Position numbers and translations under genes: made by a program
NCBI GenBank assembly: GCA_951406725.2
Contig: OX597833.1
Location: forward strand, 57,040,001-57,104,000
Direction: 5' to 3'
Source of the DNA: Octopus vulgaris
Taxonomy: Eukaryota
Length of the DNA: 64,000 nt
In this document: in pieces, positions 1-64,000 of the stretch
Position numbering within the stretch: the stretch's first letter is position 1
Layout of the letters: every line of letters starts with the position of its first letter
Notes under the pieces: generated by a model
The model's database searches: none
Told to the model about the DNA's origin: nothing
Seen by the model: the letters and a program-made list of their open reading frames with translations, nothing else

Positions 1-132
1 ATATATATATATATATATATACATATATATATAGTTAATCCAAACAAGAAAGCACAAAAAAAACACAACAACGTGAGAACGTGGAACAAATATAGTATTA
101 TTGGACGCTCAGGAAAGAAGGAAAGAAGGAGG

Positions 133-167
133 GTTTAACGTTTCGAGCGGACCTCTTCGTCGGAAAC
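133..167 (-). ncRNA. Minimal type I hammerhead ribozyme-like motif (U4C variant) in a Penelope-pLTR-like fragment (~33-247)
   Basis: Minus strand reads GTTT-CCGACGA-AGAG-GTCCG-CTC-GAAAC-GTT-AAAC: stem I GTTT/AAAC, core CYGANGA, stem II GAG/CTC, GAAA, loopless palindromic stem III AACGTT. The fragment sits between (TA)n tracts. Confidence 0.55.
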
Positions 168-248
168 ATAGGAGAAGGAAAGATCCAGAGAAGGGAAGAC
201 AGAGAAAAAAAAATCGCCAACGGTACACACGAGGTCACATTTTGAAAG

Positions 249-288
<40 letters not shown>

Positions 289-980
289 TATACTTTGGAT
301 CATAGACAGGCCATTTGTATTGGAATTGGTCAGTTGTATTGGAACTAACTCGGTGCTAAATAGTAGCAGCAACAACAATAAGAAGAACCAAAATATTGCC
401 ATTTCTTCAGTGTCTAATTATAGACATTAGAAAATTATGTCAGGGTTTATACCGAAGTCTTTCAAGAACAAATGTATTATTTGCGTTCACCAATCTTGCT
501 TCTTTGACACAAATCTAATATTCTTCACTGCCAAATTAACAGTAAAAATGTGAGTGACCAAAATAGAATTTCCTAGGATGACTTTGCAGGAAGCCAGAAA
601 CCATGAAAGTAACCTTTTTTTAATTATTTCAACTGTGGCAGAAGAAATTCTTTAAAGATTTAGAGAGAAAAAGGAAATTTTTCTGACGAAGGAAGCCGGA
701 GAATCTTCTGCAGTATAGATTTCTAAGAATTATTGGTTAGATTCCAAAATAAAACGAAATTTAATCAAAATCAAAAGAAACACTTTACTGTCTTCCTGGA
801 AGTCTTTGAGAGATTCTTCTGTGTATTTCCTCCTCCTCCTCCTCCTCCCCCCATCATCATCATCATCTAACGTCTATTTTCCATGCTGGCATGGGTTAGA
901 TGATTTGACAGGAGCTAAGACTGGAGTTTCACTGTGTGGCTTGGCATGGTTTCTACAACTTGATGACCTTCCTCTCTCTC

Positions 981-1372
981 TTTTACTTGTTTCAGTCATT
1001 TGACTGCGGCCATGCTGCAGCACCACCTTTAGTCGAGCAAAGGGGCTTATTCTTTGTAAGCCCAGTACTTATTCTATCGGTCTCTTTTGCCGAGCCGCTA
1101 AGTGACGGGGACGTAAACACACCAGCATTGGTTGTCAAGCAATGCTAGAGGGACAAACACAGACAAACATATACACAAACACATATATATAAATATACAT
1201 ACATTTATACGACAGGCTTTTTTCAGTTTCTGTCTACCAAATCCACTCACAAGGCTTTGGTCGGCCCGGGGCTATGGTAGAAGACACTTGCCCAAGATGC
1301 CATGCAGTGGGAATGAACCCGGAACTATGTGGCTGGTAAGCAAGCTACTTACCACACAGCCACTCCTGCACC
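981..1372 (-). mobile_element. tRNA-derived SINE, family A
   Basis: Head carries an A box (TGGCTGTGTGG) and B box (GGTTCAxTCC), then an internal (TA/CA)n tract and a 3' stem-loop CAGTC-AAAT-GACTG-AAACAAGTAAAAGA. More than 10 near-identical copies occur in the window. Confidence 0.9.
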
Positions 1373-1616
1373 TACTCCTAATGCCAACCACTTTACAGAA
1401 TGTACTGGGGTCTTTTTTACGTGGGCCCCAGCTCCAGTGCATGACAGTCTAGGCAAGAGTCTTCTGTTTGAAGTGATCAGTTACTATGTTAGAGTAATTT
1501 GACCTCGGTGGAATTTGAACTCAGATTGTAGCCACAGGCAAAATACCACTCAGCATTTCATCCAGCGTGCTACCAATTCTACCAGCTCACTGCCTTAATA
1601 ATAATAATAATAATCA

Positions 1617-1790
1617 CGTAAAAAGCACCCACTACACTCACAGAGTGGTTGGCGTTAGGAAGGGCATCCAGCTGTAGAAACACTGCCAGATCAGACTGGA
1701 GCCTGGTGCAGCCTTCTGGCTTCCCAGACCCCAGTTGAACCGTCCAACCCATGCTAGCATGGAAAACAGACGTTAAACTATGTTGATGAT
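1617..1790 (+). mobile_element. 5'-truncated RTE LINE 3' UTR fragment
   Basis: Matches the 3' end of the RTE at 20419-22883 and ends in a (GAT)n tail. Similar copies lie at ~860-960(-), 4010-4127(+), 18640-18808(+), 27055-27800, 29370-29730(-) and 36540-37110(+). Confidence 0.85.
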
Positions 1791-2500
1791 CAATAATAAT
1801 AATAAATGCCCTGATGCAGTACTAGGCAGTGTTGTTTGCATGTGTATGTGCTTATGTGTGTGTGTATGTGCATGTGTGCATGCATTTCTCTCTCTCAACC
1901 TCTCTCTCTGTGCAAGTGTGTGTGTGTGAGTGTGTGTGTGTGTGTATGTGTGTGTGTGTGCAAGTGTGCTTGTGTGAGTGTAACCTCGTCTTGACATCAT
2001 GTGATAGTTGTATGCGAGTATCACTACTGTGCAATTGGTAGCATTCATCTCTAGTCTACCATGAAAACCATGTCTGGTCAAGGGGGAAATATTAAATTGC
2101 CTGGAAACTGGTGAAGGTCAACTTTGCCTTTCATCCTTATAGATTCAATAAAACAAAGTATCGGTGGAACATGGGGGTGGCCTTGTGCCAAAAATTGAAA
2201 CCAATATTTAGACAACATAACTGCCACCACTGCCACCACCACCATACTACTACTACTAATAATAATAATTGTAAAAATATTAATAATAATAGGCAAATAT
2301 GGCTGAGTTCCTTTTGAGTGTTGGGCCCCACAGAGGCAATGATTGAGACCTTTGGCATTATGTCATGCTTGAGAAGAAGACCCATCAAGCAGAGCAAGAA
2401 TGCAGTCATGGCAGATAACGGTGTCATGCAAATGGCACCTGTGCCAGTGGTGCATAAAAGCATCCATTACACTCTTAGAGTGGTTGGTGTTAGAAGCTGA

Positions 2501-3357
2501 ATGTGATTTTTGTGCCCCCAGAGAGGAATAAATCAAGACATTCTAACCAGGGTAAAAAGGGCCTGAGTGGCAGTGCTGGATTATTTGGGGTGGGGGATAG
2601 CTGCTGTATGTTGGCTATGTGACTTAGAACTAAGGAGACTGCATGCCATGCATCATATGGGCAAGAATAGAACCCTGTATCATGCTAGGAAGGTTGACTC
2701 TAATGTCTCTAGGCAGGGCATTCAAAAGGTGGCCAGAAGCTGTGATAAGTATCAATCCATTGACTCTGCTCCAGGTGTGCATGAGCTGGGGGACATCTCA
2801 GTAGAGCACAACTGGAGATGATTGGCAGTGGATGAGACCCACAACCAGCAGGGAACATATCTCTCGATGGTTGACTGCAGACTAAGTTGGATGGCCACAT
2901 GGAGGGAAATGAAGAGGGGTACTGCAGATGAACAATATACTCCTGGAGTGGGGCCTTGTGGGTGAATTGCTGATGGACAACAGCATGGCATTTCGTTCAG
3001 AGATGCTGAAGGTTATGGCAGATTTCAACATGGAGTGAAGTGAGGAGGTGATCTTTGAGATCAGGGGTGTGTGTGGGATGAGGTGAACCAGAAGGAAAGG
3101 GCAGTGACATCAACAGTTGAGGGGCCCTGCTGGAATTGGAAGAGGAAGTGACGAAGTAAGAGAAGTAAGACTAGTGTGATCCTCTTTGGCTTTGAGGCAG
3201 TTGTGGTGAATGGATGCGTGTGGACACGAAGGCTTTAGCAGTAGCTACTAGTGATAGGCAAGATGGGTAGGGCACGTCTTGGATTTAACACAGCTGGAGA
3301 GCCAACACTGAGATGTAGGAGAACCGTATTTTGTTCCTCACCTTACAGTTCCCTCAC

Positions 3358-3363
<6 letters not shown>
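2501..3363 (+). mobile_element. Decayed LTR retrotransposon (Gypsy-like) pol remnant: RNase H end plus integrase
   Basis: Translation gives VIFVPPERNKS.DILTRVK (RNase H C-terminus), LHAMHHMGKNRTL...SCDKYQ (HHCC zinc finger, last C mutated), W*LAVDETH...YLSMVDC and LLMDNSMAFRSEML (integrase D,D motifs), with stops and frameshifts. Confidence 0.8.
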
Positions 3364-3400
<37 letters not shown>

Positions 3401-3796
3401 TGTGTGCACACACACACACAAATTCCCGCTCCATCTATGCACACAAGCAAACACACACACACACCTACTCACACACCTTTGGTGACAGCTGCTGACTTTT
3501 GTGATTGACCTCTCACAGCAACATATATACCAACACTAACACACAGATCCTACCACACACAGGATCTGTGAGTGAGAAACCCAGAGTAACCCCATAAGCC
3601 GACCTACCCCACGATAATATATGTATGTATATATATATATATATATAATATATGGAGCAAATAATTCAGGAGAAAAAATATTTGTGAAGATATCATTGAC
3701 TCTATTATTAGGTAATGTAACAATTAAAAATGATAATAACAGAATGACTGTTATTTCCAGCAGGCAGACATACTTAGTATGTCCTTTGATTAATTG

Positions 3797-3847
<51 letters not shown>

Positions 3848-3892
3848 GTATGTGTATGTATATATATATATGTATGTGTGTGTGTGTGTATG

Positions 3893-3966
<74 letters not shown>

Positions 3967-4861
3967 GTGTGTATGTATATATATGTATGTGTGTATGTAT
4001 GTATGTATAAAACATTGCCAGATCAGACTGGGCCTGGTGCAGCCTTCTGGCTTCCCAGACCCGTTGAACCGTCCAACCCATGCTAGCATGGAAAGCGGAC
4101 GCTAGACGATGATGATGATGATGATGTTATATATTTTTATGTATATATTTATACACACACACACACACACACATATTTCTACACTCACGCACACAAATAT
4201 TTCTATCGCGAAAAATTATTTCAGAGGAACCCCTCATAGTTAAATTAATCATCTTGAAAAGTTTTGAGTATTTTTGTCAAGTCATTCCACTGTTAATAAC
4301 GACAGCTGGAAAAAGTAAATGATTACTTTAGAAATAGCCAGGCCTGACTTCTTAATAAAATAGAAAAGAATAATAGAGATTTATAAATAACTTTTTGAGT
4401 GGCTGAGAGGGAGAAAGATGGAGGTAAGGAGAGAGGGGAATTGGGATGGAGGAGAGGGAAGGAGAGAGGTGGGAGGAAGATGGAGGGAGAGAGTCTAATC
4501 TAATCACAAGTATTTGAGAAGTCCTACTTCAATAATGACCATTTAATGAACAAGTAAAAATTTTAGTATTAGCATGGGGGAGAGAAAAATTATCAAATGT
4601 TTGAAAATGGAAAAGCTGCTTGTGTGATGTCGTTAGCTTTGAGAAATCAGAATCTGTAATTACTATCCTTGTTGTATGACAGGAATTTTAGCATGATTAT
4701 TTTATGATTCACTTTCCTAAAATGGACTTCTTGGCAGCAAAAAAGAGCATGTAAAAATATATCCCTGGTAATTAATGACTGCAAAGTTTTGACCCTTTTG
4801 ATACCAACCCACCTGAGTCTGCTTCTAAGTTCTATGGTAGAAAGTCCTTGCTTTAAGGTTA

Positions 4862-5491
4862 TGTAGCGTACTCACGGCAGCCATTGCCATCTCCAAGACT
4901 AGAGTGAGACCTCACCTGCATCCATTTGCCATGCATGAGATCACGTTTTCTCGTGATGGAGAAAACTATATAAAGGAAAAACCCAATTTAGATCTCTCTT
5001 TTTTTGGCACCACCTCACAGCAGCGCTGGCTGAAGCTTTCTGCCCGTCTATCTAGAGAGGCAATGTACCCGCACTAACGGAGCTACAACCAGCCCTGTTC
5101 CTAATACAAGGGGACCTCAAGGGAATATCAAGAACTCTGCTGTCCAAGATCTCCAGAACATCAAGGACAAGAGCCCTCTTCAGTTCCTGTTCCCTAACTC
5201 ACAAGCCTATTGTTAGAACGGTACCATCCACCCTTGCTATTTTCACAACTTTCACTCACCTTTCAATAAATTCACTTGAGGACAGCACCTCCCTCTCTGC
5301 ACTCACTTTCCTTTTCAAGTGAAACTTAATAAGGTCAATGAGGGCTCAACCAAAGAGGAACCTCTCTGTCCTCATACCTTTCAACCTCATCCTCCAGACA
5401 CCTATCCTGTAAATCCTGTAAATAAAGCCAGTTGTAAATAGCATTTGTACTTGAAGTCTTCTCTCTTCGCCTGCCGAAAGCCCAAACTACA
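4862..5491 (+). mobile_element. Probable solo LTR
   Basis: Termini are TGTAG...CTACA (inverted, TG...CA). It contains TATATAAA (~4967) and AATAAA (~5265, ~5422), is more GC-rich than its flanks and interrupts a MITE. No clean TSD; the right end may extend to ~5555. Confidence 0.6.
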
Positions 5492-5858
5492 TAAAGAACA
5501 TAAAGATGATAGAAGGAGATGATATTCTTCCGATATCGTAAACCTTACCTTCCATTATTAAAGTTATTTATATTAAAATCTTCCATCAAGATTTCATGTA
5601 ATTTATCTTCCAAACACATGCTTTAATAACGACAAAGTTATTTTACTAAATTCTTCATTATAGGTGTAGGCATGGATGGCTGTGTGGTAGGAAGCTTGCT
5701 TCCCAAATACATGGTTCCAGGTCCAGTCCCACTGCATGACACCTTGGGCAAGTGTTTTCTATAAACTTGGGCCAACCAAAGCCTTGTGAGTGGATTTGGT
5801 AAACAGAAACTGAAAGAAGTCTGTCATACATACATACATACATACATACATACATACA

Positions 5859-5890
<32 letters not shown>

Positions 5891-6276
5891 AAACTTACTT
5901 GGAAAAAGATGCATGGCGTTCGATCATATAATAATATATAAATACATGCATATATACAGACATATATGTACATACCTACATCTATATGTATATATACATG
6001 CATATATGGGTACAGGACATGAAAAAAACGTTGAACACAATGAGAAACGAAAACATAAAAACAAAAACATGGAAACGGACTTTTTTTCAAGTAACAAAAA
6101 ACAGAGTACAAGACATACAACACAAGGAATATTCCCCTTCTTCACTTGCCCCCGTTTCATCCGGCCCTACTGCAAATAGACATCCACAAGGTGGTAGCAA
6201 ATTGTGTCAGAAATAACAGCCAAATAGCACTCGATCCACAAACAATTCTCATTTCTCTATATATATTGAATATACA

Positions 6277-6507
6277 GGCGGTGAGCTGGCAGAACCGTTA
6301 GCACGCCGGGCGAAATGCGTAGCCGTTATTCGTCTGTCGATACGTTCCGAGTTCAAATTCCGCCGAGGTCGAATTTGCCTTTCATCCTTTCGGGGTCGAT
6401 AAATTAAGTAACAGTTACGCACTGGGGGTTGATGTAATCGACTTAATCCCTTTGACTGTCCTTGTTTGTCCCCTCTGTGTTTAGCCCCTTGTGGGTAGTA
6501 AAGAAAT
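6277..6507 (+). mobile_element. tRNA-derived SINE, family B
   Basis: Head GGCGGYGAGCTGGCAGAA, B box GAGTTCAAAT, central GTCGA..TTGCCTTTCATCCTTTCGGGGTCGATAAA and tail TTGTCCCCTCT..AGCCCCTTGTGGG..AAAGAAAT. TSD ATATATTGAATATACA on both sides. Confidence 0.9.
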
Positions 6508-6524
6508 ATATATTGAATATACAT

Positions 6525-6890
6525 CTCGTGGCACTCTGTCGCTTACGACGACGATCAACAGAACAGCTAGCTCGTGAAATTAACGTGTAAGTGGCTGAGC
6601 ACTCCACAGACACGTGTACCCTTAACGTAGTCCTCGGGGGAGACTCAGCGTGACACAGTGTGTGACAAGGCTGGCTCTTTGAAATTACAGGTGCAACAGA
6701 AACAGCAAGAAAGAGAGAGAGAAAGTTGTGGTGAAAGAGTACAGAAGGGTTCTCCACCACCCCGTGTCGGAACCTCGTGGAGCTTTGTGTTTTCGCTCAA
6801 TAAACATTCACAACGCCCGATCTGGGAACCGAAACCGCGATCCTATGACCACGAGTCCGCTGCCCTAACCACTGGACCATTGCGCCTCTA
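6525..6890 (-). mobile_element. tRNA(Arg)-like SINE, family C
   Basis: Minus strand GAGGCGCAATGGTCCAGTGGTTAGGGCAGCGGACTCGTGGTC...GGTTTCGGTTCC is a tRNA-like head with a TCG anticodon loop, followed by a shared SINE body. Confidence 0.8.
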
Positions 6891-9099
6891 CAAATATACA
6901 TATATGTATGGGTCAAAGAGACAGACCACTGTCTCATATCTGCAATATATAACTCGTCAATTAATCACACAGCAGGCTCCTTCACCATCTGTTGATCTGC
7001 AAGGTGTAGCTAGATATGTTAGAAATAGTGACCATGTCTCCTTCAATCCACAAACATCCCTATATAAGTATCCATATCTGCAATAAATCAAAGAGAGAGA
7101 CGTGTGTGTATGTGTGCGTACATACACACAGATATATATGTGTGTGTATTACAATGTTTTTGTGTGTGCGAGAGAGGTATAAAAAGGAAGAAGAGAGAGG
7201 GAAAGAGTAAAAGCTACCGACTGATACATGCTACATTTGTAGACATACTCATGTGTGAAGGGCCCCAAACACATCCACGCTTATAACCAAAACTGTATGT
7301 GGTCTTCTGTTTGCAACCATGGCGATAAACCAAGTTTATCGAACAACTAAAGAAAAAACTATTTTACCTAACCGCAGAAATATCTAGAAAATATTCTCAA
7401 ACATTTTAATAGCAACACACTTTAAGTCTTACTGAAATAGCGAGTTTGTAACTGTATTCCCTTGACATAGCTTTGAGTACATCTTGAGAAATCTTAATTT
7501 CGTGTTCGTTATTTTTATTGTTACTTAATGTCGCATTCTCTTTTCAGTCATACAGTTTTTTTCCACTGAAATATTCTCTGAATGTATCGAGAATGAAGTA
7601 TATGTTACCAGTTGGGGCCTTCTCCTTCAGGTTTCCTCTCCTGAAAAGAGTTCGTAGGGGTAGAGGAACACAGCCGTACTCCTAGTAACTATGTTATAGT
7701 ACCAACCAGCTTGTTATGGATTCAAAGGTACATAAAACACCCACCATAAACATCGAAAAACAAGATGATAAGGATGCTCTGTCAGTCCCTGACACACATA
7801 TTCCCTACCCTCTTATTCACCGCAGACAATTGAAAGAGACAAAATTATTTGAAACGAAGTCTAGAGAAACCGTTATGGCTATATCATGACGCCATGATTA
7901 ACAAATCTTAACAACACTTATACACAAACGTTTATACACAATACACATGCTATATGAGAAAATGCCATTACATTTTACGAAGCATCAAACAATAATGCTT
8001 CAAATATGTATATTTAATATTTTTTTAAGTATAAAGATTAGAATATATGTGCAACAAGGATATTATTGTCTGATCCAATTTGTAGTAAAGACGCAACAGA
8101 CATTTGCAATGGCGTTAGAGAAAAAATAAATTCTGCATATAACTCAAAAATAATCTGCTGGTGTCATTACTGTACTGGATTAAACAATGGTGTCTTTGTT
8201 AAAAATATATATTATAAATATTAAAAGCGTCGTTAAATAAGCATATTTTGAAGCTGATATGGCATCATGGTTCAGTTGACTGACTTCGTAATATGAAGAA
8301 AGAGAGCATCGCCATTTTAGTTCAAAATATGAACAAAATATTTCTAAGTACGATATTCTTTTATTAGTCTCAGTCATTTAATTGTAACCATGCTGGGGTA
8401 CAAACCTTAAGAGATCTTTTTAAGGCAATCATTCTTGTTTTAGTTAACCCTTATTTTACGCACAACATATAACCTTTATAACTTTTGTATTTTTTTGGAA
8501 TTTTCAGAGAATTTATGCGAATTTGCATTGTACACCCAAGAATTCACACAATTACGCAAAAAAATGGGAGGGGAGGGGATTTAAGTGGCTGATGGGCACA
8601 AGCAGCAGAACACAGCGTCAGCACACATGCTTTCGCGTAGAATATATCTGGTGTATTAATATAGTTTTCCAAGCTGAATATCTGAAGATATTTCTTTAAA
8701 GTTTGCAAATTCTGAGTAATTATAGCCAATCGAAAAGCCACAGACACATTGGTGCCTGCTTCCATTGTAACAAGCGAAGCTGTAGTCTGCTTAGAACTAC
8801 CACCATGTGTTTTTATTTACTTGTATATTTTCTTTGACGACAATCTAATGGCTGAAACAAGTAAAAGATTATTATTATTATTATTATTATTATTATGGGT
8901 TTTTCCACGAGTAACCTTTCGAAGCTCCTCCCCCCTATTGGGAGTTTTTATTTGTTATATTTTCGTTATTATCTTGCATTTTTACACGGACTTTTCAAAC
9001 AGACAAAACCCCTTTTGTAACTTTCGTCCTGTATTTTGTCCTTACATATATTATTTGATTTTTGTTAGCCAATAAACGAATTAATTATTATTATTGTTA

Positions 9100-9148
<49 letters not shown>

Positions 9149-9150
<2 letters not shown>

Positions 9151-9565
9151 GTTTGACTTTTGCTTTATATTTGTACAAGTTGGCTCCAAGTCTCACCCAG
9201 AGACCTCAAGAGACAACAGGTTGGAAGTTCACATTGTTGTTATGCCTAGTGTGCCATATATTTGGTTGTTTTTTGTGTTGTACTAGTGGATGTCTAAAAA
9301 AGAAAACATGTTTGTTTTAAACCTTGAGATTACATAGAAAGTATTTTGCGTAGGATATGAGCAGTTCCCATGAGCACTATCTTTTGAATTTCTGCCATTT
9401 TGGGGTTTCCTGGTATCTGAGTTAGGTAGCAATCAGTCCCTTTTGCTATCATTCCCAGGGCACCTATGACAACAGGTATTGTTTTAGTCTTCAGGTTCCA
9501 CATTTCGCTGATTTCTATTTCAAGATCTTTATATTTGCTCAGTTTTTGGTAGGTCTTGACAGATA
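9149..9565 (-). mobile_element. 5'-truncated R4/Dong-clade non-LTR retrotransposon (RLE C-terminus plus 3' UTR) in a (TAA)n tract
   Basis: Minus frame SVKTYQKLSKYKDLEIEISEMWNLKTKTIPVVIGALGMI...IQKIVLMGTAHILRKILSM* (stop 9330-9332). Flanked on both sides by (TTA)n. Confidence 0.8.
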
Positions 9566-9596
9566 TTATTATTATATTATTATATTATCTTGACAG

Positions 9597-9653
<57 letters not shown>

Positions 9654-10253
9654 TTTTTTTTTTTGTGCATGCCTGGGATCCAAAAATGTTTTGGAAGCTC
9701 TTACAAGCCTACTCTCTGCTCTACTCCTGTCATTACATCAAAATCAGATCTATTAGCAGCTTTTTCTATATTTAATCGCGCCATTAGTATTGAAAGAGTG
9801 GATAAGCAATAATGGAGATTAATTTAAAGATACTTATGAACGACGTGGTCAAAACGTGATTTATTTTGCATTTTTGTTTATTTCTTCTCAGATAATTTCT
9901 AAATTACATTGCAATAGTTTGTGCTATTTTAAACTATAGTTTAAAATAACCTCGATTTATTGAAAATATTTATTTTTGAAAGCTGTGTGTAAAACATTCG
10001 GTAGTAATTTACAACTAAGATAATAAAAAATGCAGAAAGCTTTCATTTTCTCTGGATCCGTTTTCTATAAAGTTGCTAACCTTGAACCCTGCAACGAACT
10101 AGCATCCCTCTTAAGGGGAGTGCTGTAATCTCGGCCTCATGATAGAGCCTCAGCGTGCTAGATGTAGTACCCAAATCTTCCTCAAATTGTATCCAGTCAA
10201 CTTAAATAAGGAACAATACTTTGGATGATGTAGATTTAAGATATACTATGTAT

Positions 10254-10541
10254 GGATCTTTTCGGTTTGAACGGCAGTTTTTAACATAATTTCTAGGTAA
10301 CTAAAAAATTTTAAACTTCGTATACTGGTAGAATGGGATCTTTTCCTTTTGAACGGCAGCTTTCAACACAATTTCTAGTTAACTAAACACTTTTAAACTT
10401 CGAATACTGGTAGAATGTGTTTATAAAACATCATTTTTTTTTTTTTTGCTATATTGAGAAAATTCTATAGTTTGTAACATATTTCCACTTTAAAATCGAG
10501 TATTTCGGCAATTTTAACCGACGTTCAAAAGGAAAAGATCC
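10254..10541. mobile_element. Merlin-like MITE fragments (an ~82-bp truncated end joined to a related short copy)
   Basis: Ends GGATCTTTTC(GG/CT)TTTGAACGGCAG ... GTTCAAAAGGAAAAGATCC; same family as 12475-12875. Confidence 0.7.
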
Positions 10542-10639
10542 TTTTTCTGTTTTATTTACTTTGTTTAAAAAAAATTATTTATTTTGTGTTTTATTTACTT
10601 TGCTAGGTAGTTATAGGATCGACTAGTCACGACTAGCTA

Positions 10640-10847
10640 GCATGGATGCGCGAGTACGCGAGTGCGCGCACCGGGACCACTCTTTTTAAGTAGTACCGTG
10701 ACGTAATAGGTCATGCGCAGAGAGTGACGTCAGGTGAACAAGCAGGAAATTGGAGAGGCCTTATTTGGGGCTCAGGGACTGGGAATCGCTCAGCAAGTAC
10801 AAATCAGCGTTTGAGGAATTTCTTTCGAAGTCGTTTCCCAGATTAAG
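10640..10847 (+). promoter_or_regulatory. CpG-rich promoter/enhancer with CRE, Ets and CArG sites, followed by a 5' splice donor
   Basis: TGACGTAA 10699-10706, CATGCGCA 10712-10719, TGACGTCA 10725-10732, CAGGAAAT 10743-10750, CCTTATTTGG 10759-10768 and AAG|GTAAGA at 10847/10848. CpG cluster in non-repetitive sequence. Confidence 0.6.
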
Positions 10848-10924
10848 GTAAGAGACATCAACATCTATTCCTTTAATACCCACAAGAGGCTAAACACAGA
10901 GAGTACAAACAAGGACATCGTCAA

Positions 10925-11570
10925 AATCCCTTAACTGATGCAGCCAGTCGCTGGGTGTCACTCGAGACATTTTTTCATAGTCAGTCGTTGCCACTGGTCT
11001 CTCTTCTCTGACATTCGTAGCAAGTTCGCTGTGTTATGACCTGTCCAGTCCTTGATGTTGTCTAACCAAAATTTTCTCTGTCTGCCTCTCTTTTGCCCTC
11101 TCTCAACTATTCCCTGAAGAATGGTTTTGAACAGGGGAGTTTTGGCGGGATACATGACGGTACCAGGCAAGCTTCCGTCTATTTACCCGCGCAAGGAATG
11201 GTTTTGGCGGGATACATGACCGTACCAGGCAAGCTTTCGTCTATTTACCCGCGCAAGGAATGGTTTTGGCGGGATACATGACGGTACCAGGCAAGCTTTC
11301 GTCTGTTTACCCGCGCAAGGAATGGTTTTGGCGGGATTCATGACGGTACCAGGCAAGCTTTCGTCTTTTTATCCGCGCAAGGAATGGTTTTGGCGGGATA
11401 CATGACCGTACCAGGCAAGCTTTCGTCTATTTACCTGCGCAAGGAATGGTTTTGGCGGGATACATGACCGTACCAGGCAAGCTTTCGTCTTTTTACCCGC
11501 GCAAGGAAAGGTATTTCTTGACTTGCTGCCTGACAAAGCTGTTCATTTTGTGTTCTATCCTTTAACCCTC
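10925..11570 (-). mobile_element. RTE-clade LINE 3' fragment (second family) with an internal minisatellite
   Basis: Frameshifted RVKRRKLAWYGHV...KTILQGIVERGQKRGRQRKFWLDNIKDWTG, the typical RTE C-terminus. Confidence 0.8.
11141..11512. repeat. 62-bp minisatellite, ~6 copies
   Basis: TTTGGCGGGA recurs at 11141, 11203, 11265, 11327, 11389 and 11451. Confidence 0.95.
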
Positions 11571-11799
11571 ACACATGAATCAAAATGATATCTAAGAGAG
11601 ACAGAACACATTGCAGGATATCCTCCAAAAAATGCTTCGGTCTGCATTTGTCGTTGGCCAGTTGGTTAATACAGTTGTTGTCGAAAACTTGCCATTTATA
11701 TTGGTGTAGTTTTGCTAAACGTAAACTCGGAAATCTTTTCATCGTGACTTTCAAGTTCGGTTATGAATAATAATTGCCATAGTTATATAATGAGCAAGA

Positions 11800-12031
11800 A
11801 GGCGGCGAGCTGGCAGAATCGTTAGCATGCCGGGCGAAATGCTTTGTGGTATTTTGTCCGCCTCTGCGTTCTGAGTTCAAATTCCGCCGAGGTCGACTTT
11901 ACCTTTCATCCTTTCGGGGTCGATAAACTAAGTAACCGTTACGCACTGGGGTTAATCTAATCAACTTAAGCTGTTTGTCTGTACTTGTTTGTCCCCTCTA
12001 TGTTCAGCCCCTTGTGGGCAATAAAGAAATA
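11800..12031 (+). mobile_element. SINE family B
   Basis: Full-length copy with TSD ATAGTTAT(A/G)TAATGAGCAAG. Confidence 0.9.
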
Positions 12032-12292
12032 GTTATGTAATGAGCAAGTTATTGATGGATAAAATGGATTTTTGTTTTCTTTCTGAAAAAAAAAAATATA
12101 CCCTTAAAAATAATCAATTACACTTTTGAAACGTATCTCTAGAAAACTCCGTTTAAAATATGCCTTATTTAAGAAAGTTAATGAAAGGGCATTAAATTGT
12201 AGACATGCCAAAAAATAATACAAAAGGGAGCAAGAATTCATAAATTGCCGAACTTGCTGGTCTTGTGCTAAAATTTGAAGCCAGTTTTAAAT

Positions 12293-12919
12293 TAGGGTTC
12301 CTCAACCACAAGGCCATCTGGATCATTTGGCATCGGGCCGCACAGAAAATAAATTTTAAAATTTTATTTCTATTTTGTTAATGATCGCAGTCTGCAGGGT
12401 GTTTTTGCATTGTATGTTATACATTTTATTCAGTTTTTGATACGCATGTGATCCCCCGGTACGTGAGAAAATTGGGATCTTTTCGGTTTGAACGGCAGTT
12501 TTTAACATAATTTCTAGGTAACTAAAAAATGTTAAACTTCGTATACTGGTAGAATGTGTTTATAAAACATCTTTTTCTCTTGGCTTTATTGAGAAAATTC
12601 TATAGCTTGTAAGATATTTGTTGTTTTATTTTCTTCAATTTCTGCAATTTCAATCAATCAGTGACCGTCTATTGAGGTTAAAAAAACATTATGTGCCGTA
12701 TGAATATGTCCCTCATTTAAGAAACAGATTGGGTTTATTTACATTTGTGAAGAAAAAAGATACCCTTACCCCACCCCTAACCCTGAAACAGATTGAAAAG
12801 CAATAGATCGATACTATGGGTGACAATTTCATATGACACCGCTAGAAAAAACTGCCGTTCAAACCGAAAAGATCCGAAAATTGTCTTGCATGAAAGTGGT
12901 CTGTGGTTGAGGACAGCTA
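12293..12919. mobile_element. Degenerate hAT-like MITE hosting the Merlin-like MITE
   Basis: Ends TAGGGTTCCTCAACC ... GGTTGAGGACAGCTA; TSD not recognisable. Confidence 0.5.
12475..12875. mobile_element. Complete Merlin-like MITE (401 bp)
   Basis: Perfect TIRs GGATCTTTTCGGTTTGAACGGCAGTTTTT and an 8-bp TSD GAAAATTG (12467-12474, 12876-12883). GG termini with an 8-bp TSD fit the Merlin superfamily. Confidence 0.8.
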
Positions 12920-13522
12920 AATGTTTGTAGATTTAGTTATTAGTTTACATTATACTAAAAATAAATATTGTAAGTTCAAAAGCACGGACGATTTTAAAAC
13001 GTATCTAAAAAAAAAAAAGTTTGGAAAACTAACAGACCTAATCTGACTTATCTTACAGAATTCGTCAACTTAAGCCATCTGAATAATCTAGATTGCTCAA
13101 ATATTGATTGCCTTAGTCCATTTCCATCTATGAATAATTCGTTAACTGTCCAATTTTAGTATTTGCAAGAAAAAAAAAACAAACGAAAAAAATATCTTCG
13201 GGATATAATGTATAACAGGGGAAAAATACATTAAGATATGATATATTTATGATACATAGGAATAAAATCATGGACGATGCGTCTACTGTTTTAATATCTA
13301 AAATGAATATTTTTTTTTCATTTTCCTTGCGTGCGAGTTAAGATTCTTACGGAGACAGCAAATGGCAATAATTACACGACTGGAACCAATGCTTAGGCGA
13401 TCCTTCATATTGCAACCGTAAACAACAACAACAACAACAAAAAAATGAAAACATAAACGTCTTTAACATTTTGATAAATTTAAAGAACAAAACCCCTCTC
13501 GATTTTCGAGCGGAAAAAACTC

Positions 13523-13845
13523 GGATCTTTTCGGTTTGAACGGCAGTTTTTTCTAGCGGTGTCATATGAAATTGTCACCCATAATTATGACCCTAGTATC
13601 GATCTATTGCATTTCAATCTGTGTTAGGGTTAGGATTAGGGGTGGGGAGAAGGGTATCTTTTTTCTTCACAAATGTAAATAAACCCAATCTGTTTCTTAA
13701 ACGAGGGACATATTCATACGGCACAGAATGTTGTTTACCTCAATGGACGTCATTGATTGGTTGAAATTGCAGAAATTGAAGAAAAGAGACAACAAATATC
13801 TTACAAATTATAGAATTTTGTCAATAAAGCCAAGAGAGAAAGACA
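13523..13845. mobile_element. Truncated copy of the Merlin-like MITE in inverted orientation
   Basis: Reverse complement of ~12565-12875; one TIR is retained. Confidence 0.85.
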
Positions 13846-14075
13846 TGCCACAAAGGACTTTATTTCCTGGGAAATGGAGGTGGTTAGCGAAACCTCGATC
13901 TTCCCTCCTGTTTCTTTATTAGCCACAAGGGCCCAAACATAGAGGGGTACAATACAGCCTGATTGGGATCAGACACACAATGATTATATGACTTTTAAAA
14001 TTTTACAAAATATAATGAAATCGAATGAGATACAACAAAGACAAAATACAAACATGAAATGAAGCAGAGGGATGG

Positions 14076-14335
14076 GTCACTGCCTGGAATCGAACTCGGA
14101 ATCTTTGGGTTAGTAGCCTGTGCTCTTAACTCCAAGATTCCGAGTTCAATTCCAGGCAGTGACATTAATAATAATAATAACAACATCAAAAAATACCTTA
14201 GGAATGAGAACCCAGGTTCAAAATTTCCCCAAGACACCTGATGAAGGCTGGAGGGTATATCAGCTGAAACATAGTGTTAACAACAAACAAAATGAGGACA
14301 AATATCCGTCAAATATAAATAATGTAAATAATGAA
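14076..14335 (+). mobile_element. Retrozyme/Penelope-like non-autonomous element: inverted tRNA-like segment plus hammerhead
   Basis: 37-bp inverted arms (14076-14163) each contain a B box GAGTTC(G/A)ATTCC, followed by (TAA)n and a hammerhead motif at 14233-14278. Confidence 0.65.
14233..14278 (+). ncRNA. Minimal type I hammerhead ribozyme motif
   Basis: GACAC-CTGATGA-AGGCTG-GAGGGTATAT-CAGCT-GAAAC-ATA-GTGTT: stem I GACAC/GTGTT, perfect CUGAUGA and GAAA cores, stem II GCTG/CAGC. Stem III AC-AT is likely CpG-decayed from ACGT. Confidence 0.7.
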
Positions 14336-14852
14336 GAAAGTAATTTAGTTGTGTAATCCAGTTTATTCAAGAAAGACAAAACTTAAAAAGCATAAAAAGT
14401 GGACAACGATGTTACATTTCCACTACAGATTTTCATTTATTAAACAGATAGTATAGTAATGTTCTTAGATTAAGCTCTCTGCCAAAACATTTTCTTTTAT
14501 ATAAAAGACATAATAGAAAATAAAACAAAGCCTAAAATTATATCTGTTCTTCTGACCAAGAAAACTAGTTCAGTAGGAGATGAATAAATGAATAGGATTG
14601 GCCTCACTAATTCTCTTCTTGCTAAATTATAAATATTACTCTATATTTCTGTGTTTACTCTTTGTTCATTTTATTCTATTAATTGCTGGGAGTGTCAGAT
14701 GTTTGACCATTGACAGTATGATAATGAGTTCAGAATTTACAAGAGAGATTTTGAATAATGAAATCACAGAGAAACGAATATTTAACTTAATGAAATAAAC
14801 ATCAAAGAATCGTTGCTCCATGTAGAGTAACTTAAAGGTATTGCAAGCTCTA

Positions 14853-15080
14853 AGGCGGCGAGCTGGCAGAAACGTTAGCACACCGGGCGAAATGCTTAGC
14901 GGTATTTTGTCTGCTGCTACGTTCTGTGTTCAAATTCCACCAAGGTCGACTTTGCCTTTCATCCTTTCGGGGTCGATAAATTAAGTACCAATTACGCACT
15001 GGGGTTGATATAATTGACTTAATCCGTTTGTCTGTGCTTGTTTGTCCTCTCTGTGTTTGGCCCCTTCTGGGTAGTAAAAT
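14853..15080 (+). mobile_element. SINE family B
   Basis: Full-length copy with TSD AGGTATTGCAAGCTCT. Confidence 0.9.
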
Positions 15081-15685
15081 AGGTATTGCAAGCTCTTCTC
15101 CTGATGGTGATTGTGTATCTTCAGCAAGTTTCTCCAGATCACAAATGTTCACCACTTAGCTCTTGTATGCTATACCTGAGTGGGACAGTGAAAACTGAAT
15201 TAGCCTTCACCTACAGAAGGTTTTCAGCCGTGGTCTCTTGTCAACCACAACTATCTTGAATTGGTCTCATCTGCCAAAGCTATTTCTTTGGTGGTTTTCT
15301 TCAGTTAATAGAATATACATTTCTTATCACAAATATTTCTGATTGAATATGTGATGTTCATCACATCATTTTAATGTCCACTTTTCTCTGCCCTTTCTGT
15401 TTCCAAACAAGATAATATTTTTCCCTGGCTGAACTTGTTTTCACAGAAGATTGGAAATAAATGACACCATCTGTATGATGATGAGTTCCATTTACAACTA
15501 TTGTGTGATGTCAAGACGAGACATGCACATACGTACACACTCACACATCAAATTGCGACTGGCTTCCTTCAGTTTCCATGTACCAGATTCACTTAAAAGG
15601 CTTTAAGTGGGCTTGGAACTATAATAGAAGACATATGCCCAAGGGGCTGTGCAGTGGGACTGAACATGTAACCATATGGTTGGAA

Positions 15686-15915
15686 CGGTGGCGAGCTGGC
15701 AGAAACGTTAGCACGCTGGGCGAAATTCGTAGCTGTATTTCGTCTGCCGGTACGTTCTGAGTTCAAATTCCGCTGAGGTCGGCTTTGCCTTTCATCCTTT
15801 CGGGGTCGATGAATAAAGTACCAGTTACACACTGGGGTCGATGTAATCGACTTAATCCCTTTGTCTGTCCTTGTTTGTCCCCTCTATGTTTAGCCCCTTG
15901 TGGGCAATAAACAAA
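15686..15915 (+). mobile_element. SINE family B nested in an older minus-strand SINE
   Basis: TSD CATATGGTTGGAA. The flanks join into a family-A-like head plus RTE-type tail (~15360-15963). Confidence 0.85.
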
Positions 15916-16091
15916 TACATATGGTTGGAAAGTGAACTTCTAAACCACACAGCCATGCCTGCACATATCACCAATTTGCAAGTTACAACGCACTAGCAAT
16001 ATGTATTTTTAACATGCAAATAACCATGTGATGCATGTTTCCTCTCCATGTATGGTTGGCTGTTTGATTCCTCATCAGGTTTTATTTTCAG

Positions 16092-16173
16092 TCCTGCTGG
16101 GTGTCCACAACGCTCTTCATAAAACAACCTCAAGTCATGAGGCTGTTTTAGTCATTGACCATCCATCCATGAG
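16092..16173 (+). other. Candidate internal exon (82 nt; 5' UTR or non-coding, ends in ATG-AG)
   Basis: Acceptor GTTTATTTTCAG| and consensus donor GAG|GTAAGT in unique sequence. One frame is open (LLGVHNALHKTTSSHEAVLVIDHPSM). Confidence 0.5.
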
Positions 16174-17364
16174 GTAAGTTACACTGAAGTACATTAAGTC
16201 TATTCTATTTTTCGTGCCTTTGTGGCAAATATAGAAATAATCATTTTTCTGTTATGATATATTTAGTAATTATATTTGTTTGTTATTTTCTTCATCTATG
16301 TTTTTATTTTATTTGTTTTCCTAATTAGAATTTGGTTAATAACTGGCTCTTTGTCGAAGTCTTATGAAAGAAAATTTCCGTCTATTCTTAGGATCAGGTA
16401 AAAAGTTTTTCTATTTTTCAAAAAAAAAAAAATCAATATGTCTGGTTGGGTTTCTTTTATATGAAGGTCTGATTAAAAATGGCTTTATTTTTAATGATGT
16501 CGAAGAATGTCTGCACAAATTTTTGTACGAATTCTGGTCGAGTATTTATAACAACAACAAAAAAATTATCATAGTTGGTAAAAAGATTCTTGTGTGATGG
16601 TAATTACTGTTTTGCTAACATATCCGAGTACATTTCATTATTTATTTATATAAGAAAAATATTAAAAATATAGTTTTCACAAACTTTACTTCCTCGAAGA
16701 CATATTTGCTGAAGACTTGGAATTTTATTCTTTGAACAATTTGATTTCTCTTTGATTTTATGCCACTGTCTGTTAAAGTTGTGTGGCAGAGAACAGTGTT
16801 TATCTTTACCGAAATCTCTCAGACGTTGACAAGCAACTAAACATATTCAATATCTGCTTAATTGATTGATTCAATAACATTTTATTCCACTTAGCAAACA
16901 TGGTTTTTTTTCTTCTTTCATGAAAGTTAAAAGACATGAAAAAATGAAAATAAAAAGATGAAATGAAAGAAATAAAATAAAATAAACAACTTCCTTTATG
17001 TCAGTGGAAGTTATGAAAGGAATACAACTTATTCTCAACTATCTTTAGCCACAATTTTCATTGAACTATGACAGCTCTAAGAAACAGGCACAGAAAATAG
17101 GTGGAAAGTCTCATAGCTTTTGGTGGGGAGAGTGAGTCTTGTGATCTATTGGAATTTTTGTGGCAGCATTGAAGATTTTATCTCTTTGTAGTGTATCAAA
17201 GAAAAAAAAGTCTGCATGGCAGATTTTTTTTTAAGCTGAATCACTTCTGGAGTGATATTCTAACTCAACATTGTAAACTATAAAACATTTGTCAATTGTA
17301 CATAATGAATTTGTTGCTTTATGAAGTTGTTTGAGTGTTGAAAGTTTTTGGGCTATTATTACAC

Positions 17365-17797
17365 TGCAGCCATGGCTGTATAGTTCAGAAGCTTACTTTC
17401 CAACCATGTGGTCTTGGGTTCTGTCCTGCAGCACAGTACCTTGGAAAAGTATCTTCTACTGTAGCCATCGGCCAACTAGAGTCTTCGGAGTGAAATTTGA
17501 TAAAGAGAAACTGAAAGAAGCTTGTTGTGTATGTAATTATGTGTATGTGTGTGTGTGTATGTGTACCCTTGTCTAGATATCACTTGATAGATGCAAATGA
17601 GCATCATCATTATCATACAAAAACAAGGTTGTCTGTTTCCAGTCTTCTGCGAAAAGCATGTCTAGCTATGGGAAAATATCATCTTACTTGAAACAGATGA
17701 AGGTTGGTGACAGGAAGGGCATCCAACTTGAAATTCTGCCTCAACAAATTCCATCTGACCTATACAAGCATGGAAAAGAGGATAATGATGATGATGA
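17365..17797 (+). mobile_element. Older SINE with family-A-like tRNA head and RTE-derived 3' tail
   Basis: Head resembles family A; tail AGGAAGGGCATCC...GCATGGAAAAG..(GAT)n matches the RTE 3' end. Confidence 0.7.
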
Positions 17798-18004
17798 GCA
17801 CCAGAAATGGTAAACTAACCATGAACCCTTTCAATTAGTGATCTAACATCTGTGTCAACTCAGCTTGTTGTAATGCTCTGGGCCCCTTTTCTACCTTCAG
17901 CCTGTCACTATCTCTCATTTTCTTGATTGACAGTCTGATTGTCATCAAATGCATAAACTTCTTTCGATGTCATATGAATGTTGTGAAGACGATCCCACCA
18001 TACC

Positions 18005-18640
18005 CTGTGCTGGTGCTGCATGAGGAGCACCTGAGTCAGCACCACCTGAAAAGCACCTGTGCTGGTACTACATCAAAAGCACCTGTGCTGGCAATACATC
18101 AAAAGCATCTGTGCTGGCATCACATCAAAAGCACCTGAGTTAGTATCACCTGAAAAGCACCTGTGCTAGCACTAGATCGAAAGCACCTGTGCTAGCACTA
18201 GATCGAAAGCACCTGTGCTAGCACTAGATCGAAAGCACCTGTGCTGGTACTACATCAAAAACACCTGAGTTAGTACCACCTGTAAAGCACCTGTGTTGGC
18301 AATACATCAAAAGCACCTGTGCTGGCATCACATCAAAAGCACCTGAGTTTGTATCACCTGAAAAGCACATGTGCTAGCACTAGATTAAAAGCACCTGTGC
18401 GGGTACCACATCAAAAGCACCTGTGCTGGCACTACATCAAAAGCACCTGTGCTGGCATTAGATCAAAAGCACCTGTGCTGGTGCTAATTAAAAAGCACCT
18501 CTGTTGAGCCATGTGAGAAGCACCTGTGCTGGGCCACTTAAAAAGCACCTATGCCAGGTCATGTGAAAAGCACTGGTTTCATGTAAAAAGCACCTGTACC
18601 CGTGCCTCGTAAATAGCACCTGTGCCAGTGCCTCGTAAAA
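18005..18640. repeat. ~26-bp minisatellite (AAAAGCACCTGTGCTGGYACTACATC), ~23 degenerate copies
   Basis: AAAAGCACC recurs with a 26-bp period and runs into an RTE 3' UTR. Confidence 0.9.
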
Positions 18641-19315
18641 AGCACCCAGCACACTTTGTAAAGTGGTTGGCATTAGGAAGAGCATCAAGCCGTAGAGACC
18701 ATGCCAAAACAGACATGGAACCTGGGCAGCTCTCCAGCTTGCCATCTCTTGTCAAATCGTCCAACCCATGCCCGGATGAAAAACAAATGTTAAATGACGA
18801 TGATGATAAGGAAGGCGAAACTATGCTGCAACCTTAATACAGCATCTGTCTTTAGTTCCCAAATTAGACCTCTTCTTTGTCAAAACAAGCTGATGTGTAA
18901 AAGGTAAAAGAAAAAAGTCTCTTACTTTGATTGTTTAGCCCTAGTCAACATTGATTGAACAGACCTATGATCAGAGGCATTCCAGCAGTTTTTGTCTGCA
19001 TTTCCCTATTTCTGTTTGTGTGTGTGTGTGTTTTATGTTATGTAATGAGAGAGATTTTGTTACTATGTCTAGCAAATTGAATGACCATGTAGCAGGTTCC
19101 CTTGGTGACAATGATATTTTATGTGTGTGTTGAGTGAGTGATATGTTATTAATGATTTACATAGTGACTTATGAATCTGAATAGATGTATGTATCTAAGT
19201 ACTAACACATACACACACACACACACACACACACTTATTTACACAAGCACATACACTAATTATACCTATATGAATATGTATATATATATAGATATATATG
19301 TACATATACATATAA

Positions 19316-19348
<33 letters not shown>

Positions 19349-19461
19349 CATACATACATACATACACATATATATATATACATACACATATATATACATA
19401 TATATGTATATACATATATATATGTACATATATATATACATATATATACATATATATATAT

Positions 19462-19495
<34 letters not shown>

Positions 19496-20244
19496 TTATA
19501 CACACACATACACACAAAATTGCCTTTGTATGCACATACTTTATGCATACATAATGTAAAGCTATATTTGAGTATTTCTACAAACAAATGTATATTCTTG
19601 TACAAACAGATACAACTACAGATACACACACACACACACTTGCACACTTACACCTATATGTGTAACCACAAACACTAACTTTATAAATACATGCGTACAC
19701 AAACACACACGTCTGTATAGACGTGTATACCCGTTATTATGTAAGCACGTATGCTAACTTTATGCATACATAATGTAAATACATATTCGAATCTCTAGAC
19801 AAACTTATGTATATTCTTGTACACACATACATATATATATATATATACACATAGGGGATTTATCAGTATTTACAAGAAAAATGTTTTTAGAAATATCTGC
19901 AGGGTTAAAAACGTGTTGAAAAGATGTCTGTGACACATGAAGAATGGGAAACTTTTGATGCTATTGATACATTCGGACACTGGTGGTCATTCCAAGATCT
20001 CTCTCTACATTAATTACGACGCTGACAACTGGCTTTGAAATGAAGGAAATAGCATTCTAGTCAGGTTTCATTAATATCAGTTCCAACGAAGGAGTTTACA
20101 GTCTTTATCTTGGATTAATGCCTGGAAGAGGATAAAATAAAAAAAAAAGAGGAGATGGGGATTGATAAAAGTGTGAGGTGGTGATAGGGGTCTTTTGTTC
20201 TTTTTCTTTTTGTTTTGCAGCTTTAAAAAAGTTTTTTTCCAGTT

Positions 20245-20410
20245 TAGGCATAGGAGTGGCTGTGTGGTAAGTAGCTTGCTAATGAACCACATGGTTCTGG
20301 GTTCAGTCCCACTGCGTGGCACCTTGGGCAAGTGTCTTCTACTATAGCCTCGGGCCGACCAAAGCCTTGGGAGTGGATTGGTAGACAGAAACTGAAAGAA
20401 GCCCGTCGTA
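20245..20410 (+). mobile_element. SINE family A, 5' half (3' half at ~23120-23335), split by the RTE insertion
   Basis: The head ends at the internal (TA)n tract and the matching tail resumes after the LINE. Confidence 0.75.
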
Positions 20411-20698
20411 TATATATATCATCATCATCATCGTTTAACGTCCGTTCTCCATGCTAGCATGGGTTGGACGGTTCGACCGGGGTTCTGGGAAGCCAGAAGG
20501 CTGCACCAGGCTCCAGTCTAATCTGGCAATGTTTCTACAGCTGGATGCCCTTCCTAACACCAACCACTCCGTGAGTGTAGTGGGTGCTTTTTACGTGCCA
20601 CCTGCACAGGTGCCAGGCGAGGCTGGCAACGGCCACGGTCAGATTGGTGTATTTTATGTGCCACCGGCACGGAAGCCAGTCGAGGCGGTGCTGGCATC

Positions 20699-21160
20699 GG
20701 CCACGAGTCGGATAGTGCTTTTTACGTACCACCAGACCAGGGATCCTGGCTGGTTCAATTCGATTTCGATTTCGCTTGCCCCAACATGTCTTCACAAGCA
20801 AAGGGGGTTGGCATGGGTGCCTGTCGTACGGTCGCATTGGAGTATTTTACGTGCCACGGCCATGAGTCGGATAGTGCTTTTTACGTACCACCAGACCAGG
20901 GATCCTGGCTGGTTCAATTCGATTTCGATTTCGCTTGCCCCAACATGTCTTCACAAGCAAAGGGGGTTGGCATGGGTGCCTGTCGTACGGTCGCATTGGA
21001 GTATTTTACGTGCCACGGCCACGAGTCGGATAGTGCTTTTTACGTACCACCAGGCCAGGGATCCTGGCTGGTTCAATTCGGTTTCAATTTCGATTTCGAT
21101 TTCGCTTGCCCCAACATGTCTTCGCAAGCATGGGGGGTTGGCATGGGTGTCTGTCGTCAG
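20699..21160. repeat. 159-bp tandem repeat x3 in the RTE 3' UTR
   Basis: GGCCAYGAGTCGGATAGTGC recurs at 20699, 20858 and 21017. Confidence 0.95.
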
Positions 21161-21240
21161 ATGAGGTTCTATATCGACTTTGCTTGCCTCAACAGGTCTT
21201 TGTGTCCAAGGGAGGAAAGGCATTCATAAGTGGGCTGGGC

Positions 21241-22883
21241 TCACTTGTCCTGCCTGGTCTTCTCACGTACAGAATATTTCCAAAGGTCTCGGTCGCTGGT
21301 CATTTCCTCAGTGAGGCCTAAAGTTCGAAGGTCGTGCTTCACCACCTCGTCCCAGGTTTTCCTGGGTCTACCTCTTCCACGGGTTCCCTCAACTGCTAGG
21401 GATTGGCACTTTCTCACACACCTATCTTCATCCATTCTCGCCACATGACCATACCAGCGCAATCGTCTCTCTTGCACACCACAACTGATGCTTCTTAGGT
21501 ACAACATTTCTCTCAAGGTGCTAACGCTCTGTCGAGTATGTACACTGACATTACACATCCAACGGAGCATACTGGCTTCATTCCTCACGAGCTTACGCAT
21601 GTCCTCAGCAGTCACGGCCCATGTTTCGCTGCCATGTAGCATGGCTGTTCGTACACACGCATCATACAGTCTGCCTTTTACTCTGAGCGAGAGGCCTTTA
21701 GTCACCAGCAGAGGTAAGAGCTCCCTAAACTTTGCCCAGGCTATTCTTATTCTAGCAGTTACACTTTCAGCGCACCCACCACCACTACTGACTTGGTCAC
21801 CTAGATAACGGAAGCTATCAACTACTTCTAGTTTTTCCCCCTGGAAAGTGACGGAAGTTGTTTTCTGCAGATTTTCGGAGGTTAATGCTCCCGAGCATCT
21901 GCCACATACAAAAACTATCTTCCCAGTTAGCCTACCTTTGACATTGCTGCACCTCTTATGTGTCCATAGCTTACACTGGGTACATCTTATAGAGTTTCTA
22001 TCTACACCTTTTCTACAGATCGAGCAGGGCCATCTTCCTGAAGACATTTGTGGATTGTCTACCTTCCTACTTATTAGTACTTTGGTTTTAGCTAGGTTGA
22101 CTCTAAGGCCCCTTGATTCTAAACCCTCCTTCCACACCTGGAACTTCTCCTCCAGTTCTGATAGTGACTCAGCAATAAGAGCAAGGTCGTCAGCGTAGAG
22201 GAGCTCCCAGGGACAGCCTGTCTTGAATTCCTCCGTAATTGCCTGGAGTACTATGATAAATAGGAGGGGGCTGAGTACTGAACCCTGGTGGACCCCAACC
22301 TCTACTTTGAATTCTTCTGTGTACATGTTGCCAACCCTAACCTTACTTACGGCATCTCTGTACATGGCTTGCACAGTCCTCACCAGCCATTCATCTATCC
22401 CTAGTTTCCTCATTGACCACCAGATAAGGGATCGGGGGACCCTATCAAAAGCTTTCTCCATGTCAACGAAAGCCAGGTACAGGGGCTTATCTTTGGCTAG
22501 GTATTTCTCCTGCAGCTGCCTTACCAGGAATATAGCATCAGTGGTACTTTTCCCTGGCACGAACCCAAACTGCATCTCATCTAAACTAACTCTCTCTCTA
22601 ATTAGTTGGGCTATGACCCTCTCCGTAACCTTCATTACTTGATCCAACAGCTTGATACCTCTGTAATTATTTGTATCTAGGGCATCACCTTTACCTTTGT
22701 AGCAGTTGACTAGTATGCTGCTGCACCAGTCATTGGGTATGACTCCTTCGTGTATCACCTGGTTGACTATACAGGTGACTAGGTTATAGCCGACACTGCC
22801 AGATATTTTGAGCATCTCTGCAGTAATTCCTGATGGGCCTGGGGCTTTCCCTGTCTTCATGCTTCTAATTGCCTTAGCTACCA
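21241..22883 (-). CDS. RTE reverse transcriptase, N-terminally truncated, with a PHD-like zinc finger
   Basis: Motifs GKAPGPSG, NYRGIKLL, QFGF, FVDMEKAFD, GVHQGSVLSP, LLYADD, FRYLG, RLRWYGHV and GRGRPRKTW; no stop over ~547 codons. The track's start codon lies in flanking DNA. Confidence 0.93.
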
Positions 22884-22934
22884 ATATAAATAAAATGGAC
22901 AAGGAACAGGTTGCTAAGCCATCTGTTGCTTGCC

Positions 22935-22976
<42 letters not shown>

Positions 22977-23078
22977 CCTTTTTAAAAAGGTTCCTACCAA
23001 TAATGGTTATATTTCCATACCGAAATCTACCCGGAAATAATTGTTGATTTTGAAATTAATAATTATTTACCCTTATAT

Positions 23079-23122
<44 letters not shown>

Positions 23123-23558
23123 GTGTGTATATGTTTGTGTCTGTGTTTGTCCCCCCCAAGATTGTTTGACAACCGATGCTGGTGTGTTTATGTCCCCATA
23201 ACTTAGTGGTTCGACAAAAATTACTGATAGAATAAGTACTAGGCTTCCAAAGAATAAGTACTGAGGTTGAGTTGCTTGACTAAAGGTGGTGCTCCAGCAT
23301 GGCCGCAGTCAAATGACTGAAACAAGTAAAAGAGTTTGACCATGGCCATGCTGGTGGGGGTGGGGCACTTCCCTCAAAGGTTTGCACCAATTATGGTGCT
23401 CCTTCATCCCTTCTGTACTTAATCTTGCATTTATTTTATTTTGTTCTCTTGAGATATGAAACGCAAAGTAAACACTGTTGTGTGTTTAGTCTCACACAAA
23501 TACTACAAGATACTTCTGTTTGAACAGGATGTACTTGTTCTCACCTCATGCTGATGTA

Positions 23559-23624
<66 letters not shown>

Positions 23625-23630
<6 letters not shown>

Positions 23631-23860
23631 GCTCAGTTGAAGTCGACTCTCAGCCACTCGTTGGATCAGTGTCCTCCAGTCAGTTCTATCCCGGGCTGCT
23701 TCCTTCAGATTGGCCATGTCCATTCCAGTATTACTCCTGATGGTGTCAAGCCAGTGGGTTCTTGGTCGGCCTCTTCCTCTCTTGCCACTGACCATTCCGA
23801 GCATGATGTCCTTCTCCAGGGATTTTCTCCACATAATATGACTGAGATATGCCAATCTAC
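23625..23860 (-). mobile_element. RTE-clade LINE 3' fragment (third family) with a (GA)n(TG)n tail
   Basis: RLAYLSHIMWRKSLEKDIMLGMVSGKRGRGRPRTHWLDTI...ESRLQLSG*, an RTE/BovB-like C-terminus. Confidence 0.85.
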
Positions 23861-24149
23861 ACACAAGAAATAAGAATGACAGGAATAAACAATTGTTATG
23901 CATTCATTAGCTTGCAGCTGTTTCTGCTATAAAATGCAATGCACTCATAGTTAAGTGCATGAGTATCACCCTACAACTTCATCAGAGCTTCATAACCATT
24001 TAACATCCATACCCCATGATGGCATGTGTTGAATGGTTTGATCAGATCTGATGGACTTTGATCAGATTATGGACAACATCATGCTCCACTGTCTACTCTG
24101 GCATAGTTCCTGTGGTTGGATGCCCTTCCTAATTCCAACTATGATTTTT

Positions 24150-24380
24150 TTTTTCTTTATTGCCCACATGGGGTTAAACAGATGGGACAAACAAGGACAG
24201 ACAAAGGGGTTAAGTCCATTACATCGACCCCAGTGTGTAACTGGTACTTATTTAATCGACCCCGAAAGAATGAAAGGCAAAGTCGACCTCAGCAGATTTA
24301 GAACTCAGAATATAACGGCAGTTGAAATACCGCTAAGCATTTTGCCCGGCATGCTAACAATTCTGCCAGCTCAATAACGA
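24150..24380 (-). mobile_element. SINE family B with an amplified 5' end
   Basis: Reverse-complement family B body running into the 20-bp array. Confidence 0.85.
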
Positions 24381-24891
24381 TTCTGCCAGCTTGCTGACGA
24401 TTCTGCCGGCTCGCTAATGATTCTGCCAGCTCGCTAACGATTCTGCCAGCTCTCTAACGATTCTGCCAGCTCGCTAATGATTCTGCCAACTGGCTAACGA
24501 TTCTGCCAGCTCGCTAACGATTCTACCAGCTGGCTAACGATTCTACCAGCTGGCTAACGATTCTGCCATTTCACTGATGATTCTGCCAGCTTGCTAATGA
24601 TTCTGCCAGCTCGCTAACGATTCTGCCAGCTCGCTAACGATTCTGCCAGCTTGATAAGGATTCTGCCAGCTCGCTAACGATACTGCCAGCTCGATAAGGA
24701 TTCTGCCAGCTCGCTAACGATTCTGCCAGCTCATTAACGATTCTGCCAGCCCGCTAACGATTCTGCCAGCTCGATAAGGATTCTGTCAGCTCGATAAGGA
24801 TTCTGCCAGCTCGATAAGGATTCTGCCAGCTCGCTAATGATTCTACCAGCTCGCTAATGATTCTGCCAGCTCATTAACGATTCTGCAAGCT
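24353..24891. repeat. 20-bp minisatellite (TTCTGCCAGCTCGCTAACGA), ~27 copies
   Basis: Exactly three units per 60-nt line over nine lines. Confidence 0.97.
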
Positions 24892-25159
24892 CTATGATTT
24901 AAGGCAGACCTGTCTCTTGAGTCTGTTGGACTTAAATGATCCATTGGAAAGTCAAACAGTTGTCTCTATTTATCACACTTTTGCACAAGTTAAATATTGA
25001 TCGATTGATTGATTGGCATATCAAGAAAACGGCTGTGGCTCATTGATAAAGCTTCTAGATTGATTACCGTCTCGAGTCTTGTATCGTTTTTTTTCTTTTT
25101 CTTTCTTTTTTTAAATTTTGAATACAGGAAAACTTAGATAAATATTGCTGCCATCCTGA

Positions 25160-25530
25160 CCAACAACCACCATGACCACTACCGCTATACCAGCACCACC
25201 ACCACCACCACCATCACTGCCATCACCGCTACCGTCACTATGACAGTAACAACATCCACCACCACCACCACCACCACCTTCATTACTATAGTTGTCTTTA
25301 TCATCATTATCATCATCATCATCACAATTATCACTACCTCCATAACCACCACCACCACTACTATAGTCACCAAGATCACCATCACTATTGCCAACGTTAC
25401 TACAGTTATCATCATCATCATCATCATTATTGTCGACATTGTCCTTTCCATTGTCAGGATTATCCTCATCACAGCTACCACTATCAACGTCACTCTTATC
25501 ACCATCATCATCATCATCATCACTGTTATC
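25160..25530. repeat. Degenerate (ACC/ATC/ACT)n trinucleotide tract
   Basis: Low-complexity triplet repeat, open in several frames. Confidence 0.9.
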
Positions 25531-25818
25531 AACCAAAGCCTTGTGAATAAATTTAGTGGACAGAAACTGAAAGAAGCCCATTGTGTGTGTGTATGTATGT
25601 GTGTGGTGAATAAATAATACCAACAATTTTCCAGTATTTTCTGTTTTGTTTTACAATAACTCTGAAAATAATGTTTCCATAGTTCTCAGTTTTAATACGT
25701 GTTTTGAACTAGCATACAGCAGCAACTGAGACTACATAAACGGATTGTAATGATGGAATAAGCAGATGTGCTTCAAGAGGAAACATCTGCGATTTACCCT
25801 AAACACTTACACAATATA

Positions 25819-25856
<38 letters not shown>

Positions 25857-25858
<2 letters not shown>

Positions 25859-26208
25859 GGCGCAGGAGTGGCTGTGTGGTAAGTAGCTTGCTTACCAACC
25901 ACATGGTTCCGGGTTCAGTCCCACTGCGTGGCACCTTGGGCAAGTGTCTTCTGCTATAGCCGCGGGCCGACCAATGCCTTGTGAGTGGATTTGGTAGACA
26001 GAAACTGAAAGAAGCCTGTCGTATATATGTATATATATATGTATGTATGTGTATGTGTTTCTGTGTTTGTCTCCCTAGCATTGCTTGACAACCGATGCTG
26101 GTGTGTTTACGTCCCCGTCACTTAGCGGTTCGGCAAAAGAGACCGATAGAATAAGTACTGGGCTTACAGTACTTATTTGCTCGACTAAAGGCAGTGCTCC
26201 AGCATGGC
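25857..26208 (+). mobile_element. SINE family A
   Basis: Near-full-length copy with intact A and B boxes. Confidence 0.92.
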
Positions 26209-26539
26209 CGCAGTCAAATGACTGAAACAAGTAAAATAGTAAAAGAGTATATATATATATATGATGATATATATGTATGAATATAAAAATGAAAAGGGAT
26301 TAATAAGGGATTAGTAATCCAGGCAAAATACTTCATAAGCTCTCCGTAGATAAAGATGTACTAAACTAACAAATGTGTCTTGTGATTGATGTGGGAATCT
26401 ATGTAATCTGAACTCAAACCTTGTCACCAGTCAGATTTCTAAATCTGTGGTCTAGTTACCAAGTCAAATTGGTATGTTGCTATGGAGAGTTAAAGAAAAT
26501 ACAGACCGATTAAATGTATGGAATCCATGATCTGTGCAT

Positions 26540-26579
<40 letters not shown>

Positions 26580-28453
26580 TAAGTATGTGTATGTTTGTGT
26601 CTCCTTGGCGTTATATGAAAGCAGTAAATGAATGTCAGTGAGAAAGGATCTTCTGGTATTGGGCTTCATGGAAGAGATGACAAGGTATTGAGACTCCTGG
26701 GGTTTGCTGTGCTCGAGTAGACATGTGAAGATAAGTAAAACTGTGGGCTGTCCATACATTCGGGTATGTTCTCTTTGTCCCTCTCTCTGCCGAGAGGTTC
26801 TTCCCTTGAGGGCATAGGGGTGCTGGTGCCACATAAAGACGCCCATGCTGGTACCATGTAAAAGCATCCATGCTGGTGCTACATAAAAGCTCCCATACCG
26901 ATGCCATATAAAAGCACTTCTCTTTGTCCCTCTTTCAGCCGAGAGGTCCTTCCCTTGAGGGCATAGGGGTGCTGGTGCCACATAAAGACGCCCATGCTGG
27001 TACCATGTAAAAGCACCTAGGCTGGTGTCACATAAAAGTGCCTGTACCAGTCATCATTATCATTATTTAACTTCTGTTTTCCATGGGTTGGATGGTTTCA
27101 CTGGGGGACTGGCAAGCCAGAAGGCTGCGCCAGGCTCCAATCTGATCTGGCAAGGTTTCTACAGCTGGATGCCCTTCCTAATGCCAACCACTCTGAGAGT
27201 GTATTGGGTGCTTTTTACGTGTCACTGGCATGGGAGCCAGTCAGGTGGCACTGGCATCAACCACATTCAGATGGTGCTTTTTATGTGCCACTGGCACAGT
27301 AGCCAGTCAGGTTGTGGGGACTGGCATCAACCACATTTGAATGGTGCTATTTATGTTCCACCATCACGGGGAGCCAGTCAGGTGGCACTGGCATCAACCC
27401 ATACTTGAATGGTGCTTATTACATGCAACCAGGACAGCTGCCAGTCAGGCGGCACTGGCATCGGCCACAATTACAATTTCCATTTTAATTTCAATCTTGA
27501 TTTGCTTTTGATTTTACTTGACTCAATAAGTCTTCTCAAGCGCAGCGTATCACCTGGTGATTCAAGGGTACTTTTAAAATGGGCTGGTTATGCGACACTG
27601 GCATTGGCTACAGCTGTGATGTCATGTAAAAAGCACCCGGTACACTTTGTAAAGTGGTTGGCATTAGAAAGGGCATCAAGCTGTAGAAACCATGCCAAAA
27701 TAGACAATTGGCACCTGGGCAGCTCCGTAGCTGGTCAATTCTCATCAAACCATCCCCCCCATGCCGGCATGGAAAGCTGACATTAAAGGATGATGATGAT
27801 TGTCATATAAGCAGTTTCATTCATTTCCAATATTCTGTAAAGACATGTCAAACTGTGGAGAAACATTATCCTGCTTGGAAACAAGTGGAGGTTGGCAACA
27901 GGAGGGGGGCATCTGACCATAGAAAATCTTCCTCAGTAAACTCCATCTGACCCATGCAAGAATGGGAAAATGTATGTTAAAACGATGATGATGATAATTT
28001 CTTGGATGGCATGGTTCGCTCTATGCTATACCTCAAACTGGATGTCAAGGCTGGAATGGCTTTGAATGTAACCCTGCACAGTCATCATCATCATCATCAT
28101 CACCGTCATCATTGTCATCATCTTTGTAGTTGTCATTTTTATCATCATCATTACTATCATTGATATCTCCCTTCCAACACCAACAACAACACCATGATGA
28201 GTTAACAAGGTAGCCTCTTAATGGTGGTGCAGCATGCTAGAAATAGCAGTATCTAAAATCTAGCAAATAGCAAGTTCTGCAGCCTTAAAAGAAGGCAGAT
28301 ATATTTGATAATAACTGATATATACTGTCAGCAGAAAATGTCATGGTCATGGCTGGTATGTCGTTTATGATAGGTGTGCTCAGTCAGGGCTAGCCTAGGG
28401 CTAAATAGCCTCCACCACCACGGAATGATATACAACAAACTATATATATATAC

Positions 28454-28859
28454 TCTTTTACTCTTTTACTTGTTTCAGTCATTTGACTGCGGCCATGCTG
28501 GAGCACCGCCTTTAATCGAGCAACTCGACCCCGGCATTTATTCTTTTGTAAGCCCAGTACTTATTCTATCGGTCTCTTTTGCCGAACCGCTAAGTAACGG
28601 GGACATAAACACACCAGCATCGGTTGTCAAGCAATGCTAGGGGGACAAACACAGACACACAAACATACACGCACACATATATATACATATATACGACGGG
28701 CTTCTTTCAGTTTCCGGCTACCAAATCCACTCACAAGGCTTTGGTCAGCCCGAGGCTATAGTAGAAGACACTTGCCCAAGGTGCCACGCAGTGGGACTGA
28801 ACCCGGAACCATGTGGCTGGTAAACAAGCTACTTACCACACAGCCACTCCTGCGCCTAT
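28454..28859 (-). mobile_element. SINE family A
   Basis: Full-length copy in a (TA)n tract. Confidence 0.92.
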
Positions 28860-29114
28860 ATATATATGTTTTATGTATTTTTTATTTATTTTATTTTTTG
28901 CTTTTAGAATTTATCTTAGAAAATGATAGGAAAAATAAATCGTGTTGAAATGCATAGAAATTGCTGTATTCACCAAATCATTGCGATTCTGAGACAACAC
29001 TTTAATGAATGAAATGGGGAAAAAAAACCGATGTCTTATGTGTTTTGAATAATTTTAAGCATTAATTTCTATTCAAAACAAGTCACCGGTGAAATGATTC
29101 AAAGGAAAATATCA

Positions 29115-29147
<33 letters not shown>

Positions 29148-29368
29148 CTTTCATTTTACTTTATTATTTTCTTTTCTTAACTATCAGATTTTTCCTGTAA
29201 ACACAGACTGTTTATTTAATGTAAAATATAAATGTCTTTGAGGTCTACTTGCGTTTCTCAAAAAATAGATAAGTAGTCAGCATTTTGTGAACCCAAACTT
29301 GGTGACTCTGCTAAGGTAATATTTACAGCACCAGTCCTAGCAGAGAAGCATCCCTTGAATTTCTTGTC

Positions 29369-29399
<31 letters not shown>

Positions 29400-30558
29400 T
29401 GTTTAGCGTCCGCTTTCCATGCTAGCATGGGTTGGACGGTTCAACTGGGGTCTGGGAAGCCAGAAGGCTGCACCAGGCCCAGTCTGATCTGGCAGTGTTT
29501 CTACGGCTGGATGCCCTTCCAAACGCCAACCACTCCATGAGTGTAGTGGGTGCTTTTTACGTGCCAGTGGCACAGGTGCCAGCTAGGCTGGCAAACGGCC
29601 ACGATCGGATGGTGATTTTTACGTGCCACCGGCACGAGGCCAGTTGGGGCAGCGCTGGCAACGGCCACGTTTGGATGGTTCTCTTACATACCACCGGCAC
29701 TGGTATCACAGCTGCAATTTCCATTGATGTTGGTTGGAAACCCATTCTCTTATATTGGTTTCAAATTTTGGGGAGAAGATATGTCGATTACATTGACCTC
29801 CCCACCGAGTCTTCAAGTGGTACTTATTTTTTCAACCCCGAAAGGATGAAAGGCAAAGTCAACCCTGGCAGAATTTGAACTGAGAGCATAAAGAAGGGTG
29901 AAAAACCCCTTAGCATTTTGCCTGGCATGCTAATGATACTGACTGCCAGCTTGCTCCCTTAACACATTCTCTCATATTGGCGTCAAATTTTGGCACAAGG
30001 CCAGCAATTTCAGTAAGGGAACAAGTCGAATACATGAACACCCAATTCCTTAATTGCTACTTATTTTATCAACCCCAAAAAGGGTGAAATGCAAAACATC
30101 CACTTCGGCAGAACTTGAATTCAGAGCACAGAGACAGGCGAAATGATGCTAGGCAAATTGCCTGGTGTGCTAATGATTCTGCCAGCTTGCTGCCTTAACC
30201 CATTGTTTCACATTGCCAGGACCTCTCTGTGTGTGAAAAACATGAAACAAGGAGCCAATGTGGGAAACCTGTATGTGGTGTTGCTCAGTCTGCAAGATTT
30301 TGGTGCATACACTTCTTTGGTAACCAGTCATCGTAGCACTCCGTCGGTGATGATGACAAGGGTTCCAGTTGATCCGATCAACGGAACAGCCTGCTTGTGC
30401 ACACAATCCATTCCTCTTAAGTCACCGTAGAAAATGTGGATTTACTGTTCATGTTTCATAGCCATGTACTGTCGCTCTTTTTTATGATATATATATTCTT
30501 TTATTCTTTTACTCATTTCAGTCATGCAGCTGTGGTCATGCTGGAGCACCACCACACA

Positions 30559-30606
<48 letters not shown>

Positions 30607-30607
<1 letters not shown>

Positions 30608-30992
30608 TCTCTTACTTGTTTCAGTCTTGTGACTGTGGCCATGCTGGAGCACCGCCTTTAGTCAAGCAAATGATCCCAGGACTTATTCTTTGGAAGCCTA
30701 GTACTTATTCTATCGGTCTCTTTTGCCGAACTGCTAAGTTACGGGGACGTAAACACACCGGCATCGGTTGTCAAGTGATGTTGGGGGGACAAACACATAC
30801 ACACGCATACATATATATATACATATATATATACGACGGGCTTCTTTCAGTTTCTGTCTACCAAATCCACTCACAAGGCTTTGGTCAACCCGAGGCTATA
30901 GTAGAAGTCACTTGGCCAAGGTGCCATGCAGTGGGACTGAAACCGGAACCATGTGGTTGGTAAGCAAGCTACTTACCACACAGCCACTCCTA
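30607..30992 (-). mobile_element. SINE family A
   Basis: Full-length copy in a (TA)n tract. Confidence 0.9.
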
Positions 30993-31821
30993 CATATATA
31001 TATATAAGGCAACTGCCTCGATACTGTTAGGTTGTTGTTTTCTATTTAACTAAACCCTTGCACTTAACAATTCTAACTTCTACTAATCCTTTAGCTTCGA
31101 TCCTTCTTTGCCAAGTTTCAAAATACTGTGGGTTTGCTTGTTTTTTTCTTTTCAGATTCTTTATAATCTACTTAGCCAAGGGAATAATTAACTTGTCTTC
31201 TTGAACTTGATAAAATTCAATATTTCTGAAAATAGTCTTTTAAAGCCCTGCTAAATCTTTCCTTCTCTTCATTACATTACATTAATGGTTTTATTTACTA
31301 TTTTTTTTGCTTGATTTTTCGCTGTTATATTGTAACATTTCTCTTCTTCCATTAGGCGACCACTTTTGTTTAATTCAGCTTGATCTGGCTCAAAACATCC
31401 CATTCATTCGTTCAGGCAACAACTTCTCTTAGTAATATTTCCCTACTTGTTTCTTTGCATTAAGTGCAATAACATCCAAAATAATTTCAGACACGACTTC
31501 CCAACCATTATGGCATCAAAGCAAAATGCAAATTGGTGGGAATCTATGAATGGCAAGATAAAATTTGGAGAGATATTTACAGATAAGCAATAAGCATAAT
31601 GTTAAATTTTGATTACAGGTTAAGCAAAAGGATATCATTTGATCTCAGTTAACAGCAAAACAATTTACTTTAGTTGCATTTAATAGCAAAATGATCTTCT
31701 CCAGTTGTAAATAAGGCAAAATGTATTTCCTTTGTGATTAAGGCAAAATTGTGTATTCTTGTTGCTGTTAAACCTTTTGTTACCATATTTCTGTTGAAAT
31801 ACACTCCCTTTGTTTCAGTTA

Positions 31822-32334
31822 CCGTAAATCCTTGAGTATAATCTGCATTTTCCCCCCAAAATTTAAAGGTCAAAATCCCTAGTGCATACTATATACGAGG
31901 TTAAAAATGAAAATTATTTTCTAAGCAATGTCTGAGTCTCTATTTGCTGTCCGGCAATGTTTATTCAGACACATTTTGTGATGTCGGGCACGAAAATACC
32001 TTAAGCTAAGCCTGAAAGCAATGAGGAATCATCTATAACTTGTGGCAAGCAACATTTATTAAAATAAAAGTATTCGGAACACAGAATAATATGTAACAAA
32101 AACAATTTGCAAACATATTTACATTCCCATATAACAGTTAAGAACATCACCATTATTGTATTACGCATGCATGGAAGTGTTTGTTCGACTAGGTGCTGCT
32201 GGCTTAATTACACACGACTCAATTTAGACAAGGGGTGCATATTATACACAAGGTTTAGGTTTTTCAGAGGTACAACCCCCTAAAAATCCCCTGCGTATTA
32301 TACTCAAGGGCAGACTATACTCGAGGATATACGG
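31822..32334. mobile_element. pogo/Tigger-like (Tc1-mariner superfamily) MITE
   Basis: TA|CCGTAAATCCTTGAGTATAATCTGC ... GCAGACTATACTCGAGGATATACGG|TA: imperfect ~25-bp TIRs, TA TSD and subterminal repeats. Confidence 0.8.
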
Positions 32335-33017
32335 TAATTATGAAATTAATAAAGATTTTTAGTATAATAACTTTGCCCTTAATAAACTGGTGCTGGGAAC
32401 ACAAATAAACATGAAATTTCGAGTAAAGGTTTTAATTTTGATCACTTTAAGACAGGAATTTTGTATCAAAGAACCAGGATTGGTGTCTGGTAGGTTGATA
32501 ACAAAAGAGATAAAACAAAAGGGTTCACTCTGGTTAAAGTTAACGCAAAGGCATTGGAAAATATTTTTGTCCATTATATATTATAAGATGAAATTTTATA
32601 CAGATGAAGCAAAAATTAAATAAAAAGAAATGTTGTTACAATGTTATGTATCGTTAACACACATATATATATATACAGTGATATGTAAGGGAAATTAAAT
32701 AGATATCTTATAGCCAGGCCATAGAAATAGCAGGAGTGTCTGATATTTTTACCAAATATAGACATAATGCATTCACACAGCATGTCTTATATATTTATCT
32801 GTGGGACTCTCTGCATATTTGTTGATAGATGTAGATGTGTGTAAGTGTGAACTGCAGTATGTTTTTTATTTTTATTTGTTTTTATGTGTCTGTTTATGAG
32901 TGAGTCTATATATCTTTATATAGATGGATGCCCGATTATTTATGTATGTATGGATTTTTGTGAATATATATATATTTGGATGAGTGCAGATGGTGCTTGT
33001 AGATATTTATGCTGGTG

Positions 33018-33059
<42 letters not shown>

Positions 33060-34217
33060 GATGTGTGTGCAAGCAACAAGTCCAGTCTTAAGTGCTCATA
33101 AATCAAAGAGTGGTTTATTTAAATGCAGCCAAAGGGAGATATATGAATCTTTCTATCCCATCATTTACCATGACCCACAGAATTACAGTTTTATGTAGCA
33201 CTGATAAAGTATATTATAGGCTTTCTGAATAATTCCAAACTGGCAAGACAGGCATTTTTCAGGTAAATGTTAAAGAAACGTAAACATTGGTCTTTATAGA
33301 ACAGGAAGAAAGCATTAATCATTAGTATTTCTTCCAGACATGTCTGTGAGTTTAAGACGATTATCGATTAGGTTGAAATCTTCAGAATCCCTTCCTCCCA
33401 AAACCAACCCTACTTTTCTCTAATAATGTATTGATTTTTATTTTATTTTATTTTATTTTATTTTATTTTATTTCATTTATTTTTGTGTGTGTTGACCAGA
33501 CACAAGGCCAGTTTTGTAAGTGTATGTTTGATTATAATTAAAATGAACCAAGTACATTACTGTTATTGAAGAGTGTAAAGCAAAGCCGATTCTCTGCGGG
33601 ATTGGTATGTAGAATGTAGCAGGATCACATGTAAAATGACAATAATTACAACCATAACCCCTAAATAACTCTTTCCTTTCATAAAAGCTCAATGTTTATG
33701 AGTTACCCAGTTTTATTTTTTTTATTTGTATTTCACATCTATTTTCATGCTAGCATGGGTATGATGGGTTTGCAATTTCCTAGAACAAATTATTTTCATT
33801 CTTTTTAGTTTCCTTTTTTTTTTTTTTCTTTCCTATAGGATATTTAAAAAATTTTCTTATACCAGTCATTTTATCATGAAATGAAACTGCTATCAGTTTT
33901 TTTTTTTTTTAAACTGCTGGTGCCTGTTTGGAGCTGTTAATATTTGGTAGCATTTTTCACTCCACCTGACTAGATTGCAATCTAGTTTTGGCAGTTAGAT
34001 TATTTAGATAGATTTGGAGTTTGTTTTTCAGTCAATTAAACTATGCTAATGACCTACATCCGATGTATGTATATCATTACCTTTTTTTAGCAACAGATAT
34101 TTTCTGATGAATTCCATAACTGTTTAAACAAACTCTAGCTTACAGGAGCAATTTTTTTGTTATCTGTGTGGTATCTGAAGAAAAAGTAGAGCTACTGCTC
34201 CATCTTCAAAATATGTA

Positions 34218-34748
34218 AACCCATTAGCATTTAAACTGGCCATGTCAAGCCAAAATGTTCTACTTGTTTTATTATGTTCAAGCTGGCCAAATCCAGCCTC
34301 TCACACTTATCATGCAATGTCATTCTAAAAATAAACAGTCACATCATCAAAATCCCAAAGCCATGAGATAATACAGGATCAAGTCAAAGCAATGCGAATG
34401 AAGCATTATCTTTAAATATAAAACTGAAGTTGTGTGTGTGTCTGTCTACTCCGATTTAGATTCCTAACTACTCCCACATTTTGCGGTGCAGTTTAACCAA
34501 AACCGGGTATCTTATAGTCGTGATTCATTTCGAGCCCTTCTGGGTATTAGCACGTGTCAACGATGAGTCTATGATTTAAAAAAAAATTTACTGTCATTTC
34601 TCCGCATTTTTAATGCATTTTTTGCTCGGTTTATATAAGGGAAGTAACTCTCTAAAAATGCTTATATAGTTATTTTCCTTACAAACCCAAGCAACGCCGG
34701 GCGATACTGCTAGTATTTGATACAATAATATGAATGCCGAAGGGTTAA
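34218..34748. mobile_element. piggyBac-like MITE containing a Helitron insertion
   Basis: Ends AAACCCATTAGCATTT ... GAATGCCGAAGGGTTAA. Confidence 0.55.
34409..34713 (+). mobile_element. Non-autonomous Helitron
   Basis: A|TC 5' end, subterminal hairpin CCCAAGCAACGCCGGG and CTAG|T 3' end, inserted at AT with no TSD. Termini are shared with 49639-50167 and 62865-63256. Confidence 0.8.
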
Positions 34749-34863
34749 ACGTTTAATGTTTCCAACACTTGGATTCTAAAAAACACTTTGAAGTTTCAGA
34801 GTTTGGATGCTTGTAGATATTTAGCTCAGTCTTGCTGGAAGATTTAAATAGGAGGAAACAAGA

Positions 34864-36315
34864 CTATAAAACAGCAGAGACAGCAGTTCCACTTACTCTG
34901 TGGATGTTGTGGCTATTAGGTGGTCTGCTTCTGTTGGGATCTTCAGGACCATTTAATTTTTGTTCCATGAAGGAAGATGTTTCACTCGACGTGTCATCAA
35001 TATAGCGCAAGTCATCAATACTTTCATACACAGGGTACTGAGTGTTGGAGGAATGCGTCTCTATGGAGCTTTGACTGCTGGAGCTGTTATTTTTGAGTAT
35101 GCCTTTAGAATGGCACTTTGCAGACATCTGTGAGATTCGATTAAATTGAGTTCGGATTGGCGTTGTACTGGAATATGTGCTATTTGTTAGCCCAGGGGCT
35201 TTTGATGTCATCAGGGAAGTGACATCAGCATATCTCATCTCTGGTTCTCGGGTTGTTGAAGAACCATGAAGACTGAGTAAAGTAGAGTTACTGCTGTATT
35301 TTGGTTCAAATATTGGCGTGGAAATATCTGCAGGAGTAATCTTTGTAGTGGTATAGTTGCTCAAATTGGTTGTTAGAGGTTTTTGCGTGATGAGAGGGCT
35401 TGAAAACGACACCATTGATGAACTACTATTGTTCTGAGCTGGTGAAGAACGTATGCTGGTTGCTGGGCTTTTGTACGTTGGGATTCTTTGAGCTGTGGCA
35501 TAATGAGGTTGGGCATGCATTGCTATGTATTTTGGAGGATTAGAAGGGCTGTTGTTTAAATTATTCCTCTGTTGGCTGGTTTTGAGTGTTTTGTATGGTG
35601 ATGATTGTGGAAAACGGTTTTCGGATGAGAAATGCGGATTGGTTAGGACTTTGCTGTAACAGGCTGTTGTTGTAGGTAACTCCTTAGTTTGAGAGGTACT
35701 TTGGACATAGATGTCTTCATCTGCTGGGTTTATTTCATCTGACAAATCCACATTGAATTGTGTTTCTGTAATTTGTGGAATGGGCATGAAGGTTGACTTA
35801 CTCCGGCGGAAAGTATTTGGAGGATCCCGTGTAAAATCCGAAATGTCTCCAAGAAGCTTTTCTGAACTTTTATTTGTCTCTTCCTCCTCCTCTTCTTCCA
35901 TTTCCTCATCATGACTGTCAGGTCGACTGAAATCAAAATGAAGTGTCTGACTGTTAGTCTTAGGTCTTGGCGGTTTGATGCCACAAGAGACCAACTCCAG
36001 GTCTTTGTCAATGGTCTTTTCTGATTTTGTGATTGCTGTTTTGCGTTCAACCTGCCGCGTTCCGAGTTTAGGAAAGCTGAAGGTCTTTGCTGACAATAGT
36101 GGCCGGTTCCATACCAGCCGTCTATTTTCATGGTAACGTTCCGATGACTTTAACAATCCAAAATTAGGCAAGCACGATGATCTTTTCGGAGACTGAAGTT
36201 TTAAGTCTTCCATGCAGCAGGGCATGGCGCATGGATGACCAGAGGCCTCATGGTGGCTCTTCTGAGGTGTCCGACAGCAGTGTGTTTGGTGATGGCTTTC
36301 TCCAGGTTTCTGATG
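34864..36315 (-). CDS. Large 3'-terminal coding exon (483 codons plus stop) of an unidentified host gene; Ser/Thr/Pro/Asn-rich, probably disordered cytoplasmic tail
   Basis: Acceptor GTTTATTGTATTTTTTAG| at 36316/36315, phase 0, extends the 453-aa ORF by HQKPGESHHQTHCCRTPQKSHHEASGHPCA. 1.45 kb of open, repeat-free frame ending ...VSGTAVSAVL*. Confidence 0.85.
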   Translation of the reverse strand, partial: HQKPGESHHQTHCCRTPQKSHHEASGHPCAMPCCMEDLKLQSPKRSSCLPNFGLLKSSERYHENRRLVWNRPLLSAKTFSFPKLGTRQVERKTAITKSEKTIDKDLELVSCGIKPPRPKTNSQTLHFDFSRPDSHDEEMEEEEEEETNKSSEKLLGDISDFTRDPPNTFRRSKSTFMPIPQITETQFNVDLSDEINPADEDIYVQSTSQTKELPTTTACYSKVLTNPHFSSENRFPQSSPYKTLKTSQQRNNLNNSPSNPPKYIAMHAQPHYATAQRIPTYKSPATSIRSSPAQNNSSSSMVSFSSPLITQKPLTTNLSNYTTTKITPADISTPIFEPKYSSNSTLLSLHGSSTTREPEMRYADVTSLMTSKAPGLTNSTYSSTTPIRTQFNRISQMSAKCHSKGILKNNSSSSQSSIETHSSNTQYPVYESIDDLRYIDDTSSETSSFMEQKLNGPEDPNRSRPPNSHNIHRVSGTAVSAVL

Positions 36316-37521
36316 CTAAAAAATACAATAAACATAAGATTTAATGAATATAAGATTTAAAAGATTTTTCTTCAATTTTGTCTCAAAAAAAAAACATGAA
36401 ACACAAAATTAAAACAAACAAACACAGGTATGGCTGTAGGATTAAGAAGTTTTTGTAACCACATGGGGTTTGATTCCACCTCCTCCAATACCCACCTCTC
36501 AAAGGATCTTCTGAGTTACTTGGTAACCCCACCAGTACTGGTGCCCTGTAAAAAGCATCCAGTCCACACTGTTAAATGGTTAGTGTTTGGAAGGGGCATC
36601 CAGCTGTAAAAACCATGCCAAAGCCGACCTCACCTGTGCTGGTACCACATAAAAAGCACAGAGGCCACACTGTAAGGTGGTTGGCATTAGGAAGGGCATG
36701 CTAAAACAGACCTCACCAGTGCTGGTACTATGTAAAAAGCATTCAGTTCACTCTGGAAGGGGGTTGGCATTAGGAAGGGCATTCAACCATAAAAACCCTG
36801 CTAAAAATAGACCTCACAAGTGCTGGTGCCACCTTAAAAACATTCAATTCACTCTAGAAGGGGTTTGGCATTAGGAAGGGCATTCAACCATAAAAGCCAT
36901 GCTAAAACAAGCCTCGCCAGTGCCGGTGCCATGTAAAAAGCACTCAGTTCATTCTGCAAGGTGTTTGGTATTAGGGCATCCTGCTGTAAAAATCATGCCA
37001 GAACAGACAGTGAAGCCTGGTGCAATCTTCTGGCTTGCCAGCTCCTATCAAACCGTCCCACCCATGCCAGCATGAAAAATGGATGTTGAATGATGATGAT
37101 GATAATGTTGATGATGGTTTTGTGTGTGTATGCACATGCATGTGTATATTTCTATTATCCAGTTCTTCAGAACCTTATACCCGCTCTGTCATTCTCACAA
37201 CACCTTCAGCAATACGAAAAGCCACCCAACTGTAAAGAGCTTTGTTTCTTTCAGCAGATGCTGTGATGTTTCAGATATCACATATCACGTAGTATCAAGT
37301 ATTATCTTGGCTGCTGTGGTCGTTCATGAAAGCATGAGGCCGCCTATTTCAACATTTGGTGTCTTTCTATCAATAAAAAAAGTTCTATCTACTGTAGCAG
37401 CATCAGTAGTTTAATATGTCCGTTTCCCAATCGACCAGGATGTGTGTAAGCTGAGACATAGGCACACAGGTATGTGCACACACATGTATGCTGAACACAC
37501 ACACACACTTATACGTATAAC

Positions 37522-37573
<52 letters not shown>

Positions 37574-37633
37574 GATATATACAACCACATTCAAAGTAAA
37601 ATATATAATGACCATTATTTATAGCTTGTCTTG

Positions 37634-37676
<43 letters not shown>

Positions 37677-37823
37677 ACAAACATATATGTGTATCTATCT
37701 ATGTATATCTATCTCTCTATCTCTCTCTCTCTCTCTCTCTCTGTATATATATGTGTGTGTGTATGTGTGTATATATATATATGCACAAACAGATATGTAT
37801 GTATATATATATATATATATATA

Positions 37824-38955
37824 TGAGATCTGATCAGTAAGTATCCGGACTGTTACCATAGTAACGAAGCTAAAGTACATAGAGTGAACCTGCTTGGCAA
37901 AGATTGACCTTGGTCTCTGTTGTCCATGCACACTAAGTTTTAATGTTCTACCTCACTTCTGCTGTTTACAGCAGTGCTTGGAAGGAAGGTGTGTTGCAAG
38001 TGATCATTGCATTGACCATGACAAAGAAAGTTGTCATGGCGATACCTGCTCAGAGGCCTACGCAAAGTTGCAGAAAGTGTATGGAGAGGAGTGTATAGAC
38101 GAACACTTGTGTACGAGTGGTTCAGACGTTTCCAAGGTGGCTGACAAAATGTTGATATTGATGAACATTCTGGGAGTCCTGAAACCAGCAGAACTGCGTA
38201 AAACATTGCGGATGTGCATGGAGCTGTGAGGGGAAATCATCAATTCACCATTTATGAGTTATCAGAGGATGTGCAGATTAGTTACGGTTCAGTTCAGTCC
38301 ATTATCACTGAAGATCTGGGTATGAGATGTGCATCGGTCAAGTTTGTGCCAAAACGGCTTTCAGCTGACCAAAGGGACACTCAGATTTCAGTTGCACAAG
38401 ACCTCCTTGATTGTGTCATGAATGATAAAACTGGCAGAATCGTTAGCTTGCCGGGTGAAATGCTTTGTGGTATTTCGTCTGCCGCTACATTCTAAGTTAA
38501 AATTCCACTGAGGTCGACTTTGCCTTTCATCCTTTCGGGGTCGATAAATTAAGTACCAGTTACACACTGGGGTCGATGTGATCGACTTAATCCGTTTTGT
38601 CTGTCTGTCCTTGTTTGTCCTCTCTGTGTTTAGCCCCTTGTGGGTAGTAAAGAAATAAGAATGATAAAACTTCTCGAAAACTTTGTATTGATATCTGAGC
38701 AGGCATTGCCAAGCTTTTGGCAAAATTTAATGCAGATTCTCTGCTCGACTTTCTCTGTTGTGGTCAATGCAATGATCACATGCTACACACCTTTCTTCCA
38801 AGCACTGCTGTAATCGATGGAAGTGAATCAGAACGTCAAAACTTAGTGTGCATGCACAACAGAGTTTAAGGTCAAGCTGTGCCAAATGGCTTTACTCTGT
38901 GTGCCTTAGTTTCATTCCTAGGGCAACAGTCCAGATACTTATTGATCAGACCACA
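37824..38955 (+). mobile_element. Defective mariner element (foldback of two left ends) with a transposase N-terminal remnant
   Basis: TIR GATCTGATCAGTAAGTATCCGGACTGTT / AACAGTCCAGATACTTATTGATCAGACC. Remnant peptides AYAKLQKVYGEEC...YEWFRRF and TIYELSEDVQISYGSVQSIITEDLGMR..VKFVPKRLS (HTH plus WVPHEL-like linker); no catalytic domain. Confidence 0.88.
38433..38658 (+). mobile_element. SINE family B inserted in the mariner
   Basis: TSD GAATGATAAAACT. Confidence 0.88.
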
Positions 38956-39013
38956 CACACACACACACATATACATACATACATATATATACACACACAC
39001 ATATAAATGTGTG

Positions 39014-39051
<38 letters not shown>

Positions 39052-39090
39052 GTCTGATGAACGGCAACGAGAAACTCAGAGTATATGTAT

Positions 39091-39160
<70 letters not shown>

Positions 39161-39424
39161 GATGGATTTCTTTCAGTTTTCATCTATCAAATTCACTCTC
39201 AAGGCTTTGGTTGGCCCCATGCTATAATAGAAGACACTTGCCCGAGGTGTCATGCAATGGGACTGAACCTGGAACTATGTGGTTAGGAAGTAAGTTTCTT
39301 ACCACCCAGCCTGTGGTATCCTGGGGAGCCACTTTCAAGTGTCTTAAGTTGTTCATATTGACCCCATCACTTATTTCAGTCTGATATTTTTCCAAACTGT
39401 ATTTATCAAATGGCGGCACACACT

Positions 39425-39458
<34 letters not shown>

Positions 39459-39659
39459 CACATGCATATGTACATACACACATACATACACATACGTACA
39501 TACACACATACATACACACACATACATATACACACACACACATACATATACATACATATACATACATACATATATATACACACATGCACATACATATACA
39601 TACGTACATACACACACATACATAGATACACTCACACACAAACACATACATACATACAC

Positions 39660-39690
<31 letters not shown>

Positions 39691-40216
39691 CATACATACA
39701 TACACACATACATACTTTTGACAACCAGTGTCGGTGTGTGTTTATGGCCCTGCAAACATAGCGGGTTCAGCAAAAGTGACCGATAGAACAGGTACCATGC
39801 ACAAAAATATCTTCAAAGGTGGTGCCTCAGCATGGCTGCAGTCTAATGACTGAAACCAGTAAAAGATAAAAGACACACACACACACACACACACAATATG
39901 CAGTCACTTATGGATTGTAATGACCACAGAACCAGCTATTCAGTGATACATTTGCAAATGAAAGGCAGGATGTTTTTCTTTTTCTTTTTGAGACATTATA
40001 AGCTCTGCATTTCAGAGAAGTTTTCAGGAAATGGTAATCTATTGGAATGCTGTTGTTTATGTAAATCCTGTGTCCATTCTCTTGGGGAAGCTATATACAC
40101 AGCAGATTGTCCACATAGCTCTGGCTTTAGATATTGAAAAGGAAGGAAGGAGAAGACGAGAGAGAGAGAGAGAGAGAGAGACTGTGTATGGTCTTATAAC
40201 TGAAATGAAATCTATT

Positions 40217-40294
<78 letters not shown>

Positions 40295-40598
40295 CATACA
40301 TAGATAGATAGATAGATAGATAGATACATACATACATAGATGGGTACATAGATAGATAGATAGATAGATACATACATACTTAGATAGATAGATAGATACA
40401 TAGATAAATACATACATAGATACATATATAGCTAGATACATAGATAGATAGATACATACATACATACATAGATAGATACATAGATAGATAGATACATAGA
40501 TAGATATATAGATACATAGATAGATAGATAGATACATACATAGATAGATATATAGATAGATAGATACATAGATAGATACATAGATAGATACATAGATA
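40217..40598. repeat. (TAGA/TACA)n microsatellite; second tract at 41791-42150
   Basis: Direct inspection. Confidence 0.97.
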
Positions 40599-40599
40599 A

Positions 40600-41190
40600 C
40601 TTTCTTTTATTAGCCACACAGGGCTGAATACAGAGGGGACAAATACAAATGTAGGGCTTTTCTTTTCGAGGGTGGAAAAAAAGAAAATAAATGTAAGATT
40701 GCGATCAAAAGGGATCGAGAGGAAAAAAAAAAAGAAAAAAAGAAAGAAAACATTGATAAAACAAGATTGGGTTCATCCGTGGGAAGAAAAGCCTACAGAA
40801 AAGACCACGGGAACCTCAGTCAGGGAGGAAATAACCACATGAGAGCAAAATGCTCTCTCTCTTTCTTTTACGATTTACAGGGTCATGCTCAAAATGGTTT
40901 CGTCACTTGCATGTACCATCTTTGCAACATTCACCCATCTTTTTTTGAATCTTTCGCAAGACAAAACTTCCCTCTCCATTCTCACCTTCCTTTTCAAGTG
41001 CTTCTCGATAGCACTGCCAGGCCAGGGATCTTTGGTGATTGTTCATAGGTCCCGGCCCAAAAGTTGTCCTGAACAGGCGGGTCAGGTGTTCCTCGTCGAC
41101 GCCCAGACACTGCCCGAGTTCATCGTCGCACCTCCCTTCCACTAATCCTCTATAGAATGCCTTTGTTGTGATGGAGTCGCACAAGTTCCA
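40600..41190 (-). mobile_element. Tx1/L1-type LINE 3' fragment, internally deleted
   Basis: TKAFYRGLVEGRCDD...TFGPGPMNNHQRSLAWQCYREAL (post-RT region) joined to HLKRKVRMEREVLSCERFKKRWVNVAKM..*. 3' UTR ends TTGTCCCCTCTGTATTCAGCCCTGTGTGGCTAATAAAAGAAA. Confidence 0.65.
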
Positions 41191-41191
41191 T

Positions 41192-41790
41192 CGCGAAAGT
41201 GTGACTGCGCATGCGCGAAAAGTGTAACTGCGCATACGCGAACGTGTTTGGTAGCTTTCAACTAACACTATCTCCTCCGAGACCCTGCAGCACAGGTTGA
41301 CCAAAATTGAGAGTATGATAGAAGAAGGCTTACTCTTCCTTCCGTAGAAATTCAAAATTCAAATTGGACCATGTTAACACCAAAAATTATTTACATCAGA
41401 AAGGTGCCTCTTTTCCAATAAAAATCCCTACTTTTTACGATTTTTTTTACTGCTGTGTCGCATGCGCGAATGTGTGACTGCGCATGTGCGAACCTGTGAC
41501 TGCGCATGCGTGAACGTGTTCGTGCGCATGCACATTCACACGTTCGCGCATGCGCAGTCACACGTTCGCGTATGCACAGTCACACTTTCGTGCATGCGCA
41601 GTCACACGTCCACGCATGCGCAGTCACATGTTCACGCATGCGCAGTTACACTTTCGCGCATGCGCATGCACAAGTACGCGCATGCGCACGCACACGTTCG
41701 CGCATGCGCACACACAAGTACGTGCATGCGCACGCACACGTTCGCGCATGCGCATTCACAATTTCGCGCATGCGCAGTCACACGTTCGCA
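41192..41790. repeat. TGCGCATGCGCA-rich ~20-22-bp repeat arrays flanking an internal Helitron segment (41248-41460)
   Basis: Unit GCGAACGTGTGACTGCGCAT switches to its reverse complement near 41525. The central part matches 62907-63115. Confidence 0.85.
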
Positions 41791-41911
41791 CATAGATAGA
41801 TAGATAGATATATAGATAGATAGATATATAGATAGATAGATACATACATAGATAGATAGATACATAGATAGATAGATATATAGATAGATAGATATATAGA
41901 TAGATAGATAC

Positions 41912-41949
<38 letters not shown>

Positions 41950-42334
41950 TGGTAGATAGATAGATAGATAGATACATAGATAGATAGATAGATAGATTGG
42001 TAGATAGATAAATACATACATACATAGATAGATAGATACATAGATATCTTTTTATTATGGCCACACAGGGCTAAACACAGAAAATAGATAGATAGATGAA
42101 GAGATGTAGGGGTAGATAGACAGATATAAAGTATAGATAGAGAGATAAGTATTTATGTGTATGTCTGGGAGTGAGTGCACATATCGATAAGCTGATTTGT
42201 ATGTGTGGATATGAGCCTCTGTCCGTGTGTGTTCACTAATGGTCTCATGTGACTAAACAAAGACAGGCACATACATGCAAACATACACACATAACAAACA
42301 TATGCATATATATACATATACATATCCATCACCA

Positions 42335-42632
42335 TCACGTGACCGACCAGTCCATCAGATGTAGTTACACATTGCTGGTCACAATGCGTTCGCATTGTTT
42401 TAGCCTTCGAATGACGCCACCCCGCTGGCTAAGCGAGCAGGCCAAGAGAAGAAAGAGTGGGAGAAAGAGTGGTGAAAGAGTACAGCAGGGATCGCCACCC
42501 CCTGCCGGAGCCTCGTGGAGCTTTTAGGTGTTTTCGCTCAATAAACACTCACAACGCCCGGTCTGGGAATTGAAACCGCGATCCTACGACCGCGAGTCCG
42601 CTGCCCTAACCACTAGGCCATTGCGCCTCCAC
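42335..42632 (-). mobile_element. SINE family C (tRNA-Arg-like head)
   Basis: GGAGGCGCAATGGCCTAGTGGTTAGGGCAGCGGACTCGCGGTCG head on the minus strand. Confidence 0.85.
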
Positions 42633-42773
42633 ACATATACATATACATATACATACATATGCAAAATATATGCATACATAAGTATGTGCACCAATGGATT
42701 CATGTGATAAAACACAAACGCATATACATACATATATACACACATCACATCTGCTATAATAATACTCTATGAA

Positions 42774-43375
42774 GGCGGCGAGCTGGCAGAAACGTTAGCA
42801 CGCCGGGCGAAATGCGTAGCCGTATTTCGTCTGCTGTTACGTTGTGAGTTCAAATTCCGCCGAGGTCGACTTTGCCTTTCATCCTTTCGGGGTCGATAAA
42901 TTAAGTACCAGTTATGCACTGGGGTCGATGTAATCCACTTAATTCGTTTGTCTGTCTTTGCTTGTCCCCTCTATGTTTAGCCCCTTGTGGATAGTAAAGA
43001 AATAGGTATTTCGTCTTCGGCTACGTTCTGAGTTCAAATTCCGCCGAGGTCGACTTTGCCTTTCATCCTTTCGGGGTCGATAAATTAAGTACCAGTTACA
43101 CACTGGTGGTCGATGTAATCGACTTAATACGTTTGTCTGTCTTTGCTTGTCCCCTCTATGTTTAGCCCCTTGTGGGTAGTAAAGAAATAGGTATTTCGTC
43201 TTCGGCTACGTTCTGAGTTCAAATTCCGCCGAGGTCGACTTTGCCTTTCATCCTTTCGGGGTCGATAAATTAAGTACCAGTTACGCACTGGGGTCGATGT
43301 AATTGACTTAATTCGTTCGTCTGTCTTTGCTTGTCCCCCTCTATGTTTAGCCCCTTGTGGGTAGTAAAGAAATAT
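42774..43375 (+). mobile_element. SINE family B with a triplicated body (~186-bp period)
   Basis: One head, three B-box/body/tail units and a single TSD TATAATAATACTCT. Confidence 0.9.
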
Positions 43376-43499
43376 ATAATAATACTCTTGTGTTTTTCTC
43401 TGTCACAACATATGAATAAGAAAGGAAGGGGTGATAGATGAATAAGGAAGGAAGGGGTGATGGCAAATTGGTAGTGGGATGATGGAAATACTACACTTT

Positions 43500-43903
43500 A
43501 CTCTGTTTTACTCTTTTACTTGTTTCAGTCATGTGACTGTGGCCATGCTGGAGCACCGCCTTTTAGTCGAGCAAATCGACCCTAGGACTTATTCTTTGTA
43601 AGCCTAGTACTTATTCTATCGGTCTCTTTTGCTGAACCGCTAAGTTACAGGGACGTAAACACACCAGCATCGGTTGTCAAGCGATGTTGGAGGTGGGGGA
43701 CAAACACAGACACACAAACATATACACACACACACATACATATGTACGACAGGCTTCTTTCAGTTTCTATCTACCAAATCCACTCACAAGGCTTTGGTCG
43801 GCCCGAGGTTATAGTAGAAGACACTTGCCCAAGGTGCCACGCAGTGGGACTGAACCCGGAACAATGAAGTTGGTAAGCAAGCTACTTACCACAAAACCAC
43901 TCA
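43500..43903 (-). mobile_element. SINE family A
   Basis: Near-full-length copy. Confidence 0.9.
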
Positions 43904-45439
43904 TATGGTGAAAAAGAAAAATCAAATGGCGTTTCAACTCTGTGTGTGTATGTAAAAGGAAGGTATGTGAATGTGTGTTTGTGTGTGTGTGTGTGTGTGC
44001 AATGGATGTGAGATGCTGAAAAGAAAAATAAAACAGCATCTCAACAATAAAATACTAAAATTAGCCATCATTTTCGATGGCACAGGGGTCAGCCAGATTT
44101 TTAATATTCTTTTATTCTTTTTTTATTCCTTGTGGCCATGCTGGGGCACTACTTGGAAGTGTTTTTAGTTTAGCAAATTGACCCCAGTGTTTATTTTCTT
44201 AAAAAAAAAAAAACAGTCTGGTATTTATTCTCTGAGTCTCTTTTGCCAAACTGGTCAGTTATAGGAACGTAAACACACCAGCACTGGTGGTCAAGCTGTT
44301 GGGGCAGGAGGACAAACACACACACACACACACACACGTATATATTTATATGTATATATATGTCCAATTTTTCGGCATATTTGGCATTAGAAATTTTTTT
44401 TTTTTTCCCTTGCCCTCATTTATGAATTATATAAATTTAACCGTTAAAGGTATTTTTTAATATGCTGGCCATTGATAAAATTGTTTTTGAGAAAATATAT
44501 ATATTTTTTTTTTTCGAAAAGAATTTTATCCTCACATTTGATATATATATATATATATATATTATAAACAAGGGCAAAAGAAAAAAATTTCTCATACCAA
44601 ATATGCTGAAACTAGACACATTGTCCATAACCATATAATTCATCACTGTAAGCATGTGTCTTGAAGAAAACCGACAGAGATTTCTAAAAAATTTCGTTAT
44701 TACCATATCGGATCTGATTTCAGAGTTAGTTCATAAGAACCTTCTCTTCGTCGGTGATAAATGCGGCAAAGAAATAAATGAAATACTTACTTATATGTAA
44801 GTTATATATGAATGTTATATATATATATATATACATGCATGCATGTATGTATGTGTGTATAAACGCTGGGCTACCGCTCAGTTTTTGCCCACCAAATTAA
44901 CTGTCAGCTCTGTCTGAGCAGACCTATGATCATATGTACCCCAGCCATGTATATCTTGGACAGTAATATAAAATGTTTCCTTCCCTTTTTTTTTCCTTAA
45001 AGATGGTAGGATATAAATTTGGGGGAATTTGGCTGCTCTTTCTAGCATGCTAAGCGGCTGCATAGAGGCCCCTTTGACAATAATAACATTACACTGTGCT
45101 ATTGAAGAAGGTTTCATTATCATTATGGGGCTGTGTTCTGATTCTTTTATGTGAAGTCTCACCCTGAGAGAATTGGGTTCTGGAAGACAAACAGATTGTA
45201 TGCAGACACATGGCTTGAAGACTAATTCTCACTGTGAGACTGGCAGGCTATAGATATGCATGCAGCCTGAAGATACTAGAAGACTGAGTTCTGGCAAGAC
45301 TGGCAGATCGTAGACACATATAACCAGAAGACCAATTCTTCCACTGGTTGTCTTTATGGTACACAAGGTTACAAATTCACTTATCAATCAAATCATGCCA
45401 GTATAGACCAAAAAAAAAAAAAATTGAAGAAGTTGAATA

Positions 45440-45603
45440 TAGGCGCAGGAGTGGCTGTGTGGTAAGTAGCTTGCTAACCAACCACATGGTTCCGGGTTCA
45501 GTCCCACTGCGTGGCATCTTGGGCAAGTGTCTTCTGCTATAGCCCCGGGCCGACCAATGCCTTGTGAGTGGATTTGGTAGACGGAAACTGAAAGAAGCCT
45601 GTC

Positions 45604-45653
<50 letters not shown>

Positions 45654-46066
45654 GTTTGTGTGTCCCCCTAGCATTGCTTGACAACCGATGCTGGTGTGTT
45701 TACGTCCCCGTCACTTAGCGGTTCGGCAAAAGAGACCGATAGAATAAGTACTGGGCTTACAAAGAATAAGTCCCGGGGTCGATTTGCTCGACTAAAGGCG
45801 GTGCTCCAGCATGGCCGCAGGCAAATGACTGAAACAAGTAAAAGAGTAAAGAGTATATGTGTGTATGTTTGTGTGTGTGTGTTTGTCCCCCTAGCATTGC
45901 TGGTGTGTTTACGTCCCCGTCACTTAGCGGTTCGGCAAAAGAGACTGATAGAATAAGTACTGGGCTTACAAAGAATAAGTCCCAGGGTCGATTTGCTCGA
46001 CTAAAGGGCGGTGCTCCAGCATGGCCGCAGTCAAATGACTGAAACAAGTAAAAGAGTAAAGAGAGT
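45440..46066 (+). mobile_element. SINE family A with a duplicated 3' half
   Basis: Full copy at 45440-45853 followed by a second tail unit. Confidence 0.92.
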
Positions 46067-46789
46067 AAGTTCTTTTAACATTTATCCAACTACTCAAGAC
46101 ACATGATTGGAATTTATTGTCTGAGAACTAAATCTGTTTGAAAACTGCCAATCAATATATAGATGTTGTTGCAGTTGTTTGGAAAGCCAAATCAGCTTAG
46201 TTCAGAATTATAAGCTGAAGAACAAAGAGTAGAATTTAAATTAAGCTTTTAACTAAAATTAGGGCTGAAATTTTTAAGCAAATCTCTTTTATTCTAAAGG
46301 ATTAAGAATAGAATTTATATAAATTTATATCGAAAACTCGAGAAAGGAAACGTAAAAGAAATAAGAAAAAAGACAACAAAAATAAAAACTCGCACACTCC
46401 GTCTTCCCAAGAAGGAAGGAAGGAAGATAAAAACGGAAAGAAGATAGGAATATAAAGAATAAAAGAAGAAGAGGAAGAGAAGAAGGAAAGGGGAGGGGGA
46501 TAGTGGAGAAGAAAACGAGAAGAGAAGGAAGTCTAGTGGATTTGAAGTGTTCATGGTATTGATAGAGAAATGCTGAAGATTTTCGTTGATATACTGGATT
46601 GAAACTTGTTTGTCAACTAATTTAGCGTCTTTGAGACCAAGACATGTTTGTTCTGGTAGCTTCTCTGGAAGATTACTACGCTAGCTTCTGTTCACATGAG
46701 TATTGATCTCACCGAATGTTGTTTACAGGATTGTGTGATATGTGTATGTGAATATACACCAGCATCATCACCATCACCATCATCATTGT

Positions 46790-47378
46790 TATCCTCATCG
46801 CTTCCAAATGTGTTAACGTGTGACATTATTGACCGAGGCCACTGTGGTCTTTTCCGTAGGCTTTTCTTTCCACAGATAAACCTTATCTGTTTCCCCCTTT
46901 ACACTTTACACCATGACATTTCTGTTATACACGATCCCTATTGATAATGTTTTATTTTTTTAATGATCCCATTTGATCGAAAACCTACCCTCACCTTTTT
47001 TTTCCTCCCCAAAACGAAAAGCTTTACTTTGTAATTTGTCCCCTCTGTATTCAGCCCTGTGTGGCTAATAAAGAAACATATCCTCATTGCTTCCAAATGT
47101 GTTAACATGTGACATTATTAACCGAGGTTACTGTGGTCTTTTCCGTAGGCTTTTCTTTCCACAGATAAACCTTATCTGTTTCCCCCTTTACACTTTACAT
47201 CATGACATTTCTGTGATACACGATCCCTATTGATCATTTTTTTTTACTATCCCATTTGATCGAAAACCCCCCCCCCTTTTTTTTTTCTCCCTAGAAAAAA
47301 AAAGCTCTACTTTGTAATTTTTCCCCTCTGTGTTCAGCCCTGTGTGACTAATAAAGAAACATATCCTCATTGCTTCCA
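46790..47378 (+). mobile_element. Two tandem copies of the Tx1-type LINE 3' UTR
   Basis: ~290-bp units homologous to 40600-40830, bounded three times by ATCCTCATYGCTTCCA. Confidence 0.8.
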
Positions 47379-47729
47379 CTGTCACTGGCAGAATTGTTAG
47401 CACGCTGGTCAAAATGCCTGTATGTTCTGAGTTCAAATTCCACCTTGGTCAACTTGGCCTTTCATCTTTTCAAGGTTGATGAAACAAGTACCTGTCAAGC
47501 ACTGGGGGGGGGGGCAATGTAACTGACTTTCCCCTTCACCCCCAAAACTGCTGGCCTTGTGCTAAAATTTGAAACTATTATTTCAATGTACACGTTACCA
47601 TACTTGCATGTGTCAGACGAAATTTCTTAAGGCAGATTTTCTACAGCTGGATGCTCTTCCTGTCACTGACTCTTAATTGTTTCCAAGCAAAGTAATACTC
47701 ACCCTAGTCCTTTGAACACAAACAGCAGT

Positions 47730-48110
47730 GGAGGCGCAATGGCCCAGTGGTTAGGGCAGCAGACTCGCAGTCGGAGGATCGTGGTTTCGATTCCCAGACC
47801 GGGCATTTTGTGTGTTTATCGAGCGAAAAACATCTAAAGCTCCACGAGGCTCTGGCAGTGGGTGGTGGCGACCCCTGTTGTACTCTTTCGCTCCAACTTT
47901 CTCTCACTCTTTCTTTCTGTTTCTTGTCCCCGACTTCCTACGCAACTGCTGAGCCTGGATGCGCATTCATCCATCCATCGATGCTCTCGGTGTCGGAGGT
48001 TGACCTGCTTTCTCTTCTGCGGGTCTTACGAATAGCAAAAGATCACGTTTCGGACTTCTCCCATCTTGCGAGCTCTGGGACGAAGACCATTCGCTCAACA
48101 TCAACATCAT
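47730..48110 (+). mobile_element. SINE family C
   Basis: tRNA-Arg-like head; flanks share CACAAACAG. Confidence 0.85.
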
Positions 48111-48427
48111 CACACAAACAGGAGAATGGCTGGACATGCTTTTATGGAAGATTGCAAATGAACGGCATTGCTTGTATAACGGTGATGTTTGTTTTCAATT
48201 AGGAGATAATGTCAAGAGAAGAAGACTTACACACACAGTTTCCATCTACTAAATTTACTCAAAGGGCTTTGGTTGGCCCGAGGCTATTAGTAGAAGACAC
48301 TTGCCCAAGGTGCCACACAGTAGGAATGAACCTGAAGCCATGAGGTTGGGAAGCAAGTTTGTTACTACACAGCCATGCCAGCATGAAAAATGGACATTAA
48401 ATTATGACGATGACAATGATAATGACT

Positions 48428-49108
48428 CACACACATACACACACACACACTCTCTCTCTCTTTCTGTCACACATGCACACACACATACACACACACTTTC
48501 TTTCTCACACACACACACACTCTTTCTCACACACACACACACTTTCTTTCTCACACACACACACACACACACTTTCTTTCTCACACACACACACACTTTC
48601 TTTCTCACACACACACACTTTCTTTCTCTCTCTCACACACACACACACACACTTTCTTTCTCACACACACTCTTTCTCACACACACACACACACACACAC
48701 ATACTTTCTTTCTCACACACACACACACACTTTCTTTCTCACACACACACACACACACTTTCTTTCTCACACACACACACACACTTTCTTTCTCACACAC
48801 ACACACACACACTTTCTTTCTCACACACACACACACTTTCTTTCTCACACACACACACACACACACACTTTCTTTCTCACACACACACACACACTTTCTT
48901 TCTCACACACACACACTTTCTTTCTCACACACACACACACACACACACACTTTCTTTCTCTCTCACTTTCTTTCTCACACACACAGACACTCTCTCTTTC
49001 TCACACACACAGACACTCTCTCTCTTTCTCACACACACCACACACACTCTCACTCACTCACAATCACTTTCCTTCTCTCTCTCTCTCTCTCGCTCTCTCT
49101 CTGTCTCT
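48428..49108. repeat. Compound satellite TTTCTTTCT-(CA)n
   Basis: Direct inspection; ~25 units. Confidence 0.95.
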
Positions 49109-49638
49109 GAAAATTTCCATGTCCCCTTAACTTTAATTAAAACTTCTGAAACGTCATGCATTGCCAGCTCAGTGGTTCTCTATGCGAGCTAACTGTCCCC
49201 TCGCTTCGCTTTACCACATGCAAACAACAAATGCACTGACCACCACCACCACCACCACCACCACCACTATTACTAATACTGCTAACCACCACCACCACCA
49301 CCAGCACCGACACCACCACCACCACCCACTTGTCCATTCAGGCATGTAATGAGCTGATTATCTTCCATCAAACCTATCTCATACTATATTATAATACACA
49401 ATATCATTTGCCTTGTTTGCTCCGATGGACAAAGAAGACACATTGAATCCATTGGTGTAACATATTTCTAACAAACGCAGTTAACTCGCCAGTTGCTATC
49501 ACTTGCTGCTTTTACCGTATTTTCATGTTATTTCTATTTATATACTAATTTGTTTATTTCTATACTTTGTCGCTTTTGTTTCATTGTCTTGCAACTTTTT
49601 TTTTGTTTTTATGGTATTTTTTTTTTATTTTTATCTTA

Positions 49639-50167
49639 CTAGCAGTATTGCCCGGCGTTGCTCGGGTTTGTTTCGACCCTTTAGAATTGGAATTTTTGAA
49701 AAGTAAAAATTTTGCATTATGTAGCTTGGCGACACAGCAGTCAAAAAATCGTAAAAAATAGGGATTTTCATAGAAAAAAAAGCACCTTTTTGGTGTAAAT
49801 AATTTTTGGTCTTAACATGGTCCGATTTGAATTTTTTCTTCTACGGAAGGAAGAGTAAGCCTTCTTCTATCTTTAAGTGAACATTTTTCTGGTTGAAATA
49901 CACCGAAAAATGGCGACACAGCAGTAAAAAAATCGTAAAAAATAGGGATTTTCATAGAAAAAAAAAAAAAGCACCTTTTTGATGTAAATAATTTTTGGTG
50001 TTAACATGGTCCGATTTGAATTTTATCTTCTACGGAAGGAAGAGCAAGCCTTCTTCTATCATACTCTCAATTTTGGTCAACTTGCGCCACAGGGTCTCGG
50101 AGGAGATAGTGTTAGTTGAAGGCTACAAAACCTGCCATACACGAACAACTTCAGCTTTATATATAGA
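49639..50167 (-). mobile_element. Complete non-autonomous Helitron with an internal duplication
   Basis: Minus strand A|TCTATATATAAAGCTGAAG ... CCCGAGCAACGCCGGG-CAATACTG-CTAG|T. Confidence 0.85.
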
Positions 50168-50842
50168 TATTAGCATGTTGTGATTTCCTCCTTTTCTTTT
50201 ACTTACTCTTTTACTTGTTTCAGTCATTTGACTGTGGCCATTTGACCCCAGGACTTATTCTTTGTAAGCCTACTACTTATTCTATCGGTCTCTCTTGCTG
50301 AACTGCAAGGTTGATCTAATCGACTGCCTCCCCCCCACCTCCAGAAATTTTGGTCCTTGTGCCAAGAATAGAAAAGAATATATAATACGTAATAAGTTGT
50401 AATATCTGTATGTGCTTATAGTACTTACAATTGCTGTATGTGTATGTGCTAAGGGCGGTGAGCTGGTAGAATCATTAGTACACCGAGTAAAATGCTTAGC
50501 GTTACGTTCTGAGTTCAAATTCCACCGAGGTTGACTTTGCCTTTCATCCTTTCGGGGTTGATAAATTAAGTACCAATTACGCACTGTGATCGATGCAATC
50601 GACTTAATCCCTTTGTCTGTCCTTGTTTGTCCCCTCTATGTTCAGCCCCTTGTGGGCAATAAAGAAATAAGAATCATTAACACACCAGGCAAGATGCTTA
50701 GCACCATTTTGTCTGTCTCTACATTCTGAGTTCAAATTCCACTGAGGTTGACTTTCACTTTCAGTCCTTTTGGGGTTGATAAAATGAGTGCCAGTTAAAC
50801 ACTGGGGTTGATTTAATTGACTTGGCTCCACCCCCAAAACTC

Positions 50843-51233
50843 TCTCTTTTACTCTTTTACTTGTTTCAGTCATTTGACTGCGGCCATGCTGGAGCACCGC
50901 CTTTAGTCGAGCAAATCGACCCCGGAACTTATTCTTTGTAAGCCCACTACTTATTCTATCGGTCTCTTTTGCCGAACCGCTAAGTGACGGGGACGTAAAC
51001 ACCCCAGCATCGGTTGTCAAGCAATGCTAGGGGGACAAACACACACACACACATACATATATATATACATATATACGACGGGCTTCTTTCAGTTTCCGTC
51101 TACCAAATCCACTCACAAGGCATTGGTCGGCCCGGGGCTATAGCAGAAGACACTTGCCCAAGATGCCACGCAGTGGGACTGAACCCGGAACCATGTGGTT
51201 GGTCAGCAAGCTACTTACCACACAGCCATTCCT
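50843..51233 (-). mobile_element. SINE family A (preceded by family B copies at 50454-50840, + strand)
   Basis: Full-length copy. Confidence 0.9.
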
Positions 51234-51503
51234 GTCACCCATGTGCCAAAATCTGAAACCAAATATGTGTATGTGTTTGTTTCTGTATAGATATATGCTG
51301 TTGTGAGGTTTGTGTGTGTGCATGTTATCGTAGTTTATTTGTGTGTATGATGTGTGTATGTGTTGAGTTAGTGGTATGTGTGTATAGGGTGTTTGTGAGT
51401 TATTGTATGTGTTTTCTTGTGTCATGTGTGTGTTACATGTGTACATGTTGTTTAGCCCTAGGCCAACCCTAAATGAACAGACATATGCTCAAAAACAGTC
51501 CAT

Positions 51504-51866
51504 CCTTGACCATCCCATCTTATTTCCCTACATACAATGAACCCAGGACGACATCAACATTCCAGCCTTGACCATCCCATCTTATTTCCCTATATACAAT
51601 TAACCCAGGACGACATCAACGTTCCAGCCTTGACCATCCAATCTTATTTCCCTATGGACTATGAACCCAGGACGACATCAATGTTCCAGCCTTGACCATC
51701 CAATCTTATTTCCCTATGTACTATGAACCCAGGACGACATCAACATTCCAGCCTTGACCATCCCATCTTATTTCCCTATGGACTATGAACCCAGGACGAC
51801 ATCAATGTTCCAGCCTTGACCATCCAATCTTATTTCCCTATGTACTATGAACCTAGGACGACATCA
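51504..51866. repeat. 62-bp minisatellite, ~6 copies
   Basis: CCTTGACCATCC recurs at 51504, 51566, 51628, 51690, 51752 and 51814. Confidence 0.95.
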
Positions 51867-51981
51867 TCCAATGTCTCATTTCCTAAGGTAGTTGAGAATG
51901 TGATTTACTAGAGATTTGGTTGCTATTTCTAGCAGGTCCAGCAACAATGTAGAGGCTCCATTTCTTGTCTTGTGTACATTC

Positions 51982-52021
<40 letters not shown>

Positions 52022-52411
52022 ATGTGGTGTGTATATGTGATACTGTAATGTGTGTATGTGTTATTTTGACCTGTGCATTCATATGTACTATTGAAGCTCC
52101 TATGATTATGGCTGTGGTGTGTGTGTGTGTGTATAACTGTGTATTATTGGCTAAGAGAGCAGTCGAGCAGAAAAATCTGATTAATTAAAATAAAGGACAG
52201 GATTTACTATTCTTCATAGATGACATTTATTATTTCCCCCCCTCTGTTTAGTTGAGGAACTAAATGTTGAAGTCACTGAAGCTTTCATAAATAAAATAGT
52301 TATTGTCGTGGTTGGCTTATCCCAAGTCAGCTGTGACCTTCCTCTGTTTTATTCAGACATAGAGCATTGTATCTAAGATGTCATTATCTAATGTGTCATT
52401 TGTCTCATTGT

Positions 52412-52750
52412 GAAGGCGCATGGCTCAGTGGTTAGAGCGTCCAGCTTACGATCGTGAGGTTGTGAGCTCGAATCCCGGACCGGGCTGCGTGTTGTGTTCT
52501 TGAGCAAGACACTTTATTTCACGTTGCTCCAGTTAACTCAGCTGTAGAAATGAGTTGCGACGTCACGGGTGCCAAGCTGTATCGGCCCCTTTGCCTTTCC
52601 CTTGGATAACACTGGTGGCGTGGGGACGGGAGGCCGTTATGCAAGGGCGACTGCTGGTCTTCCATAAACCACCTTGCCCAGACTTGTGACTAGGAGAGTA
52701 ACTTTCTAGGTGCAATCCCATGGTCAGTGTCCTGACTGAAGGGGGTCCTG
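52412..52750 (+). mobile_element. tRNA-derived SINE (family C-related head, different body); related copy at 60920-61160
   Basis: GGCGCATGGCTCAGTGGTTAGAGCG...CTCGAATCCCGG head followed by TGTGTTCTTGAGCAAGACACTTTA. Confidence 0.8.
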
Positions 52751-53544
52751 ACCGACCTAACCATTTGTCTCATAAAGTAATAAGATGTGATTTGAGTGAG
52801 ATTCAGCTGCTATTTCTAGCATATTGAGTGACTCTTTGTAGGCTGTGTTGTTGATGTTGCTTATTCCTAGGCCAACTCTGATTGGGTAAAATCAATTGTC
52901 AAATGTATGCCAGCTGTGACCACCCTGTCTTTTATTCAGACTGTTCTAAGTTTCCATTATGCATTGTGTCTTTCCTTTTTTAAAGACGTTAGAGTGTGAT
53001 TTGAGGGATATTTAGCTGTTCTTTCTAGGAGGTCAAGAGGTTTTAAACAGATTCCCTTGTTTAACCAGGTCAAAGCTTTGAATAAATAAAACTTATGATC
53101 AGAAGTGCTCCTAGAGTGACTATGTTATCTTTTATTCAGACACAGTGTATCTAGGATTACATTATCCAATGTACACTTCATTTTCTTAAAATAGTACATT
53201 GTGAATTTAGGGTCATTTTACTGCTATTTCTAGTAGGTTGAGCAACCCAGGTAGAGACTCCATCATTGGCTTAAAATTTTTTTTCTATATACCCAGGCCT
53301 ATTCCCCATTTTTTTTAGGAGGGGGTAGCCTCAGCAAGACACACACCAGGCATTCCATTCATTTCCCAACACGAGGAGGTGAGCCCTGTTCTATGCTTGG
53401 GTCAAGGCATAGAACGCAACCCCCAATATCAGCAGTGGAGCCCCAACAGGATACGCTGGTTTACTCCCCCGCCACATCATGCTGGCTCCGTACCCCTTTG
53501 AGCAACATTAAATTCACTCATCCATCCACAAACATTCTCTAGGC

Positions 53545-53763
53545 CAGTGCTTTTCAAGCTTTTTGCTGGAGCGGAACACCAAGGAAACATTCCACTGACT
53601 CGAGGAACCCCTGTGCAATAATTTAATAGTCTTATGCACACATATCTGCACAGGAAAATTAAAAATTACTGCCGATTTTAGCAGTTTTGTAACTTCTTGC
53701 GGAACCCCTGAACTGTACTGGCGGAACCCCAAGGTTCCGCAGAACCTTGGTTGAAAACCACTG
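53545..53763. mobile_element. hAT (Charlie-type) MITE
   Basis: TIR CAGTGCTTTTCAA / TTGAAAACCACTG with a perfect 8-bp TSD CTCTAGGC. Confidence 0.9.
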
Positions 53764-54248
53764 CTCTAGGCTTTCCTATGGTTATAAACTCCCTTGCCTC
53801 TCTCACTCCAACACCTCTAACCACCAAAGCTTTCCTCACTCCATCCATCCATCCATCCATCCATCAACACAAACCAAGGTCTGCCTCTGGTCTGCTTAAA
53901 AATACAATAGTTAATACACATTGTAGATATCAATGTCATGGCCCTACGTTTTATTAATGCTCCCTTGCCCTGCTGTAAGGAAAGGGTGGGAGGGATTGTT
54001 TTGGGAAGAGAAAGGAAGTGAGTCATAAGTTATTTTTTTTAATCCTTTTAATTGTTGGACACAAGGAAAATGTTGTTGTTGTTGTTTAACCCTAGGCTAG
54101 TTCCTTACTAAGTAGATCTATAACCAAAAGTGTTCCAGCTATGACTAGCCTCTCCTACCCTCAGGCTTTGTTTATCTCTCTTTTTTACTCTTTACTCTTT
54201 TACTTGTTTCAGTCATTTGACTGTGGCCATGCTGGAGCAAAGTACTTT

Positions 54249-55451
54249 ACATTCTGAGTTCAAATTTCACCAAAGTCGACTTCAAACTTTCCTACTCTCG
54301 GCATCAATAAAATAAGCACCCAATCTAAGAACTAAGGTCGATGATGTAACTGACTGAAACCTTCCCCACAAAACCCCACCGGCCTTGTGCCAAAATTTAA
54401 ATCAATTATTAAGTTAAGCCATGTTGCCAAAGACTGTGTTTTCATTTTACGAAAGACATTTGTGTTACATTCACAAACTAACCTTTATGAATTTTCTGAC
54501 CGCTACATCTCATAGAATAATTAGAAAATTGTTTTTTTTTCTGTGTGTTTATTGATAAAAGATGTAGGTGGAATTTGAGGAAAAAATACAATGTGGTTCT
54601 AGAATGAATGAAACGAACCATCTCAAACCAGTTCTAATGAATGAATTCATTAAAGAAATAAATAACGATGATAGTGATGGTGGTGGTGGTGGTGGTGGTG
54701 GTGGTGGGCAATTTCGGATTTAGCGACAATGACAAAGATTTCATTAGCGTTTGTGCTTTGTGTGTCGACGAAGCTGGACAAGTTGACGAACGTGATTAAT
54801 TCAGTAAGACTTACATAATAACTCTAATTGTGCTGCTTGTTCCTGGCAGAACAAAATTACAATTGAAGTTGTGGACAGCTCCTGAGTGATTACAGGAAGT
54901 TGCTTTGATTGCTTGCAACGCCAGAACACAATGGGGGAAGCTGCTGCAATTGACTGCACCAAATGTATTAGCACTTGCTTTGCGGCTGAAATATCTCGTA
55001 TTTTACCTGTTGTTGTTACCGAACGACTTAATCTTTCCGATAACGATGAATTCAAATGGTGATCCAGTTATGCTGTGGGATTTGATGAATCGCGGTTTTA
55101 ACGACTTGTAACGAGAATATTTACATGCAGATTTAAAATTTAACCAAGAACTACATTTACCTGAATCAATAATAGGAGTGACCACTCTTCCATTCTTGTC
55201 ACCAATGCCGAACTGTAATGCTTGGTTCTAGATAAATCATTAGCCAAGGTGCTTCCTTTAAGCTCTTTTACTTGTTTCAGTCATTTGACTGTGGCCATGC
55301 TGGAGCACCACCTTTAGTCGAGCAAATCGACCCTGGGATTTATTCTTTGTAAGCCTAGTACTTATTCTATCTGTCTCTTTTGCCGAACTGCTAAGTTATG
55401 GGGACGTAAGCACACCAGCATCAGTTGTCAAGCGATGTTGGGGGGACAGAG

Positions 55452-55495
<44 letters not shown>

Positions 55496-55658
55496 GATGG
55501 GCTTCTTTCAGTTTCTGTCTACCAAATCCACTCACAAGGCATTGGTCGGCCCGGGGCTATAGTAGAAGATACTTGCCCAAGTTCCACACAGTGGGACTGA
55601 ACCCGGAACCATGTGATTGGTAAGCAAGCTACTTACCACACAACCACTCCTACGCCTA
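54249..55658. repeat. Local segmental duplication, copy 1 (includes SINE A at 55263-55658, minus)
   Basis: Collinear and highly similar to 56247-57651. Confidence 0.95.
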
Positions 55659-56246
55659 TCCTTCATTTTCTAAAATGATGGATGGATGTTTTTGTTTAAT
55701 TTTTTGTTTTTAATGTTGCCTTTTTATTTTCCACATCCTATTACATCCTTATTGTAATGTCTCTTTGTAACAGGCTCTCTGTTGTTGCCCTTGGGACAGT
55801 AAAAGAAACGATCATGACCATCATCATCATCAAGGGTGGTGGATTGGCACCACCCTTGATTAGAGCATTCAACAAAATACTTTGTTGTATTTCTTCTGTT
55901 TCTTAAAATTTTTTTTTTTATACATTCTGAGTTCAATTCCTACTGAGGTCAACTTTAACTTCTATTTCTTTAGAGTTGACAAAATAAAGCACCAGTATTG
56001 ATATAAACCGCTATATCTGTCCCCTAAATTTCTGGCCTTGTGCTTATGTTGGAAATAATTCCTCCTCCCCCTCCTCCTTCCCCTCCCTCTCCTCCCCATT
56101 CCCCCTCCTCTCATCCCCCTCTGCTTCCTCCCCTCCCCTCCTCCTCTCTCTCCTTCACCTCCTCCTCCTAGTCAGGTGTGATAAACTACCTAAATCATTA
56201 GCACGTTGGACGAAATGCTTAGCGACATTTCATTGCAAAGTTCTTA

Positions 56247-57651
56247 ACATTCTGAGTTCAAATTTCACCAAAGTCGACTTCAACTTTCCTACTCTCGGCA
56301 TCAATAAAATAAGCACCCAGTCTAAGAACTAGGGTCGATGATGTAACTGACTGAAAACCCTCCCCACAAAAACCCGCCGGCCTTGTGCCAAAATTTAAAT
56401 CAATTATTAAGTTAAGTCATGTTGCCAAAGATTGTGTCTTCATTTTATGAAAGACATTTGTGTTACATTCACAAACTAACCTTTATGAATTTTCTGACCG
56501 CTACATCTCATAGAATAATTAGAAAATTGTTTTTTTTTCTGTGTGTTTATTGATAAAAGATGTAGGTGGAATTTGAGGAAAAAATACAATGTGGTTCTAG
56601 AATGAATGAAACGAACCATCTCAAACCAGTTCTAATGAATGAATTCATTAAAGAAATAAATAACGATGATAGTGATGGTGGTGGTGGTGGTGGTGGGCAA
56701 TTTCGGATTTAGCGACAATGACAAAGATTTCATTAGCGTTTGTGCTTTGTGTGTCGACGAAGCTGGACAAGTTGACGAACGTGATTAATTCAGTGAGACT
56801 TACATAATAACTCTAATTGTGCTGCTTGTTCTTGGCAGAACAAAATTACAATTGAAGTTGTGGACAGCTCCTGAGTGATTACAGGAAGTTGCTTTGATTG
56901 CTTGCAACGCCAGAACACAATGGGGGAAGCTGCTGCAATTGACTGCACTGAATGTGTTAGCACTTGCTTTGCGGCTGAAATATCTCGTATTTTACCTGTT
57001 GTTGTTACCGAACGACTTAATCTTTCCGATAACGATGAATTCAAATGGTGATCCAGTTAAGCTGTGGGATTTGACGAATCGCGGTGTTAACGACTTGTAA
57101 CGAGAATATTTGCATGCAGATTTAAAATTTAACCGAGAACCACATTTACCTGAATCAATAATAGGATATTGTGACCACTCTGCCATTCTTGTCACCAATG
57201 CCGAACTATTAAGCTTGGTTCTCGATAAATCATTAGCCAAGGTGCTTCATTTAAGCTATTTTACTTGTTTCAGTCATTTGACTGCGGCCATGCTGGAGCA
57301 CTGCCTTTAGTCCAGCAAATCGACCCTGGGACTAATTCTTTGTAAGCCCAGTACTTATTCTATCGGTCTCTTTTGCCGAACTGCTAAGTTACGGGGACGT
57401 AAACACACCAGCATCAGTTGTCAAGCGATGTTGGGGGGAACAAACAGAGACACACACACACACACACATACACACACACACACATACGATGGGCTTCTTT
57501 CAGTTTCTGTCTACCAAATCCACTCACAAGGCTTTGGTTGGCCCGAGGCTATAGTAGAAGACACTTGGCTAAGATGCCATGCAGTGGGACTGAACCCGTA
57601 ACCATGTGGTTGGTAAGCAAGCTACTTACCAGACAGCCACTCCTACGTCTA
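56247..57651. repeat. Local segmental duplication, copy 2 (includes SINE A at 57258-57650, minus)
   Basis: Collinear and highly similar to 54249-55658. Confidence 0.95.
56696..57257 (+). pseudogene. Decayed protein-like reading frame of unknown origin (also in copy 1, ~54706-55260); coding strand uncertain
   Basis: Only 3 stops in ~187 codons; Leu/Asp/Glu-rich translation; CpG-rich. Confidence 0.35.
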
Positions 57652-58584
57652 TACACAAATTATTTTAGTGAATTGTAAGTATCTACCACAGGTGTGTATT
57701 TTCAGCTGAGCGCTTGAGAGCAATAAGCTGTGGGAGCACTGTTCAATGAATGAGTGCTGCATGCTGGCATGGAAAGTAGACGTTAAACGATGATGATGAT
57801 GATGATTTTAATTTCCACTTTTTCACGCTTGCATGGGTCAGATGGAATTTCTTGAGGCAGACTTTCTATGGCTGAATGCCCTTCCTGTCACGACCCCTCA
57901 CCTGTTGCCAAGCAAGGTATTATTTTTTTCCTCATGGCTGAACATGTTTCCATGGAAGATTGTAAATGAAGGACGCAACTTACAAGACAACTTGGAACTA
58001 TTACATGATGTCAAGTCATGGACCACACACACACACACACATGCATGCACACATGCGTGCACACACACACACTTTTCCATACTTGTATGAGTTGGACCGC
58101 TTTTATTGAGGCAAATTTTCTACAGCTGGATGCCTTTCCTGTTGCCAACCCTCACCTCTTTCCAAGCAAGGTAATATTTACACAAGACCAGGCACATTTT
58201 GCAGAATATTGGAAATGGATGAATGACTCTGCTTGCATGACAGTGACAACCATTTACAACTATTACGCAATCTCAAGACAAAGCAACATAAACACGCATG
58301 CACACACATACACATACATAGAGTGGGCTTCTTTTCAGTTTCTGTTCGTCAATTCTGCTAACAAGGCTTTGGTTGCCCCAGGGCTACAACAGAAGACACT
58401 CGACCATGTTGTCACACAGTGGTTAGGAAGCAGTCTTCTGACCACACAGGCCACACCTGCCCCTGGAAGGGCATCCAACTGCAGAATCCATGCCAAAACA
58501 GACTATGGAACTTGGTGTGACCCCTGGCCTTGCCAGTTCCTGTCAAGCCCTCAAACCCATGCCAGCATGGCAAATGGTCCTTAA

Positions 58585-58807
58585 CCTTTTCATTACTGTA
58601 TATTTATTTTGAGATGCTCTGAGTTTCTTTCAATTACTTTAAATATAACAAAGAATTTAGTAAAATAACTTTGTTATCATTAAACTAGTGTTAGGAACAT
58701 AAATTGTGACTAAGGTTTGGGGGAAGACTTTAATTCAACACTTAATGAAAATAAGCCATTTGTACTCAGAGCCAGAGCTGGTTTCAACCGGCTTGGTAAT
58801 GAAAGGG
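58585..58807. mobile_element. piggyBac-like MITE; relatives at ~4790-5660 (split by the LTR) and ~32350-32515
   Basis: TTAA|CCTTTTCATTAC ... GTAATGAAAGGG|TTGA. Confidence 0.7.
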
Positions 58808-59552
58808 TTGAATGTTGAGGATGATGTGTGTGTGTGATGATGATATATGTATGTGTGTGAGTATGTGTGTATGTGCGTGTAGTGAAGGGCTGTGTGGTAT
58901 TCCATTACACCCAGCAATTATTTTATTGACCGTAGAGCAAAGAAAGGCAAAGTTGGACGTGACACAACTTGAAGTTAAGAAATGAATAATAATAATAATA
59001 ATAGTAGTAGTAGTAGTAGTGATGGAGATGATGATGATGATGATGATAATTTGATTTTCAGTTATAATTGTAAGTAGTGTTCATTGTTATTGCATTAATT
59101 GCTTAATTAACAATCAATTAACAATGTAAAAAAAAGAATATGTATTTCAATTAGATTAAAATATAATTTTCTATAAAAGCTTTCCGTTTGTTAACAATGA
59201 GCATGCTATCAATATAGTATGGATTATTATTGTAACCCTTTAGCATTCAGATGACTATCAAATGTAATGCTTATTTAAGAAATAATAATAGTAGTAATAA
59301 TAATAATAATAATAGTAGTAGTAGTGATAATAATAATCATTTCTACTATAGACACAAAGCATGGAATTTGCAGGGAGGGGGATAATCAATTACATCAACC
59401 CCCGTACTCAACTGGTACTTACTTTGTCGACACAAAAAGGATGAAAGGCAAAGTTGACCTCAGCGGAATTTGAACTCAGAACACAAAGACAGATGAAATG
59501 CTGTTAAGCATTTTGCCCAGCATGTTTCTGCCAGCTCGCCATCTTAATCACC

Positions 59553-59596
<44 letters not shown>

Positions 59597-59814
59597 CCTT
59601 TCTACTAAAGGCACGAGGCCAGCAATTTTGGGAAGAGGAGTAGTTGATTACATTAACCCCAGTACTCAACTGGTACTTATTTTATTGATCCCAAAAGGAT
59701 GAAAGGCAAAATCAAAAATAAAAACGGTTGAAATGCTGCTAAGCATTTTACCCAGCATGCTAACGATTCTGCCATCTCACCACCTTAATAATCATAATAA
59801 ACAATAAATGAATA

Positions 59815-60229
59815 TACTCTTACTCTTTACTCTTTTACTTGTTTCAGTCATTTGACTGCAGCCATGCTGGAGCACCGCCTTTAGTCGAGCAACTTGACCC
59901 CGGGACTTATTCTTTGTAAGCCCAGTACTTATTCTATCGGTCTCTTTTGCCGAACCGCTAAGTGACGGGGGACATAAACACACCAGCATCGGTTGTCAAG
60001 CGATGTTGGGGGGAACAAACACAGACATACAAACATACACACACACACACATATATATATATACGATGGGCTTCTTTCAGTTTCTGTCTACCAAATCCAC
60101 TCAAAAGGCTTTGGTCGGCCCGAGGCTATAGTAGAAGACACTTGCCCAAGGTTCCACACAGTGGGACTGAACCCGGAACCATGTGGTTGGTAAACAAGCT
60201 ACTTACCACACAGCCACTCCTGCGCCTAT
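59815..60229 (-). mobile_element. SINE family A
   Basis: Full-length copy. Confidence 0.92.
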
Positions 60230-61320
60230 ATATAATAATAAAAAGAATAAAAAGTTGGTAGTTTCTTCGGGTTGAAGTATTACTTAAATGAAATGACTGT
60301 ATTGATTGAAGAGCTTCCTATCAAAAGAGTTGTACTTGTGCTTCAGGAATACAAGCAAGATCGTGAACAGTGTACACTTTAAGTGCTTTTAATGAACATT
60401 TACAGTTATTTGCCTTGTCTTTCACTGAACTTCTTCAGCAGATTGCCGCTAACGAAGCTACATTAATAAACTTTTTCTGAAGCCTTTTGCAGCTTAGCAA
60501 CCACTACTAATTCGAGCAAATGGTTAACGGCTAGGTACCAGCAATCAATATTTGATTGTGGGTCACAAATGAAAGATTTTTTTTCTTTAATATAATGTGT
60601 TATTGTTCTACTGGTTTCTAGCAACAGATGCAGCCAAAACCTGCCAATCAACTGCTAAATGGAGAAAGCTTTCTTAACTTCCTTTGGCAAGAAGTGCTAT
60701 ATTTTGTCATAAAAATGGCAGCTTGTTGTGTTGAATAATACTCACATTGGCAATTGTTTTCTAATTAATAGCCAGATTGTATTTATTGAGTTCCTTCATT
60801 CTTATCGACTTAGCATTAATGTTCAGATCTATAATCCTATGGCTGCAGGCATGGCCATGTGGCTTAGAAGTTCACTTCGGAGCTGGGTTGTTTTGGGTTC
60901 AGTTATACTGTATGGCATGGAGGCATGTGGCCTAGTGGTTAGGGTGTCAGCATCATGATCGTAAGATTGTGGTTTCGATTCCTGGACCGGGCGACATGTT
61001 GTGTTCTTGAGCAAAACACTTCATTTCACGTTACTCCAGTCCACTCAGCTGGCAAAAATGAGTAACGCTACGCTGGACTGGCATCCCATCCAGCTGGGGA
61101 ACACATACGCCATGGAAACCAGGAAACCAGGCCCATGAGCCTGGCTAGGCTCTAAAAGGGCACATTTTTTTTTCTTACTGTATGTCACCTTGGACAAGTG
61201 TTTTCTTTCTGTACCATTGCTTTGGATTGCTTGAAGCATTGGAAATGAAAGATGGCATTTGAATGTGTTTGAAAGCATGTCAGAGGGATCTTTCCTATTC
61301 TGGGGTGGTAGACTTAATCT

Positions 61321-61612
61321 GGAGGCACATGGCCTAGTGGTTAGAGCAGTGAACTCGCGGTCGAGGAATCACGGGTTCGAATCTCAGACCGGGTGATGTG
61401 TGTGTTTATGAGCGAAACACCTAAGCTCCACACGGCTCTGGCAGAAGGTAATGCCGAACCTCTGCTGACTCTTACGCCACAACTTTTTCTCACTCTTTCC
61501 TCCTGCATCTTGCTGCTCACCTGCGATGGACAGGCGTCTGTCAAGGTGGAGAACCTATATGCCAAGGAAACCGGGAAAATGGCCCTTATGAGCCAGGCAT
61601 GGCTTGAGAAGG
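61321..61612 (+). mobile_element. SINE family C
   Basis: tRNA-Arg-like head; TSD AGACTTAATCTG. Confidence 0.87.
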
Positions 61613-62864
61613 AAGACTTAATCTGTCAATCAGTTTAATATCCCCAAGTTCCAGTCAGAGTATATCTTACTCTCTTTCTCTGGCTTGTCTTGGATACCCT
61701 GAAAAATGTCATGACTACTGTCCTTATTCCTCTGACCCAACTATTGACCCCTTTACTGCAGAAATTAAATATTCCCACTCAAAATTTCATTACTCTTAAC
61801 TTTCAAAAGCATACAAGCACACATACACATGCATATGCATATACATGTATATATTCATACATATATGTGTGATGGGCTTCTTTCAGTTTCCATCTCCCAG
61901 ATTCACTCACAAGACTTTGGTCGGCATGGAGCTGATACAAGATGCTTGCTGAAGGTACAACACTGTGGGATTGAACCAGAAACCACTTGGTTGGATGTCC
62001 AACCCACGCAAGCAATGCCATAATGGATAAAAATTATGAGAAAGTTCTTTTGGCTTTTCATTTGTTATTGAAATTAGTTTTTCAATATCTATAATTTATC
62101 AATCAAAACTTTTCTGTTGTCTGTTCTCTTTATGAATTTAATTCACAAAAGCGATGAATATTTATGAATTAAATTCAGATAAGAGACCAGCTATTTCTAA
62201 AGATCAAATTTTTGGTGACCGCCTTTACCTCAGAGATTTAATATCTTGGCTAGCAAGTGGAGAAATGAGAATATATCTCATGATACACAGGAAAGAACTG
62301 TCTTGATATGCTTATTTGCAAGAATCTGTTATTAAATCCTTAAGAAGCTAGTAATATCCTGTTAAGACCATACAAAGTATAAAGCTGTCCACTTTTATCT
62401 GATAATTTAATCTGCATGAGTCTGAAATGTATGTAATAAAAATAGTTTAAATTATGTCACTAACGATGGAAAGTATATTAGTTTGTTCAATGCTATGATA
62501 ATATTATTTAACCTGCAGTTCATTTTCTTTGTAGTAAGAGCTTTTCTCCTTGCTTGACATTTTTCTACTTAAACCATGGGATAAATAGAAAAATGAGTGT
62601 AAAAAGAATAAAAAAGACCAATGGCTTTATTATTGTTGTAGCAACATGATTGCATTGAGATATATTAAGTTAGAGGTGGTAGTGGTGGTCTGTCTTGGAT
62701 TGCCAATCGATGATGGACCTCAAAACCATTGATTCTCGACTATTTTTTTTTAACTTTTAGACCCCCCTTGATACCTTTTTTTTTTTTAATCTTGCCGCAT
62801 TTCCATAGCCATTTGGTGTTTTTGTAATTAGCTTATTGTTTTTGTAATTACATATTTGGAATTA

Positions 62865-63256
62865 TCTCTCTATATATAAAGCTGAAGTCGTCTGTGTATG
62901 GCAGGTTTGGTAGCCTTCGACTAACACTATCTCCTCCGAGACCCTGCAGCACAAGTTGACCGAAATTGAGAGTATGATAGAAGAAGGCTTGCTCTTCCTT
63001 CCGTAGAAGAAAAAATTCAAATCGGACCATGTTAACACCAAAAATTATTTACATCAAAAAGATACTTTTTTCTATGAAAATCCCTATCTTTTACGATTTT
63101 TTTTACTGCTGTGTCGCCATTTTTTGGTGTATTTCAACCAGAAAAATGTTCACTTAGAGAGAATAACAAGCTACATAATGCAAAATTTTTACTTTTCAAA
63201 AATTCAAATTCTAAAGGGCCGAAACAAACCCGAGCAATGCTGGGCGATACTGTTAG
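62865..63256 (+). mobile_element. Non-autonomous Helitron
   Basis: A|TC...TATATAAAGCTGAAG start, CCCGAGCAATGCTGGG hairpin, TTAG|T end; homologous to 49639-50167. Confidence 0.82.
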
Positions 63257-63387
63257 TATTAAAATTTTTTTTAATATTTTGTGTAATGTAGAAGTATAAC
63301 CAATGTAGTACACATAAATTTCAACAATAAAATCTTGGACCCCCACCACCACCACCACCAAGACATGGACCCCGGTTGAGGGGTCAT

Positions 63388-63995
63388 GGTACTACCTCCC
63401 TATGCAGCACAATGTTGTTGCTAAAACAATTTACAATGCCATCCACAAAAAAGACTGTCTTGAAATATACTTAGAAAATCCCTCTGTTATGGAATACATT
63501 CATAAACACCAACTCAAGAAATACTGGTGGAATATTCCCATCAAAACTTCTGTCAAATGTAAGCATAACAGGCCGGATATTGTTGCTTGGGACAGAGGGG
63601 CAAGGGTATGTACCACCATAGAGGTCAGCTGCCCTGCAGATATAAATATCTCTTTGAAAATCAAAGGAAAAGAGGATATCTATGGACAACTGCTTCAAAA
63701 CCTCCAGCTTTCTATTTCCAGACAAGGATTTCATAGCTACACTAATAATAATTGGAGTACTAAGTTTTGTTAGTAAATGCTTAAAAGAGAATCTGGATAA
63801 ACTGGGATTTCAGAAAGAGAAATCGACCAGTCGATTCATACATTACAAGTGTAATCTGTGAGTGGAACAGTAAAAATATGCAAGAATTTTGTCATGTTCC
63901 AAATACGAATTTGGCTGTGTTAACTACATCCCAAAGATGGAGCCTTGTATCTTTGTTGGAAACTGGCTTCCTCCTCAGTGGAAGATTTATAATAA
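63388..63995 (+). mobile_element. 5'-truncated RLE-type non-LTR retrotransposon (R4/NeSL-like)
   Basis: YYLPMQHNVVAK (decayed RH motif)...YWWNIPI...HNRPDIVAWD...IEVSCP...K..KEDIY (PD-(D/E)xK endonuclease), frameshifted C-terminus SVSGTVKICKNF, short TAA tail. Confidence 0.85.
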
Positions 63996-64000
63996 TTAAG

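Follow-up and report, generated by a model that had tools for sequence, protein, structure and literature searches.

The window, by which we mean the whole 64-kb stretch of DNA analyzed in this study, consists of repeat-rich animal DNA with 104 tandem-repeat rows. Only one host-gene exon was identified in it, the final coding exon of an Ig/FN3 gene of the nephrin-like type on the minus strand. The sequence of this exon is 100% identical to the Octopus vulgaris nephrin-like X1 protein, while identity amounts to 99% for O. sinensis (LOC115221265), 92% for O. bimaculoides (LOC106874759) and 71% for Argonauta. Because of the complete identity to the O. vulgaris protein, the window is regarded as octopus DNA. 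This single exon of 483 codons encodes a Ser/Thr-rich tail, which is found in Octopus and Argonauta proteins and in which no Pfam family was detected. No further exons of the gene are present in the 64-kb window, and its promoter lies beyond the right window end, more than 53 kb from the element described below, which sits 24 kb past the stop codon.

This element is a 216-bp segment (10640-10855) harboring two CRE/ATF sites and a CArG box, with the full motif cluster occupying exactly 70 bp (10699-10768). The features of the element and its surroundings are as follows, in window coordinates.

10254-10484, plus strand: fragments of a MITE (small inverted-repeat transposon), left boundary, with 87-99% matches to 12473-12619
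10640-10689, unstranded: CpG-densest block, CGCG-rich, with 7 CpG and a GC content of 0.60 in 50 bp versus 1 CpG in 10740-10789
10661-10666, minus strand: candidate initiator CGCACT, matching the BBCABW consensus, which would place +1 at 10663, 27 nt from where the TATA variant starts
10683-10690, minus strand: TATA variant CTTAAAAA, 8 bp beyond the proximal CRE, 5.98 of 12.6 bits with an approximate matrix
10699-10706, unstranded: CRE/ATF variant TGACGTAA, the proximal CRE for the minus strand and one of two CRE/ATF 8-mers in 64 kb
10712-10719, unstranded: weak, partial NRF1-like site CATGCGCA, with 16 occurrences in the window and found in 496 of 100,000 local shuffles
10725-10732, unstranded: perfect palindromic CRE TGACGTCA, the sole perfect CRE in 64 kb
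10743-10750, plus strand: Ets/TCF-like site CAGGAAAT, located 8 bp ahead of the CArG box and not informative by itself
10759-10768, unstranded: CArG box CCTTATTTGG, one of four CArG boxes in the window
10776-10853, plus strand: candidate short exon with donor AAG/GTAAGA (10.8 bits), exon end at 10847, acceptor before 10776 weak (5.7)
10858-10925, minus strand: SINE-like 3' tail, right boundary, matching nine other places in the window
up to 11512, minus strand: likely LINE 3' remnant, right boundary beyond the SINE-like tail, recognized by translation, with a weak tblastn match (E 0.11) to the window's own reverse-transcriptase ORF
16079 or 16092 to 16173, plus strand: exon-like piece 1, unique DNA, donor GAG/GTAAGT (12.1 bits), with an ATG just before the piece
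16329-16397, plus strand: exon-like piece 2, unique DNA, frame compatible with piece 1 by eye
34864-36315, minus strand: last coding exon of the nephrin-like gene, the nearest known gene

The insertions bounding the element look younger, and the SINE-like tail begins 10 bp after the candidate exon end. In the surrounding DNA, a complete 401-bp MITE is located at 12475-12875. Its inverted ends begin with GGGATC/GGATC, and it is flanked by a target duplication of 8 bp (GAAAATTG); partial copies are present at 10254-10484 and 13521-13843. The 8-bp duplication and the GG ends suggest that this MITE may belong to the Merlin or hAT group. A 62-bp tandem array of six copies (11139-11512) represents a duplicated piece of the likely LINE 3' remnant, corresponding to the reverse-transcriptase C-terminus and lying on the minus strand, while 21241-23055 (minus strand) contains a 604-codon non-LTR retrotransposon frame encoding a reverse transcriptase with a weak internal PHD-finger match.

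The motifs, their spacing, the composition and the local uniqueness of the segment were observed directly. All motif identities and positions given in the initial annotation proved exact, with the motifs spanning 70 bp and the perfect CRE confirmed. The window's only two CRE/ATF 8-mers both fall within the element, 26 bp apart, and adjoin the CArG box. The NRF1-like site that had been proposed is present, but CATGCGCA matches only part of the NRF1 consensus and is common in the window. The CArG box fits the consensus CC(A/T)6GG as given in the available text of PMC10175305. The Ets site beside it, previously interpreted as completing a serum response element, exists at a distance of 8 bp and fits the TCF site (C/A)(C/A)GGA(A/T) (PMC516031, available part), yet an Ets-like site appeared in 60,353 of 100,000 shuffles. 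Similarly, the small CpG island holds in composition, with a GC content of 0.50, 15 CpG and a CpG o/e of 1.15 (0.53 for the window), and the segment qualifies under the island rule (at least 200 bp, GC at least 0.5, o/e at least 0.6), but it is one of 19 such segments in the window. Since octopus methylation is located mainly in gene bodies (PMC9476566, available part), a CpG island would also mean less here than in vertebrates. The Ets and NRF1 calls are almost uninformative, and neither they nor the "CpG island" strengthen the case much. Elsewhere in the window, a 22-bp tandem array at 41459-41793 is dense in GCGCATGCG (NRF1-type) words and forms its CpG-richest part.

No Rfam match was found over the element. 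One sub-threshold match fell within 8000-14000, away from the element, and the 80 sub-threshold matches over the window, none of them over the element, were nearly all miRNA models on simple repeats. A structured RNA or miRNA precursor was rejected, with no long stable hairpin detected (best of seven folds z -2.5, three short hairpins).

Each arm of the element carries one promoter-like feature. On the minus strand the order is CArG, CRE, CRE, TATA variant and initiator, with the TTAAAAA described in the initial annotation located at 10689-10683 and the CpG peak at the end of the element with the predicted minus-strand start. A TATA box and initiator 26-33 nt apart occurred in 89 of 20,000 shuffles of that arm. 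The TATA variant is weak, scoring less than half of the maximum, and its 27 nt fall short of the usual TATA-to-start distance of 30-31 nt. The plus arm exhibits no pair of TATA box and initiator. Its donor, correctly placed in the initial annotation, lies 79 bp past the CArG box and ranks among the top three plus-strand donors of the window by a rough matrix; a donor of this strength was present in 177 of 20,000 shuffles of the plus arm. The features of the two arms are of similar rarity (0.5-1% of shuffles), in agreement with the ambiguous direction stated previously; these values derive from arm tests chosen after seeing the sequence, and all scoring matrices are approximations.

For the main direction we lean toward the minus strand over the plus strand, about 3:2. 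The c-fos and Egr1 promoters read SRE, CRE, TATA in order, to which the order CArG, CRE, CRE, TATA would correspond. In the somatostatin and tyrosine hydroxylase promoters, 8-9 bp separate a CRE from the TTTAAA-type box that follows it, and in the element the CRE is positioned 8 bp before a T-T-A-A-A-type TATA variant, which likewise favors the minus strand; unlike these two promoters, the element adds a second CRE and a CArG box, and its proximal CRE is the TGACGTAA variant. The lean is also based on the free left side, while a plus-strand gene would hit the nephrin-like gene within 24 kb; rightward of the element there is no recognizable domain before that gene. Both arms would be used if the element serves a divergent pair.

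No exon of an immediate-early gene (Egr zinc finger, bZIP, nuclear receptor) was recognized in the window, and no Pfam family reached the curated cut-off in 208 frames of at least 42 aa from non-repeat segments. These represent 208 of 218 frames, with the remaining ten overlapping the nephrin-like exon, and the scope of the scan was exons of 42 aa or more within the window. The pieces at 16079-16397 are possible downstream exons of a plus-strand transcript. For 16079-16173, no protein relatives were found at E<=10 among longer proteins, where only one candidate was scored; its atlas hits were all under 0.9 and Pfam returned nothing, while 16329-16397 gave sub-threshold Pfam hits only. Another exon candidate was noted by eye near 33.2 kb. 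The 36-residue plus frame of the element itself produced four hits among 1.84 billion representatives, each of them matching a repetitive protein in several stretches; PDB, Pfam and the atlas yielded none.

The explanation we tentatively favor, with a probability of roughly 0.45, is that the element represents a signal-responsive RNA polymerase II promoter of the CREB/SRF type. Transcription would start chiefly on the minus strand, at about 10663, and lead into a target gene not recognized in the window. The two CREs would be bound by CREB/ATF dimers responding to cAMP or calcium, and the CArG box by an SRF dimer responding to MAPK signaling via TCF on the nearby GGAA or, alternatively, to Rho-actin signaling via MRTF (SRF cofactors are covered in PMC7925694, available part). 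Acting together, much as CREB and SRF do within roughly 100 bp of the Arc enhancer (PMC4005930, available part), these factors would bring polymerase to the CTTAAAAA box located 8 bp beyond the proximal CRE. The donor at 10847 would mark the end of a short first exon in a divergent plus-strand transcript, which is probably non-coding. Binding, transcription, direction and inducibility of the element are predictions from sequence; the promoter reading is supported by a segment that is unique in the window, bounded by insertions and free of solo-LTR or terminal-inverted-repeat signatures in the ends examined.

If working at all, the element would work like an SRE plus CRE promoter of the EGR1/FOS type. 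Its CArG box is identical to the 10-mer quoted for human EGR1 CArG boxes (PMC10175305, available part), and a candidate GGA-core site lies nearby, as in the EGR1/FOS promoters, for which spacing and orientation are flexible (PMC516031, available part). A further likeness is that its CREs are close by, in the minus-strand order CArG, CRE, CRE, TATA. In contrast to EGR1/FOS, the element has one CArG box rather than several and a non-consensus TATA box, no Egr, Fos or other recognizable coding exon is present in its window, and it is known here from sequence alone. With regard to the immediate-early-type module proposed in the initial annotation, the CRE-CRE-CArG core is real, this specific combination unlikely to arise by chance and the flanks promoter-like, but no immediate-early exon lies in the window. 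Since no such gene was found nearby, the element cannot be filed as an immediate-early promoter. CREs answer many signals. The neuronal-activity responsiveness proposed previously is unsupported, as nothing tested points to neurons and SRF also drives cytoskeletal and muscle genes (PMC516031, available part).

The strongest competitor of the promoter reading, although an unlikely one, is that the segment is the promoter piece of a low- or middle-copy transposon, in which case the CREs and the CArG box would have come along and need not serve a host gene. Consistent with such an origin, the surrounding DNA is dense in transposons, with a MITE directly on one side of the element and a SINE/LINE tail on the other, and the pattern CRE-N10-35-CRE-N15-40-CArG occurs at 83 metagenome loci and one viral locus, 43 of which form one dispersed family mostly sharing only a core of about 430 bp. 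This family (L020:2731-3165 and 42 related loci), dispersed over marine metagenome contigs, is a repeat of about 430 bp that has an internal inverted repeat and carries two or more perfect CREs together with a CArG-consensus box, mostly CCAAATTTGG. A consensus TATA box was found downstream in one of the 43 loci examined and on the opposite side in two. Because the same grammar is present in this unrelated dispersed repeat, CRE-CRE-CArG does not prove a gene promoter. The repeat resembles the octopus element in having two CREs and then, at a comparable distance, a box of the CArG consensus, but it is multicopy, its box is mostly a different one, and there is no sequence homology, none of the 84 loci matching the element at E<1. 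The octopus segment was also present in one copy only, self-BLAST revealing no second copy within the 64-kb window, in line with the uniqueness claimed in the initial annotation. A solo LTR was rejected, since none of 48 end pairs combined TG...CA ends with a target duplication of 4, 5 or 6 bp, and so was a MITE, with no terminal inverted ends of at least 7 bp; in both cases the left ends were tried over part of the flank. In a sequencing-run word search with 10485-10860, 20 of the 24 listed runs held part of the 40 sampled words and none held half, whereas a high-copy repeat should turn up in many runs. Eight runs (seven studies, three organism labels) held 0.20-0.33 and 12 held 0.10-0.17 of the words, and no RNA run was among the holders listed; the query included the end of the MITE-like piece, and the result is not taken as conservation or expression.

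Among the other loci with this pattern, L003 (2940-3170, minus strand) and L011 are 83% alike over 392 bp. Both contain CRE, CRE and CCTTATTTGG, in L003 with a consensus TATA box 43 bp past CCTTATTTGG in plus-strand order, and they look like true promoters. The gene they would serve was not recognized. No Egr, bZIP or nuclear-receptor family was detected in 223 frames from 34 of the 84 loci, and as these 34 loci gave no immediate-early family, the pattern loci do not settle direction. The sole viral match (L084:2001-2087) is located on a contig of 226 kb, where 10 CRE sites fall within 4 kb, and presumably resembles a cytomegalovirus-type immediate-early enhancer.

Less probable than a transposon origin is a chance cluster in neutral DNA, chosen post hoc from many motif combinations. 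Neither 100,000 dinucleotide shuffles of the segment nor 240 window-equivalents of Markov sequence produced two CRE/ATF 8-mers and a CArG box within 80 bp, and the Poisson estimate for such a cluster is 7-8e-6 per window. At 8e-6 per window, about 250,000 windows scanned would give about two clusters, but one octopus genome (about 2.7 Gb, or some 42,000 windows) expects only about 0.3. In an open test with 38 textbook factor motifs, the element scored 7.58 and 71 of 300 simulated windows held an 80-bp stretch as good, which favors chance; another real non-tandem stretch, 31515-31581, outscores the element. An earlier version of this test that placed the element first outside tandem arrays included two element-tailored motifs and was discounted. 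The strength of the cluster depends on CRE+CRE+CArG being a grammar fixed beforehand, given how often simulated windows reach its score in the open test: as a fixed grammar it is more than chance, as the result of an open search not clearly so. The Ets site and the CpG island are common, in line with a chance cluster, while the extra promoter-like feature on each arm, each at 0.5-1%, argues against a chance cluster.

Also improbable is a distal signal-responsive enhancer without an mRNA of its own, similar to the SARE of Arc, that would act on the nephrin-like gene or on a gene to the left of the window, with the donor and the TATA variant being incidental or serving enhancer RNAs. Compact modules of CREB and SRF/TCF sites act as enhancers (PMC4005930, available part), and the element shares with the SARE the packing of such sites into about 100 bp. 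The weak TATA box and the lack of a coding exon nearby fit this possibility as well. In contrast to the SARE, however, no MEF2 consensus was among the hits in the 80-bp core, and the element has two CREs and core-promoter-like features on both sides; moreover, the nephrin-like promoter is far off, past the right window end, and an enhancer would not need a top-ranking donor.

It is very unlikely that 10776-10847 is instead a 72-nt internal exon of a plus-strand gene, with the motifs being incidental intron sequence and the CArG box doubling as a pyrimidine tract: AG/GT ends, a length that is a multiple of three, one open frame and the further exon-like pieces at 16079-16397 are compatible with such an exon, but its acceptor is weak, its 36-residue frame has no true relative even though the collections searched include proteins of O. 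vulgaris, O. sinensis and O. bimaculoides, and the two CREs would be left unexplained.

In octopus, egr1 and creb rise after training (10.1101/2025.10.16.682951, available part), and egr1 has been used as an activity marker (PMC9712504 and 10.1101/2025.10.16.682951, available parts). The word "promoter" occurs 0 times in the main text of the latter study (10.1101/2025.10.16.682951). In the literature searched, which mostly excluded subscription papers, we found no description of a cephalopod stimulus-responsive promoter or of this locus and no mention of the locus IDs, and the available parts of two papers on mollusc immediate-early genes (PMC6584072, PMC4259342) contain no promoter anatomy for comparison.

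The element is likely a candidate addition to the textbook class of CREB/SRF promoters, and because this grammar is textbook, confirmation would be of use without coming as a surprise. A more far-reaching version, which we consider quite improbable, is a bidirectional activity-induced promoter of an undescribed transcript pair, one member of which would be a spliced non-coding RNA with exon 1 ending at 10847 and more exons at about 16.1-16.4 kb. If true, it would provide a compact native CREB/SRF module of about 150 bp and the first cephalopod activity-reporter promoter. Should the promoter we favor be functional, it would show vertebrate CRE plus CArG logic in a cephalopod and offer a small candidate for activity reporters.

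Follow-up and report, generated by a model that had tools for sequence, protein, structure and literature searches.

A Penelope/Poseidon-type terminal repeat that opens with a tRNA-derived head, seen through a probably dead, partly inverted fragment

In the Penelope-like element (PLE) PAc of the green anole, a hammerhead ribozyme overlaps the start of the open reading frame (ORF), and two start sites of reverse transcription define the tail (PMC11167929). The features of such minimal hammerheads have been described for metazoan PLEs (PMC4209133), and PLE insertions typically have inverted, 5'-truncated partners (PMC8557442). Retrozymes, by comparison, are tandem 150-450-bp repeats with mostly canonical hammerheads and abundant circular RNA, and the PLE-type minimal motifs have been set apart from them (PMC7229834). 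Among short elements with small-RNA-derived Pol III promoters, it has been argued that the autonomous partners of TRIMp3 must use Pol II (PMC10886601). How Penelope elements are transcribed and retain their promoters is poorly known.

We examined a stretch of 64 kb (the window), in which the family described here is represented by one copy, at 14076-14335. The first-pass annotation had read this copy as a retrozyme-like element, with a tRNA-derived foldback carrying B boxes in 37-bp arms around a 14-nt loop, and a minimal hammerhead about 70 nt downstream. Both structures are present. The arms (14076-14112 and 14127-14163) are complementary at 34 of 37 positions across a 14-nt spacer, a repeat search of the window stretches both of them to 42 nt at 88%, and the fold has z = -12.8 with dinucleotide shuffles as reference. 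Each arm contains a B-box-like motif (14086-14097 on the minus strand, 14142-14153 on the plus strand). The hammerhead-like motif (14233-14278) lies 69 nt past the right arm and consists of stem I (14233-37/14274-78), CUGAUGA (14238-44), stem II (14246-50/14261-65) and GAAA (14266-69). Rfam, the proposed check for the ribozyme, matched no hammerhead family at this locus and no tRNA family, ARAGORN called no tRNA there, and no target-site duplication was established for the copy. Reading the foldback as a miRNA hairpin was rejected, as the Rfam matches fell far under gathering scores. Aligned with the rest of its family, the locus resolves into the following features.

14076..14130, minus strand: head in inverted orientation, from +18 to +72, covering the anticodon arm, the T arm and a B box (14086-14097) but no A box; 52 of 55 letters are the family majority letters
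14127..14163, plus strand: head in forward orientation, from +36 to +72, including a B box (14142-14153) with one CpG change; 35 of 37 identical
14164..14194, plus strand: (AAT/AAC)n tract and short linker, its length highly variable between copies
14204..14334, plus strand: first ~43 codons of the Penelope reading frame, with its ATG at 14204-14206; the frame crosses the hammerhead
14233..14278, plus strand: minimal type I hammerhead of the pLTR, decayed at 14265, 14271 and 14273
14279..14334, plus strand: AC-rich end of the pLTR, which stops at the proximal of two 3'-end classes, so that the tail of about 30 nt is missing

The inverted and forward head copies share 4 nt of microhomology, and the copy as a whole begins at head +18, which leaves it without an A box. 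The feature is almost certainly a 5'-truncated, 5'-inverted fragment of a Penelope/Poseidon-type pLTR, so the earlier suggestion of a Penelope-mobilised insertion with an inverted 5' segment was sound. The window also holds abundant dispersed repeats in many copies (968-1374, 6276-6514 and 14850-15087), some of them SINE-like with tRNA-like boxes, and repeats such as these showed no match when compared with the family head. A unit of ~62 nt is repeated in tandem about six times at 11139-11515.

The window sequence has 4,502 first-look candidate loci in the 2.8-Gb genome. A 34-mer from the ribozyme core has 1,690 exact matches and a 34-letter head motif has 1,081, with zero for the reversed control in each case. 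The core count against its control indicates that the hammerhead motif is not a chance pattern, and it bears out the expectation of a multi-copy family. Long copies diverge from the column majority by a median of 5.5% (97 alignments, overlapping loci kept in), so the true copy number is likely to lie above the exact-match counts, of the order of ten thousand. The family looks old and inactive in this genome.

Several copies have endonuclease-coding sequence upstream. In 30 loci picked by the endonuclease-coding end, the tRNA-like head follows ~100 nt downstream in 25 and the hammerhead in 27. In 30 loci picked by the 5' part of the ORF, the hammerhead stands directly upstream in six, two of which also have the head (L146 and L149), and one of these two starts at the head itself. 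At another locus (L160) a unit of ~2.5-2.6 kb is partly repeated in tandem. In the column majority of 20 copies, a frame that starts just before the hammerhead stays open for 838 codons. Natural pieces of this ORF match the reverse transcriptase (RT) domain RVT_1; Pfam returned no endonuclease domain for them, and a Y..Y/CCHH pattern is visible by eye in the C-terminal region. Seven relatives (P0001-P0007) align along the whole protein, and one of them (P0006) has PF01541. P0001, the closest relative, is 57% identical overall and has in common with the family an N-terminus that reads through the ribozyme. By eye, the Zn-finger of the linker between RT and endonuclease is absent from the family and present in the control family L201. 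As in other PLEs, there are pLTRs at both ends, partial tandems, inverted 5'-truncated copies and a tail of 30-40 bp, and the 3' ends of 90 copies fall into two classes ~30 nt apart, one at +95 and the other spanning +117 to +131, counted from the core. Judged by these features, the family is an autonomous, protein-coding Penelope/Poseidon-type element with a predicted RT and GIY-YIG-type endonuclease. Its pLTR runs in the order tRNA-derived head, (AAT)n, hammerhead, tail.

This assignment replaces the proposal of a small non-coding family, since the sequence in question serves as pLTR to a protein-coding element. The retrozyme reading was rejected because the ORF is contiguous and overlapping and there are no tandem arrays; a search for tandem copies, suggested with that reading, found head-to-tail short tandems to be rare (one locus, seen twice, among 60). 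Nor is the head free-standing: of 30 loci selected by the head, 25 run on into hammerhead-side sequence and two are attached to the ORF. The last count does invite the idea of a separate, non-autonomous lineage of short copies, a Penelope-dependent SINE or retrozyme comparable to Sm-alpha and moving on its own short RNAs, since most head-bearing copies lack the ORF and retain the A box, B box, ribozyme and tail. We consider this highly improbable. At three sites compared in a small sample, the short copies have the same polymorphisms as the ORF-attached ones and no allele is diagnostic; the tandem arrays expected of such a lineage are absent; and PAc, as far as the consulted part of its description goes, needs RNA downstream of the RT start sites, which the short copies are missing (PMC11167929).

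Other retroelements came to light beside this family. Two further Penelope-like families (L201-L205, L208-L210 and L331-L334) have near-identical copies with frames that run unbroken for up to ~880 codons or more and are possibly still active; L201 carries a linker motif resembling a Zn-finger and is Neptune-type by eye. A young LINE family (L327 and relatives) has many intact RT frames of 949 codons genome-wide. Eighty metagenome contigs (L371-L450) bear animal-type Penelope elements with pLTR hammerheads, several of which have variant cores, and these contigs are probably host DNA. A search of viral contigs found nothing.

The family hammerhead has the core, the stems I and II and the palindromic, loopless stem III of a minimal type I motif. 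The first-pass annotation had proposed to look for core conservation and stem pairing, and both are present: the stems pair in 95% of cells (half of the rows being pattern-selected). The covariation that it also proposed is not seen within the family, where no compensatory change was found among 24 distinct copies, as expected of copies that decay neutrally. Between six PLE relatives, stem II varies in sequence and retains its pairing. Among 68 copies that were not selected by the ribozyme, the sole shared non-CpG core variant is at N7, a free position (19/68), and this variant is also a conservative coding change. In the window copy, stem III reads ACAU where the family has ACGU, which agrees with the CpG decay already proposed for this stem, but two other changes had been overlooked: the cleavage triplet is AUA in place of GUU, and the closing pair of stem II has gone from G-C to G-U. 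With three changes, the cleavage triplet among them, the window ribozyme is predicted to be inactive, and together with the missing A box they make the copy likely to be dead, an ordinary insertion. Two more CUGAUGA...GAAAC motifs with unclear stems lie in the window, at 39054-39085 on the plus strand and near 16078 on the minus strand, and are possibly decayed ends of other Penelope families or chance matches.

We asked how common the foldback is in the family. The junction seen in the window occurs in 25 of 30 loci that were selected with the window sequence, and in two of 90 and one of 30 unbiased loci. The higher figure is thus a product of the query, and on the unbiased count (3/120) the foldback was rejected as a functional family structure. 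The length of the inverted arm also varies from locus to locus. The foldback is an insertion by-product and not a feature of the family. The 4-nt overlap of the window arms coincides with the base of a head hairpin, which would fit a cDNA end that folded back and primed the second strand.

The head is colinear over its full length with a tRNA-Arg(TCG) gene of the host (L225), which at about two-thirds identity is the closest match among 30 tRNA loci examined, and the minus-strand arm of the window copy corresponds to the anticodon arm plus T arm, as had been noticed at first. Rfam and ARAGORN called no tRNA on the family head. The family majority keeps the A and B boxes intact and at the right spacing, and none of the six relatives with a locatable hammerhead has them. 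Copies of the family show one hallmark of tRNA-derived SINEs, a tRNA-like head with both boxes at the 5' end. The element may have acquired this head by its own template jumping.

The 5' ends of copies pile up at the edge of this head, at -7/-8. In 90 loci with 62 anchored heads, 43 heads extend to +9. The copy stops between -8 and +9 in 38 of the 43, one of which picks up again further upstream beyond a deletion; the remaining five continue, and no end falls between -9 and -23. In a second sample, which has three loci in common with the first, 21 of 24 heads end between -7 and +7. Both samples were selected by exact patterns and consist of the first matches listed on one contig (C1). Several of the ends adjoin unique flank rather than an inverted copy. 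We conclude that the element RNA probably starts at the 5' edge of the head.

The region from -14 to +10 forms a hairpin with a perfect part that stops at -7. The pile-up could therefore also have arisen where no transcript begins, as an effect of this hairpin on reverse transcription of longer RNAs from an upstream promoter. The modal end falls exactly where the perfect part of the hairpin ends, many of the -7 ends carry a short palindromic stub, a second hairpin (+17 to +40) gives the window-type junction, and in a related organism the loose ends at this place are head-to-head junctions. Stalling, however, would be expected near the hairpin base at +10, ends at -7 to +2 also adjoin unique flank or unrelated positions of inverted copies, and the first sample has the gap from -9 to -23 described above. 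We therefore hold it improbable that the hairpin accounts for the pile-up in place of a start, while snap-back at the hairpin could by itself make part of the peak, which counts against reading the whole of it as a start site. Two other observations concern this region: the join of 3' UTR and head (-14 to +10; e.g. L038 and L061) is an imperfect palindrome resembling the snap-back stubs at many 5' ends, and head +7 to +15 holds a two-codon upstream frame that overlaps the A box, with the ORF start as the next ATG downstream in the majority.

With an RNA that starts at the head, the question is which polymerase makes it. The sense strand of the 2,811-base majority, UTR included, contains 31 runs of four A and not a single TTTT (T4). 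Synonymous codon shuffles give P = 0.028 for this absence, and P = 0.006 with the Phe codons freed. Seven other retroelement families of the genome have 0.96-7.4 T4 per kb, none of them depleted, and T4 arises at normal rates in dead copies of the family itself. That shared subfamily variants never create T4 (0/73) was discarded as evidence, since by a rough estimate only about half of one such case is expected. Among 17 loosely clustered groups of related PLEs on metagenome contigs, four of ten stretches of at least 1.2 kb are likewise free of T4 and have no tRNA head, and one of these relatives (L380) has a T-rich pLTR. As relatives without a head also lack T4, the argument from T4 is weak: compatible with Pol III but unspecific.

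Transcription by Pol II is the other candidate. The same element would then be transcribed, like ordinary tandem Penelope elements, from a TATA-like motif located where the upstream ORF ends, and the head would be a passenger captured past the start. A TATAA overlaps the stop codon 34 nt before tRNA +1, ~27 nt before the edge at which 5' ends pile up, and is intact in 66 of 83 copies, although it may merely reflect the stop codon. Four of six relatives have TATA-like motifs 39-48 nt before the hammerhead (a seventh locus could not be matched), which makes a Pol II start at the same place possible. T4-free ORFs without a head, as noted, do exist. The RNA must also encode a protein of ~830 residues, and uncapped Pol III RNA is translated poorly. 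Promoters in pLTRs that drive the downstream copy of a tandem are a known mode (PMC6765202, in the part consulted). On the other hand, the A and B boxes are intact in a head that otherwise differs from the nearest tRNA examined at about one-third of its positions, the apparent start coincides with the one expected for Pol III, and the whole unit including its UTR is without T4. We regard Pol II transcription past a passenger head as rather unlikely, yet as a rival to be taken seriously. For Pol III as the source of the element RNA, the sequence leaves the chances about even. The fuller scenario, in which an autonomous coding Penelope captured a tRNA-derived promoter and its terminator-free RNA of ~2.9 kb was transcribed end to end by Pol III, can be put forward only tentatively.

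RNA-seq reads from ordinary libraries of a related organism, of which 6% of each of two runs was read, cover both strands equally and decay towards the 5' side as in DNA contigs. About two-thirds of the reads continue into unlike sequence, the depth step at the head is only ~2-fold, and a pile-up of starts at the head was sought in these reads and none was found. The reads fit copies embedded in host transcripts and give no sign of an RNA of the element's own.

We favour, at roughly 60%, the reading that the window copy is a probably dead, 5'-truncated and partly inverted pLTR insertion of an autonomous Penelope/Poseidon element whose RNA likely began at the 5' edge of the head. From the observed anatomy, copy number, link to RT and endonuclease coding sequence and pile-up of 5' ends, we infer the transcription start and the steps of reverse transcription as follows. 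Transcription would begin ~7 nt ahead of tRNA +1. The simplest driver would be Pol III acting on the internal A and B boxes, and the upstream TATA-like motif may assist. The ribozyme would cleave only as a dimer or with the help of protein. Reverse transcription would start within the first ~130-160 nt of the reading frame, as in PAc, and run off the RNA 5' end, yielding thousands of SINE-looking copies of ~270-300 nt, whereas starts at the downstream pLTR would yield the ORF-bearing copies. Some cDNA ends would fold back on the head hairpins and prime the second strand, which would produce head-to-head junctions and foldbacks of the window type.

What is new is a family pLTR that is headed by a tRNA-derived segment with A and B boxes, at which the 5' ends of copies pile up. 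We found no PLE with a tRNA-derived pLTR in the literature; Repbase, Dfam and SINEBase lay outside that search and may hold a prior annotation. The consulted part of an octopus repeat annotation (PMC13282606) does not mention hammerheads. A pLTR with an internal Pol III promoter would, if confirmed, be a new solution to promoter loss: each full copy would carry its promoter without a tandem, and SINE head and autonomous partner would be joined in one element. It would also contradict the expectation that autonomous retrotransposons use Pol II, as stated in the part of PMC10886601 consulted. Whichever polymerase is used, the ends of genomic copies map the likely RNA start and both classes of RT start from sequence alone, extending the in vitro result for PAc to an invertebrate. 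In annotation terms, thousands of apparent SINE or retrozyme copies are pieces of one PLE family. Octopus genomes contain the tRNA-Arg-related SINEs OR1 and OR2. The family resembles them in having a tRNA-Arg-like head in an octopus-like genome, a likeness drawn by name only, and its short copies may already be catalogued as a SINE.

Set against the described systems, as far as the parts of the cited sources that we drew on go, the family is closest in build to Penelope/Poseidon PLEs such as PAc. It shares with them a single RT plus GIY-YIG ORF, a pLTR hammerhead over the ORF start, and two 3'-end classes ~30 nt apart, at the first of which the window copy ends (PMC11167929), as well as inverted 5'-truncated copies (PMC8557442). 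Its hammerhead has the short helix I, the unpaired base 5' of stem II, the G10.1-C11.1 pair, the palindromic 15.2-16.2 and the absent loop III of metazoan PLE minimal hammerheads and shows no substantial difference from them, with a stem II of 5-6 bp (PMC4209133). It differs from PAc-type PLEs in that the pLTR opens with a tRNA-derived head with A and B boxes and (AAT)n, an arrangement found in none of the six relatives and not described in the consulted part of PMC11167929. Animal non-LTR retrozymes likewise have a type I hammerhead in a short repeated unit, but the motif here is minimal, the copies are dispersed and an ORF is contiguous (PMC7229834). The TRIMp3 elements Cassandra, Helenus and Ajax also carry a small-RNA-derived Pol III promoter in the terminal repeat, possibly from a SINE insertion; they are short non-autonomous LTR elements, whereas the head here belongs to an autonomous PLE (PMC10886601). 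In Schistosoma Sm-alpha, a Pol III-type promoter is followed by a hammerhead as it is here, but Sm-alpha is non-coding and tandem, while in our family the pair is the terminal repeat of a coding element and short tandems are rare (PMC6765202). If it does carry a Pol III promoter, a PLE end of this kind would be a possible source of promoter-plus-hammerhead repeats such as Sm-alpha.
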